A DNA stretch of 64,000 nucleotides from Octopus bimaculoides. Taxonomy: Eukaryota. Below the pieces are notes generated by a model. That model made no database searches. It had not been told where the DNA came from and saw only the letters and a program-made list of their open reading frames with translations. The position numbers were made by a program, and so were the translations under genes. The DNA lies in NCBI RefSeq assembly GCF_001194135.2, contig NC_068993.1, positions 1,372,814 to 1,436,813 of the forward strand, read 5' to 3'. Shown here piece by piece: positions 1 to 64,000 of the stretch. How positions within the stretch are numbered: position 1 is the first letter of the stretch; the number at the start of each line of letters is the position of its first letter.

Positions 1-130
1 CTCTCTATAGCTGATTCTCTTGATACCCAGCTTTTTCTCTTGGCCCAAGCACCAAGTGGATACAGGTGCTATAGTGAACACTGCTTCTACACTAATTACA
101 GACGCACTCACCTGCCCTCACATTCCAGGC

Positions 131-354
131 ATTTAGCATTCAAGTTATTCTGTCAGAAGGAATGCAGATTTATTCACAGTGTTTTGAATTAATCCTGGAT
201 TATCTCATAGCTTTGAGATTTCAATGTCATGATTGTTTATTTTTAGGATGACGTTGTAGGGTAGGTGAGAGAGGCCAGATCTGGCCAGTGTTTGTATGTA
301 AAACGGTTAGAATATTTGGGCTGGATTTGGCCAGTTTCAATGCTAAAGGATTAA
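131..354. mobile_element. Non-autonomous DNA element (piggyBac-like MITE, TTAA-type end); related partial copies near 10545-10740 and 19825-20000
   Basis: The terminal TTTAGCATT...AATGCTAAAGGATTAA forms an inverted repeat, and the same internal sequence recurs three times in the window. Confidence 0.5.
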
Positions 355-624
355 ATAAGTTAACCATTTAATTGTTAATTTTAGAACATTTTTTTTATAT
401 TACCAAAATGCTTTAGTCCTATATTTATCCACCTTCTAACCCTAGTAAGATCAACATTAATTACTGTTCCAATAAACTAAGTACCAGTAAGATAATGGTG
501 CCGAACCATTCCTCCCAATCACGTTTCTTTGCAATTAAGAGTCATAAAATCGTTTGTCAATCAAGTCATTTGTCTTTTGATCCTATGTTGTTGTTGTTCT
601 TTCTTTTCAGAAACCAGTTCAAAG

Positions 625-1767
625 ATGGCTGATGAACAAACTAATACAAACAACACAGGCAACAGAACCACAGTATGGGTAATTATTCTGGGTTTTTATT
701 ATTATGTCCACCTTAACGAAGGCAGAGGTATTATTTTCAGTTGTGTTTGTGTGTTTGTCCATGGACTAGATATCTCAAAAACCACTGGATGGATTTGGAT
801 GAAACCTTCAGGGATGTATGGCCTCGTGACTGGCACAAACTGATTAGATTTTGGGATCAAACCGGTACTGGACAAGGATTTTCGACATTTACATTTAATG
901 AATATTTGTCCTCATCTTGTTTGTTGTTAACACAGCATTTCAGCTGATATATCCCCAAGCCTTTATCAAGTGTCTTGGGGAAATTTCGAACTGGAGTTCT
1001 CATTCTTAAGGTATTTTTCAATGTTATTATTATTATTCAGGTCACTGCCTGGAATCGAACTCAGAATCTTGGGGTTAGTAACCCACACTCTTAATTGCTA
1101 TGCCATATGTTGGCATGGTTAGATCAATGCATATTACTGAGACATTGGTTTTATAACCAGATGCCCTTCTGGTCTTTAATCCTTATCTGTCTATCAAGTA
1201 AGGGAATTCCCATTCTAATTACCTTAAAAAGCACAGAGCTACTGGAAAAAATCTATTCAGGATTATTATATAATTAATATGAGTGCGAGTAACTAAGTTG
1301 ACCTTAAGAATATATTTGCCCACTGCTGTGGGTGAATGATTCATCATTTTTGTGTGTGACAAGAGAATAATGTGTTTTATGAATCACGTGTGTATCACAA
1401 AATTATTGATTACTTTGTTTTATCAATCATACAAGTATGATTGTATGAAAAAAGTAAAGAAAGGCTAATAATCTTGACCAAGTGGCCAGGGTGGTAAATT
1501 ACTGGGGACAAGGCCACTTCTTTTAGTGCTGGTGCCCTGGTGAATTGCACTTGGTTCATTCAATAAAGTGATTGGCATCAGGAAGGGTGGCCAGCTGTAG
1601 AAACCATGTCCGCATTGGACGGTAGCAGTAATATCCATGATGTCTCCGATTAACAACCTCCCCACTGCTGCCGGCAGGAAAGGCAGGCATAACATGTTGA
1701 GGATGTCCATGGATTAATACCACTTATCCGTTGTATCCGGTTTATATATTTGCTCTATGTTATATGA

Positions 1768-1803
<36 letters not shown>

Positions 1804-4800
1804 TGTGCTGTTGTTGATATGGTAGAAAACAAACAAGTAGATAACTCTATTATCTTTTTGTTTTTTACTTGTACTCCCCCCCCCCGACACCTCTTCACTG
1901 TCTTCTTTCTGACCAATCCTTCATTAGTCTCTTGTCTTTCCTCCCACCTGTGGCTCTTATCTCTCTACTCACCCACTCCCCCCAACGTCAGCTGACCTCT
2001 TTTTTACCTCCTCTAACACTACTTACACCTACTCCTCCTCATCCTCCCTATACCACTTCCATTTCCCATTCATGGCTTTGTAGCCATGCTGTTAAAACCT
2101 CTCTTTCTTTCCCTCCTCTTCCCTTGTCCAAAATGTCATTCAACCAAAGAACTTTCTCTAATTTCTGATGGGTTTCCTAACTCAATTCTGCTAGTGAGAG
2201 GCAGGTGGCTGTAATTGTTTATATATTTCATATACTCATTTGTTTTACAGTCATTTTTCAATGTTGGCATGGGTTAGATCAATGCATATTACTGAGACAT
2301 TGGTTTTATAATCAGATTCTTGAGATGTAAAGCTATATTGAAAACCAGTGAGTACCTGCTAGAAGGACAATGTGTGATTATTAATTATATGTAATTAGTT
2401 AACATTTGTCTTACTAATTGTTAATATAACGATTGACTTGGTTGCTGACTGCCTTCTGAGGCATCCAGTCTGTTGATAAACATTTCTTCCTCCTGCTTCA
2501 TCTCCCTACAAAGGTGGCCTGTGTCCCCAATAGAATGCCACTGAGCCGTGTTTGTTCCAGCTGTGTTCAGTGTTCAAATCCTTCTGATGTCATCTTTGCC
2601 TTTCATTCTTATGGAAATCCATAACTACAAGAGTATGGAACTAGTGAAGAATTTTCTCTTTTTCCTGTGTCTCAAAATTTGTCGCATTGCAGGAGAGGGG
2701 TAAGGGAACACACAGCGTCCTTTTTCCAGAAATGGAGGAACTTTGAGCAAGAGGCTAGTATTAGCGTCTTCTTATAAATGGAAAAAAATTCATGTGGCTG
2801 CTGGAACTGTCCAAGAATAGACCAACGTGTGGTCAAGCATGGAACAGTAATAATAAATAATAGGGTATATTCCTCCCTGTAGTCTTGGAGTTGGGATGGC
2901 TTCCTTCTCTGGGTTCTAACCAAACAGGAATATAGATGGCTGTTGGGTGCAAGACTAGAATTGGAAAAGTATTAAATCATCATCATCATCTATGAAGTGT
3001 ATCCTTCTGTAAATTGGTTCCTGTTGTCTTGATTCTAAACACCATCTAAGAGAGGTAAATGTTTCTGATGAAATCTGGAAGGTCAGGTTCCTGTCATTTC
3101 TCAGAGACCAACAGATGAAGACTTGGTAAAAACCATCCAACTCAAGATAACAGGAAGAATTATCAAATTTTTGAAACATTAAATAAAAACTGAGGCAAAA
3201 AAAAAAAAAAAATTCATTTCCGTTCACATTTTGTTGTTTCCTTTGTATTGTTTTTAATATTTCTATTGATTTTTCTTTTCCAGAATTACATGATGGGGAA
3301 CAAGGTAGCTGCCAGTCTGTGGCTTACTCGTATAATGACTATTTCTTTTACTATTCTCTTCGTTTTACCAATATTTGGGTAAGTTCATTCTTCTGTTAAT
3401 TTCACCCTAATTAAGTCTAAGTTATCAGGATGCAGAAAAATAATTATTTGTTGGGCTTTATCTAAGATTATTTATTTTTTATGTGCCCTTTTAAAGCCTA
3501 GCCAGGCTCATGGGCCCGGTTTCTATGGCGTATGTGTTCCCCCCAGCTGGATGGGACGCTAGTCCATCACAGCTTTACTCAAGAAACAAGAAGAAAGGGT
3601 GAGAGAAAGTTGGGGCAAAAGAGTACAACAGGGGTCGTTTTATGAATACAGGCGCAAGTTCTAAGTTCAGTCCCACTACATGGTACCTTGGCCACCCGAC
3701 CAAAATCTTGTGAGTGGATTTGGTAGATGAAAATTCTTTATGGCAAGACTCCAGTATGACCACAATCTAATGACTGAAACAAGTAAAAGACATATATTTG
3801 AATTAGGTCTGTGGTTGTTGTTGTTGTTTGAGCATATTTTATGTCACAGAATTGTACAAACAAGGGAAAAAAGGAGTTATTTAATACATATTGTGGAGTT
3901 TTATACTATTTCTTATGAACTGAAAATGTTCTTAAGTTTCACAACCAACAAGTATTGTTGTATACAAGACCTGTTGGGTCAAGTAAAACCAAAATCGTAG
4001 CTGTGGCCAGTACCCCCTGACTGGCTCCTGTTCTGGAGACACGTAAAATGCATCACCCAAACTTGGTCATTGCCAGTGCCGCCTGACTGGCTTCTGTGAC
4101 AGTGGCACATAAAAAGCAATGTCTGAACGTGGTCGATGCCAGATCCACCTGACTGGCTCCAGTGCCAATGGTGCACAAAAGGCACTATCCGAACGTGATC
4201 GATGCTAGGGCCATCCGACAGGCTTCTATGTCGGTGGCACATAAAAAGCACCCACTACACTCTGAGTGGTAGGCATTAGGAAGGGCATCCAGCTGTAGAA
4301 ACATTATCAGATCATATTGGAGCCTGGTGCTGCCACTGGCTTTCCAGACCTCAGTCGAACCGTCCAACTCATGCCAGCATGGAAAACTGACAATAAACAA
4401 TGATGATGATGATGATGACATTACTGAAATGAAAAGAATCCTTGCCACTTTTTCTTCAACTAAGAAAGCAATATTACTTGAAGTGTCAAGAATTATTAAC
4501 GATAATTGTTTTAATGTGAATGCAATTCCAGTGTTGTTGTCGAAATGTGAGGTGACAGAGCAGTGTGGTTTGTGCATAAAGGTAACATTGAGTAGATTAT
4601 TAAAGCAGGGGCTAGAATATATGCTTCTGTGCCAGTTTGTGCATACGTGTGCCACTGTGTGGGTGCAGTTTTAGAATTTACTTTGGTTTAACCTTTTGGT
4701 AATTATTTGAAATCTATTTCTATTTCATCTTCAGAGGTAATTCCTATAGTTTTTACCAGAGAGCACTATTGAGTAATGCAGCCACCAGTGCATTGCGGCT

Positions 4801-7800
4801 TTATCAGCGGTTGCCCAATTTTCAGTTAAACAGACAATACTTTGGACAACTTATCATGGAAGATAGTTGCCATTATCTGCTGTATTCTTTGATATTTATC
4901 AACTCTTACCCAATCACAAGTAAGTTTCCTCTATTTTATTTGCTCTTTCACAAATTATACACTTGGTTATTCATTTAATTCTTTTGCTACCATATTTCCA
5001 TAAGTACTTGGTTATTCTTTAAGGTCCTGCAGAGTCCTTAGACAGCAAACTGGTAGAACCACTAGAGTGTCAGACCAAATGTTCTAGTCGTTTATGATCT
5101 GAGTTCAAATCCTGTAGAGGTCATCTTCACCTTTCCTCCAAGTTGATAAAACAAAGTACCTCTCCAGGCCGGTAGATAAACAGAATTGTTAGAGCATTGA
5201 ACCAAACACTTTCTTCTGTTTGTTGTGGTTCTTTCTATTCTATCTGCCTTGCTTTAATATGGACATGTTTGTTCACCTACCAACAAGTTGGAATCTTTCA
5301 AATATACTCAATGTAAGGAAACAGAAACTTGTCTTTTTTTGTATTTTCCCCCATGGGACAGAATCAGTGGAGCAACAGATGAAATGCTTTACTATTTTTT
5401 AACATTCAGTGTTCAAATTTCACCAAAGTTGACTTTTTGTTTTATATCTTCCTGAAGTCACTAGAAACAAGTACCAGTTGTATTACTGGGGGCGGCTGAA
5501 TGCATTCTGCTCTATCCCATGCACACATTCAAACACCCACAACCCTTTCCAATGTATTTTTATTTTGATTCTCATTCCTACCTGTGTCAGTAACAATATT
5601 ATTCTAATTATTAATACCTTTTTAATTTTTCTAGTGGTGTTAGCACCGTTATTTCTCTTTTCATTGCTTCATGCCTGTGACTATACCAAAAGCATACTTA
5701 ATGTGAGTACACTCTTTGATTACCTAGATCTTGAAAATGTTCGTTAAACAGTTTCTCTTTCTCGCCTCTCCCCACTCTTTCCCCCCTTCTCTCCCTCTCT
5801 CTTTTTCTCTCACATTATATTGTCTTATCTGCATTTTATATTTCTGTAGCTTTCAAGTTCAGATGTAGAATTAAATTATTTTGAAAATATTTTTTGAAGT
5901 CAGAAATGCTATGACTGTCTTAGAACTGGTAATTGAAAGTATTGGAAGAAACCAGTAGAAGACATTTTAAAAGTGGTTCCCTGTGGAATAATAATAATAA
6001 TTATGATATTGGTTTCAGATTTTGGCACAAGGCCAGCAAGGTTCAGGTGAGGGGCAAGTCAGTTACATCGACCCTGAATGGATGAAAGGCAAAGTCAACC
6101 TTAGTAAAATAATAATCCTTCTACAGTAAAAAAGAAGAAATAGTAAATGGGTTAACGAGTTGTTCTCATCACAACGAAGCTCTGATTTTTCTAGGATCCT
6201 ACTGCAACTGTGATAAAACTCTAATCCTAATTAATGCTGTGCATATCAAATAATCTTATTTCATAAATATTTATATTCTTTCTATTCAATGGAGATAATA
6301 TTCACAGTTTGGCTGACATTAACTTAACCTGTTCTCCTACTTGGTCTCTCTACCTGTAATCATTATTGCTGTACAAAATACTTTGCAGCATTTCATACAT
6401 GTCTATGTTCTGGGTTCAAATTTCACCAAGGTTGACTTTGCCTTTTGGGGTCGATAAAATAAGTATCATGTTGAGCACAGAGGTTGATGTAATCGACTAG
6501 CCCCTCCCCTTGAAACAATTTCAGGCCTTGTGCCTTTAGTAAAAAAGATTATTATTATTATGAAGGTGGAGAGCTGACAGAATTGTTAACACGTCAGGCG
6601 AACTGCTTAGCAGTATTTCGTCTGCCCTCTACATACTGAGTTCAAATTCCACCGAGGTCGACTTTGCTTTTCATTCTTTTGGAGTCGATTAAATAAGAAC
6701 CAGTAACACACTGGGGTCAATATAATCGACTTAATCCCTTCCTCCCCAAACTGCCCTTGTGGCAAAAATTTGAAATCATTATTATCATTATTTAATGTTC
6801 CATCTGCTGAATTGTTAGAGTTTTCACAGAACCACCTCACTGCGATTGTTTCAGCTGTGTGTTCCTCAGTTCAAATCCAACAGTGATCACTTTTGCCTTT
6901 TATGCCTCTGAGGTTGAAGTACCAGTCAAGTTCTGGGTTGACTTCTCCCTCTCCCAGAATGGTTATGGTGTCCTGTGAGATAGTTGTGGTTAGGCTAGTC
7001 ACCTATTCTCATCAAAAATCCCTGACTGAACCCATGGGTTGTTTAGCACAGAACAGTTTAAAAGTAAGCTGTTTATCATCACATTATGATGGTTGAATAT
7101 TGTAGAAGCGTCAGAGCAGTGGTAAAACTGTCTTGCATCATTTAGTTACAAGCCTTTATATTTTGAGTTCAAATCCCACTAAATGCTTTTTTTTTTCTTT
7201 CTTTTTCATTCTTACGCAGACATTAAATGATGTAACAGTAAAACAACAACTGTCACCTCAGATTTCTGGTCTTGTCCCGTATGTTAACAATCGTTGTTGT
7301 TGTTGTTCTCATTACAGATTTTAGGGAGCAATTCTCTGCAGTTTATGATGAATCTAATTGCAAGTCTTGAACTTCAACAGTCAAATATTCTCAGATTTAT
7401 TGCTTGTAATGAAATATTTCTCATGCCTGGCATTGTATTGATGATCTTTTCGTAAGTAAATCTTTGTAATTATTTCATATTTAATCCCACTGTTTATATA
7501 TTCTCTATATATCTCTCTCTCTCCCCACCAGAAATGTGCTGTCTTTGCAGTTATTACCATTAAACCCTCCAGTTCAGTCCAAACCCAACAGCCCTGTCAC
7601 CTATCACATGACTACTGACCCCTTGGCCTCTTTTTTATCACCAGTCCCTCATAAACTTCTCTAGGTTTTTTCCCCCGTTATCACTGAACAAGTTTCTTAA
7701 TGGCAGAGTGGGTAACATTCCAGACAACCTGCTGAGAGGTTGTTGGTTCATATCCTACCAGTGATATTGTGTTCTCTCTGTGGACAAGGTATTTACCTCT

Positions 7801-9389
7801 CGACAGCTGTTATCATTCTGTTTCTTCGAGACAGTTGTATTTGCTGATGTTTCTGGAATTCCTAGTATCTATGAAAAAGCATCTTGGCTGGCTCATGGTG
7901 CCACCATTGTTTAGGAAGCAGGTTTTAACCAAATTAAGAAATCTTGGAGTATCTGTCCCACAACCAAAATTACAAAACAAAATTACAGATCAGCTGGACC
8001 CCTCATCATCGTAACAGTTTGAAAATATATTCAGAGTGTTTGATTTTTATTTCATGCAGGGTTCTTGATTACTCTTAGGATGCTCATATCCTTCTTTACT
8101 TCCTTCCTTCTCATCCCTTGACTGTGTGGTCATTGGGGCATTCATTGATGTCGTAACTAGATTTTGCCCTTTTTAAAGTCTTCTGCTACCTCTGTGGAGT
8201 CAGTGACCCTGGCTGACATCCAATCCAGAATGTATCATGAGCAATTCAGATTGGTGGCCCCTATTTCTCTCCAAGCTGTTGGCCACAACCATATGTCTCT
8301 GCCTCAGCTGGTTGACTCCTTCGGAAACCTTACCCAGGATTTTTCACCTGCATACAACGTAACAGCTTATGTCTTGACTTCTTCGTTTCCATGACATCTC
8401 GTGTTATGAGTTAATAATAAGTCTCTGACAGGTTTACCAAATATCAGCTTTTTATGATTTTTCCAATTTATTTTCATTTCAGAGGAAAAGCTTCATTGCT
8501 TTTGCCATTTATTTACTACCGTTTCATAACCATGCGCTATTCTTCAAGGAGAAATCCATATTGCAGGTGAGTAACAAATTTGGGAGTTTTACAAGTGTTT
8601 GTTTTTTGTTTTTGTTTTTTTGTTTTTTTACATGTAAAAATAAAAATGTGGCCTTTAAATCTCTTTTAGAAACCATTTTGATGGTAGATTGGTAGAACTG
8701 GCAGAGAGCCTTGGACAAAATACCTTGTAGTAGTTACAATCTGAATTTAAATCCCACTGGAGTTGACTTTAACTGCCATCTTTCTACTATCAATAAAATG
8801 AGTACCTGTAATATGTTGGGGATTGATCTGAGTCTGTCACTTCCACTAAATTTATGGCTTTGTATCTGTTTAACCCTTTCGATACTAACCTGGGTGAAAA
8901 AATTTTTGGTTGTGACTCCTTCATGTATCACCTGGTTAACTATATGGATGACTAGGCAACAATTTACCCATTGCACACTGTATATATGTGTATGTACACA
9001 CACACACATATACGCTCATACAACAGGCTTCTTTCAGTCTCTGTCTTCCATTTCGGCTCTCAAGATTTTGGTTGACCCAAGGCTGAAGTAGAAATCAGTT
9101 GCCCAAGCTGCCATGCCATGAGAGAGGACCCAAGATCATTTGGTTAGGAAGCAAGCTTCTGAGACTTTTTTTTTTTTTTCTGTTTTGTTTTTGTGTGTCT
9201 GTCCTGTGGAGCAGAAATTCTTTTCATAACAGAATTTTCTGTATTTTCTTTTGCAGGACTTTGTTTCATGAAATGCGTATCACCGTGGAGACTTTGTGTT
9301 CGAAACCTCAGTGTCCCGTTTTCTTGAAGAACTTCTGTTATAGGGGAATTGCCTTAATCTCTCGACTCGCTCCACAGACCAATTCTTAG
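625..9389 (+). CDS. TMEM33: Transmembrane protein 33 (Pom33/UPF0121 family, ER/nuclear envelope), 250 aa, 7 coding exons
   Basis: GT-AG exons 625-678, 3284-3378, 4735-4919, 5635-5702, 7318-7451, 8483-8566 and 9257-9389 join in consistent phase (753 nt). Peptides NYMMGNKVAASLWLTR, FYQRALLSNAATSALRLYQRLP, MEDSCHYLLYSLIF, FIACNEIFLMP and YYRFITMRYSSRRNPYCRTLF match TMEM33 as I recall it. An acceptor at 609-610 implies a non-coding first exon further upstream. Confidence 0.95.
697..880 (+). mobile_element. Dispersed non-autonomous element resembling Helentron-associated (HINE-like) repeats
   Basis: A subterminal hairpin-like start (CCACCTTAACGAAGGCAGAGG), a GTTT microsatellite and a GGATGAAACCTTCAGGGATG segment are typical of such elements as I recall them. 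Confidence 0.35.
886..1109 (-). mobile_element. tRNA-derived SINE with a Penelope-type, degenerate hammerhead-like 3' tail
   Basis: On - there is an A-box-like TGGCATAGCAATTAAG and a B-box GAGTTCGATTCC, then (AAT)n, then GACAC-TTGATAA-AGGCTT...CAGCT-GAAA-TGCT-GTGTT, a decayed hammerhead scaffold. The tail sequence is shared with the fold-back at 53289. Confidence 0.6.
4003..4420 (+). mobile_element. SINE-like retroposon ending in (GAT)n, with an internal ~60-bp tandem array
   Basis: About four diverged ~60-bp units (CTGACTGGCT...GGCAC...AAAAGCA) precede the family body AGGAAGGGCATCCAGCTGTAGAAAC...CATGCCAGCATGGAAAA and the GAT tail. Related copies lie near 14440, 29890, 37555, 39020, 40060, 42430, 50860, 55695, 60470 and 61080. 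Confidence 0.75.
6010..6790. mobile_element. Cluster of tRNA-derived SINE copies (GAGTTCAAATTCC...GGTCGACTTTG family)
   Basis: Recurrent B-box GAGTTCAAAT(T/C)CC followed by GTCGACTTTGCCTTT and a CCTTGTG..AAAATTTGAAA..ATTATTATT tail. Many other copies occur across the window. Confidence 0.75.
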
Positions 9390-12300
9390 CTCCAGTTATT
9401 GCTACCTGAACTATTTTATTAATACTCTAAACAATATACTACAAATTAATTGTTGTGTTAACGAGGTGGGGATGGGTGGGGGAGCTGACAAAGATAACAA
9501 CTATTTTGTCTTCAATAAATCTACTGCATATAGGTATTTATTTTAGTCCTGATAAGAAGCATTTCTTCAAAGTTTTCCATTTGACATAACAGCTGGAATT
9601 TAACAAGAAAAACAAAGCAGTTTCTCCCAATTCAATCAATAACAAACTATTGGGGGGTTTTCTTTTTTGTTTTTGTTTTTTTCATAGCTTTCCTAATTTT
9701 TTATTTTTTGAAAGATTTCTACTGACTCTTAATCTTTCCATTGCTGTCATATATTTACTCACCAAAATTCACTAATAATAATAATAATAACAACTAATAA
9801 TACTATTCTATTGAGAAACATATTTTCATTTCTCTTTTATTTATTTTATTTATTTTTATTAAAATGAAGAACCACCCTATCATGTGTAAAAAAAAAAAAT
9901 AAAAATAAAAATTTGACAATGGATATCATCAAGTCTAAATTTGAAGACTAAAAGTAATTTTGGCAAACTATTTATCACGATATTTTTCTGCTTTTCAATG
10001 AATATTGTCATAAATATGCTAAGTGTTTTGTTTGTCTTTTTTTTTATAACATCCATTGATTTTATTTAAGAAATGGAAATAAAAGATCACATTTCCAACA
10101 TGAAAATCTCAGTCACATTGGTTCCAGTTGAGTTTCATCCCTGTTATAGAAACAAAATTGTAACATCTGCTTCCTCATAATTGTGTGAGACAAAATTCTT
10201 TGAAGCAAATTTTCTATGGTGCCACATGTTTCCTTCGCACATAGCACACTGGCCATTCTCACGCAAGATTATAAATATCACCGCTTGTACAACACTGATG
10301 CTCGTTTACAGCTGTTCTGCAACATCAAGACACATTCATGCATGCATTAAACGCATTTATACATACATCTTGCAAATGTGCAAAAGGTTTCTGCACTATT
10401 TCCATCTACCAAATTCACTCTGAACACTTTGGTTGACCCAGGGCTGTAGTAGCCAAAACTTGGAACTGAACCCACAACTGTGAGGTTGGGAAGTTAACTT
10501 CTTCACTACACAAGATTGCTCCTACATCTACAATGTTATAATTTAGCCCTTTAACATTCGGACTATTCTGTCAAATGTAATCCTTATTTATTCACATTGT
10601 TTTGAATCAGTTATGGATTGTCTGAGATTTTCAAGATTTCAATGATGTGATAGTTTACTTTTAGAATGACATTGTTGGGTAGGTGTAAGAAGCCAGACCT
10701 GGCTCGTTTGAAAATAAAATAGAATATTTCGGCCAGATTCCTTCCTTGCAGCATCATTCACGGAATGAAACGGTGTCAACAATGCAAGGGAAATAACTCT
10801 AACTAGGCTAGAACTGAAGGTGGTTTCTTAGTGAAAGGNNNNNNNNNNNNNNNNNNNNNNNNNNNNNNNNNNNNNNNNNNNNNNNNNNNNNNNNNNNNNN
10901 NNNNNNNNNNNNNNNNNNNNNNNNNNNNNNNNNNNNNNNNNNNNNNNNNNNNNNNNNNNNNNNNNNNNNNNNNNNNNNNNNNNNNNNNNNNNNNNNNNNN
11001 NNNNNNNNNNNNNNNNNNNNNNNNNNNNNNNNNNNNNNNNNNNNNNNNNNNTATGTACACGTACACACACACATATATATATGTATACATACAGGATGAG
11101 CTTCTTTCAGTTTCCATCTACCAAATCCACATACAAGGCTTTGATCATCCTGAGGTTATAGTAGACAACATCCAAGGTGTCATGCAGTGGGACTGAACCC
11201 AGAACCATGTGGTTGAGAAGCAAGCTTTATACCACACAGCCACGCCTGTATCTTGGGTTTTTTTTTGGTTTTTTTTGACACAATATATCAAGGACTACAT
11301 TATCCAAAGTTTGCTTCTTGGATTAATTTGATGGAATTTCTATTTCCAGCAGATTAGGTGACCTCAAAGTGTCCTTGAAAGGTAGCTTGCCCAATGGTAA
11401 TATCTTCTGTAATTATTTAAATAAGGTTGCTTCATGTGCTACAAATGGCAGCCAACTATTCCTCATCATCTTAAAGAACGAAGGTCACCATGAACTTTGT
11501 ACACCTGATTATTCAAGAAATCAACAGGATGGTCATGGTAGTATTTTTAGTAACAACACCAAATGCTATTTTATTAAACCTTCCAAAGACTTCATTTGAA
11601 CAAAGTCCAGTTACTTTAGTTTAAAATGGAGAGAGATTCTGAGTGGCCATTTGTCCAAATTAATGCAGAAAGGAGGTGCTTTATTTGAGAGCAGTTCCTC
11701 TGTTGGCAACAAATCAGAAGCTAATGTAAGGAGTACTTTTGATGTGATCCAGAGATAATGGAATCAGGTTTGTAATGTCGAGCTGCATGGAAGAGACAGG
11801 AACTGACTATTGAAAGTATCAACTGAGGTGCTGCAGACTTAATATGGTTACCACATGTGACAAAAGAAGAAGAATAATGGGGTAGGGTGAAGTGCTGTGT
11901 TCCAACTAGAAGGTATCTGTAGCAGAAGAAAGGATCGGGTAAAAGAATGAGGTCACTAAGCATGTTTAGGGTTTACTTAATAAAATAATTAGTGAAGCTG
12001 GAAATTCTTGTATTACCAACAAGTCTAAACTTTTGAAATGTAATATTGGAATAGTGTAAGAAATTACTCCAGGCTCGCATTAGGCAAGAAGTTGAAAATT
12101 TTTTTTTGGCCCGTGACACTGCATGGAACCGAAGTAAGGCAGGTATAAAATTAGAATGGAATCGGTTGGTAGTTCTTGAGTGTTAGTGATGCACACATTC
12201 TCAGTTTATATATATATATATATATATGTTTGTATATATATTGTTTATGTATAGATTGAAGAGGAGGAATCCATAGATAAATGTTTGCATTGATAGAATT

Positions 12301-12739
12301 TTTATGGTGTTGGGTGCCTTGCAGTATTTAGTTATGGTTGTCTATTTTCTGAGTTCAAATCTTACTGAGTCCACCATTTTATCAAGTTCAGCAGGAGCTT
12401 GATTAAATAAATAAATAAAACCCACACAATTACTAGGCTTCATATAATCAACTGTCCTGCTCCCATAATTTCCTGGCCCCTCATTTAGTAAAAGGGAGCT
12501 TCATGTTTAATTGAATTGACTCTAATATTCCACTGGTACATGTATTATTGACACATGTGTGATGGTTGTCTTATGCAGGATTTGAAATCAAGATATAAAG
12601 AGAGAAAAGTGATTTGTGTAAAAGCAATTCAAGTTTCAAGACACATCAAACAATACAAAGTGGAAAGAAAAGAAAATACAAAACTGAGAACAGCAAATTA
12701 TGATTGTAAAGAACTGTAGAGACTCTGAGGTAGAAACCT

Positions 12740-13200
12740 AAAGAAAGTGATCATTGTTATGTCACAGTAGTCACATGGAGAAACTAACAATCGTTGTGTG
12801 TACAGAGAATTGTTGAGGCTCAGCATTTGCAGCATTGAGTAATTGGTGGTTGTTGTATCCACAGGAAACTTATGAGACGCTACAGCAGTAAGAAGGAGAA
12901 ACTAATAGTTGATGTGTTGGTAGAGAATTATAAGCTTTTAACATAGAATAACTGATGGTTGTTGAGTCCATAAAGAGCGGTAAACATACAGCAATAGTAA
13001 TATAGAGAAACTAATATTGTGTTCACAGCAATATCATAGAAAGACTGGAGGATTGACATAAACACTGACAATTGTTTTCCTAGAAATCCTGTGGTGTTTA
13101 TGTCAGTGAGCTCACCCAGTTGTGTTTGTTGAGATTATGTTGTGACAAGATAGACATTGTTAGTTGCTATCTCTGTATTTAATTGCTGTAGCATCTCAGA
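12740..13200. repeat. Degenerate ~110-120-bp tandem repeat plus an inverted copy and a 12-bp hairpin
   Basis: GAGAAACTAA recurs near 12777, 12896 and 13006. TGACATAAACAC (13054-13065) pairs with GTGTTTATGTCA (13094-13105), and an inverted unit ends near 13200. Confidence 0.5.
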
Positions 13201-16080
13201 GAAAATAACAATTATCCCTCTACCATTGATATTTGGAAAAATTTACCAGAATCAAATAAGCTGGCATAGATTTTACATCATTTGCTCCCAACAAATTCTT
13301 ACTGAAATTTTATTCCCAGAGAAGTATTGATTCTAAAACATTGTGTCTACAAAACTATGAATTCTAAACAACTCGGATCATTGAGCCAATAATTTCATCT
13401 GGAATTTCTTTAAAACAATTTATTGAAATCGATGCCTTGTATATTGTTTGCCCAGGTATTCTCCAATTCGAGGAATTGTCTTGAAACAAGCTAAAACATT
13501 TAAACTGTGTTAGATCTTCACATGTGTGGGTGGTATTTGAAATCTCTGTTTGATTCAGTGTTGAATTTCAGAAGGAAATTAGGCTAATTGGATATAATGA
13601 CTCTACTGGTCACACATACGTAATTTACTCGTCTAAATTGGTCCACTTCCTGCTCTTTTAGTTTCAACTTTTTTGTTTTCTTATTATATGATTTCCCTCC
13701 ATCTTTTGTACTTGTGTCTATATTGTTGTTGTTGTGTAGCACTAAGTCAACCCTGTTCATGCAAACCTAAAGCAAAAAGCCTTCCAACCATGACCATTTG
13801 GTCTATCCTATGTTCTAAAACCCTAGAACCACATGATACAATGTAACCTTTTTATAAGATGGTTGCATGTGATTTGAAGGAAATTTCACTGCTTTTTCTA
13901 GCTGGTTCAAGTATTGAGTGGGTTGTCAGATGAGGGAGGTGTTGGTATTGATTATCTGAAGTTCAAATCTAAAGCAAAGACTCAAATGATTGATTTTCCT
14001 GGTGAGATGCTGAAGGTGGCAAAACCTTATAGCACTGGGGATTCTGTAAAAAGGGATTCTCTTCATTCAAGGGTCAAACCACATCGATGTGATATCCCTA
14101 GTATATCATTCTCTTAAAGATATATAATCCAGGGCTACATTATTTAACATCTTTATAAGACAACAAGGTGTGATTTGAAGGTAGATTTTGCTGCTGTTTT
14201 TTGAAGGTCAAGCAACCCATGTAGGGATACCCTCCTCATTGACCTTCCTTATTAGTCTCTTCCCATGCAATGATATAGACCCTGTTTTTAACATCAAGTC
14301 ACAAAGGTCACCAGTTCAATTCTATAAAAACAGCACAAAATTTTCAAAAAGTAGTGGATTGTATTAAGAAGATGCTGGATGAAAATGTTGCTAGGGAATT
14401 AATGTGTGTGTGTGGATACACATATGTATGATCATGATCATCATCATCCGTTGACGTCCGTTTTCAATGCTGGCATGGGTGGGACAGTTTGACCAGAGCT
14501 GGGAAGCTAGGAAGCTGCACCAGGTTCCAGTCTGATTTGGCTTGATTTCTATGGTTGGATGGCCTTCCTAATGCCAACCATTTTACAGATGGTGCTTTTT
14601 ACACAAGATCAGCACAAGAGTTTTTACCTGATACTAACACAAATGCTTTTCACATGGCACCAGCAGTAAAATTTATTGATTTCAATAAAAAATTGAATAT
14701 TTAATAAATATTTATTTCCTTGAAGTAAAGCTTCCATCAAAGTAGGGGTCACAAATGAGAGGGCCAAATACTTGTGGCCTGAAGCTTTCCTGCTATCAAG
14801 TTTTCCAGCATACCTGCGTCACTGATTCTCCTGGGAAATCCATGAACATCACAGACTCCATTTCACTCCCTTCTGACAAAGAATGAATCCTTTTAATGGT
14901 CCCTACCTTAAATATATCAACATTAACTTAACTTTTGTTGTTCTATATTGACGGAGTCTCTTATTTATTCATTCTTAAAGTTTTATGAAGCTTCTGAAGA
15001 AGTCAAGTGAAAACCACTCCAGAATTTCCGGAAACTAACATATTTTATGAAATAATAAACTGATTGAAAAATGGTTGCGATCAAGTCAAACACAAAATAC
15101 ACTGACACACAAACATTTCTATAACTTTATTCCACCATATTTCGTGATTATTTTTCTCTATAAATCTTTTTTCTGAGTCAACAGATTCTTGACATAAAGT
15201 TAACTTACAACTATATCAAAATCACATGCTGCAAGTCTGCCTTAGTTAAGTCTTGTTCATTTGATCAGAATAACAGTTGCCAACTGCAGGAATGAGCTTT
15301 GTGGGGTGCAATAACTCTTTCAGAGTATCTTCCTCAACATTCTCCAGGGTAACTCTTTTACCATTTTGTCTGATCATACAATGAAACATTTGCATAGCTT
15401 TCTGGAATATATTTCACAATTGCAATGTCTGGCAAATGAGTGCCCATCACTAAGGATCGAAATCATGTGGTCTGGTGACCTCAGAGGTAGATGGAAGGGA
15501 ATTCTCTCCCTGCTTGCAATATATATTGAGTGCAGGTGCACTGAATAACCAGCTGGAGAAGGAGTCTTTCTGGGGTTAAAATAACAGTATCATTTGTTCT
15601 TAAAGAACACCCACGTTTAAAGGACTACGTCTCGAAATATTAACAGTTTCAGGGAAAAAAGAAAACTATCTTCTACGCAAAATAGGAAAATCTTTTAGAA
15701 TAGGGTGGCCACCAGTTATATAACAATGATGATGCATAATTTATTTCTGGCCGGCCAATTAATGCTAATTATCCAGAATTTTCTTTCTTTCTCTTTTTTT
15801 TTTTTTTTGATTACGTAAGTTTTAATTTGGTTCTATTTTCATTAAGTACAAAAAGTGTAAAATAATTTATTATTTGTAAATAGCAAAAAAAAAAGAAGTG
15901 TTGCAGCAAAACTACTTTGATAGATAAAGAGAGAATAAGTGAATAGGATTTAAATTGTAGACAAAGGGAAGGTGTAATATTTACGGTTTGTAAGAGAAGC
16001 GCACGCTCCCATTGAAACGATACCAAGGAAATGGTAAAGTGGCACTTGAAGTAATTAGAAGACACCCATCCTTTGTGATG

Positions 16081-16088
16081 TGACGTCA
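16081..16088. promoter_or_regulatory. Perfect CRE palindrome TGACGTCA upstream of the PLPP start codon
   Basis: An exact 8-bp CREB/ATF consensus 76 bp upstream of ATG 16164, in a CpG-containing promoter-like stretch. Function is unproven. Confidence 0.4.
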
Positions 16089-16163
16089 ACTTGGGTTGTG
16101 AGATTCTGCAATAAAAGCATCAATGATTGAAGAAAATAACATTGTAAAGAAACAACACTCACA

Positions 16164-19100
16164 ATGCCAGCAACTACTTGTTCTGCTTATTCCAATTTTT
16201 GTAATCTTAAAGACATCTTGGGACTGACTCCATTCAATCTCTTCATTGATGGCCTTATATGGATCCTGGGTGAGAATCACAATTCTTATTGATGCATTTA
16301 TTTATATTAGATGTGGCATATATGCATATATATATACATACACACACACACCACACTTATTTGTATGTGTGTGTTTACTCACATAGATATATATATATAT
16401 ATATATATAAACATATGCACACACACACATGTAGCGTATGCATATTTATAAAAAGTGTATGTGGTTATGTTTGTGTATGTGTGCATGTATGTGTGTATAT
16501 ATATATATATATACATCATTATTATTAAAGCTATAAAAATATCACAAAAACTGCTACTCAGGGTTTCACGTTCCCGTTTGTTGACCAGTTTAGATTGAGT
16601 GTGAGGTGCACTGAATAACCAGCTGTAGGAAGAGTCCTCCTGGGGTTAAAATAGTAGTATCACCTGTTCTTAATGAACACCCTTGTTTAAAGGACTACTT
16701 CTCACTCAGAAGTAGTCAGTGCACCTCACACTCAATCTAAATTGTCCGACAAATGGGAATGTGAAACTGAGTAGCAGTTTTTTGTGATGTTTTTGTAGCT
16801 TTAATGATAATAAAGCATATTACTCTACCTCCTGTAGTTGAGTACTATTTTTCCCCACCTTGTTTCACATTCATATACTTACTTGTATAAATATATGCAT
16901 GCATATATATATATATAGTATAATAAATGGTGAAGGCACATAGTCTTATGGTTAGGATGCTGCACTGAAGATCATAAGACTGGTTCAATTCTCAGACTGG
17001 GCAGTGTGTTGTGCAAAACACTTCATTTCACATTGATCTGTAATCATTTCAACATAAGATGCATAGCACACCTGTGCACCTGTACAGGTAATGTCAGTTT
17101 GATGGAGGGAGTGAGCTTATGTGAACATAAACATTTGATCCCTATAAACAAGTCATCAGCAAGATATTGCTGAACCCTCCTCCATCGTTTAGCAACGGGA
17201 GAGTCTGAAATTGTATATTTATAAGTAGTATTTATGTATGCATGCATCTATAAATAAATTGTACTGCATATGTGTATGTGTGTATTATGCAGTATATGGG
17301 TGTGTGTGTATAAGTATTATATAGTAAAACAGCAATGTTAGCAGCTGTGGTTAGAAAATGAAGTACTTTATTAAGAGGTGGTGTGAAATCTGTAGTTTAG
17401 TCACCACAAACACAACATATATAATATTACACTATAAAGGTTTCTTGATTCTCCATTTATTTTATAAACTTTATATATCAGGATTCCTCTCTCTCTCTCT
17501 CTTTCTCTTCACACCTTCCTCTATGTGCCACATATCTTCACCACTCTTTTATCTTTAGTTTCCATTTATGAACTATTATCTGCATCCACTAAAAGTGTTA
17601 TTCTTTCGACAACTTCGTTTCCAGTGGCTTTACCACTTCCGTTGATGTATATGTACATTGAACCAACTAAGAAGGGTTTCTTTTGCAATGACCAATCCTT
17701 GCGTTATCCATACAAACCAGATACAGTTTCCACGAACTTCCTGTACTTGGCCGCATGTCTCACTCCTTTGGTGCTGGTGAGTTACTATCAACACATTTCA
17801 TTTCAACTTATTTAACAATGATTTCCTATTTTTAAATTCACTCATCTTCAAATCTAAAGGAGATCTCAATTAGTATTAAATTCAAATCGTTTTGCTTTTA
17901 TTTTTTAACTTTCAACAACGATGCTCTTTGTTTGATCTTTACATTTTAGAAGAAAAAATTTTTTTTTTTTTAATATTGCCATTCATCATCATCGTCATCG
18001 TCGTCGCCGTCATCATCACCATCATCATTATGTAATATGAAACTGAATTAGATAACATAATTGAATAATAAATATTATAGAGAAATAACGTGTTACCAAT
18101 ATGATAAAATATGATACCAAAACAAGAGTAACATACGAGGTATTCCAATATAAAATTAAATATTGAACAGCAACAGGGAGAAATACATCCAGGTTCAATG
18201 TGTCTCTCAGTGAACACAGGGGGAACCAAAATGTTCACTGAGGGACACATTGAACCTTTAGTCATGTAAACTGTGTTAACTTCGATGGTAAACAGTTAAG
18301 TTTGTGTAAGCTGTGTCAGTATTTCAAATTACTGTATTCCTTTTTTAGGTTTGTGGTACTGAATGGCTAAATTGGCAAGTACTGAGGAAATATATTGGCA
18401 AAGGAACTCAACTGTCCACAACTGTAAGGGTATACACAATATTTCTGTTTGGCATCACCTTAAACCAGTTTTTTGTTGATGTTCCCAAATATTTTATGGG
18501 AAGTATGAGACCCAACTTCTTTGCTGTTTGTCGACCCAACGTAAATTGTACAAAAGACGAGTAAGTAAACTTATCTAAATTCAGGTTTTTCTGTCATTGT
18601 TGTGTTTTGAAAAATCATTAACAGAATAATTATTATTAATTACATCAATGTGGTGGGGTGTATGGAGTGGATTAACAGAATCATTAGAACCTTGACAAAA
18701 CGCTTTGAGGTATTTATTCTGCATCTTTAAGTTCTGACTTCAAATCTTGCTGAAGTCAACTTTCCTCTCATCCTTCAGGAGTTAATGAAATAAAGTACCA
18801 GTCACATACTAGGGTCTGTTTAATTGACTGAGACTCACATCTCCAAGGAAGTACAACACCTGTACTTCCTTGGAGATGTGAGTCATTTGAGTATTGTTTA
18901 TTGTTTAAAGGCCAGCAGGAGTGTAAAGCCCCTAACATCTGCAGTATCCCTGTGGGGTGTAACAAAACCAGGGATTACTAGTTTTGAAACAAATAAAACC
19001 AGAAAAATGCCAGAGACAGCCTCCTTTAATTAACGAGATAGGTGAGGTGTCTGTCATTGTACTTGACACAAGGTGACAGATGGAAGATATAAATAAATGG

Positions 19101-21656
19101 CAACAATATTTATGTTGCCATTGTAAAACGAAATTGGTTCCATGTGAAAGAAAGAGCTTCACACCACTGCAACCACCAACAACAACTCCATGATTGCTAA
19201 CACCACCCACCACTAACACTACCACCAACACCACTATATAGCACTTTATCATCAATATTTGTATTAAAAAAAAAAAAAAACTCGTAACTCATACAAATGA
19301 AATATTTTCATGAAATTTATGAAATATCAAACTGAATTTTTGTCTCTGCTTCTCGTCTGAATGGATTTATGATTTTGCTTTGATTAATTAGAATCATAAT
19401 TTTTAATTATAATTGTTAATTAGAATGATATAATTATTTGTCAGTTTGAAAATAACAAATAAAACTTCGTTCAGAATTAACCACTTCTAACTTATAGATT
19501 AGAATAGAATTTAATCTGGCACCCAGTTGAAGACCTGGTCTTTGGATATGTTTAGTGAAGTCCATTCATTATCCTTTGACATTTGTTTTCCATGTTAGAC
19601 ATTGGTTGGATTCTTTAACTGGATCCAATAAACCAGTGGACTGCACTCTGCTCCAATGTCTGCTTCGGCAGGGTTATTTTTAGCTAGATGGCCTTCTGAA
19701 ACCCAGGTGAATTGGGTGCTTTTGTCAAGGCACTAGTGAGGTCACCTTACAACTTACAAGACTGAGGGCCTAAAATGACCAATATATCTGAAAGGGAATA
19801 GTAGAGAGGCATTGCAAGTACTTCACCCTTTGGCGTTCAGATTTCTCTCTCAAATGTCCAGCTCATATCTTCCTGTTGTCTTGAATTTGTTGTGCATTAT
19901 GTCATAACTTTGAGATTTCTATGACGTGATTGTTTATTTTTAGAGTGACATTGTTGGGTCGTTGTAAGGGGCCAGATTTGGTTAATTTGAAGATAAAGTA
20001 GGTGTCTATGCAATAAAAACAATTATTTAGTAAAAAAGGGGTCAGTTGATCAGATCTGAGAGTTACATAATGAAAAGATTATTTGGTCAGGTAGAAAATT
20101 CTATAAAAATAATTTAAATGTTTCAAAATTGTTTCTTTTGAAGATAAATTCTAATAAACACCGAAGGATGTTGACATAAACTTCGATTAAAACTATTTTA
20201 TTTAACAGATTCGTCTATAATTACACATGCACCAATACAGAATTTAATGCTTTGAAACAAAGGGAAGCTTTGTTGTCGTTTCCATCAGGTCATGCAGCCA
20301 TTTCTGTATACACAGCACTCTACACTGTTGTAAGTTAGAAATTATTATCGCATTATTTACCTTGAAATCTCATTAGGTCACATGATACCTATTGCAACTA
20401 TGTCTCTCATTATATCACCCTAGAGCAACTATCACATCTTTCATTACATCATATCATAGCTACTTTCCCATCTCTCATTATATCACGTCATAACTACAAC
20501 CACCATATTTCTCTTATGACATCATAGCCACAACTATCATATTTCTTGTTATATCAGATTATAACTACTTTAGTTACATGTCTCTTTGTACCCTGTCATA
20601 GCTACTACCATCATATTTCTAACAATGACACGTCATAGATGTTGCTATCAACAACCTTGTTATGACATTAAATAATTTTGTCATTGCTGTTACTTCAAAT
20701 AAAAGTTGATTTTTTTTTTTTAAGAAATAAAATGTGTTTTTTAATTTGTTTGTTTTTTATTTCCAAAATTCCTGATGATCCAAAATTTACATTTTCATTT
20801 TACAGTTGTATCTGGAACTTCGATTTGAAGTGAAAGTGAGTCGTTTCTTCAAAGCATCCCTCCAGATGGCTCTGTTAGTTGTATCAGCCTGGAGTGTCAT
20901 TACTCGAGTCTCTGACAATAAACACCACTTAATCGATGTCATTGCTGGTTCTGCTGTTGGTATAATGGTTGCAACTGGTGTTGTAAGTAAATCAACTTTC
21001 TTCAGAATTGTTGCTTTTCTTCATAAATGGAAGTATCTCTGTGTTGCAACGATTGATCAAATTTCAATACAATATTCCTTGTTTAATGAACCAACAAACA
21101 AGCCAGAAATAGCAACTAAATTTCTGTCATATCAAATTCTCCCATTTTTAAAAAGGAATACATTGGATGATGTAATTCATGGTAGACAATGCCTGAAAGC
21201 AAAAGGCATTGTCACAAACCAACCGTCATGTGTTGTGACTCTTGTACATCATTGATATGGTATACAAGGTTGGATGTCCTCCCTATCACCATTTCACATC
21301 ATGGACTGGAGGTATTTTATTATGCCAGCAACACTGGAGAAGATGTCTCCTCTAAGACTTGTGTCTACTCAATGTTGCCTCTGATTGTTCCTTCAAGAAA
21401 AAAGGCTTCTATATTATATAAGAGAAATTTCATTACAAAATTATTTTCCAAAAAACCCAATTTCAAAATAATTTAAAGAAAGTTTTTAAAATAATGTAAT
21501 CTTTTTTATTTCTTTACCTTTCAGTTCACCAAAATTACTTGTCCCAGCTTAAGTCAACAAAAAGTGAAGAGGGGGACAGAGAAGAAAGAAAAGAGGGAAA
21601 AGAATGAGAAGAACGAAAAGGACCAATATGAATGTACGACTTTGACAATGGCTTGA
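16164..21656 (+). CDS. Phospholipid phosphatase of the PAP2/LPP (PLPP1-3, wunen-like) family, 299 aa, 6 exons
   Basis: Exons 16164-16269, 17625-17776, 18349-18560, 20209-20329, 20806-20982 and 21525-21656 join in phase (900 nt). All three PAP2 motifs are present: C1 KYFMGSMRP (K-x6-RP), C2 SFPSGH and C3 TRVSDNKHHLID, plus GFFCNDQSLRYPY. Exon 1 and the last exon are less certain than the internal exons. Orthology to one vertebrate paralogue cannot be decided. Confidence 0.9.
16519..16880. mobile_element. Fold-back element with ~90-bp inverted arms in PLPP intron 1, enclosing a copy of 15525-15633
   Basis: Left arm ATTAAAGCTATAAAAATATCACAAAAACTGCTACTCAG...GAGTGTGAGGTGCACTGA. The right arm is its near reverse complement (about 16716-16813), and the spacer matches sequence ~1.07 kb upstream. 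Confidence 0.75.
20393..20650 (+). repeat. Degenerate 34-37-bp minisatellite (~8 units) in PLPP intron 4
   Basis: Recurrent TAGC(A/T)ACT...CAT(A/C)T(C/T)TC...TATCA units. Confidence 0.6.
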
Positions 21657-21661
21657 AATAC

Positions 21662-21705
<44 letters not shown>

Positions 21706-22269
21706 AAATGCAGATATAATGGAAAGAACAAAGAAGGCGTTTCTACAGAGAAATAACACACACACACACANNNNNNNNNNAAGCATAAAGTCAGACATTT
21801 TAAAATTTCAGAAAACAATTGATGGTGACTGTAATGTTTCATCATGGTTAACTTTGGCAGTCCAAGTATGCCAACCATTAGTGAAACTTCAAAGTTACTG
21901 TCAAGAATGTGTCTATATATATATATATATACATACACATACACACACTCTCATACAGACATACATACATAAATGTGTGTGTGTGTGTGTATAAATATAT
22001 ATATGTGTGTATATATATATATATGTGTGTATATATATATATATATGTGTGTGTATATATATATATGTTCATCTCCTAGGCTTCCTGCCTCAAGGATTTC
22101 ACTCAACACACACCAGTTCAACTTAATTCATCTTTATTTGTTGAAAGACACCTGTTGTTATTTTCTTGTGGCTTCTATTTGTAATTGTGTAACATTTTCT
22201 CCATTTTTTTTTTTGTCTTTGTTGTCATACACATTCGCTTGCTTTCTCCCGCAAAATTTAATGTTCTTA

Positions 22270-22495
22270 GCTTAGACTTTTGGGGCCAGCCAGATTTGAA
22301 CAATCTCCAGTGTAACCAGCTGAAACTGTAAGGATGATCTGGAAACTTGACTGATGAGAGAAGGCTGCAAATGATCCTTCCTTGTTTTTTTCCCGTCCGT
22401 CTTTTTATTGTTTCTCCTTCTTGTCTTTGAATCGTCTATCTGTCCGGATGTTTTACTGTTGTCTGTTGTGTTCTTGTTCCCTTTTTGGGATTTGT
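22270..22495 (+). mobile_element. Penelope-like element 3' terminal fragment
   Basis: The reading ...[14 protein letters not shown] resembles the P-x-LN end of PLE GIY-YIG domains. It is followed by CTGATGA plus a GAAGG/CCTTC stem and a pyrimidine-rich tail. Confidence 0.4.
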
Positions 22496-22496
22496 G

Positions 22497-22514
22497 TGTG
22501 TGTGTGTGTGTGTA

Positions 22515-22587
<73 letters not shown>

Positions 22588-22660
22588 GTATATGCATATA
22601 TATATATGTATGTATATGCATATATGTTTGTATGTATATATATATATATATGTACATATG
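22497..22660. repeat. Compound (TG)n/(TA)n microsatellite
   Basis: Directly visible. Similar tracts occur near 1777, 21660, 21900-22070, 26481, 31095, 43125, 43342, 43555 and 46580. Confidence 0.95.
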
Positions 22661-22671
22661 CATATGTGGGG

Positions 22672-22912
22672 ATGTGTGGCTTAGTGGTTAGGGTGTCAGC
22701 ATCATGATCGTAAGATTGTGGTTTCGATTCCTGGACCGGGCGACGCATTGTGTTCTTGAGCAAAACACTTCATTTCACGTTGCTGCAATCCACTCAGCTG
22801 GCAAAAATGAGTAATGCTGCGATGGACTGGCGTCCCATCCAGCTGGGGAACACATACGCCATTGAAACCAGGAAACCGGGTCCATGAGCCTGGCTGGGCT
22901 TTAAAAGGGCAC
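22672..22912 (+). mobile_element. Well-preserved tRNA-derived SINE with CORE-like central part
   Basis: A-box GTGGCTTAGTGG, B-box GTTTCGATTCC, TTGAGCAAAACACTTCA and GCGATGGACTGGCGTCCCATCCAG. An inverted partial copy lies at about 3481-3575. Confidence 0.75.
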
Positions 22913-23189
22913 ATTTATTTTTGTTTATTTACATATGCATATATGTATGTGTATGTGTGTATGTATGTGTATGTGTGTATGTATGTGTATGATTGATTCA
23001 CTATAAAGTGATAAATTACAGAACTCAGTATGTGAAAGTACACATCAATATAATTATGTAACATATTTTCTTATATCAAATTTAAACTGACTATATATAT
23101 ATATATATACACATATATATATACACACATATATATATACACACTACTCATCTTTCATTTACATCTATTCTACTAAGCTTGCTTTAGTT

Positions 23190-25110
23190 TGAGAAATCCT
23201 TTCCCACACAGCTTCTTACTATTTCTAGCCATCTTTGTCATCTCCTTCTTAAGGTTCATCTTTCACATAATTGCTCTCTTCTACAGGTTCCTTCCACTTG
23301 CATCATTTGGCAATTCTTTGCCAAACTCTCATCCTCCATACACATCATATGTCTGCACTGCACATTCTTCAGTCTTCTCTCTTGAGTTCCACATCTGATT
23401 CCTTTTATAGGCATCTCTTCCTGCTTATTCTTCAAGGTGTCGAGCAAGGCCCCTTCCCAGATATCACCAGAGTTCTATCTTATTTCCTGCTATCTTAAGC
23501 TTTTGTCTTTGCTTTGTTTACTCCAAGACTAGGCATTGTTTCCACATTAGGGATTTCTTCTATAATTTTTCAACGGATTCAGGTATGAAGTTTAAATTTG
23601 TGACAAACAAAACTTCCCACAGAGAGCCAATCTTAAATTCCTTTGTTATGGTCTGAAGAACTATGATAAAGAGGAAGAGACGGAGACCTGTTCCTGCCTG
23701 ATAAGTTCTTCCTTCAACTCATTGCCATCTCTTACCTTTCTGACAGACTCTCCATACAAAGTTTGCACAGTCCTCACAGACTTTTTACCTGTGCCTAGTT
23801 TTTTTAGGGACAACCATACTACAAAGCATGACTCCCATTAAAAGATCATTTCCCCATCAACAAATGCTAGGTATAAAATCTTGCCCTTTGTTAAAAACTT
23901 CTCTCATTATTGTTTTAATTGAAAGGGGACATTACAGGTCTCCCAGACGGTCACAAATCTGAACTCTGGTCCCATCAAACTTAATTCTCTCTCTTCATCA
24001 ATTCTGTTAAGACGCTTCTGCCATTACTTTCGTAACTTGGTCCATTCATTTGATATTTCTGAAGTTGCTTCTTTTTAAAGCATCTCATTTACCCTTGTAG
24101 TTGTTGTTGTTGATGATGATGATACTGCTACACCAGTAACTGATAATGACCCTTACATCTACTACCAGATTGAATAGGTGAGTAATTAGTGCATGTCATA
24201 CTTTGCCAAATACTTCCACCATTTTAGCAATTGCCACTCACTGCTTTCACTATTTTCATATCTTTAATGGCCATTTTGACTATTGACACTTTACACCAAC
24301 AATACCTTCATTTACTTTGCCAGACTGCTTTGTACTTCATATCTCTTCTCATCTCAGAACATCACTCTGACTTTCTATATCTGCTCTGGCTGAGTTCACC
24401 TGATTCTAGCTTCTCCTTCAGGATCATCATATTGTTACTTGCACTTTTTTCAATTCTTTCTCTGCTTCTCTCTTAGCTTTTAGACTTCTGTTTATTGTAC
24501 CATTTCACTACCAAGTTACTTTCCATCTAGCAGGAACTTTGCTTCAACCAATGATCTGGTCTACAGTGCACAGCAGATTGTCTTCAAGACACTACAAGCT
24601 GTCTTCTATCCACAAGTTTCTATATTCTCCTTCCTTCTCAACAATCTGGCTACAGGTTCTTCTAGCTTACATACCATTCATTTCATATTGTCTTGTATCT
24701 CTGAGACCATCTAGCGCTTATTCTGATATTGCTCACCTATATTTAATGGAACTTTTCGCTTGCATGTCCACCTGACAGGTAGGTGATCAGGTATCTGACA
24801 GTTTCCTGAAGTTAATGGTTGGGTCATTTACATCACAAAACTCCAAGTGCCTTGATCTTTCTTCATTTTGTGTACCATCTCCACATCTTCCAACAATATC
24901 CCTACTCGACTGACATACCAACCCAGAAGAATTTGTTTCCATGGTTCTATCCTGTGAGGGGTCCAACTGAAAATCTCCTTCATTTAATCTCTTCTACTCA
25001 CTCCTCATCCACTCATCTTCTCCACCCTTGCAGCTTCTCCATCTCCCTACACTCACCTTTCATCATGCCAGTGTTAAGGGCAGCAACCCTTAAGTTTTGC
25101 TCCTGACCCA
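23190..25110 (-). mobile_element. Heavily degenerate RTE-clade LINE (APE endonuclease to RT C-terminus)
   Basis: Minus-strand peptides LRVAALNTGMMKG (APE start), LFIIVLQTITKEFKIG (RT motif region) and GIRCGTQERRL (RTE C-terminus) occur in the expected order, with many stops, frameshifts and deletions. Confidence 0.8.
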
Positions 25111-26478
25111 AAAGAAGAGACTTTTTGCTAGCATTTGGCTTGTTGGGTCTTCATAATCTGCATCTGAAAGGTGGAGATGTGTGTGTGTGTGTACATTACT
25201 ACCATCATCATCATTATCATCATTTTACGCATTCAGCAACAGAAGAAACCGGCCAACTTTGTTGTAGTGTATGTCTCAAAGTGTGGACTGAATGTCTTTT
25301 ACCAGCACTAGAGAGGTTGTCTCATGAGGGGTGGTGACTAGAGTCCCCCACCCCATCCCATACCAAAAATTCTTTGGACACATAAACTATATTTTGGTTT
25401 TTCATTCCTAGCTAGAATCTAATCAATTCACTTTATATTGCTAATGCAATGCTTTTGCAAAAATGCATGAACATCACAACATCAACAATTGCTTCTATAA
25501 GCCTGCGGCTGCATGACTATTGATGAAAATCATTGTAAGTATTCTCATAATAAATATTCTCATTCATTAATTATAACAAAAGAATCCTTTGAAATTCTGG
25601 CTCATTTGATCACAGATTGATTAAAAACAATTCTTCTCTGTAAAATTGTAATCATTTTTATGAATAAATATATTAATTAAACCAATTAAATTGTACTTAA
25701 TTGTATTCAGAGTAACGAAGGTAATTATTCTTTTTCTTAATTAGTGTTTAGTGAGAGACCATTTTTTGCAGGGTTTTTAAGATGTATGAGAGAAAAGGAG
25801 AAAACTAGAAGGTCTTGACACACTCTGACTAGGGACCTGGCCTGGTCTGAATGTTTCCAGCAGAGTGAACCCCATTAAAGACATCTTAAGGGCCAGATGG
25901 CAGTGCCAAACCATGATTCTGAAGTCTTTTATGATGAGTTAAAATGACAGCCATCAATACTTCATGTTTACAAACAATGTGAAACAAGTCAAATCTGTTC
26001 AAATTATTTATACCATTCCAATGTATTAAAGACACCTGGAGTTTCAATTCCAGTGTATTTTGTAACTTTTTTTTATTGTTTAATTATGTATTGAAAGTTT
26101 TCAATAAAGGATATTCGTTATTAATAAAAATTTGTAAAAATATAATTTTCACTTGAGTAATGTTATTTTCTTTATCAACTTTGTTAACCGGTTATTGACA
26201 GAATTAAACTTGTTTTCATCCGTGTGATCTTCATTTTGTCTTGGAGTAATTTCAAATGTGTCAAAGTCAACCATCATCATTTAATGTCCATTTTCCATGC
26301 TGGCATGGATTGGATGGTTTGACCAGGGCTGCAAATATATATATATATANNNNNNNNNNNNNNNNNNNNNNNNNNNNNNNNNNNNNNNNNNNNATATATG
26401 CATATATATATGCATACATATACATATATATATACACACATTATATTATCAAGCAGTATATTACTAGTTATGGCATAT

Positions 26479-26538
<60 letters not shown>

Positions 26539-27346
26539 ATATATATATGCATGCCAAAACCAGTTGTATACTACTTGACCTTGACAACATGTGTGTGTGT
26601 GTTTGTGTGTGTGGGTGTGCAAGAGACAGGATACAATGGAGAGGATTGTTAAAACATTTACCCATTCCTTGTAGAAGGGAAGTGTTATGAGGTTTTAATT
26701 GGAAGGAAAACTGTTAGACTTCTACTGAAATTCAATCCCATTGAAATAGCTGCAACTAAATGGTTTTGATGGATAATATTTTAATTATTATCATTTTTAC
26801 TCCACACTGACATTTTGAGTGAATGTAGGTTGTTGTTAAACTTCTTAGAGAAAGGCTCATTTAATCACTAACGAGGTAGTTTGTCGAAATAAGGATACAC
26901 TGGTGTGTAAATAGAGGAACACAACAATGAGGGAGTCTTTATGGTATCAGCCAATTTGCTAGAAATAACAGCCAAATCACCTTTAAATCACACCCTATTG
27001 CTTTAATGAAAGGAAGAGTGTATTGGACAGTGTAGTCTCTGACACATAAAAACGCATGAGGGTCATGGCTGGAATGCCTTTGATCATAGATTTGTTCAAG
27101 CCTGAGATGGTCTGGAACTAAACAATAACAATATTTATCTGCTCATGCAATACTGGTCCCAAAACGAACTTGTCACATATAAAAGAGTTCTTTGAGGACC
27201 CCATAAAATTCAATGGACCCTCTTACCCTTGGTTGGGTTACATGAAATAGTGTCTGCTGGCAGTTTGAAATAAATTCTTGGTTTAATTCCTGGCATTCAG
27301 AATACACTCTACAGATTTAGTGGAGTTCTATAAAACTCCTTGTAAC

Positions 27347-27520
27347 ACCAAAGATAAACTGAAGGCAAGGATTATGGCAGCATTGACCAACTTAAACAAG
27401 GAGACCGTCCAGAAGAGTTGCAGGAGATTCTAAAGTCGTCTGTGGTGGAAGCCAATGACGATTTTATTGAATAAATTTACTCTTTAGTATTTCAAGATAT
27501 TTCTATGTAATTTTGGTCAA
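27347..27520 (+). mobile_element. Tc1/mariner transposase C-terminal remnant
   Basis: TKDKLKARIMAALTNLNKETVQKSCRRF*SRL...VEANDDFIE* matches the L-KAR-I...R-RL-AV-EANG-F-E end of Tc1-type transposases. Confidence 0.7.
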
Positions 27521-28687
27521 TATCTCGGCATCGCCTTTAATGAATATTCAGCTTTAAGTTTTGCTTTTAATTGTTTTAGTTCAAGTTTCAAATTAAATTT
27601 TTCGAATTCCCTTTGTTTTGGTGTTATTTTTTTTTTTATATATTTAAGAAAAATACCATTTATCGATTCTAATTCAATGTAGTTTTAAAATGCGGAAAGT
27701 TTTTTTATGCTGTGGTGAGTTGATTCTGGGTGAGTTTTGATGCTAAACAGATTAGAAAGTTACGAATGAAATGTTCAAGAAACAGGTTTGAGGTGGAAAT
27801 TTATTTGTGAGGGAACATTACACCGGTAACCAAGGAAGACAAATCTCACTCATTCTGCACGTGTTTTGGAATTGGTAAATTCTGTTTTTTCATGTTTTTA
27901 TAGAATATAATTTATTTTTATTTAGCAATAACTAAAGAACCAGAAATGTAACTCATTTTTTTTGCTGTATGTCATGTATAGAAAAAGATTATTTTATACT
28001 AGCAACATGTTATTGTTATTTAAGCACAAACTATAGCATTTTCAACTGTGACCATCCCGTCTGGTTTCAGACAGAGTGTCTAGGACTACGTTATGCGAAG
28101 TGTCCTTCCACCCGTTTAACATACTAAACTTTAATCTGAAAGTTATTCGACTGCTATTTCTAGCATTTTCTTCGACTACATACACACCCTCGTTTCACCG
28201 TAATTCATATTTATTTGTTGTTGTTCTTTTTACATAACTTTATTGTTTATCATATAAAGTTTCTAAAGACGTAATTATCCAGATACTAATTAATAGGCAT
28301 AACGTTCTAATTAAGTCGAACCTATTAATTACGTTAGATTTATTTGGTTCTCTTCCCCCCCCCCCCTCTGTACCACGTAATATTATTTCTTCGCATCAAT
28401 CAGTAAACATTGTCTTCTTTTACCGATCCATTCCTAAAACAGGTTTTGGCTCCTGATAAACTCCTGTTATTTACTTTATTTTATTTTATTTTTCTTAAGG
28501 CGGTGGTAAGGAAGACGTACACCACTCGTTTTCGGTACAACAAAAATCCTAAACCCCTAGTGTGCGTATTCTTTTCTTTCGCTAAAAAAAAAAAAAAGTT
28601 CTTTAACCGATTCATTGATGGTAACGATGAGTTTTCGGGTTATATTTTTGAATCTGGCTGTTAGTTTATTTCTACATTTAGATATAT

Positions 28688-28955
28688 AGCGTGGCTGTGT
28701 GGCAAGAGGTTTGCTTCCCAACTCCATAGTTCTGGGTTCAGTCCCACTGTGTGGCATATTGAGCAAGTGTCTTCTACTCTCGCCCCAGGGTTAGTAGACT
28801 TGATAGACGGATAACATCGGTGGCGTGGAGAGAGGAATCTGGTATGCATGGATGACTGCTGGCCTTCCATAAACAACCTTGCCTGGACGTATGCCTTAGA
28901 AGGGAACTTTCTAGGTGAAATCCCATGGTCATTCATGGCCAAAGGGGGTCTTTAC
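28688..28955 (+). mobile_element. tRNA-derived SINE (GTGGCTGTGTGG...GGTTCAGTCCCACTG family)
   Basis: The head GCGTGGCTGTGTGGCAAGAGGTTTGCTTCCCAAC...GGGTTCAGTCCCACTG is present. Other copies lie near 9020, 11095, 39240, 50700 and 61985, with 3' halves near 45700, 46740, 50490 and 52440. Confidence 0.7.
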
Positions 28956-29643
28956 AGTTTTTACAAGTGATTAAATATATTCACCTCTAATATTTCCTGA
29001 TTCTTTTTTATGGTCTCTATACTCCTCATGAAATAATTTCACCAACTGGATCTTCTGGATTTCAGTTGTATGGACACTCTGCATTACACTTCTCTATAGT
29101 GGATTACTGTGTATTCTGATAGCTGAGTCTGTAAGAGGAGCTTTATGTGATTGCCACACAATTCTCAGAATCCACATCTTATACTATAATTCATTTAATA
29201 TTGACTATTGAAAAAAAAGTGCCTAATGCCATAGTTGAGATGGTTTTGCTTAAAGACCCTGTCCACTGACAGGCAAAACTGACACTGACTTGACCAAAAT
29301 AAATACATTTATATGTACATGTGTGTGTTGCGTCATATAGATATATGGTAAATGGGGAGAAATATGGAATATTTTCAAAGAAATAGGAAATTTACCACTG
29401 TTTTTGCAGACACAGGAAGTTCCATTATTTCTAGTGACTCATACACTTTTACATCTTAAAATTAATGTTTTTTTTATACTATTTCTAATTGAATACTTCT
29501 AACTTCGCCAACAGTTGTTTTTCTCTTGCAAATATACGCTAATTAAAGCATTTTTAATGAATGTGAGCTCATAACAGAAGCCTTCAAAATGAAAGTATTT
29601 ATTTCTCTTAATCATGAACAACATTAAGTCTTGGTATTCCAAG

Positions 29644-29729
29644 ATGACTCTGATATTATGAGAAACTAAAACACTTCAGGAACCAAGAAGCATTAAAATT
29701 AAAAACAACATAAATGAACATTAATTGTG
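29644..29729 (+). other. Candidate upstream (mostly 5' UTR) exon of TTC4
   Basis: It is flanked by CCAAG| and G|GTGAGT. It contains two short uORFs and an ATG at 29714 that is in frame with the TTC4 ATG after splicing to 30203 (MNINCVLLK-MSSN). Confidence 0.35.
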
Positions 29730-30213
29730 GTGAGTTTAAAAATAGATTCATCAGAAATTGTTGAACTTCCTGTGTTTGCAGCTACAGCAATACCATCTCT
29801 AGTAAAGTTCTAAGAAGCCTGGTATATATATATATATACAGTATCTCAGAGAAGTATGTACACCCCTAAAAAATTTCAGTGGCAATTAAAAGCACCCACT
29901 ACACTCTCGGAGTGGTTGGCTTTCGGAAAGGCATCCAGCTGTAGAAACTCTGCCAGATCAGATTGGAGCCTGGTGCAACCATCTGGTTTCACCAGTCCTC
30001 AGTCAAATCGTCCAACCCATGCTAGCATGGAAAGCAGACGTTAAACGATGATGATGATGATAATGGCAATTTTTTTCTGAAATTTTTTAGGGGTGGGCAT
30101 ACTTCTGTAAGATACTCTCTCTCTATATATATATATATTTACACACACACACATACATATGTAAATGTCTGATATTATTTTCATCTTTATATTTCGTTAC
30201 AGTGTTGCTTAAA

Positions 30214-30381
30214 ATGTCTTCCAACATGCCTGAATCAAAGAACTTGACAGAAAGTATTGCTGAGAAAGTCGATGAAGAACTTGATGACTTCCTGAATGAA
30301 ATGATGAAAAAGTCTAAGAAAACTGCTGAAACTGAAGACAAAAGTTTTGAAGAAATTGTTGCTGTGAGTTCAGTTAACTTC

Positions 30382-30414
<33 letters not shown>

Positions 30415-31091
30415 CACACATACACACATGTACTCAATGTATCTGTGAATATGATGCATGTTTACTGTGTTTGTATCAAAATTTTGGGGAAAGATAACCC
30501 ATGTCATCTCCTCGGAGGTATGCACCTTGTCTGTTTAATGACAGCATCACTAATAACTTGTTTTAATTTTCTTGTTTAATGATTTGCTTAGAGAAGGAAG
30601 AGCCAGGTTTGTGACTATTTCTAAGGTCTCAAAGATTGTTGAGAGAAAGGCAGGAAGTTTTCCTCACATTTAGCCCAAATGCTTGCAACAGAGTGGCCTC
30701 TTCTGAGGGCACTCATAGGCCAGGAGAAGGAGGAGGGGAAGGAGGTGGTGGTGGCGAACTGGGTTGTGGATTAAGTCTGCTACTCGTTAAGTGGAATGAT
30801 CTCTCTGAGAAGCTTCAGTACAGTTTCCATCTATAAAATGTCACAACTGTTTGGCTGCTTTGTGGCTGTGGTAGAAGACACTTGTCCAAGGTGTCACTCA
30901 CTGGGACCAAAGAGTTGCAGGTCAAACGTTAACTACTCAGTCACAGCTGGGCTTTGGACATCTTGACCACACAGCAAATGGCTGCCTTCATTAACCAAAG
31001 TAGCAAATAAAGACACAAATGTCAAAGATTTACAAAGATGGATGGAATGAGAAAATGGATGTAAAAGAATATCAACTCTCTCCTCCTCCTC

Positions 31092-31130
<39 letters not shown>

Positions 31131-33841
31131 CTTGTCTTTCATCCAGTTAGTAGAAGAGTTGATAACCATAAAGTTTGTAATTCAGTTTTCAATTATTTTA
31201 TAAAAAGTAATTCAGCATTAATTAATTAATTAATGAAAATTCTTACAGGAATTAGAAACCCATCCGGCTTTTTTGAAAGAAATTGATCCTTCCAAACCCC
31301 TTCATCCAGCTGTTGAAGCTCTGCAGGCCCTGAAGTATGAATGTGAAAACCCTGTCAGTAAGTATAGTCAATCCCTTTTGCATAAGGGTCAGTCCCTTCT
31401 GTGTGTAATCAAAATTTTCTATCTGGGGAAGAGGCCCTTCTGTAAGGGATCAAACCTTTTTAAAATCAATTTTGTTTCACCAGGAAAATGGATTGCTACA
31501 ATTGTTGAGCAAGAAAATCCTGTGCCATATTTGGCCAGAGTCTTTTACATTCTGAGTTTCATTCCTGCCATGGTTGACATTATCTTTCATCATTTCAAGA
31601 TCAATGAAATACTTGGTCAGTGGAACTGCTCACATTTTGGTAGTTGTGAGGAATTTTGTTGCTAGGATCTATTGGCAACAGAAATCTTCTACATGAACAA
31701 GAATTAATCAAGTTATGTGGTTCCAAATTTAAATGCCACCAAAACTTGAAGGAATGTAACCAAATATCTCAAAGTCTTTGTTGAACTCTCTTACAATTCT
31801 GTCATCTGATGCCCGTCCACTTCGCATTTCCACCAGTTGCCATTTTATAGTCATGGTTCTGGAACTTCACTTATGTCTTCTTTTGGGGTAAATTATGAGA
31901 AAAAACGTATACAGAGTTCATTTTATTGATAAGATTTATAAGGTTCCAGTTCTGATGTTGTAACTGTTTCAGGTATGTTTATCTTTTACTTGGTTCAGTC
32001 ATTAGACTGCAGCCATGCTGGAGCACCACCTTAAAGAGTTTTTAGTCAAACAAATCGAACCCTGTACATTTTTTTCAGACACACAGCCATGCCTGCACTC
32101 ATAATAACAATAGTTGCTCATCTCCAAAATTCAAACAAAATCTTTCGCTAATTTTTTTTTTTCCAAATTCGTTTTTGATGAGTTTTTGAGAATTCCATTT
32201 TGTTTTCAATTTACTTACAGTGAAAGCAGACAGTTTTAAGGAAGAAGGAAATTATCTGTTCAAAAAACAAGACTATCGTACAGCTATTGCAAATTACACT
32301 GAAGGAATCAAGGTTCAAGCACCGGACAGGATGTTAAATGCTTCGTTATATTGTAATAGAGCAGCTTCTAATTATCAACTTGGTAAGTAAAGAAAAACTG
32401 ATTGATAAACATTCTCTCATGGAAGACTGGAAACAAGCAACATCGCTCTGTATACATACACATGCACACACACATGCAAGCACACACACACTCACAAGAT
32501 AGGTTTCTTTCAATTTCTGTCTACCAAATCCACTCACAAAGCTTTGGTCAGCCTAGAACACTTGCGCAAGGTGCCATGCCCATTCCTAATATTAAACGGT
32601 ACCTTATCCAAACAACAGACTCTTGTAATCCATTCCATCATGGAAAATAGTTACGAAATGACGATAATCAATATGAATGATGATGATGTTAAATTTCTTC
32701 AGGTATTTAGTTCTGTTCCTTAATGATAAAGAATTGGTAGCAGAGACAGTAGAGTATCAGGTAGAATGCCTTGTGGTATTTGCTCCAGCTCTCTGTGCTC
32801 TGAATTCAAATCCTATCAGGTCAGCTTTGCCTTTGATCCTTTCAGGGTCCAAATGCATAATACCACTCCAGGGTGGTGGTCAGGTGGAACTGTTAGGGTT
32901 TTTGGGTATCAGTTCCTACTCTTCACCTCCTTCCACCAGCCTCTCTCTCCTGACAGAAACAATCTTTTGGGCCCCAGCTTACCGTTTTTAGCCTTCAGTG
33001 AGGCCATCACATGAAGCAACATGTCAACCATACCAATAAAAAAAGCGAGTGGAGCATTGCTCTTTTTTCTCTTTTTTGAAACCTTTAGTTTCTCTGATCT
33101 TCAGATTGTGTCAGCATGTTTTAAAGACCAAAACCATTTCTTGTTTTTGGCATCATTTCTAAATGTATTATGACTGTTGCTATTTCAGGAAACTTTGGTT
33201 ATGCTTTATTTGACTGTGTCATGGCCTGTAAATTCAAGGAACAGTATTTGAAAGCCTTCATCAGAGGTGAGTTCTGTTGTTTAAATTTCTAAACAAATAT
33301 TAAAATGGTAAAATGACAGACATAGGACAGACATGTGCTATTAAATGTCTTGAAGTATATAATTACATCTGCTTCTCTTCTGAGTTCAACTCTTGTCTTA
33401 AGTCAATAAGATAGATACCAGTTCACCAAAATAAAACTATGGTATTGAGTACTCTTTTTTTTTTTTTTGCCAACAGCTAACACTAAATGTGTGTGTGTGT
33501 GTGTGTCTTAGTGGATCTCTTTTGTTCAGTGATGAGGATTTACACTTGTTTGATCGACTGAGTTACCCGCCCCTGAATAAACACGTCCTTGGCTGAGTAT
33601 TTGCACACATGTGTTACCCTTAACACAGTTCTCTAATAGAACCAGTGTAACACAGTGTTTGAAAAGGCTGAACCTTTTTAATTACTGGTACAACCCATTC
33701 AAAGGGCTTCTATACAGTTTCCATTTACCCATTTTTACTCACAAAGTATAGGTTGGTCTGAGGCTCTGAGAAAATGACAATTACCGAAGATGCTACACTG
33801 GAATCGAACCCATGAACCTTTTAACCATTCAACCATCGCCA

Positions 33842-33899
<58 letters not shown>

Positions 33900-36800
33900 T
33901 TACTCGTATCATTTCTTCTATGTTCTCATTATCTGTGTATATCTTCTTGTTTTGACAAGGATCTCAGTGCTGCATTGAACTGAAGAAATTCTCAGACGCT
34001 ATTAAATGGTGTGAAGCTGGTTTGAAAATATCCTTTATCAATTAGTTTAAAGATTTCTCTTTGACTAAACACTTTCAAAGATGTCTTTCAAATGTCTCTA
34101 AAATTACATTCCTTGACTCATAATTTATTTTGAACCTGAAAATGAGAAACTTTCTGCTTTAAAAGAGAAATCACTAAAATTAAAGGTAATTTATTTTCTG
34201 ATATTTTTGGTAATTTTTTACATAATTTCTTCTTCTGTTTTCCCATGCTTAAACCTGGTCTTTTCTTGTCCTTCATCTCACCATTTGTTGCAATCCTTTT
34301 GCCATCATCTTGAAGTTCCACTACTACATCTAATGTCTTTTTTTTTTATCTTCCTCCCCTACAAATTCCTTCCACTTGTGTTAGTCGTCGTGTATTTATC
34401 CTTCATCCTCCCTGGCTTCTCAATCTCTGTACCTGTAACACCAGGTAACACCTTAATGTCTTCCATGATGTATTATGTACACCATTTTAGACATCCTCAT
34501 CTTTCCTCTGTGCATCCATGATAATGCTATCACTTAGGATCGAAGTTACTTACAGAAGGGCCTCATCTGTCAGTCCTTATAAAAGCTGTGAATGTTGGCA
34601 TCACTGTTGCTATTCTGTTGTCTATGACTGATCTAAACTTAATCATCATTTTATCTCATACTCTGACCACCTCTCTTTATCTAACCATTTCTCTGCCAAC
34701 AATATTCCTCTTCTACCCGTTCCTGTATTATGTCCCCACAGGAATTATATATGTGCACCTTACACATGAGGAGTTTTGCTTCATGTTACCTTCTGTACAC
34801 TGCACACATCTACCGTTGTTTTGTGCCCCTGAATTTTTGCTCTTGACAGCAAGAGGAGAGTTTCCAATGGTAGGTGAGGATTGTTTGATGTCTGTATTCT
34901 GTACTTAAGATGAAAGTTGGTGCTGTTGTCTCATGACATTGAAAGTGTTTGTCACACTTGGCCAGATGTTCACACCTAACCACCTCAGTAACAGAGTAGC
35001 AGTCCTTTTATATGCAATTAGTGTTTTATATATGTAATTGTAATGATGTCGACACAGGTTTATTGGTTGAATACCCTTTTTATCACTAACCATTGCAACG
35101 TAGGCTGGCTACATTTTATCGTGCCACCCACATTTGAGGTTTCATGTTTATTAGTGCATTTATTTAACATCCATTTTTCAATGCTAGCGTAACTTGGACA
35201 GTGTTTCATGTCCTCTGTGTCAATTTGGAATTTAGAGTTTCCACCCTCCTGTTTGATTGGCCTTTGTTGTGCAGACGATACCATTTCTACAAAGCATTTC
35301 TTTTGTAGAAAATCCAAGACCGTGATTTACGTAAACAACAATTACAAGAGAGGAAAGCTGATGGTTTAGAATCGAAACTGTTTAAAGAAATTCATGTAAG
35401 TTTTATGTTTTGTTTGATATCATCCGATTGTTGTTGTTGAGCTCCAGGTTAGTCTCATGGTATAAACCGTTCAGCTGTAGCTCAGCCTTGTATGTAATGT
35501 GTAACGTTTGGCTCCAGATCTTCACTGATGACCCAGCTATGTTATGTATTACAAAACAAGCAACTCACATGGCTTTTGAAATTCTGCTTATTCTACGACC
35601 AGTCATGTTTTTTTATTATATTCACATTTCAACACCAAATCATTGGGTTTCCCCAAGTTCTTTTCTCATTCATTGTTCAGATAAAAAGTTTCTCAAAATT
35701 TTATTCCTGCTGTTATTTTCAGAAACGACATATCAAAATGAAGACTGACAAACAGAATGGAAAAACTATTTTAAGTTTATCAGATCTGGAAGGAAGTAAT
35801 CCAGGTGGTGCCAAAGTTTACCTTGATGATGCAGGACTTCTCCATTGGCCAGTTTTGTTTATGTATCCAGAATATAACCAAACTGATTTCATTGAGAGCT
35901 TCAGTGAAAACCATTGGTACATATTTATATTTCTATATGTTTATTTATACATCATTATCATCATCATTTTAATGTCCACTTTTCCATGCTTGCATGGGTC
36001 AGAAGGAACTTGTTGAGGCAGATTTTCTATGGCCAGATGCCCTTTGTCACAAGCCTTTACCTAAAGGTAATATTTCCCCAGAACCCTGTGTTTGAGAATC
36101 AAGCTTCCTAACCACAGAGCCACACCTGCATCTATGACACACCTGTGCCTCTTATAGTTCTGTCTCTTTACACTCAGTAGATTTAGTAAATTTTGAAGAG
36201 TTTTGTACAATATCAATTTATAATGCAGAAGGCACAAGCTGGGCTGTATGGTCAAGGAATTCACTTCTAAGTGTCCATTGCAGTCAGCTGATGATTTTAT
36301 CTTCCTTACTATATTTGGTGTATCAAGAGCTTTGGTTCTGTCAGTCTGATAAATTCCTTATCACACTTCTTTGATGACAATCAGGCAGTAAACCAAAGGG
36401 ACCAAAAATAATAATAAAAAAACAAAAGGTTCTCTCTAGTCTGCCTCAAATACAACTTTATTTCTCTTGTTTCCTAAAACACGATTTGATATTAAGAAAT
36501 ACATCAACAACCATTGTTTCACAAATAAATGTGAATCTCTAGTAATTCTATTCTCCATATTAGATGTGTTTGGAATGGTTCAATAATTTGTATTTTGCAT
36601 ATTAAAATTAATTTAATTACTCTGTTGCTTTTTTTCTAGCTTTTCTGACCATATTTTGGAAATGTTTCAATCTTGTACGGTTCCTTGGGATGAAGAACAC
36701 AAGTATGTTCCTGAAAACATTGAGGTAACAGCAGAATTATTAAATTCTTAAGAATTCTTTAGAAAATCTAATTATATTTAATTTCCTGTTATCATTTAAT

Positions 36801-38563
36801 TGTTGTAAGGAATTTTTTAATTGCTTAATCAGGAAGAAAGACAATGCTCATGACTTTTTTAAAGGTCTCTGACAGAAGTTGGAAGGGAGCAAGGAGGGTC
36901 TAAATGTTTGCCAAAGAGAGGACTCCATTAAAGGCACACAGGGACCAGGTGATGGGGGATGAACAGGGGCAACAGACCCAGGGAGACCACAGCTGGATTT
37001 GAACTCAGAATAAAAGGATTCAGACTCTATGCTGCAGAGCATCCTGGTTCTCCAACAACTTTGCTTGTTTGTCAGTATAGACTCGTTCTTTATTTATTGA
37101 CCCTGAATAAAGGACAGTCACAGTTGACCTTGGCAGGATTTGAACTTAGGAGGCAATTAGCCAGAATAAATACCACAAGGTATGTGTCTGATACTGATTG
37201 TTCTGCCACCTTATTCAACAACAATAATGGGTTCAAATTTTGGCACAAGGCCAGCAAGGTTTTTTTTTTATGTAGGGGGTAAGTCGATTACAGAAAGACG
37301 TGCTGCTAAGCATTTTGTCCAATGTGTTAATGGTTCTGCCAGCAGGCCACCTGAATAATAATAATAATAATAATTTAGAGTCTGAGATATGTAGCGTTGA
37401 TTCCTTAGAGACAATTGTGCTACATAAAGAATTATTATCATGTATTTCCAGATATATTTTGAAGAAAACAAAACAGAAAGTCTGTTTAGAATTCCTCCTG
37501 AAAAGTCATTGCTTGAAATTTTACAACATGAAAAGTAAGTACCTTAATAAATATCATCATCATTTAACGTCGGTTGTCCATGCTGGCATGGGTTGGATGG
37601 TTTGACCAGGGGCTGGCAAGCTGGGAGGCTGCGGCAGATACCAGTCTGTTTTGGCACGGTTTTCTATGGCTGGATGCCCTTCCTAACACTAACCACTTTA
37701 CAGAGTGCAATGGGTGCTTTTTATGTGACACCGGCACAGGTGCCATTTGCATGACACCAGTATACATATATGCATACACACACATGCGTACGCGTGCTCA
37801 CTCTCTCACTCGGTGAATAATTAAGTGATGTGTTTTCATCTCAATTAACTTTTTGTTTTTCCTAATTAATATTTTTGTTTCTTTGTTATGCATATATTAT
37901 TTTAAACATGAAATTGTTAGTGACAAAAAAAAAAAAAAAACATGGATTTTGTTGTTAATATTTTTATTGAAATTAACTTTTTAACTTTTCTTTACCTCAA
38001 TCTTACATCAATGAAAAACTTTCAAATTGTATTTTTATTGCTAACGATAGTAGTGTTCTTTAAATAAAAATTAAAATACACCAGACAGATTTATTAAGCA
38101 TGAAGATAAGTTTAGGATTAGAGATCATCACAACTAGAATTACAATTTTAGGTGAACTAAGATCACATAGGTTTATGAGGAACATTGTGGCTAGGTTCCA
38201 TGACATCAGTTGAACAGAACTGTAGGAATTATATTTCTACCAGTTCATTATATTAACAAAGAATATTACTTCAGTAAAATGATGCTAGGTTAAAGTTTCA
38301 TTTTCTGCTTAAAAATGAGAAATTGGTTATGTTTCTTTTGTCCATTAATTTGTCTTATTCTTCCAGTAAACCATTTTAGTTTCATTTCTTATACTAACTT
38401 GGTTTAATGCTGTTTGGTCTAAAACAATTTCGAATCTCATTTTTTTTTCTTTCTTTTTGCCAGCTTCACAGTTATTGGCGGCACACCTGCATTTATACTG
38501 CTGGTTGCAAATTCAAAATTTAAAGGTGAATTTCTAAAGCATTACACATTGAAATCTTTGTAA
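30214..38563 (+). CDS. TTC4: Tetratricopeptide repeat protein 4 (Cns1/Dpit47-like Hsp70/Hsp90 co-chaperone), 390 aa, 11 coding exons
   Basis: Exons 30214-30363, 31249-31357, 32221-32382, 33189-33266, 33960-34027, 34129-34185, 35309-35395, 35723-35916, 36640-36724, 37452-37534 and 38464-38563 total 1173 nt. TPR clamp peptides ADSFKEEGNYLFKKQDY and LYCNRAASNYQLGN and the Cns1 C-terminal peptide LHWPVLFMYPEYNQTDFI are present. The exon 5-6 join requires a U12-type intron. Confidence 0.93.
34028..34128 (+). other. U12-type (minor spliceosome) intron of TTC4 with predicted AT-AT termini
   Basis: The 5' splice site ATATCCTTT (34028-34036) is a perfect U12 consensus, and the branch site TTCCTTGAC lies at 34109-34117. 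The end at AT 34127-34128, 12 nt after the branch A, restores the frame (GLK|FEPENEKL). The AC at 34134-34135 gives a frameshift and stop. Confidence 0.82.
34230..34900 (-). mobile_element. Degenerate RTE LINE 3' fragment in TTC4 intron 6
   Basis: Purine-rich minus strand with decayed RTE C-terminal-like peptides and no intact ORF. Confidence 0.45.
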
Positions 38564-38649
38564 ATTATAATAAAAAAAAAAACGATTATCTCACCAAACC
38601 TAGGTTTGAATCATTATATTTGGCGCCAGATTATTTATTTTGGCTTTAC
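38564..38649. terminator. Shared 86-nt 3' end region of convergent TTC4 and CCDC24
   Basis: AATAAA on + at 38569-38574 and on - at 38639-38634, with a perfect palindrome CAAACCTAGGTTTG at 38595-38608 between them. Confidence 0.6.
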
Positions 38650-39301
38650 TCACTGAGTTGACCTGGAATTATATATCATTCTTCTGAATTTCTCAGCAGA
38701 ATTTTCTTTGGGTTTTCCATGACCTGGAGGATGAGGTAAAAATCGGTACTGGGAGAAGCCTAAGCATAGATTTTCACTGGAATTTGGTTTCTTGATATTC
38801 TTGTCAACAGCATCCACATTTCGGTTTGGTTTTCTGAAAACAAAAGTTGTTGTTTGTTAAAACTAGGATGATGCTTTGCCAATATTGCACATTCTGACCA
38901 TATTTCACTCTGTGTTGTCTAATTCTCTTTAGAAAACCATTCTCTATTAATATGAACCGTCGTGCCTAGAAAAATGAACATTTTTATGCTCTTTTGATCT
39001 TAAGATTTTAGTATTTTCAACTCAGGAAAGAGTGACTGGTGCCACATAAAAAGCATCTGGTATACTCTGTACAATAGTTGGCATCCAATAGGAAGGGCAA
39101 CATCCAGCCATAGAAACCATGCCAAAGCAGACAGAGGGACTTGGTGTGGCTCCTAGCCTTGCCAGCTCCTATCAAAATGTCCAATCCATGCCAGCATGGA
39201 AAACGGACGTTAAATGATGATGATGCTTTCTTTATACAATTAAGTTGACCAAAGCTGTGTGAGTGGATTTGGTAGGTGGAAACTGAAAGAATCTTGTTGT
39301 G

Positions 39302-39333
<32 letters not shown>

Positions 39334-42300
39334 ATGTATGTGTCTAAGGCTTAAGACACTTGCCTGCGGTGCCACACAGTGGGACTGAACCTGAAACCTT
39401 GTGGTTGGGAAGCTATACTTACTTAGCTGGTAGCTTGAGTGCAGAACTGGGTGACGGTGTGGATTTCCTGCTGGTTGATTCTTTCAGTAATTCCTCCTCT
39501 AAAAGTTTTCTTTCAAGACGTAATTCTGAAAAAAAAAAAAAAAAAAAAAAAAAAAACAAATTACATAAAAAAATAGTCACACAAAATAAATATACTACTA
39601 CTACTACGTCCTAAATATATGACAGTGTTTATGATATAAACTTACGACATCATAAATATTGATAGGACTTATTTTGCCAAAGGTCAAATTTTGTTTGAAG
39701 TTAAAGAGAGGTAACAATCAACACATTGCAATAATGACATTTATGCACACATCTAAGGCAGAAGTTTACAGAACCTCTCATAGGAGATGAACTAGTCTAT
39801 GTGTGTGTGTGATCATCGTTGTCCATTTTTTGATTATATATACGAGGGGGTGCTGAAAAGTTCCTGGCTTTAGGTAAAAGAATACAGGTGAATTAGTTAA
39901 TTATGGTTTTATCCAACATCTTCCCCTCTGATTCACACTTATTGCAGCAGGTCTTCAGTTTTCCGAAGCCTTGTAAAAGAACTTGGAAGGTTGGGCCTCC
40001 AACCAGGCCTTTCACAATACCCTTAAAGCCAGGAAGTTTTTAGCACACCTCATATATCATCATCATTTAACGTCCACCTTCCATGCTAGCATGGGTGGGA
40101 TGGTTTCACAAGAGCCGGCCAGGCAGGAGCCTATACCAGACTTCTGTGGCTGTTTTGGCAGGATTTTTACAGCTGGATGCTCTTCCTAACACCAACCACT
40201 CAGCAGAGTATATATATATATATATATACTTATATTTGATGTATTTCCAAAGAGATTCCATCTGCCAATTCCCATGCACTGCAGCCACAATCTGATGTTG
40301 ATGTGGGTGGCATGTACCTGAAACCCAGGTGTGCCATACAGTGGAATTAAACTCAGAGCCATGTGCTTTCAAAGTGTATTCCTCAACATGTCTGCCTCTA
40401 TCTTGTCCTCTCTCCTCAATCATCATTATTATGATTAAACCTCTAACCAAGGCACATAAATACAAAACTTGGCAGAAAATTGGTGTGCAAAATGAAGAAA
40501 TCAACCCAGAAATATCTCACCTGAGATTGTAGGAATTACTTTCTTGGAAGTGGAAACAGTTTCAGACACTGATTGTTCTGTGACATCTAAATTATTCTGT
40601 AGAAGCTCAATATTTCTAAGAAGTTGTCTTATTTCATCTTCTAGTCTTGATCTACGGAAGAAAGTCACAAAAACCAGGAATCAAAAATAATTCAAAATTC
40701 AGCTGAAACAATAAACTGTAATCATGATTCTTATGCGAATTACATTCAATAGCTTCATTTGAAGATCCTTAAAAAATTTCTTCCATTAACATACCAGGGC
40801 ACTGCATACTAACCCGGATTTTGTTTAATTGATTTCTGTTTGCCAAACTGCTAAGTTACAAGAGATAAAGCATCAACACTACTTTGCTGAGTTCAATAAC
40901 ATATATTTTGGAAAATTGATTCGAGAACTGACCTTAATTCTTGTGCAACATCATCAATCTTTAAGTAATCCAAGGAATGTATCATGGCTTGGATTTCATC
41001 TTTCATTGAATTCGAACATCTGCAGTGGAAAATATGTACACATTAGAAAGCATTTCTTGAGAAAATTTCATAAAACATTAGAAAGTAGTGCCAATCACTT
41101 AAAATGGACAGGATTGGGAGACGCAAGAAGACTTGGTATGAAGTAGTGAGATCTGATCTCAGGATATTGAACTTAACAGAGGAGATGACAATCAACCATG
41201 GTATCTGGTGATATGAGGTTCTTGAGAAGACCCAACCACCTCAGTGATATTAAGGTCCAGAAGTGCTGTGTATTATGTGCTCCCCACCCACACATTACAT
41301 TAATTCATCTCCATATCCACTCACTCCAGTGAACCAAACGACATCCCATCTTGTCTTTCCAACTCTTCCACCTGCAACCCAATGTCCCTTTGTCATCTCT
41401 CTCTCCATAATGGTATTGGCAATGGCAGTAATGGTGGCAGGTTCTACTGCTTTACTGAAGATTGATGAGGTTGAGTATGTTATTAATCTTCTCTACTCAG
41501 TTTAAGATTTTGTCTATCTTAGAGATTGGTCCCAGCAGACTTATTCTATCAAGGATGAAATCTTCCGCTGTGTTCCGTTGATAGACTTTAATAGAAAACT
41601 TAGCAGCACCAATGATGAAAGAATGGTTTATCTATAAACAAAAGTCTAACATTTACTGGAATTTTTTTCCCGAGAAGCTCTATGAAAAATGTGAAAGAAT
41701 ATTTCTACTCACTGATTAATATTTGAAGATATTGATTGGTTTTTACTCATCACAGGTGAAATGGAATCATATTGCTTTGTTTCTTGGTAAATTTCTGCAA
41801 AACAATAATTTCATACTTCAAGATATATTCAAAACTTGGTATTGATGTTGATGGATTTGGTATTACAAGACAAACATGGAACAATAATGATAAACTCGGT
41901 ACTGACCTAATTGATATAGAGAGCCTAAATATTTTAATCAAAGAAAATTACAGCTGTAATGAGAGGGAAATAATTACTTTAAAAGGTAATTCTGTATAAG
42001 ACAAGCAAGGGAGACAATTCTGGAAATTAAAATTACAAACAATATAATGGAGTGATTCTGATCTTTGGCAGAAAGGTGATAACTCTGGATATGTTTCAGT
42101 ATTATCAGACCTCATCAGTGGAGCCTAGTCTAAGCTGGCACTACTAGAGTAACACTGTTAGAAAACAACATAGAAGTAAAAGAAAGCAGAGATTACCTTG
42201 CTGTTGTGAAACATAGTCACGGATTTCTTTGTTATATTTCGATAGTACTTGACTGGAATCCCTAAAATAGACCAATATGATGTAGAATTAGTTTAATTTC

Positions 42301-43340
42301 TTAGTCTTGAATTAATATAGATTTTTGAGCAATGAAATTAACTAGATATTGGATAATTAGGACAATTAAAATAATTAAGATAATACGTAGTAATATATAT
42401 AGGGTGGCATGTGAACAATTCATTGGACTGACTCTGTGCAGGTGGCACGTAAAAAACACCATTTTGAGCATGGCCGTTGCCAGTACCGCCAGACTGGCCC
42501 TCATGCAGGTGGCACGTAAAAAGCACCCACTACACTCTTGGAGTGGTTGGCATTAGGAAGGGCATCCAGCTGTAGAAATCTTGCCAGATCAGATTGGAGT
42601 TTGGTGTAGCCATCTGGTTCGCCAGTCCTGAGTCAAATCGTCCAGCCCATGCTAGCATGGAAAGCGGACGTTAAATGATGATGATGATGATGCATAATAA
42701 TTCAGTTAATTAAAGAAATTAAAACAGTAATCAGTAATTACTTACAATCCATTATACTCTGCCTTCTCTATGATACTCGAGATCAGAAAAGCAATTTCCT
42801 TAATTAAAGTCTCTCTTGCTGTTGGAGGTTCAGGAATTCTGAGTGTGACTTGGGACAGATTCCTTTCTTGATATTCTTTGAAAATCTCTTGCAAAGTTTC
42901 AAGCTACAATATATTTATATATACATTATATACACACACACAAGCAAGGAAAAATGTTGATATATAAAAGTCTGTCTCCAAAAATAACAATATTATGCAA
43001 AAACAGAACATTTGTTTATAATACAAGCCTGAACTCTCAAATTTCAACTGGATTTAGACTCACTAAATCTGAAACTGATTTATTCCCAGTTTTGTGTTGG
43101 TGATGATGATGATGATGAGGATGAATTAATAATAATAATAATAATAATAATGCCTTCAAATTTTGGCACAAGGCCAGCAAGTTTGGGCTGGAGAGGAGGA
43201 GTTGATTACACTGACCCCAGTGCTTAACTGGTATTTATTTCATTGATCCCTAAAGGCAAAGTCAGCCCCAGTGGCATTTGAACTCAGCACATAACAACAG
43301 ACGACATGCTGCTAACCATCTCGTCCAGCTTACCACCCCA

Positions 43341-43379
<39 letters not shown>

Positions 43380-43555
43380 GTTTCTAATTGAGGTACAAGC
43401 CACCAATTTAAAGGTGGGGGTTAGTTGGTACCATCTACCCCAATACTAGCACTTTATTTTACCGTTCCTGGAGCTGGAGTTGACTTTGGCAGCATTTGGA
43501 ACCAGACTATAAAGAGGCAGAAAGAAGGTGGAAAAGCAATTTGTTCTCCAAACAA

Positions 43556-43595
<40 letters not shown>

Positions 43596-43814
43596 TCCTC
43601 ACATTATACACAAGTGACTGGTGTATATATTCACCTCATTCTGGAGTTGAATACTTTCTTCAACCAAACCAACACCTAAAATATTCTTGATTTCTTGTCT
43701 CTCAGAATCTGGGACTGTCTGTTCTATCAGCTTCCACACCGATAATGGAACTTTATAAAGATGTGAAGAAAGAGGATGAGGTAGATACGCTGCTTCTGTG
43801 GTATTTTCAGTCAT
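38650..43814 (-). CDS. CCDC24: Coiled-coil domain-containing protein 24, 329 aa, 8 coding exons
   Basis: Minus-strand exons 43814-43635, 42903-42746, 42261-42197, 41794-41713, 41019-40933, 40651-40521, 39525-39423 and 38833-38650 join in phase (990 nt). SVWKLIEQTVPDSERQEIKNILG, LDYLKIDDVAQELRSRLEDEIRQL and ELRLERKLLEEE match the CCDC24 pattern as I recall it. Exon 41794-41713 was inferred mainly from phase. Confidence 0.85.
39841..40054. mobile_element. Mariner-type MITE with ~30-bp TIRs and TA target sites
   Basis: TACGAGGGGGTGCTGAAAAGTTCCTGGCTTTA at the left end and TAAAGCCAGGAAGTTTTTAGCACACCTCATA at the right end (near-perfect reverse complement). Confidence 0.85.
41230..41640 (-). mobile_element. 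Degenerate RTE-type LINE C-terminal fragment in a CCDC24 intron
   Basis: Decayed peptides resemble K-TI...TQRKI and W-AG-R...GKTRW of the RTE thumb region. Confidence 0.4.
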
Positions 43815-45295
43815 GTTTCAATAGAAGAACCTGAAACAGATATTGACATACATACATACATTAGATACACACACACATGCAAATGTGTATGCGATGTATT
43901 AATAGAATTAATTATACGACATTAGGAAAAATAAGTAAAATAAATGTTTTTTTTATAAAACACACAGTTATGACCTAGATGTGTAAAAGTAGATTCCGTG
44001 TTTAAATCGGTTTTCCTTTTTGTGACCAAGAAGACAGATCAGCTTCACTATTTCCTGTGATTCTTCTTCAAACAGCCACAGTCAAGCTGCATCTCACACT
44101 GTTGTTCCATGAACTTCTGTCTACCATTACCTTTGGTAGACCCTCAGTTCCATGTTCTGTGTGATCTCTACCGATAACACCAATGTATTCGAGTGGTTTT
44201 CTTCTTTTAATAAGGTACAGAAGTCTCCAAAATATAACATCCATTATGGCCTTCTGTTCAGTTTGATAGCAGTGGCCAGGAAAGCAAAAGACCAGCCTTG
44301 TTGACTTTGATAAAATACTTGATTGCTAAATGTTTCACAGCTTGTTAAAGGTACTCTAAGCTAGTCCCTTGTATGTAAGGATATCTTTGTTAGCAATGCA
44401 GGGTTCAAGTTACTTGAAATCACTAACCTCCTTGATTTGTATTCCGTTATTGAAACAAATTGGCAGATGGAACCAAATTTGGCTGATTATTTACCACTTC
44501 ATCAGAGATCAGTCGCTCATTTCCTTGGCCACAGAGAGACTAGTATCTTATAGCCAGAGCTAGTATCAACATAAATTAGGGTGGAACTAAATTGGTCTCT
44601 TCAAATTTAAATAGCAGTATTGCAAGTGATTGGCAACTTGAATTAATTAACAAAGGCACTTATATAGGATTAAGAAAAAGAAATAATTCATGTTGCCAAT
44701 GTTTGTTCAGTTCCAGTCAAGTACTGGGATTCTGACCCCCGAACTTTACTGATCCTGGAGGGATGAAAGGCAAAGTTGACACAGGCAGAAATTGAACTCA
44801 GATTGTAACAAATCAGAAGAATTGCCACCGGACACTTTTGCTCTAATGATTCCACTAGATCAACACCTTAATGAACTGGAGATTGGTACTCAGATGTTGA
44901 ATGTCTCCCACGATAATTAACAACCAAATATCATAGCGTATAATGTGCAGAATGAGACTTCTGACGGCAGCCTGCTGTCCGCTCTCACAGAATCTACCAG
45001 AACAAACAAGACCGAACTTTCTGAGAAGTAAAACAATAATAATAATAATAATAATGAGAATGATAATTGCCAAATTTGGCACAAGATTGTAATTTTGAGG
45101 ACAGAAGGGTTGATCATTTATTGCAGCCAACTTTGCATTTCATCCCAGAGCGAAGGTGTGTTTACTTAATACATGGGAATTCTAGCAATAGATATACTGA
45201 TAGTTCTCTCCGAACCATATTCTTAAACTTTCAGAATCAAAGAGTCAAAATGTAAAAAGAAATGAAGTAAACGATGTCTCCATGTTGTCACTTAC

Positions 45296-45520
45296 TGTCA
45301 GCCCAAGAATTCACTCGTCTATTGTTCCTCGTTTGATAGCAAATGTCTCTAGCAATTTGAATAGGTTGCCGTTTGGAATAGAAACTTGCTGGACAAATGC
45401 TGAAAATTCCTAGAAATGCCCTCAGAGTTTTTTCTGAAATAAAAACCATCACTTTAATAGAGATTACGTAAAACTCATTGGAATGAAGTAAAGAATCAAT
45501 TTGGGAATCCAAGCTTGTTT
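45296..45520 (-). promoter_or_regulatory. Probable non-coding first exon / promoter region of CCDC24
   Basis: There is a strong minus-strand donor CA|GTAAGT at 45295, the region is relatively CpG-retaining, and the acceptor before the ATG exon (43831-43832) needs an upstream exon. The upstream boundary is approximate. Confidence 0.4.
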
Positions 45521-46578
45521 AATGTTTGTTTACATTGGTAAGCTTAGTAACGAAGGGAGATAACTGTGGAATCAACTAAGGGAAACAACTCAAGGTGATC
45601 AACGTGATAGAATTTTTCTCTTAATTGATGAAAAAAAAATTACTGATAAATGTTAGTGACTCAAATAAACGAAAAATATACTTCTCTCTCTCTCTCTTTT
45701 ACTCTTTTACTTGTTTCAGTCATTTGACTGCGGCCATGCTGGAGCACCGCCTTTAGTCGACCCCCAGGACTTATTCTTTGTAAGACTAGTACTTATTCTA
45801 TCGGTTTCTTTTTGCCGAATCGCTAGGTTACGGGGACGTAAACACACCACCATCGGTTGTCAAGCGATGTTGGGGGACAAACACAAACACACACACACAC
45901 ANNNNNNNNNNNNNNNNNNNNNNNNNNNNNNNNNNNNNNNNNNNNNNNNNNNNNNNNNNNNNNNNNNNNNNNNNNNNNNNNNNNNNNNNNNNNNNNNNNN
46001 NNNNNNNTATATATATATATATATATGCCCTTTATATAAATATATATATATATATATAATTATGTGTATTTCTTCTATCTTAATGAATAAAAATTCTTCT
46101 GATAGAATAAATGGGTTAATAGAAACCAATGTAGCAAAGAACACAAAATAACTGTGAGAAATATTGTGTCGATGTCATGAAGTAGAACCGGACATGTTTT
46201 GAGTCTGTATGTACGTTGGTCATTCGGTCGTATCTGTTTATATTCTGCTACTGTGTTGTGTCGTTCATGCTGAATACATGGTTTTGTGTTGAAATTAATG
46301 TTGTCTCCATTGTAGCTAAGAATAGACTACAACTTCTAAGAATCGCATGAAGCAAGAGTGAGTTGACAGCTCATGGCTAGGGGTATGGCTATAAATATTA
46401 TATGTATTCCTTTTCTCCAGGGAGGAAATAAGATATTGGGAGAAGTCTATTGGATATAAGTAACTGTCTATAAAAAGAGGCAGGTTAGAGGAAGACTTTA
46501 AATCATGACGTTAATTACCAGTTAAAGGGCAAGACACTAAGAAACCTAAGATGTTAATATAGAGGAAACTTTATTAGG

Positions 46579-46652
<74 letters not shown>

Positions 46653-47885
46653 CTCTGTGCGCGCGCGCGTGTGAGACCACTGCTTGACAATCGGAGATGA
46701 TTTATTTACGTCCTTGTAATACAGCGGTTCGGCAAAGGAAACAGATAGAATAAACATCAGGCTTTAAAAAATAGTATTCGATTAAAAATTCTTCAAAATG
46801 GTGCCCCAGCTTAGCCACAGTCTAATGACTGAAACAAGTAAAAGAAAAAGATGATTCATGTCGGGCGTACCAACTGATGCAACTGGTACTTAATTTATCG
46901 GCCCCGAAAGGATGAAAGGCAAAGTCGACCTCGGAGAAATTTGAACTCTGAGCATAAAGACAGACGAATGCCAGCTCGCCGGCTTTTCTCGTAAAAACTA
47001 TATTAGATAAAATAAAGTGTTACCATACTTGAAATATATTTGATATAATTGTGAAGTGTCGTCCTTATATTTATTTTATCGATTTCTAAATATCAAACGG
47101 CTCAATTAAATATATAATCCCCCATCCGTACACACATACACACGAGACCATCTCCTACACAGTTTGTCTTCTAAATTACATTCTTAAAGTATTAGCCAAC
47201 CAAAAAATACAGTAGGAGACACTTGCGCGGTTACCGTGCAGGAGAATCGAACTCGGAACTACGTAGACACGAAACAAACTTTTTTTTTAACCACGTGACG
47301 ATAACTGCGCCTCTTTTTTTCTTCATAGAAAATGAAGAACTTCTGAAACCTCGGCTTGGTGAGGTTAAATCTTTTTTTTTTTCTTGTGTAGACACAAAGG
47401 ACGGATAGTTTAAGGGAAGTGAGAACGGAATGTGTGGTGCTCATTCATTTCCCAACATGAAATCCTCTTCAGAACTATGACATGAGAACTTTGTCCCTTA
47501 AAAATTACTAAACGGCATAAATAACTGAAATACATTCGTTCCACTGGTTTTACTGACTTGAAAGAAAAAGAAGTTATCAAGTATTCGGTTTGTAATCTTT
47601 TAATTCGTCATTCCTGTCTTTTAAATGGCCCTCAGTGGTCTTTTATGTGTTACTGGGTTATTCCACTCGGAAACTGACTCTTAAAACAGGAACTATTACT
47701 CATCGCAATGTGTAAGATTTATTCTTTGATTCCAGTCGAAAATATGACTCTTTTTGCCCGCTTACCATTTGACTTGTATTCTTCATTCTGCACAATAACT
47801 TTAAAAAGAAACGGTCGACATCGTTTGGAGAGGAATTTTGCAATTCGCTTCTTTCGTTTTCACAGTTATTTTTACCAATTCTATC

Positions 47886-50800
47886 ATGATTAATGAATAT
47901 CTCAGTTTGTTCTTCTTAACGATTTTATTCCATACGTGTGTCCATGGAACGACAATATTTATTGAAGACGAGTGTGTTTGGAGAGAGCAGGCAAAGCTCA
48001 TTGACTGTGATAAGAAATCATTTCAAAGTTTACAGTTTCGTAGGAGCCACCCGGGGTATACAACATTGTCGATAAAAGAAACACCTTTGAAACAATTAGA
48101 CTTTAATATAAGCCATTTACCTGATCTAGAAATCATTGATGCACGAAGAACTAAACTCAACTGTCGAAAAATTAATTTAAGAATTTTGGAGATAGTGGAG
48201 CGCATAATTGTCGACCAACGGACGTGTTTAAACTCAATTTGCTGCCGAAAATTACAAACATTGTCGAACTACGACCGAGATACGAAAGGAAATCACGAAG
48301 AGGCGATGTCTAACCCTGCTGCGTTGATCAGCCTGAACCATTCTGAGCAGTTCCAGTCTGAAGAACCTTTAGATATCGATGTTACATCAGGGATTCAAAG
48401 CAAGAACGACACGAAGTCAGCTTACAACATCATAAGACAGGAAGTACTAGTGAACGGTGCCAAAAGTAAATCAAACAGAAATACCATTAGTATTTCTACG
48501 GAAATAAAAATAAATTATGACCAACCCATCGCTGTTCCTCCTCAACCAGGAACTGGAACCGGTATTCTTATACCTGTAGGTAAGTCAAAGACTTTATTTC
48601 TCATTCACAATAGCTTCCTTTATTTCAATAACCACACTCAGAATTTACATTATCCAACGTGTCGTTGTTTTATTAGAATGGTAANNNNNNNNNNNNNNNN
48701 NNNNNNNNNNNNNNNNNNNNNNNNNNNNNNNNNNNNNNNNNNNNNNNNNNNNNNNNNNNNNNNNNNNNNNNNNNNNNNNNNNNNNNNNNNNNNNNNNNNN
48801 NNNNNNNNNNNNNNNNNNNNNNNNNNNNNNNNNNNNNNNNNNNNNNNNNNNNNNNNNNNNNNNNNNNNNNNNNNNNNNNNNNNNNNNNNNNNNNNNNNNN
48901 NNNNNNNNNNNNNNNNNNNNNNNNNNNNNNNNNNNNNNNNNNNNNNNNNNNNNNNNNNNNNNNNNNNNNNNNNNNNNNNNNNNNNNNNNNNNNNNNNNNN
49001 NNNNNNNNNNNNNNNNNNNNNNNNNNNNNNNNNNNNNNNNNNNNNNNNNNNNNNNNNNNNNNNNNNNNNNNNNNNNNNNNNNNNNNNNNNNNNNNNNNNN
49101 NNNNNNNNNNNNNNNNNNNNNNNNNNNNNNNNNNNNNNNNNNNNNNNNNNNNNNNNNNNNNNNNNNNNNNNNNNNNNNNNNNNNNNNNNNNNNNNNNNNN
49201 NNNNNNNNNNNNNNNNNNNNNNNNNNNNNNNNNNNNNNNNNNNNNNNNNNNNNNNNNNNNNNNNNNNNNNNNNNNNNNNNNNNNNNNNNNNNNNNNNNNN
49301 NNNNNNNNNNNNNNNNNNNNNNNNNNNNNNNNNNNNNNNNNNNNNNNNNNNNNNNNNNNNNNNNNNNNNNNNNNNNNNNNNNNNNNNNNNNNNNNNNNNN
49401 NNNNNNNNNNNNNNNNNNNNNNNNNNNNNNNNNNNNNNNNNNNNNNNNNNNNNNNNNNNNNNNNNNNNNNNNNNNNNNNNNNNNNTGGGAGGGGGTAATT
49501 TTTTTTCTTTTTTGCATATTCGTAATCTCCGACGTCTAAAACGTAGGAATCCGAAAAAAAATATTATATTTACGATTATTTAAGGCAAATACAAGTAAAA
49601 CACACATTCTTTTCACATTAATGTCTTTGCTTGTATTTAATTTCGATTTGTATATGTTCGTCAATTCGCTACGACCTCTTTAAAGTAAACAAAATTCAAA
49701 ATTTTAATTAGTGTGGGTGAAATAATTTTTTTTTTCTTTTTTTGCATATTCGTAATCTCCGACATCTAAAACGTAGGAATCCGAAATTTTTTTTCCAAAA
49801 AATGCGTTTTTCAAGGAGAGGTGCGAAACTTCATTAGCCCCAGATTTGACTATTATCTTTAGCAGGTCAAGCGACCACATTGGATCGTTAGCCTCTTCGT
49901 CAGTTTTGATGTATCAGATAGATATATTGTCAAAGATATTCCAGTCGTGACCATCTTCTATGTTATTATTATTGAGTAGTCTTATTTTTTATCACGTGCT
50001 TTTCACTGCACTACCGAGTACAGCTGTGTGTGCCGTGGGTTTGTTGTGGTGCTCTTATTTTCACTGTATTGAAAGTGTAGGACGTGTGCGGTGCCTAGTG
50101 GTGCTATTTTCTGTATGTTATATATCCTTGTTAGTCCTGCTATTTTTATATTATACCTAATACGCCTACTAGAATAGGAATTGTTTCTGTTTTTAGGGTC
50201 CACATTCAAGTCACCTCTATTTCCAGATATGTGAACCCCCAAGGGTCGTCTGGGCCCCGGTTGAGATAGAGGGCTCTTTGTTTGCTCATCAGTGTTGTTT
50301 ACTGTTTCATGCTCTAACGGCTGTCAGTTCAATCTTCTGTTCTGCCTCAGTGCACCTGGGGCCTAGTGTCCCAGAGTCTCTACACTTCATGCTCCATTGA
50401 TGAAGTGGTGAAAAGGAATCTCCGAATGCTGGACCTCACTGAGGAAACGACAAGGGACCAGGAAATGGGGTGATTTACTGTACCCGTATTATTTCAGTCA
50501 TTTGACTGTGGCCATGCTGGAGCACCAACTTTTGTCGAGGAAATTGACCCCCAGGACTTATTCTTTGTAAGCTTAGTACTTATTCTATTGGTCCCTTTTT
50601 CCAAACCACTAAGTTACGGGGATGTAAGCACATCAGTTGTCAAGTGATGTTGGGGGGGACAAACACAGACACACAAACATATAAATACACATACATATAT
50701 ACGACGGGCTTCTTTCAGTTTCCGTGTACCAAATCCACTTACAAGGCTTTGGTTGGCCCGAGGTGCCACACAGTAGGACTGAACCTGGAACCGTTTACTT

Positions 50801-53800
50801 GATGTGTCGAGCTAAGTAAAATCGCTGTCTTCCACACATACAGGCTTGTTCTTTACAGGTGCCGGTGACACGTAAATGCACCCATGCCAGAGGCACCCAG
50901 CACACTCTGTAAAGTGGTTGGCATTAGGAAGAGCATCCAGTCATAGAAACCATGCCACAACAGACAATTGGAGTGTGGCCAGCTCAAACCGTCCAACCCA
51001 TGCTAGCATAGAAAATGGATGTGAGATGATGAAAATATCTGCTGTTGTTTAGCCTAAGATCAACACTGATTAAGTAGAAGGCCTATGATCCAACCATGAC
51101 CACCTCTTTTTCTTATGAATAGGAAATCTGGGATTACATTAAGATGGTGAGGTCTGAGGGAGAATTGGCTATTTCTAGGAGGATGACTGACTCTGTAGAA
51201 TCTCCCATATTACTCAATAAGTACCAGTCATACACTATGGTCGATATAATCAACTACATATGCTGCCCTTGCAATTAAATGACAGGTATTATAGAAATGC
51301 ATGGGGGTGGATCTTTTTGTTATTATTTTGAAATTTAGTAATTCTATTGAAACAAGGTATGTCGGGAGGAGGAAGAGGAGGTCTTTTTAAAAGCAGACCA
51401 AAAGCAAAGGGTCTGATATTGGTTCCCCAGTGATGCCATATTTTGCTAAATTACCTAAGAACAATAACAATGTCACAACTTCCAGTTCAAAAAGCTCATT
51501 CCAGTCATTGTTTTAATGTAAACTTTTCCATGCTTGCATTGGTCAAACAGAATCCCTTGAGGCTGGTTTCCTACAGACTGGATGCCTCTCCTGTCACTAA
51601 GTAAGCTAATACTTCCCCTTTGGCCAAACAGGTTTTCCATGAAAGGCTGGAAAAGAACCTAATTGCCTGTATGACAGTGACACTTATATCTGACCATCAC
51701 CATTTAATGTTCATCTTCCTGGTTGGATGGTTTGATAGGAGAGCTGCACCATGGAGTAGTAGTGAAGGGGGGTGGCTTTGCACCAGTTGATGAGCGGTTA
51801 GAGGTTACCTATATAATATGGCCTTCTTTCAGTTTTCATCTATTGAATTGAAGTAAAAGACATTTGTCCAAGGTGCCAAGCAACAGGATTGAACTTAAAA
51901 TTACATTTAGGAAGTAAGCTTCTCAATTACAAGGCTGCACCTGCCTGTGTCAAATATTGATCCTTAGAAATAATCAATCAGATATTTCAGACATTTAATG
52001 TTTCACAGCTGTTTATAAATTTTAAATCATAAAAACAGCAGGTTTTCTCTAAAAACTTTTACTGCTAATCCACCTGGCACAGACCATGATTCCATGACTA
52101 TAAAACCTGTCATTAATGGAAAAGTTTATATCTAAATCGTTACCCCATAATTTCAGAGAATATTTAAATATTCTAAGCTTCATTTTAATAATGAAGTAGC
52201 TAATTACTGTTGCTAAATCCTTCCAAATTCTTGCTCGTTTTAAGAGTTAATTGAAAGAAAGCATTTTATTCCCAAAAACAAAATATCCTCATGGTTATAG
52301 GCACAGATTTGGCTATGTGGTAAGAAGCTTGCCTTCCAAACACAAGGTACCACTGCATAGTACCTTGAGCAAGTGATTTCGTGAACGGAAATTGTGTGGG
52401 GGGGGTCTCTGTTCCCCACCACTCCAGTGTTGGTTAATTTATGTCCCCATAACTTAGTGGTTTGGCAAAAGAAACTGATAGAATAAGTATCGGGCTTAAA
52501 AAGAAAGTCCTGATGTCAATTCATTTAACTAAAAATTCTTCAAAGCCCCAGTCTTAATGACTGAAACAAGTAAAAGATAATATAGTTTAGCTTTAATTAG
52601 CAGAGATATTTAGTCATGATTATCTCTCTAATACTGATTATATAAAACTGGAATTATATGTTTAGTGTGTTGGCTAACGGTCCAAGGCTGAGATAACATC
52701 TGCTAACTCATTGACCCAGCAACCATGAAGAGGCACAGGTCACTGTTCTCTGAATTCATAGGGTTTGATGTCATAACTCTTCTAAAAGTGGGAGAGAGGA
52801 ACAGGAAACTGTTTGTGAGAATTCTTCTCAAAGAATACAGCTTGTGTAAGTCACCAAGAATTGTCTTTAGGCTTTAGTCTCTCAAGCAAAAGCTTTAGTT
52901 TCAATAGTAAAAACAAAATATAATTAAAAAATTAAAACAAAACTGGTAAAAATGTAACAATTTTTTTTTTTTTAATTAAAAAATAAAAATCAGGTAATAT
53001 TTGTGTAAAACTATATTTTAATTACAAAGAATTCATGTCAATCTCCATAGGAGCTTTTCTGCAAAGAATCTTCTTGATAGACTTATTAAATCTGTTAAAT
53101 TACCTAAGAATATAAAATAAATGAGGATTAAAAACAAGAAAAAGAGACTTTCTATGTAAAAAAATTAGAAAGGTGGTGAAATGTCAAAATTCTAAAATAC
53201 CATTCTAGATATCTCTTACAATATTTTATTTCTATTAGGTTCTTGGTGGAGGTAAAGACAATTTAAGAGATGAGGAATTATGTACATTATTTACAATTGA
53301 TGGATATTTGTCCTCATCTTGTTAACACAACGTTTCGGCTGATATATCCTCCAGCCTTCATTGGGGGTTCGAAATTTCCCCAATGAAGGCTGGAGGATAT
53401 ATCAGCCGAAACGTTGTGTTAACAAGATGAGAACAAATATCCATCAATTGTAAATGTTACTGGTATCAAAGGCAACCACAGCAGGAACCTAAAGAATTGG
53501 TCTGTGAAAGTTAATTCATAAAAATTCTACAGAGTAGATTTGTTGTGAGGAGTGAATTATTCCACATTTAATATTGACAACTCCAGCAGGATTTGAACTC
53601 AAAACCTGGAGAGACAAAACTTATTTAACCAAGTATCATATCATTCCTGGCATCACATTTCCATCTCCTAAAAATGGTTTCAAATTTTGGCACAAGGCCA
53701 GCATTTTCAGGGGTAAAGGGAAGTCAATTATGTTGACCCCCCCAGTGCTCAACTGGCTCCTATTTTATGCCCCAGGAGGATGAAAGGTAAAGTTGACCGC

Positions 53801-55073
53801 GGTGGAATTTGAACTCAAAATGTAAAGACAGGTGAAATGCTGGGAAGCATTTTGGCCGGCATGCTACCAATTCCACCAGCAATGGTAACAACAACAACAA
53901 GGTATAGTCATGAGTCAGAAGTTGATACCACTTAACAGTTTCACAAGAACTTCAATGTTTCTAGTGTTTCATTGTTTTTTTTACTAAATTTAGTCTCCAT
54001 TAAACCCACTTAACCTTTCCTGACTCACTGCAGACAGTTTCTCAGCCAAACCCACTCCCCACCCACCTCCTCATAAACAATACTATTGCTGGCCCTCTTC
54101 CTCTCTAGCCCTTAGTTACAGTTTAATATATTATTCACCTTCCCCTCACAAATGAAAGTCATTTGGATATACGATGGGAATCTAAGAAAGATTTGAAATA
54201 TTAACAAAGGATGACACACACACACACGTCATTTGTGACGAGAGATGTCAAGTAAACTGAGCAATTGAAAGAGATGAGGTAAGTACTGGAGGTAAAAATA
54301 AACTCATTCCACTGACTAAAAGAATGGTTTGTCCCAAAAGACTGAGCACCACCTTGCCTGCTGAGGGTTGGACACAAGCCTTCTTTGGAGGTGGTGAGCT
54401 ATCATGCTTCCATTGCTTCAACTGGACTTTAGTCTCAGAATCAAAGTGATGGACTCGGGTTTCATCCTGTGAATTTGGCACTTCTTCACACAGCTGTCCT
54501 CGTCCATACACATCACATGATCCTACCAGTGCAGTCGTCTCTCTTGCACACCACATCTGATTCCTCTTGTGCCCAACTTTTCTCTCAAGATGCTTACACT
54601 CTGACAAACATACACACTGGCATCATTTCTTTCAAGCTTATGCATGTCCTCAGCTATCATAGCCCATGTTTCACTGCTATGTAGCATGGCTGTTCGCACA
54701 CAGGCATCCAATAATTTGTCTTCCACTCTGAGAGAGAGGCCCTTTGTTGCCAGCAGGGGTCTGAGCTCTCTGAACTTTGCATTTGTTAGAACTGTCTTCA
54801 TTTACCAAACCCGATTCTAGTCTGTGATAATCCAAACATACCATTTAATCTCTTCAGATGAAATCTCAATTTTTGTGTCTCATTTCAGAGATGGACCTGA
54901 CAATTGTCTACTCAATTCTAGGATTATTGGTGCTAATGACTCTGGTTTCAGTCAGCTTCAGCCTCTATGTTCTGTGTAGTCGGAAGAAGCAAAGAAATTG
55001 CAGTATCCGAGACTTCATGCCAACCAGTAGTTTGGCTTCGAGATCAAGATCACAAGGAACTGTGATATTATGA
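47886..55073 (+). CDS. Uncharacterised type-I single-pass membrane protein with signal peptide and miniature LRR-like, Cys-flanked ectodomain, 292 aa
   Basis: Exon 1 47886-48579 (G|GTAAGT donor) joins exon 2 54889-55073 (TTTCAG| acceptor) in phase 1. The product has a signal peptide MINEYLSLFFLTILFHTCVHG, LRR-like segments TTLSIKETPLKQL and LPDLEIIDARRTKLNC, and a TM segment IVYSILGLLVLMTLVSVSFSLYVLC followed by RKKQR. AATAAA occurs at 55119 and 55128. Extra exons could be hidden in the 48685-49485 gap. Confidence 0.75.
49486..49860. mobile_element. Dispersed repeat (possibly Helitron-derived) with an internal duplication; an opposite-orientation copy is at 63760-64000
   Basis: GCATATTCGTAATCTCCGAC(G/A)TCTAAAACGTAGGAATCCGAA occurs twice (about 49514 and 49743), and its reverse complement ends the window. 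AGGAGAGGTGCGAAACT is also shared. Confidence 0.5.
53289..53455. repeat. Near-perfect fold-back: 78-bp arms, 11-nt loop, one mismatch; derived from the hammerhead-like SINE/PLE tail
   Basis: Arm 53289-53366 is the reverse complement of 53378-53455 except for one C:A pair (A53432). The loop is GTTCGAAATTT. Confidence 0.95.
54300..54800 (-). mobile_element. Adjacent RTE LINE fragment (about 54480-54800) and mariner transposase fragment (about 54300-54480)
   Basis: RTE peptide AKFRELRPLLATKGLSLRV..LLDACVRTAMLHSSETW...GIRCGVQERRLHW abuts the mariner peptide QDETRVHHFDSETKVQLKQWKH..SPPPKKA.VQPSAGKV. Confidence 0.85.
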
Positions 55074-55115
55074 CCAATTTGTAAATTTCCTAAAGATTCC
55101 ATAGCTTGTTTCAAT

Positions 55116-55133
55116 TTTAATAAAAATAATAAA
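55116..55133. terminator. Overlapping bidirectional poly(A) signals between the membrane-protein gene (+) and MOCS1 (-)
   Basis: TTTAATAAA reads AATAAA on + (55119-55124) and ATTAAA on - (55121-55116). A second + AATAAA lies at 55128-55133. Confidence 0.45.
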
Positions 55134-55275
55134 CTGTTTTACAAAAAAAATGATTTTAGAACTATTCTTAAATTGGTATCTGCAAGTATATAAAGGGCAG
55201 TGTGAGTGTGTCTGTGTGCATGTAAACAAATATAAAACAAAAAAAAATTTACCTTTAATATAAATTGAGTATCAC

Positions 55276-58200
55276 TCAACCACCAATTAGAACCATAGGG
55301 CGGTTTTTCATGTTCTTTATACTATGAACACCTGTTGAGAGAAAACAGTTTGATGTATCCTTCCTGAACATAATCAGAACTTATTTAAAGTGGAATACAG
55401 ACCCAGCGCGTCAAATAACCGCCTAATAATTCAAAGCAACAGTTCAGTCTTAGGATAAATGTGAGAGAAGTCTTAACCAATCTGAGCAAACGGAGCTAAA
55501 ATACTCACCAGCATGTTGTTTATGCTTCCGTTTCACAGCAAATTCTATATGCTTCAGGATTTCTTGCCCAGAAGCATTTTCTCGAATCATATCTTTCAAA
55601 GATATTTCTTCATTTCCAAAAAGACAAACCTGAATGTTAGAAATAGATTAACAACAATTTTTATTTTAAGATATTTTGTGGCCGTTGCTAGTAGCGCCCG
55701 ACTGGCCTTCGTGCGGGTGACACGTAAAAGCACCCACTACACTCTCTAAGTGGTTGGCGTTAGGAAGGGGAGTCTGGTGTTGCCATCCGGTTTCACCAGT
55801 CCTCAGTCAAATCGTCCAACCCATGCTAGCATGGAAAGCAAACGTTAAACGATGATTTCATGCAAAAACATCACCCAATTAACTCAGAGAGATTCAGATG
55901 TCACTTTTACAATCCTCTTCATACCATCCAGACCTCATTTGCATCTTGTGCAGACATCTGTTTATTTTTCGGTCAAATTACCATCTGTGGCATTCCCTCT
56001 TATCTTTGGTTTCCCAGCAATCTAGAAAGTGGTTCTATAGCAGCCCTTCATGCAACAGGTGACATTTTAGTTATTCACAGTTTCTCACTGGTTTTATTAG
56101 CCATCAGAGACCATTCCTTGCTTCCAAGCAAAGTAACATTTCCTCATGGCCAGACGTTCTCGCATAATATTGCTAGGATGGCAAGTGACAGTCATTTTAT
56201 ATTCCTCAAAGTCCCTAAATATAGAAAAGAACGTTTTGTTGCGAGATTTACTTTTTCAGGGGAGGTAACTCTTAGGCGACGTAATTCAATAGACAAACTA
56301 GCCATTCGACAAATAGGAATGCAGGACTAAAACCCTTCAAAATGATGCCCCAGCATGGCCGACGACAGAAAGTAGCAAAAGGAATAAAAGAAATAAAGTT
56401 GATACCTTGAGGTTTCCATTGGCCGTAAGTCTTAAACGATTACAGGAACCACAGAAATGGTTTGACATGGAAGTAATAAAACCTATTTGACCTTCAAATC
56501 CAGGAACTTTGAATGCCTTTAAAAAAACAGAAAACAATAGTCTCAATATTTTACTAGTTTTTTTTTTTTAAATAATAGAATAAATTTAAAAGTTCAATAA
56601 GTTGTGAACATACTACAACTACTTACAATAAAGTATATAAGCAGGCAATAAAAAGTGAACTAATTTTTAATGTAAAACCAGTAAAATTATCTCTAAAAAT
56701 TTTAAATAAAATAAACAATAAAGACATGGATGCCAACATGACTATGTGGTTACAAAGGGGGTCTAGTGGAGGGAAACTATGTGGAAGCCCATTGTGTATG
56801 TGTGTATAATCCATGTGTGTCTCTCCCAAGTATGGTTCCATGCTTTTGCTAATTGTTTTAGGTGCCTGTGGAGTCAAGAGAAGACATCTTTTTGGCTGTT
56901 CTTTGAGCCAGCAGAAAATCCAAAATTTTGCAGGAGGAACAGAGCTGTACCAGCAACTTGGTTGGTACCCATTGTTAGTTGAGTAGACTGGAGTAATAAG
57001 AAATGAATTACCATGCTCAAGGATAAAATGCACCATCAAGTCCAGGTATCAAACCTGGCCTAGTTATTAGGGTCGCATGTGTGCACAGGTGTGTGTGCGT
57101 GCGTACATGTATTTCAAGGATCTATATTGATGGAACATCAATGAGAAACTGAAAAACTGTTGCTTTTTAAGTAAGTTCCTGGAAATGTTTGGTCTGCACT
57201 GAGTTACAGAAATTCCCCAATCACACCATCATAAATAGTGAACCAATGATCAGTCTATTGAAAACCTGGAACCATTGTTCACCAATTCTAATATAAAATA
57301 TGGTAAACTTTTACAAAAATACCAACATCAACTCAGAACCAAATTCTCCAGATAGTAAAAGACATCAAAATCCAGGAATATGTTTTCTACATACCTTTGA
57401 TGTATCATTAGGTTTATCTTTAAGTTTTGATATGTTTGGCCATTTTCTTTTAATAATTTCCAACATGTCTTTGTAAGGAACCATTTTCTTCAAATTCCAT
57501 TTGTTGTCTTGAAAAGGCATGTATTCTATAAATCGTACATCTATATTCTGAAAGGATAAACAATGATTTTTCGATAATAATTCAAGGCTTAAAAGTTGGA
57601 GGGGAGGGGGCAAGACACAATGCCGCTAAGTATTTCGTCCATCATGCCAGAAGAATTGCTGCCAGCATGACATCCTAATAATGGTTTCAAGTTTTGGCAC
57701 AAGGCCAGCAATTTGGGTGGAGTGGGTGGGTGGGTTAAGTTGATTACATTGGCCACAATGTTCAATTGATGTTTATTTTATCAACCCCGAAAGGATGAAA
57801 GGCAAAGAGGACCTTGACAGAATTTGAACTCAGAACGTAAAGACGGATAAAATGCTGCCAGGTGTGTTAATGATTCTGCCAGCTCGCTGCCTTCATGACA
57901 CCTTAATAATAATAATTCTTGATAATTTTTGACACAGAACCAGCAACTTTTAGGGGAGGAAGAAATAGATTATATTGACCCCAGAGCTCAACTGGTCCTT
58001 ATTTTATTGACCTCAGAAGGATGAAAGACAAAGTCTACCTCAGTGGAATTTGAACTAGGAACATAAAGCTAGAAGAAATGCCTTTGTCCAGTGTGCTAAC
58101 GACTCTGCCAGCTAATTGCAATAATAATCCTTTCTACTATAGGCACAAGGCCTGAAATTTTGTAGGAGGGGGCCAGTCTCAACCCTGAAAGGGATAAAAG

Positions 58201-61200
58201 GCAAAGTTGACCTTGGTGGAATTTGAACTCAGAACAGTGACGGGTGAAATACCGCTAAGCACTCCATCCAGCGTGCTAACGAGTCTGCCAGCTCACTGCC
58301 TTAATGATAATAATCGTTTCTACTGGAAGCACAAGGCCTCAAATTTGGCGGAAGGATTAAGTCGATTACATTGACCCCAGTGCGTAACTGGTACTTATTC
58401 TAAAGTGATTTAAATTAAACTACATTAAAATTTCATGTTAATGACAGTTAATTTGGCAAGCTATCCATTATTTTCAAAAGTAATTGAAAGAACAGCAGAT
58501 TTCAACAGAGGCATCGTAACAAGAGTGAATGTAGATAGAATTCTGAGAAAATATCATCATCAGCACCACTGTTATAACATTCATTATCATTACTGCCATC
58601 ATCATCATTATAAACACAAATGAAAATAAACTCACCATTTTCTCTGTTAACTGCACAAAATCACAGATTTCATCATCATTGAGGTTCTTCATAACAACAC
58701 AATTGATCTACAAAGATTCAGAACAGAAAATCAAATCGGGTACAGCCAATAACATGGTTCTTGGTTCAATCCCACTATGCGTCTTCTATTGTGGCCTAGG
58801 GTTGACCATCGCCTTGTCAGTGCCATTTGGCAGATGGAAACTGTGCAGAAGCTCAGTGTATGAATGTGTGTCTTGATGATGACAAATATCCGTCAAATGT
58901 AAATAAGGTAACTAACAACTCTATGAATTTCACCGATTCCATGTTTGCTAGCACTGTGTCTACAGAACCTTCCCTCTGAACTATTTTAATAAATTAACAG
59001 TTTGTAGAGGAATCAAAGTGATAATGAATTTAAGCATGGCTACGTGAGTTCTTTTGCAATCATATGGCACCAGGTTCAATTCTAGTGTGTGAAACAGTTT
59101 GACTATGTGCATGTTATCATAAGCTCATGGTGAGATAAGCCTTGCAAGTGAACTATAATAGGAGGAAACTATGCTGAAGCTTATCACATGGCTTGTACCT
59201 ATTCTTTGGTGGCAAACCAAATCTTTGGCCCAGTTTAATGCCACTATCTGTCTAACAGAATCTACTCTGTCACAAATACTGGAATTAAATTGCTCTGCCA
59301 GCCTAGGAGCCCCCATCACTAAAATGGTCATTCCTTCTATTACTAAGCCATAAACGTTTTTTAAATTTGCAAGAAAAAATTTCAAATATTCTGCATTGAC
59401 ATTTTCCTTACCTTTAATGGAGAAAATCCTGCTGCCAAAGCACCCTTTATATTCTCTAAGACTCTATCTAAACAATTCCTTCTGGTAATGAAAGCAAACT
59501 TGTGTGGCATTAAACTATCAAGACTGACATTCAGGGAATCTAAGCCAGCTTCTTTTAACTTCTCCACAACTCGATGAAGAATCACACCATTGGTTGTCAT
59601 AGTAATAAATTCCAAACCATATTGTTTCAGGAGATGAAGTTCTTCTGAAATATTTAAGAATTACAAAAAAAAAAAAAAAAAGAACATCAAATTCCTGAGG
59701 AATTAAGAACTCTTTCAAAATTATTTCTTTATTCCAATAAAACATAGAATATAGCAATAAACACAATTTCCAAACTATTTTTGGTAAATAAATTCACACC
59801 AATATGGTCATAGTTTTATTTGTCATATTTGTTGTCGCCTTACATTATTCGTGTTGCCATATTTGTGGAACAACAGAATTGTGTTCAGAAATCCAAGATT
59901 CAGATAAAGATTTTAATAACAATCTTAGGTAAAAAAAAGAAAGAAAAAAACCCTGTTCCTTAAACTAACAAAGAAACCTCTACTTGGTTTCTCAACTTGC
60001 TAGAAATAGCAACCAAATNNNNNNNNNNNNNNNNNNNNNNNNNNNNNNNNNNNNNNNNNNNNNNNNNNNNNNNNNNNNNNNNNNNNNNNNNNNNNNNNNN
60101 NNNNNNNNNNNNNNNNNNNNNNNNNNNNNNNNNNNNNNNNNNNNNNNNNNNNNNNNNNNNNNNNNNNNNNNNNNNNNNNNNNNNNNNNNNNNNNNNNNNN
60201 NNNNNNNNNNNNNNNNNNNNNNNNNNNNNNNNNNNNNNNNNNNNNNNNNNNNNNNNNNNNNNNNNNNNNNNNNNNNNNNNNNNNNNNNNNNNNNNNNNNN
60301 NNNNNNNNNNNNNNNNNNNNNNNNNNNNNNNNNNNNNNNNNNNNNNNNNNNNNNNNNNNNNNNNNNNNNNNNNNNNNNNNNNNNNNNNNNNNNNNNNNNN
60401 NNNNNNNNNNNNNNNNNNNNNNNNNNNTGTGTGTGTGTGTGTGTGTGTATAGCTATGTGTGCACCACAATCATCATCATTTAACATCTGTTTTCCATGCT
60501 GACATGGGCTGGATGGTTTGACAGGAGCTGCACCTGGTCCCATTGTCTGTTTTGGATTGGTTTCTACAGTTGGATGCCCTTCCTAATGCCAACCACTTTA
60601 CAGAGTGTGCCAAGTGCTTTTTATATGGCACCACACATTTTATACGGCACCACACATTTTATGTGGCCCCAACACATGCACGCGCGTGCGTGCTTGCGCG
60701 CGCGTGTGGTCCAGTGATTAGGATGTTCACCTCATGATCATAAAGTCCTTGAAGATCAAGTAGTGTACACTGTGTGTTTGAGTGATGCACTTCGTTTCAC
60801 ATGGCTCCAGTCTACTCAGCCATAATGAGCCTGAGTGACAGTGCAGCCCTCCTTCCCTCCCTGTTACATCATTCCTACAAAACACATGTAGGCCTGACAA
60901 ACAGAGGAGAGTTTCAGCTTAGACATATCCACAACTTTACATGTTATTTCTCTCAATAAATATCCAGAATAAATTATATAAAGGTGCTACGTTGACAATT
61001 ACTGAGCAAAGATTATCAAAGAAAATACCACAAAACATACAAACTAATCAACTTTACATCGGAATATTTCTAGCTTTACTCATCATCATCGTTTAATGTC
61101 CGCTTTCCATGGTGCCAACTGAAAACTGGTTACCTGCACCAGGTTCCAGTCTGATATGGAAAGGTGTCTAAAGCTGGATACCCTTCCTAATGCCAACCAC

Positions 61201-61581
61201 TCCAAGAGAGTAGTGGGTGCTTTTTATGAGCCACCGGCATCAGTCCCATTACACATTGGTGAGATGATATAATTCTAAGATATTACTCTGAAGTACATTT
61301 AAGTTCAGAAGAGAAGAGCTGACAGCAGTTGTCTCTAAGGTGATGATCTATTAGTTATGACCCTAACGAATAAATGAAACATAAAAAAAAACTGTTTAAT
61401 TACACATTTTAATCACAAAACAATGTGGAATATTTCAAAGTGTGAACTTACATCGAAAATTACATCTTTCCGTTAAAGATATCCGTAGATACGTATGTTG
61501 TCTGCCATAGTTATCAGTGAGAAAAGCAGAGAAAGGCAGAACATTGTTATCAAAATAATTCCCTGTTTTTAATGGAACTGT
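55276..61581 (-). CDS. MOCS1: MOCS1A (MoaA-like radical SAM GTP 3',8-cyclase), partial model
   Basis: Visible exons are 61581-61452, 59644-59412, 58707-58636, 57547-57395, 56516-56406, 55629-55509 and 55331-55276. Peptides are [59 protein letters not shown] (CX2CX13C) and the C-terminal NRPMVLIGG*. The exon carrying QYC-to-GGEP is missing, probably in gap 60019-60427. The first exon is unresolved (weak candidate 61899-61864). Confidence 0.92.
57670..58400 (-). mobile_element. Head-to-tail array of about four tRNA-derived SINE copies in a MOCS1 intron
   Basis: Repeated GGCACAAGGCC...GAAAGGATGAAAGGCAAAG...GAATTTGAACT...GCCAGCT units of about 200-250 bp, all in the same orientation. Confidence 0.8.
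60019..60427. other. Assembly gap (409 N) expected to contain a MOCS1A exon; other gaps at 10839-11051, 21771-21780, about 26350-26393, about 45902-46007 and 48685-49485
   Basis: Runs of N. Splicing the flanking MOCS1A exons directly gives CGA T|AA, an in-frame stop. Confidence 0.85.
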
Positions 61582-64000
61582 CTGCAAGAAAATTCAACTA
61601 AATTAATAAAATTAAATTCAAACATACTGAAAAAAAAAAAAGTTTTTAGAGAAACCTTATCGAAATTCAAAGAAATAAACTCTTCTGTCAGGGTGAGGGT
61701 TAACAGGTTCATTTTGATATTAAACGAGCTCCAAAGTAAACCTCATTTAAATATTGGTAGAATGGAAAAAAGGAGACAAATTAAAGCAAGTGCCCATTAT
61801 ATTTCCTTTTTTCTTTTCTTTATGTTTAAACACACAAATTCTTATTTCATAAACATGTTTTACCATTCTCTGACAGAAACTGAATGGGTCATTGGTCATA
61901 TATTGCCCCTTTCAGGATCAGGAAATACTTCAGCCCTGATCGGTTGTTAACCACGTCAAGGCATAAGTGTAACACTAATTAGAGTGGCTGTGTGGCAAGT
62001 AGTTTGCTTACCAACCACATGGTTCTGGGTTCAGTCCCACTGCGTGGCACCTTGGGCACGTTTTTTTTTTTTTTCTGCAAGAGAATATTTGTCATCTGAT
62101 CAGTCGTATGCCTTATAGGATCCTTGCATTGAAAATTACAGACCTTTACAAGTTAGAATAAACATAAAACGATGTTTTATGAGGTGTCTATTTACTTCTG
62201 CCATGTCTATGTACACACAGGTGCAGTTTCCAGACGAGATTGATTTAAATATTTGAATAGGGTTGACTAAATGAGCCAGAGAAGAGGAGATGGGAAATGG
62301 ATGAAATAAATGTTAAGAGAAAGGCCATTGTGGTGATCGACAAAATAATAAAGATACCTAGATATGATGTGACTAATGTTCATTGGTAGCATAACAGGCT
62401 GTTATACACACTAACCAACTCGAAATATAATTACTAAAATAGCAAAATTAAGACTACGTAGTTCAACGTAGTTCAGGGCGTGATCTAAGGTGAGATTCGG
62501 CTGCTATCTTTGGCAGGTCGAGCGACCACGTAGAGGTTTCGTCGTTTATTCAAAAAGCGAGTCGTTGCCTCACTCGTTCACCGTTTTCCCTTTAATTATT
62601 TTTCTAGTTTCCTCGGCCCTTCTCTAAGGTTTTCATCCAGCAGATCCCACCCGGCACCCAGTTTTATACACCACTAGTCCTTTAGATGTGTTAAGCGAAC
62701 TCTACCCTGTTGCAAGCATTTCGACTGGTCTCTTAATATTCTTATAAAAGCAGGGCCGTCGCTTGACTTTTAGAGGATCCCATCTCTTCAATTAAAATTC
62801 ATAATCTACGCACCTTTTATTCATAGCTATATTTTACTTTATTCGAACTGAAGTTCAACACTTCACGTTATCCTAAAGAACATCTTTACAAGTTAAATTT
62901 ATTTAGGACTGGAACTATCGTATTATTTCATGTTTAGGAAGGCCAACATTTAATAGGGTTGAATATTTATTCGATAGACTCACAAATATCAGAAGACAAG
63001 CATTTCAAAATAACTGTGAAGTATAGTTGTCTCGGCTTTTGTATGCGAAGTTTATTTTAGAACATTAAAATACAAAAAAATTTCAGACCAAAACGAAAGC
63101 AAACTATTTCAAATAATATATTTTTGTAAATTAGACGTGAATGTTCTCAAAGACTTGATAACAGTCGAAAAAATAAAACTTTGCCAAATAAAATACGTCG
63201 ATCACAAACTAGTTACAACTGAAGAATTGAGATGCTTGGTGACAATGAGAAAACAATATCTATATCCCTATAAAGCGGCGGCCTGGTAGGAACGTTAGCA
63301 TGCTTAGCGATATTTCGTCTGTTTTTACGTTCTGAGTTCAAATTCCGCCGAGGTCGACTTTGCCTTTCATCCTTTCGGATAGAGAGTGAGAGAGCGAGAG
63401 AGCGAGAGACGAAGAGAAAAAGAGGGAGGGACACAAAGACTAAGAGATGTGTGTGTGTGTGTGTGTTTGGTACACGTCTATCTATCTATCTATCTACCCG
63501 AGCTAGCCAAAGTCTTGTGAATAGATTTGGTAGACGGAAACAGAAAAAAGACAGTCGTGTGTGTATATGTGTGTACCTATGCCTGTGTGTGTATGCTTGT
63601 ATGTATGTATACATCCCCACTACTTTTTTTTTGTCTTTTCTGTTTAAGTTGTTCTTATTTTCATTATTTTGGGTTTCTTTCGTTTTTCTTTTATTACCAC
63701 GGTTTTTTTTTTTTTTTTTTTTTTTTTACTCGTCTGGCTTGAAATTTCCAGTTAATGTCTTAACCAAAGTACAACCGCGGAGGCCCCATGCGACCGCAGG
63801 GGTTGCACGGGCTTAGCGACGGTCTCTATAAAAGTACCCTAGACGTGAATAAGATAATAAAAGACGAATGAAAAAAAAACAAATTGTTTCTAGAATCTTT
63901 TCAGTATAAAGAGTCAAGGGGTTAATGTAGTTTCGCACCTCTCCTTCAAAAAATTTTCTGAACTCCTTCGTTTTAGGTGTCGAAGATTACGAATATATAA

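What the first reader, a model, noticed from the sequence alone, without database searches (positions are those of the whole stretch)
34028..34135. Minor-spliceosome intron in TTC4 with rare AT-AT ends and a decoy AC that would trigger a frameshift
Seen: a perfect U12 5' site ATATCCTTT directly after ...GCT GGT TTG AAA, and a U12 branch site TTCCTTGAC. The canonical AC end (34134-34135) shifts the frame to LKMRNFLL*, and retention gives ISFIN*. In-frame ends after an A-containing dinucleotide are AT (34127-34128, 12 nt from the branch A) or AA (34133-34134). AT gives GLK|FEPENEKL, collinear with human GLQIDAKEKKL as I recall it. Established: AT-AT and AT-AA U12 introns exist but are rare, and U12 3' sites are chosen largely by distance from the branch point. 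Inference: competing AT and AC acceptors 7 nt apart could form a built-in unproductive-splicing/NMD switch for a co-chaperone, at a position I believe lacks an intron in human.
Basis: partly seen in the sequence, partly recalled or inferred. Interest (0 to 1): 0.75.

Follow-up and report, generated by a model that had tools for sequence, protein, structure and literature searches.

The report
AT-AT minor-spliceosome intron in octopus TTC4
A 101-base intron in the octopus co-chaperone gene TTC4 is removed by the rare "minor" splicing machinery and ends in AT instead of the usual AC. It is a real, ancient intron of an already known rare subtype, and nothing shows that the nearby AC works as a frameshifting decoy switch.

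Summary
Window 34028-34128 (+) is a 101-nt intron with a perfect U12 5' site (ATATCCTTT) and a U12 branch site (TTCCTTGAC, branch A at 34116). It ends in AT, 12 nt after the branch A. RNA-seq reads from three runs, and assembled transcripts from four runs of two Octopus species, all give one joint, 34027>34129 (AT..AT).

Only that joint yields the intact 390-aa TTC4 protein. That protein is identical to RefSeq XP_014768665.1 of Octopus bimaculoides, so the junction is already annotated.

The intron is ancient. At the same codo boundary, Argonauta and the hemichordate Ptychodera have a canonical AT-AC U12 intron. An oyster has a GT-AG U12 intron, two gastropods have a U2-type intron, and a toad and a leafhopper have none. 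The Octopus AT end is therefore a single C>T change at an unchanged 3' site, a switch already documented between human and mouse.

The "decoy AC / NMD switch" idea is not supported. The AC lies 19 nt from the branch A, outside the 11-13 nt optimum. It is part of Glu-Pro codons and is absent in Argonauta. No joint using it was listed, though read depth was low. Intron retention, which reads ISFIN*, is the visible unproductive product.

This is a new member of a known kind, of modest interest.

The parts
30214..38563 (+). TTC4 (Cns1/TTC4 co-chaperone) coding region. It has 11 exons: 30214-30363, 31249-31357, 32221-32382, 33189-33266, 33960-34027, 34129-34185, 35309-35395, 35723-35916, 36640-36724, 37452-37534 and 38464-38563. 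All other introns are GT-AG.
   Evidence: Exon table and the intact 390-aa ORF are. Pfam finds the Wheel domain PF18972 (E=1.7e-21) plus TPR repeats. The protein is identical to XP_014768665.1, TTC4 isoform X1 of Octopus bimaculoides.
33960..34027 (+). Upstream exon (exon 5), ending ...GCT GGT TTG AAA (A G L K). The intron that follows is in phase 0.
34028..34128 (+). The 101-nt U12-type intron with AT-AT termini.
   Evidence: The joint 34027>34129 appears in raw RNA-seq reads and in transcript contigs of two species.
34028..34036 (+). U12-type 5' splice site, ATATCCTTT.
   Evidence: The same 9-mer sits at the orthologous site in O. sinensis, Argonauta and Ptychodera; the oyster has GTATCCTTA.
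34109..34117 (+). U12-type branch-site sequence, TTCCTTGAC. The presumed branch A is 34116.
   Evidence: TTCCTTGA is conserved in O. sinensis, O. vulgaris, Argonauta and Ptychodera. The branch A itself was not mapped.
34127..34128 (+). The 3' terminal dinucleotide actually used, AT. It lies 12 nt after the branch A and is the only A-N dinucleotide 10-15 nt from it.
   Evidence: It aligns base for base with the AC of Argonauta.
34134..34135 (+). The 'decoy' AC, 19 nt after the branch A. It is the third base of the Glu codon plus the first base of the Pro codon (GAA CCT). Using it would give LKMRNFLL* with TAA at 34160-34162. No use was detected.
34043..34045 (+). In-frame TAG reached when the intron is retained (…GLK ISFIN*).
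   Evidence: Unspliced reads and contigs span the intron. Two database gene models end exactly here.
34129..34185 (+). Downstream exon (exon 6), TTT GAA CCT GAA AAT ... TTA AAG (FEPENEKLSALKEKSLKLK), followed by a GTAA donor.

Best explanation
Window 34028-34128 is an ancient minor-spliceosome (U12-type) intron of the octopus TTC4 gene. Its last base has mutated from C to T, turning AT-AC into AT-AT.

The U11/U12 di-snRNP would recognise the perfect 5' site ATATCCTTT and the branch site TTCCTTGAC. The second catalytic step then takes the only A-N dinucleotide at the optimal distance, 12 nt after the branch A. U12 3' sites are chosen mainly by distance and tolerate variation in the last base.

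Splicing therefore still occurs at exactly the ancestral position and yields the full-length co-chaperone. The visible unproductive product is the unspliced (retained) form, which reads ISFIN*. A form spliced at the downstream AC was not seen.

Shown: the junction, the motifs, the orthology and the C>T change. Inferred: dependence on U12 snRNPs, the identity of the branch A, and the selection of the 3' site by distance.
For: - Junction: 34027>34129 (AT..AT, both=0) in 10 raw reads from 3 runs and in contigs of 4 runs from two species. No other joint was listed.
- Coding: only this joint gives an uninterrupted 390-aa ORF with TPR repeats and the Cns1/TTC4 Wheel domain. The ORF is identical to RefSeq XP_014768665.1. 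The alignment with 10 homologues has no gap at the junction.
- Orthologous intron, same phase-0 position: AT-AC U12 in Argonauta hians and Ptychodera flava, AT-AT in O. sinensis and O. vulgaris, GT-AG U12 (GTATCCTTA...TCTTTAAC) in Saccostrea.
- The change: the Argonauta and Octopus 3' ends align base for base, TTCCTTGATTCATAATGTAC|CTT against TTCCTTGACTCATAATTTAT|TTT. The 12-nt distance is the same and the only change at the terminus is C>T.
- 3' site choice: AT at d=12 is the only A-N dinucleotide 10-15 nt from the branch A.
- Literature: the optimum branch-site-to-3' distance is 11-13 nt, and non-canonical termini support U12 splicing (PMC3584512). There are 6 AT-AT introns in human and 6 in mouse, with AT-AC/AT-AT switches between them in ERCC5, Gpaa1, Zc3hdc6 and Slc9a8 (PMC1557818, Tables 2-3). 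[quoted passage not shown]
Against: - Dependence on U12/U6atac snRNPs was not tested, and the branch point was not mapped.
- Read depth is low: 10 junction reads, with about 6% of each run sampled. The tool lists only joints seen in at least 3 reads, so rare alternative joints would be missed.
- The AC-to-AT polarity rests on two outgroups (Argonauta, Ptychodera). No squid, cuttlefish or Nautilus genome was examined.
Confidence: 0.9

Rival explanations
1. One reading: the AT (34127-28) and the canonical AC (34134-35) compete as acceptors. Use of the AC shifts the frame to LKMRNFLL* and sends the mRNA to NMD. This would make a built-in unproductive-splicing switch that tunes TTC4 level.
For: The AC exists, and using it would give a premature TAA at 34160-34162. 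The three Octopus species with AT-AT all carry GAA-CCT (which contains the AC), whereas Argonauta, with AT-AC, carries GAG-CCT. U12 3' site choice is described as error-prone (PMC3584512).
Against: No joint to 34136 was listed in 3 raw-read runs or in 4 contig runs. In X21 and X22 the binned depth just after 34129 is fully accounted for by the AT-AT junction reads (my arithmetic). The AC is 19 nt from the branch A, outside the 11-13 nt optimum (PMC3584512). It arises from a synonymous third-position difference in conserved Glu-Pro codons, and three taxa cannot show selection for it.
Confidence: 0.05
2. The weakened AT terminus makes this intron slow to splice, so regulated intron retention (ISFIN*, nuclear detention or NMD) sets the TTC4 level. 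This would be a minor-intron 'molecular switch' acting through retention, not through a decoy acceptor.
For: Unspliced coverage runs across the intron at depth about 2 in X21 and 2-4 in X23, against 2 and 5 junction reads. The first 20 nt of the next GT-AG intron have depth 0 in all three runs. In organism A the unspliced contig has a word depth of 2.8 and 2, against 3 and 4 for the spliced contig. In human, A-type (AT-AN) minor introns have relatively high basal retention (PMC8280824).
Against: The numbers are tiny. X22 shows no retention. Total-RNA libraries contain pre-mRNA. There is no comparison with the AT-AC ortholog in Argonauta and no evidence of regulation. Some retention is generic to minor introns and need not be a function.
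Confidence: 0.25
3. Artefact: the genome really reads AC (or carries an indel) at the 3' end, or the intron is removed by the major spliceosome as a U2-type AT-AC-like or GT-AG intron.
For: None found.
Against: Three independent assemblies read TAT|TTT (window, O. sinensis, O. vulgaris). Unspliced RNA shows no variant at 34127-28. The joint has no positional ambiguity (both=0). The 5' site and branch site are U12 consensus, with no polypyrimidine tract, and the orthologs are canonical U12 introns.
Confidence: 0.02

Closest known systems
Non-canonical A-type (AT-AN) U12 introns, AT-AT subtype. Examples are human ERCC5 and IK and mouse Gpaa1, Slc9a8 and Zc3hdc6 (SpliceRack, PMC1557818).
   Same: It has a perfect ATATCCTT 5' site, a TCCTTRAC branch site 12 nt from the 3' end, and a T as the last base. 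The canonical AT-AC state is present in a related species, the same AC/AT switch seen between human and mouse.
   Different: It lies in a different gene and phylum, a cephalopod TTC4. The vertebrate examined (Bufo bufo) has lost the intron at this position, so no vertebrate counterpart of this particular intron was found (human was not examined).
Evolutionary fates of U12 introns: subtype switching, U12-to-U2 conversion and loss. I recall Burge, Padgett and Sharp 1998 for this; the themes are also treated in PMC7367187 and PMC10639083.
   Same: One orthologous intron position shows every state. It is AT-AC in Ptychodera and Argonauta, AT-AT in Octopus, U12 GT-AG in Saccostrea, U2 GT-AG in Littorina and Pomacea, and lost in Bufo and Macrosteles.
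   Different: Nothing differs mechanistically. It is a compact illustration of the known pattern, not an exception to it.
Minor introns as retention-based regulators. PMC8280824 reports higher basal retention of A-type introns. The U6atac-limited 'molecular switch' idea is recalled from Younis et al. 2013 and was not read here.
   Same: Some unspliced transcripts were seen. Retention introduces an early stop (ISFIN*).
   Different: No evidence of regulation was obtained here, and the depth is too low to quantify retention.
Alternative-3'-site unproductive splicing coupled to NMD (poison acceptors in major-spliceosome genes).
   Same: On paper, an out-of-frame acceptor lies 7 nt downstream and would create a premature stop.
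   Different: The alternative junction was not observed. U12 3' sites are set by distance from the branch site, and alternative splicing of U12 introns is reported as nearly absent (PMC3584512).

Membership tests
U12-type (minor-spliceosome) intron | 5' splice site matching /RTATCCTT | tested here: met
   ATATCCTTT lies at 34028-34036 and starts exactly at the RNA-defined junction.
U12-type (minor-spliceosome) intron | Branch-site consensus TCCTTRAY close to the 3' end (optimum 11-13 nt, PMC3584512) | tested here: met
   TTCCTTGAC lies at 34109-34117. The presumed branch A, 34116, is 12 nt before the last intron base.
U12-type (minor-spliceosome) intron | No polypyrimidine tract between branch site and 3' end | tested here: met
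   The branch site is followed directly by CTCATAATTTAT and preceded by the A-rich CTCTAAAATTACA (by inspection).
U12-type (minor-spliceosome) intron | Excised in vivo at the predicted boundaries | tested here: met
   The joint 34027>34129 is seen in 7 RNA runs of two species.
U12-type (minor-spliceosome) intron | Orthologous to accepted U12-type introns in other species | tested here: met
   The same phase-0 position holds AT-AC U12 introns in Argonauta and Ptychodera and a GT-AG U12 intron in Saccostrea.
U12-type (minor-spliceosome) intron | Splicing depends on U11/U12/U4atac/U6atac snRNPs | not testable with these tools
   This needs snRNA knock-down or antisense blocking in octopus cells or extracts.
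AT-AT subtype of non-canonical U12 introns | Terminal dinucleotides AT...AT in both genome and transcripts | tested here: met
   The tool reports 'ends AT..AT'. Three Octopus assemblies agree.
   It was not listed in any run. However, there are only 10 junction reads, and the tool hides joints with fewer than 3 reads.
   The AC is part of the GAA-CCT (Glu-Pro) codons. Argonauta has GAG-CCT, without an AC.
   This needs an experiment.
TTC4 / Cns1 Hsp90 co-chaperone | TPR repeats followed by a C-terminal Cns1/TTC4 Wheel domain | tested here: met
   Pfam finds PF18972 Wheel (E=1.7e-21, 77 bits against a cut-off of 27) plus TPR_1 and TPR_2. The protein is identical to RefSeq TTC4 isoform X1 of O. 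bimaculoides.

The most novel reading that the evidence does not exclude
In the Octopus lineage, two changes arose together: the terminal AC became AT, and a synonymous GAG>GAA created a new canonical AC 7 nt downstream. Together they would form a low-level competing acceptor or retention switch that makes TTC4 output sensitive to minor-spliceosome activity. That would be a lineage-specific unproductive-splicing control of an Hsp90 co-chaperone.
Probability: 0.05. Interest if true: 0.55.

Novelty: new member of a known kind. Interest (0 to 1): 0.3.

Why it matters
Biologically this is an ordinary example of a known rare class, non-canonical AT-AT U12 introns. It does have illustrative value: one intron position shows all the classical fates of a minor intron across bilaterians. 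These are AT-AC, AT-AT, U12 GT-AG, conversion to U2, and loss.

The practical value is for annotation. The non-canonical end has broken gene models. UniProt A0A0L8HX29 (O. bimaculoides) and CAI9731657.1 (O. vulgaris) are truncated at ...GLKISFIN. The O. vulgaris model for the C-terminal half starts at a spurious ATG inside the intron. Annotation pipelines for cephalopod genomes need to be aware of AT-AN introns.

Tried and rejected
- After the shared daily limit for read laying was exhausted. I therefore could not lay the DNA runs of organisms C-E, sample RNA more deeply, or get RNA-based exon maps for the rest of the gene.
- A 96-aa fragment query found no homologues and gave only generic TPR hits in Pfam and PDB. 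The full C-terminal part was needed.
- The N-terminal exons were not found by motif guessing. They were later located with the O. sinensis protein.
- I used a human TTC4 sequence written from memory only as a lead to locate exons. No conclusion rests on it.
- A literature search for 'TTC4' plus 'minor intron' returned nothing.
- Dietrich 2001 and 2005 and Levine & Durbin 2001 are not held. The distance rule is therefore cited from the Turunen review (PMC3584512).
The Physella protein was not on record.
- Rejected: assembly error at the 3' end, GT-AG alternatives (none in RNA), and the AA end at 34133-34. The AA end would delete Phe-Glu relative to all homologues, and no joint supports it.

Full report
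**1. What is in the sequence**

- An exon ends ...GCT GGT TTG AAA at 34027.
- ATATCCTTT follows at 34028-34036.
- TTCCTTGAC lies at 34109-34117, with the presumed branch A at 34116.
- The candidate 3' ends are AT (34127-28), AA (34133-34) and AC (34134-35).

- The AT end gives GLK|FEPENEKL.
- The AA end gives GLK|PENEKL.
- The AC end gives GLK|LKMRNFLL*.
- Retention reads ISFIN*, with TAG at 34043-45.

The AT at distance 12 is the only A-N dinucleotide 10-15 nt from the branch A.

**2. Is it more than chance?**

Each 9-mer alone is at chance frequency: 2 found against about 1.4 expected in 64 kb on both strands. Among the eight RTATCCTT sites in the window, however, only this one has a TCCTTRAY within 2.8 kb downstream; here it lies 82 nt away. 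By my arithmetic, the pairing is expected about 0.0015 times per window. The RNA evidence makes the statistical argument secondary.

**3. RNA evidence**

Raw paired-end RNA-seq reads were laid on 33945-34260. They came from three 2026 runs with the same species label as the DNA run (X15) that holds every sampled word of the stretch.
- They give one joint, 34027>34129, 'skips 101, ends AT..AT'.
- It is seen in 2+3+5 reads with different start points.
- It has no positional ambiguity (both=0).

Assembled transcript contigs from four further runs, of two species (organisms A and B), carry the same joint.
- Organism A's unspliced contig differs from the window at four intron positions: 34072, 34085, 34119 and 34125.
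- It does not differ at the termini.
- No other joint was listed in any run.

Unspliced molecules are present.
- Intron depth is about 2 in X21, 0 in X22 and 2-4 in X23.
- The unspliced contigs in X1 and X2 have word depths of 2.8 and 2, against 3 and 4 for the spliced contigs.
- The first 20 nt of the next, GT-AG, intron have zero depth in all three raw runs.

**4. The gene**

I located exons by similarity and checked them by their splice sites. The gene has 11 exons between 30214 and 38563 on the + strand. All ten other introns are GT-AG. With the AT-AT joint the ORF is an uninterrupted 390 aa.
- Pfam finds TPR repeats and the Cns1/TTC4 Wheel domain (PF18972, E=1.7e-21).
- The protein is letter-for-letter XP_014768665.1, 'tetratricopeptide repeat protein 4 isoform X1 [Octopus bimaculoides]'.

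The window is therefore O. bimaculoides, and RefSeq already uses this junction. Isoform X2 (XP_014768667.1) keeps the junction and differs only in an alternative last exon at 54887-54976.

**5. The same intron in other species**

I fetched genomic loci for annotated homologues and mapped each protein back onto its DNA with a script. The state at the same phase-0 position, after WC[ED]xGL[KM], is as follows.

| Species | Group | State at this position | Detail |
|---|---|---|---|
| O. sinensis | octopod | AT-AT | 101 nt |
| O. vulgaris | octopod | AT-AT | |
| Argonauta hians | octopod | AT-AC U12 | 472 nt; ATATCCTTTGTT...TTCCTTGATTCATAATGTAC\|CTT |
| Ptychodera flava | hemichordate | AT-AC U12 | 1166 nt; ATATCCTTTGTG...TTCCTTGACGGTAAGCAC\| |
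| Saccostrea cucullata | oyster | GT-AG U12 | GTATCCTTAT...TCTTTAACTGAATGTAG\| |
| Littorina saxatilis | gastropod | U2-type GT-AG | |
| Pomacea canaliculata | gastropod | U2-type GT-AG | |
| Bufo bufo | toad | no intron | |
| Macrosteles | leafhopper | no intron | |

The intron is therefore at least as old as the bilaterian ancestor. By parsimony it was U12-type there, probably AT-AC.

The Argonauta and Octopus 3' regions align without gaps. The branch-to-end distance is 12 nt in both. The last intron base is C in Argonauta and T in Octopus. The first exon base also differs, C against T (Leu CTT against Phe TTT).

The protein alignment of 11 homologues has no gap at the junction. This excludes the AA end, which would delete two residues.

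**6. How it works**

The best explanation is standard U12 splicing in three steps.
- U11/U12 recognise the perfect 5' site and branch site.
- The 3' site is taken at the optimal distance, published as 11-13 nt (PMC3584512).
- The last base tolerates variation. Non-canonical termini support U12 splicing, often with reduced efficiency (PMC3584512).

After the C>T change, the same phosphodiester bond is still used.

The motifs, the junction, the orthology and the substitution are shown here. The snRNP dependence, the branch A and the distance rule as applied to this intron are inferred.

**7. The decoy-AC / NMD idea**

Evidence against it:
- No joint to 34136 appears.
- In X21 and X22 the binned depths just after 34129 are exactly what the AT-AT reads alone would give (my arithmetic).
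- The AC is 19 nt from the branch A.
- It is GAA|CCT of the conserved Glu-Pro.

In its favour, only a coincidence: the three AT-AT Octopus species have GAA-CCT, while Argonauta (AT-AC) has GAG-CCT. That is a synonymous difference in three taxa and cannot show selection.

With 10 junction reads and a listing threshold of 3 reads, a minority isoform is not excluded. I put the model at about 5%.

A more plausible unproductive route is retention. Unspliced reads are seen, and human A-type introns have higher basal retention (PMC8280824). The numbers here are too small to call it regulation.

**8. Comparison with what is known**

AT-AT U12 introns are a recognised rare subtype.
- SpliceRack lists 6 in human and 6 in mouse (PMC1557818, Table 2).
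- AT-AC/AT-AT switches between the two species occur in ERCC5, Gpaa1, Zc3hdc6 and Slc9a8 (PMC1557818, Table 3).

Subtype switching, conversion to U2 and loss are the classical fates of U12 introns, and this one position shows all of them. I found no paper linking TTC4 to minor introns.

**9. Verdict**

This is a new member of a known kind, already implicit in RefSeq. Its main practical consequence is that it has broken gene models in other annotations (section 10).

**10. Side observations**

- UniProt A0A0L8HX29 (O. bimaculoides) and CAI9731657.1 (O. vulgaris) end ...GLKISFIN. That is the read-through of this intron.
- The O. vulgaris model for the C-terminal half (P0004) begins MYFEPENEKL. 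It starts at an ATG inside the intron, which exists because that species has G at the position of window 34125. The model then continues into unrelated sequence across a 31-kb range.
- The Arabidopsis TPR2 homologue has its own AT-AC U12 intron at a different position.

Noticed in passing
window 34028-34045; proteins P0058 (UniProt A0A0L8HX29, O. bimaculoides) and P0057 (CAI9731657.1, O. vulgaris): Two deposited gene models for TTC4 stop at ...GLKISFIN. This is the read-through of the AT-AT intron, so the non-canonical intron truncated the annotation.
   Followed up: yes
L010 1501-32519 (O. vulgaris, OX597826.1); corresponds to window 34123-34128: The O. vulgaris model P0004 starts MYFEPENEKL. 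Its ATG lies inside the intron and exists because that species has G at window position 34125. Its C-terminus runs into unrelated sequence over a 31-kb range, so TTC4 is split and probably fused to a neighbouring gene.
   Followed up: partly
L009 1462-1565 (Arabidopsis thaliana TPR2, CM004359.1): The plant TTC4/Cns1 homologue has an AT-AC U12-type intron (ATATCCTTTTGC...CCTCCTTAGCGCTCTAAAC|). It lies at a different position, within the Wheel domain between ...THLDM and MFSED, where the animal genes examined have no intron.
   Followed up: no
window 54887-54976 (+): This is the alternative last exon of RefSeq isoform X2 (XP_014768667.1), encoding ...(K/R)DGPDNCLLNSRIIGANDSGFSQLQPLCSV. It lies 16 kb beyond the normal stop and across an assembly gap. 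The isoform would lack the end of the Wheel domain.
   Followed up: partly
window about 48800-50000: An assembly gap: the window contains 1583 N, with runs seen around 48800-49400. It explains the apparent GC dip to 0.21 in the composition profile.
   Followed up: yes
window 33846-33900: A compound microsatellite, (CT)n(AT)n(GT)n, lies in the intron upstream of exon 5. Similar TC/TA/CA repeats flank exon 1 (30120-30155 and 30385-30420).
   Followed up: no
L007 4576-5047 (Pomacea canaliculata): The annotated TTC4-like protein P0016 implies a non-canonical AA-GA 'intron' and lacks about 15 conserved residues (KY.PENIEIYFED..). This is probably an annotation or assembly artefact, not a real splice.
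   Followed up: no
window 34028-34128 compared with 34186-34208: Unspliced RNA reads cover the U12 intron at depth 2-4 in two of three runs. The first 20 nt of the next GT-AG intron have depth 0 in all three runs. This fits slower removal of the minor intron, but the numbers are very small.
   Followed up: partly

Follow-up and report, generated by a model that had tools for sequence, protein, structure and literature searches.

Does the MOCS1 locus of Octopus bimaculoides still encode both halves of cPMP synthesis, or only the first? Gray & Nicholls are said to have described, in 2000, the human and vertebrate MOCS1 gene as bicistronic, with type I, II and III splicing of exon 9. Human exon 9 contains a double-glycine motif followed by the stop codon and is spliced to exon 10 (Mayr et al., 10.1101/429183), which encodes MOCS1B/MoaC; in 55-60% of transcripts exon 9 is skipped wholly or partly, leading to MOCS1AB fusions (10.1101/429183). 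Human MOCS1B is reported to lack expression on its own, with both mitochondrial import and maturation depending on the fusion protein (10.1101/429183), and the MOCS1A-MOCS1B fusion was traced to the unikont ancestor by Mayr et al. (10.1101/429183). We analysed a 64 kb stretch of O. bimaculoides DNA (the window), for which a preliminary description had proposed that MOCS1A is uncoupled from MOCS1B. We find that octopod MOCS1 is a lineage-specific variant of the known gene arrangement: the 3′ end of the gene very probably encodes MOCS1A (GTP 3′,8-cyclase) only, in a layout that has been half preserved in octopods.

The window contains a conserved MOCS1A gene

MOCS1A is located on the minus strand of the window, where E. 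coli MoaA used as a tblastn query matched three of its exons. Over 247 aa, the encoded protein shows 100% identity to O. bimaculoides XP_052828523.1 and XP_014768676.1, and the matched protein cluster carries PF04055, PF13353 and PF06463, hence the radical-SAM and Mob_synth_C domains of a MoaA/MOCS1A protein. Coding exons were placed by combining RNA contigs with translation and, for the first three, splice contexts. The most upstream exon located (61452-61581) was placed from RNA contig pieces, and is followed by exons at 59412-59644, 58636-58707, 57395-57547 and 56406-56516, the last of these containing the C-terminal Fe-S cluster motif. The exon at 55509-55629 is the equivalent of human exon 8, and ends with ...KRKHKQHAG in phase 1. 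Approximately 197 nt of further 5′ transcript found no placement on 57300-63000.

An additional exon of 168 nt is hidden by an N-run assembly gap (60019-60427), as indicated by an unplaced RNA contig segment and by the orthologous exon of O. sinensis. Contig X14 contains 165 nt plus 3 boundary nt that are unplaced between 61450 and 59645 and correspond to the hidden exon. The O. sinensis counterpart (14109-14303 of the orthologous locus L002) encodes QYCMPESG...IKIVE, and includes the third Cys of the radical-SAM CxxxCxxC motif. In the window, exon 61581-61452 ends with the first part of the motif (...ERCNFR), the remainder (C-QYC) falling in the hidden exon; judging by length, the RNA contig includes this remainder, and the motif reads CNFRCQYC in O. 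sinensis and O. vulgaris. The current O. bimaculoides MOCS1 protein models are partial only because one exon lies inside an assembly gap. Across Octopus and Argonauta, MOCS1A is conserved at 83-96% identity, with both the C-terminal Fe-S motif and the GG end retained.

The stop-codon exon is spliced to a distant non-coding exon

The equivalent of human exon 9 is a small stop-codon exon (55253-55331, minus strand), identified from RNA contigs and translation and conserved in O. sinensis and Argonauta. Its acceptor reads ...ctcaacag/GTGTTC, and the junction from exon 55629-55509 to 55331 is present in RNA contigs from nine runs. The MOCS1A C-terminus is ...NRPMVLIGG followed by the stop, and therefore includes the double-glycine end needed for activity. 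The TGA stop (55278-55276) is separated by 23 nt of 3′ UTR from the donor AAAG/GTAAAT at 55253/55252. Both the exon and its donor had been predicted from sequence, and the RNA junctions bear this out. A GG-stop exon closely trailed by a donor is a hallmark of bicistronic MOCS1, and in the octopus this donor is used in five runs.

In these five of the nine runs (X25, X28, X29, X33 and X35, from four studies, at depths of 6-91), splicing from 55253 to 53103 is the sole assembled form. This removes a 3′-UTR intron of 2,149 nt (53104-55252, minus strand, GTAAAT...TTCTTAG, defined by RNA contigs), which is retained in the other four (X14, X17, X18 and X20). The preliminary description had envisaged a short intron, with acceptors at 55181-55180 and 55135-55134; neither occurs in any RNA contig, the donor being joined instead to 53104/53103, and the actual intron spans the last exon of a convergent gene. 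The terminal exon of the spliced mRNA (52965-53103, minus strand; RNA contigs collinear with the genome) is non-coding, with stops in all frames, and has a length of 105-139 nt. It contains ATTAAA signals at 53022-53017 and 52976-52971, and the contigs of the spliced form end at 53059, 53037, 53000 and 52965. Both the exon and its acceptor are conserved in O. sinensis; a blastn search did not find a counterpart of the exon in Argonauta. An Rfam search of 52500-56500 gave no match.

The four read-through contigs define an alternative 3′ UTR (55095-55252, minus strand). The ATTAAA at 55121-55116 noted previously is indeed present, and its position suggests that the intron-retaining mRNA ends near 55095; it is plausible that it acts as poly(A) signal for this form only. 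The short 3′ UTR proposed beside the convergent gene thus does exist as an intron-retaining alternative, but is not that of the spliced form. The standard rule for nonsense-mediated decay places the limit for an exon junction at ~50 nt (50-55 nt) past the stop. As had been pointed out, the junction at 23 nt is inside this limit, and by this rule the spliced MOCS1A mRNA should not be a target, suggesting that it escapes decay.

The convergent gene encodes a 292-aa single-pass membrane protein with 61% identity to its Argonauta orthologue, for which no Pfam family was found. The first coding exon (47886-48579, plus strand), supported by RNA contigs and the Argonauta orthologue, encodes a signal-peptide-like N-terminus and ends with the donor CTGTAG/GTAAGT. 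The last exon (54889-55150, plus strand) encodes the transmembrane helix and tail, and is defined by an RNA junction from 48579 to 54889 and by the opposite read orientation in X40. Its stop codon is at 55071-55073, with AATAAA at 55119-55124 and 55128-55133, and the gene probably ends near 55150. This exon lies wholly within the MOCS1A 3′-UTR intron, and it is the intron-retaining MOCS1A 3′ end that overlaps the convergent gene. Argonauta has the same tail-to-tail neighbour, and the corresponding intron is gap-free.

The 3′-UTR intron resembles a relic of canonical intron 9

We compared the octopus 3′ end with other MOCS1 genes. The donor is conserved in O. sinensis (TATTAAAG/GTAA), while in Argonauta the donor CTTACAG/GTAAAT is found 16 nt after the stop. 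The bivalve Mactra antiquata has a similar stop exon (MLNLSKMKNRPMILIGG followed by the stop), with the donor GTATGT 20 nt after the stop. Unlike in the octopus, the MoaC exon comes next in Mactra: the domain is located on one exon ~2.2 kb downstream, and an annotated 292-aa MoaC (PF01967) product starts 13 nt past the MOCS1A stop on the same strand. Human MOCS1 likewise has a small GG-stop exon with a donor a few nt later that is spliced onward, placing the stop in the penultimate exon. In contrast to the human gene, with MoaC in the next exon and A-B fusions, the next octopus exon is the short non-coding one, and there is no MoaC at the locus.

The Mactra arrangement, a stop and a donor 20 nt later followed by the MoaC exon, makes the octopod intron look like a remnant of canonical intron 9. 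This reading is suggested by the position of the donor, as opposed to homology of the intron or terminal exon. The ancestral animal layout consists of a small GG-stop exon, a donor ~20 nt later and then a large MoaC exon. In octopods, the donor is now spliced to the 105-139-nt non-coding exon 2.15 kb downstream, with polyadenylation occurring there; alternatively, the intron is kept and the mRNA would end ~160 nt after the donor, its tail overlapping that of the convergent membrane-protein gene.

It is improbable that the 3′-UTR intron instead evolved anew, with a donor near the stop by chance. Such an origin would fit a terminal exon that has no similarity to MoaC exons and that blastn did not find in Argonauta. 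The exon boundaries nevertheless match the canonical layout at both acceptor and donor: the distance from stop to donor is 16-23 nt in Argonauta and Octopus, compared with 20 nt in Mactra, where the donor leads to MoaC, and the human GG and stop exon is likewise spliced to exon 10 (10.1101/429183). If the intron is a relic of intron 9, the retained stop exon, donor and 3′-UTR intron clearly illustrate how a splice site can persist after the exon for which it was originally used has gone.

No MoaC coding sequence is found at the locus

We searched both strands of the whole 64 kb outside N gaps for MoaC by tblastn, using 20 queries (E. coli MoaC, the human MOCS1B domain, and 18 eukaryotic MoaC proteins). 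The best match had an E-value of about 1, while the same queries matched the Mactra locus at E-values of 1e-44 to 1e-51, which upholds the earlier claim that no MoaC coding sequence lies downstream. The 20 queries also found no MoaC in the gap-free orthologous loci of O. sinensis and Argonauta hians, with 10 kb downstream covered. The exon that follows the stop exon (53103-52965) contains no MoaC (PF01967) ORF of the kind expected for bicistronic MOCS1, and the gene is of the MoaA type and ends without a MoaC part, as in a split arrangement. The Octopus MOCS1 cluster at 90% identity consists of O. sinensis X1 (380 aa) and X2 (300 aa), O. vulgaris proteins of 380 and 325 aa, and the O. bimaculoides entries. 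No member has a MoaC domain, every annotated product terminates at GG, and an A-B fusion is not listed among the annotated Octopus MOCS1 products, including the RNA-seq-based O. sinensis RefSeq models. The RNA contigs and MoaC searches together support the view that the locus encodes MOCS1A only, with the canonical stop exon and donor both retained and used.

MOCS1 could still be a two-part gene if a MoaC exon, located >55 kb downstream or in a gap, were reached by a minor splice from 55509 or 55253; we consider this very unlikely. Cephalopod introns can be very long, and the window contains six N gaps. A splice that skips the stop, as in human types II and III, was not seen in the nine runs, in Logan contigs that drop rare variants and with raw-read samples of only 7-9 reads. 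The junction from 55509 to 55331 is passed by a single unbranched contig in all nine runs; a major stop-skipping isoform would give a branch here. The contigs of the nine runs continue unbranched to 53103 or read through, ending in sequence that bears poly(A) signals, and the RNA-seq-based O. sinensis models again argue against a fusion. A MoaC exon beyond the window would furthermore require a giant intron containing three genes on the opposite strand, as the window contains three plus-strand genes downstream of MOCS1A (the membrane protein at 47.9-55.1 kb, a TTC4 Wheel-domain gene at ~35.8 kb and a PAP2 gene at ~20.9 kb).

The preliminary description had singled out an 801-N assembly gap (48685-49485) as a possible site for a MoaC exon. 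High-copy repeats flank this gap, which is located in the final intron of the convergent gene. Sequence of the O. sinensis locus ends at window position ~49680, slightly before reaching the gap, and DNA contigs from four runs break off in the repeats that border it. The Argonauta counterpart of this intron is both gap-free and MoaC-free, which makes a MoaC exon in the gap very unlikely.

MoaC is probably encoded elsewhere in the octopod genome

As the octopus donor is joined to a non-coding tail exon and not to a MoaC exon, MoaC is most likely encoded elsewhere. We infer a separate gene, with its own promoter and mitochondrial signal, that arose by fission or relocation as opposed to loss. A similar division is known from plants, where each half of cPMP synthesis has a gene to itself, Cnx2 and Cnx3, and each product has its own mitochondrial presequence (10.1101/429183). 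Cnx2 is a stand-alone MoaA-type gene without a MoaC part, the arrangement that we propose for octopods; however, the unfused state is taken as primary in plants, whereas the octopod state would have arisen secondarily by breakage of the fusion. In the case of the oyster Saccostrea cucullata, there is similarly no MoaC in the 10 kb flanking MOCS1A on each side, but the gene consists of a single exon, without a stop exon, donor or relic intron. Caenorhabditis elegans, considered as a further example of split A and B genes, was dropped from the comparison as MOC-4 is an MPT-synthase subunit (PMC13653925).

Complete absence of MoaC from octopods, with the second step of cPMP synthesis either lost or now provided by an unrelated protein or external source (with MOCS1A kept, perhaps in another role, or the cofactor obtained from diet or a symbiont), is highly improbable: a protein search with the Mactra MoaC domain gave no named cephalopod among the best 120 of 7,519 matches, most of them nameless, which hints only weakly at loss, while MOCS1A is well conserved, with its Fe-S motif and catalytically essential GG end kept, and this makes sense only if its product passes to MoaC, Moco enzymes being essential in animals (10.1101/429183).

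Several nameless proteins were considered as Octopus MoaC and rejected. P0243 and P0229 originate from a Tara metagenome scaffold, and are probably coral proteins, judging from the sample and the 156 members. P0132 belongs to a locus of canonical type, in which a Mob_synth_C exon lies 7.5 kb upstream. P0135 was rejected for its contig position after an EF-Ts ORF and has no repeats in common with Octopus DNA. The best MOCS1A matches without a name, P0004 and P0005, are not octopod either, as they group with bivalves in the MOCS1A tree. P0135, together with P0141, P0142 and P0151, forms a family of stand-alone MoaC ORFs of 199-200 aa that have a presequence-like N-terminus of their own; the one on the contig with EF-Ts does not follow MOCS1A. 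Member counts and the MOCS1A tree suggest that this family belongs to oysters.

A lineage with a broken MOCS1 unit must express and target MoaC independently, and would be a natural test of the need for the A-B fusion; for annotators, an A-B fusion is not to be expected in octopods. The relic intron may have been kept as a switch, as splicing takes the MOCS1A tail out of the antisense overlap with the 3′ end of the neighbouring gene; double-stranded RNA is heavily edited by ADAR in the octopus.

Structure of the octopod MOCS1A gene

The region between 55.2 and 61.6 kb of the minus strand encodes MOCS1A. RNA contigs assembled from public O. bimaculoides runs yielded an exon chain of 61581-61452, a 168-nt exon concealed in the N gap at 60019-60427, 59644-59412, 58707-58636, 57547-57395, 56516-56406, 55629-55509 and a stop exon at 55331-55253. 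The 247 C-terminal residues joined from these exons are identical to O. bimaculoides XP_052828523.1 and XP_014768676.1, with 96% and 83% identity to the O. vulgaris and Argonauta hians proteins, respectively. The concealed exon bears part of the radical-SAM Cys motif, and the gap accounts for the incomplete or wrongly joined O. bimaculoides protein models in public databases (..RCNFRSKELH..). The stop exon has a good acceptor, a TGA at 55278-55276 and a donor (AAAG/GTAAAT) 23 nt past it, as the preliminary description had claimed.

The 90% identity protein cluster comprises O. sinensis X1 (380 aa) and X2 (300 aa), O. vulgaris proteins of 380 and 325 aa and the O. bimaculoides entries. No protein of this cluster contains a MoaC part, and all end in ...LIGG with the exception of the 325-aa O. 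vulgaris variant. This 'isoform X2' ends early at ...NLKKYL, which fits use of an alternative acceptor 22 nt into exon 55629-55509 (gaaatgaag/AAATATCTTTGA; window 55607-55629), shifting the frame. Several runs have RNA contigs that break 26-30 nt upstream of it, the pattern that a branch would produce. The preceding intron, between the exons at 56406 and 55629, contains a repeat (55680-55863) with an RNA contig depth of 370,000-560,000 and no Rfam match, probably a very abundant SINE-like element.

MoaC is absent from the locus

We searched both strands of the window by tblastn using E. coli MoaC, a human MOCS1B domain and MoaC proteins from 18 eukaryotic entries as queries, with nothing better than E of about 1. 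Identical queries gave E values of 1e-44 to 1e-51 on the locus of the clam Mactra antiquata, indicating that the search is sufficiently sensitive and confirming the earlier observation of a MOCS1A without MoaC. Extended to further octopods, as had been proposed, the search found no MoaC in the gap-free loci of O. sinensis (collinear with the window between 61985 and about 49680) or Argonauta. The latter has the same neighbours as the window, a dual-specificity phosphatase gene upstream and a membrane-protein gene tail to tail downstream, complete with its intron and both exons (L001 19617-18901 and 16110-15928); MoaC is absent from the whole intron of this downstream gene and from 5.8 kb beyond. 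A MoaC exon concealed in the 801-N gap (48685-49485) is very unlikely, given that the gap falls in the intron orthologous to this MoaC-free Argonauta intron and is edged by high-copy repeats. Further along the window, the strand opposite to MOCS1A carries exons from two other genes, a PAP2-type lipid phosphatase (PF01569; 17468-21252, about 20.9 kb) and a TTC4/Cns1-like gene (Wheel domain PF18972; 30091-36013, about 35.8 kb).

No named cephalopod protein occurs among the best 120 of 7,519 MoaC protein matches, and the candidates for an Octopus MoaC that were followed up proved not to be cephalopod. Across octopods MOCS1A is well conserved, with both the C-terminal cluster motif and the GG end retained, which argues that MoaC is very probably encoded elsewhere rather than lost. 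The earlier interpretation is largely right, with relocation unproven and the 3'-UTR anatomy wrong in detail.

The stop exon is spliced to a non-coding terminal exon

In five runs from four studies (X35, X25, X28, X29 and X33; contig depths 6-91), the sole contig here joins 55629-55509 to 55331-55253 and then to 53103. This defines a minus-strand 3'-UTR intron of 2,149 nt, with the donor at 55253 and an acceptor, ttcttag/GTAATTTAACAG, at 53104/53103; acceptors previously proposed at 55181 and 55135 are used in no RNA contig. Past 53103 the contigs stay collinear with the genome and end at 53059, 53037, 53000 and 52965. ATTAAA occurs here at 53022-53017 and again at 52976-52971, and a run of A residues comes next in the genome. 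No frame of the exon is free of stops, and a hypothetical join from 55509 that skips the stop exon would add merely 23 residues (GNLTDLISLSRRFFAEKLLWRLT, then a stop); it is thus a short non-coding terminal exon.

The contig runs straight on past 55253 in the remaining runs (X14, X17, X18 and X20), retaining the intron and merging with the mRNA of the convergent gene. Raw read depth at 55253 is 3-6 before and 0-2 after the donor (thin samples, 7-9 reads), in agreement with molecules mostly spliced or ended there. In human, exon 9-skipping forms account for more than half of transcripts (10.1101/429183). A comparable share in octopus would break contigs at 55509, and all nine runs gave one unbranched contig across 55509 to 55331. 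A major stop-skipping form is hence absent, while rare forms may exist.

Tail-to-tail overlap with the convergent gene

A loose contig end at 54887 matches 48548-48577 exactly, revealing a clean plus-strand GT..AG intron in the neighbour (CTGTAG/GTAAGT at 48579/48580, TTTCAG ending at 54888). The coding parts (47886-48579 and 54889-55073) specify a 292-aa protein that begins with a signal-peptide-like segment, has a single transmembrane helix and matches no Pfam family. The spliced MOCS1A intron spans the whole last exon of the neighbour, whose own last intron in turn encloses the MOCS1A terminal exon. When the MOCS1A intron is retained, the two mRNAs overlap tail to tail, with neighbour poly(A) signals at 55119-55133 and the MOCS1A-strand ATTAAA at 55121-55116. 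The short 3' UTR envisaged earlier, ending beside the convergent gene, applies to the intron-retaining form (four runs) but not to the spliced form, whose contigs end at 53059-52965. O. sinensis carries approximately 1.6 kb extra (L002 25143-26767) exactly between the two 3' ends (window 55147/55148), and there the tails may not overlap.

In the window, the MOCS1A 3'-UTR intron and the neighbour's last intron both contain an inverted repeat (53289-53455) with 78-nt arms, 99% complementary, and an 11-nt loop; its RNA contig depth of 6,000-28,000 marks it as a member of an abundant transcribed repeat family, with T>C at 53438 in one run. A transposon-like minus-strand stretch (54392-54759; translation ..LHSSETWAMIAEDMHKLERND..) in the MOCS1A 3'-UTR intron has an RNA depth of 1,000-28,000, and a partly overlapping ORF (54251-54622) has no Pfam match.

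The 3'-UTR intron as a probable remnant of intron 9

O. sinensis shares the donor (TATTAAAG/GTAA), the acceptor and the terminal exon. Argonauta has a donor (CTTACAG/GTAAAT) 16 nt past the stop; no acceptor or terminal exon was found. The homologous Mactra exon (MLNLSKMKNRPMILIGG, then a stop) has a GTATGT donor 20 nt past the stop; the next annotated product, a 292-aa MoaC protein, starts 13 nt past the stop and has its MoaC domain on a single exon 2.2 kb downstream. This layout has been described for human exons 9 and 10 (10.1101/429183). On the basis of this match in position, rather than sequence homology of the intron, we infer that the octopod stop exon with its donor represents canonical exon 9, and that the 3'-UTR intron is a remnant of intron 9.

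Unlike the bicistronic MOCS1 of animals, the octopus gene has no MoaC exon downstream and shows no splicing that removes the stop; it otherwise works like an ordinary MOCS1A gene, and the octopod arrangement is a lineage-specific variant of the known system. It resembles the split Cnx2/Cnx3 state of plants, but would be a secondary break of the fusion, which Mayr et al. date to the unikont ancestor (10.1101/429183). Octopus MOCS1 gene models are public; a full-text search linking MOCS1 and octopus found nothing beyond a food-safety review, and the uncoupling and relic intron appear undescribed.

Other molluscs

In the land snail Candidula unifasciata, the MOCS1A gene spans 21.7 kb and MoaC is absent in the 10 kb downstream, reflecting either a long intron or another uncoupling. 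MOCS1A of the oyster Saccostrea cucullata (L003 10001-11173) is a single, intronless exon encoding 390 aa, with MoaC absent within 10 kb. Together with a family of stand-alone MoaC ORFs (199-200 aa, presequence-like N-termini), this suggests that MOCS1 breaks elsewhere in molluscs too. One such ORF, P0135 (199 aa, 180 cluster members), has a presequence-like N-terminus and lies on a 2.5-kb Logan contig (L006), 0.9 kb beyond the point where an EF-Ts ORF ends. The oyster MOCS1A and P0135 may represent a second, independent break in molluscs.
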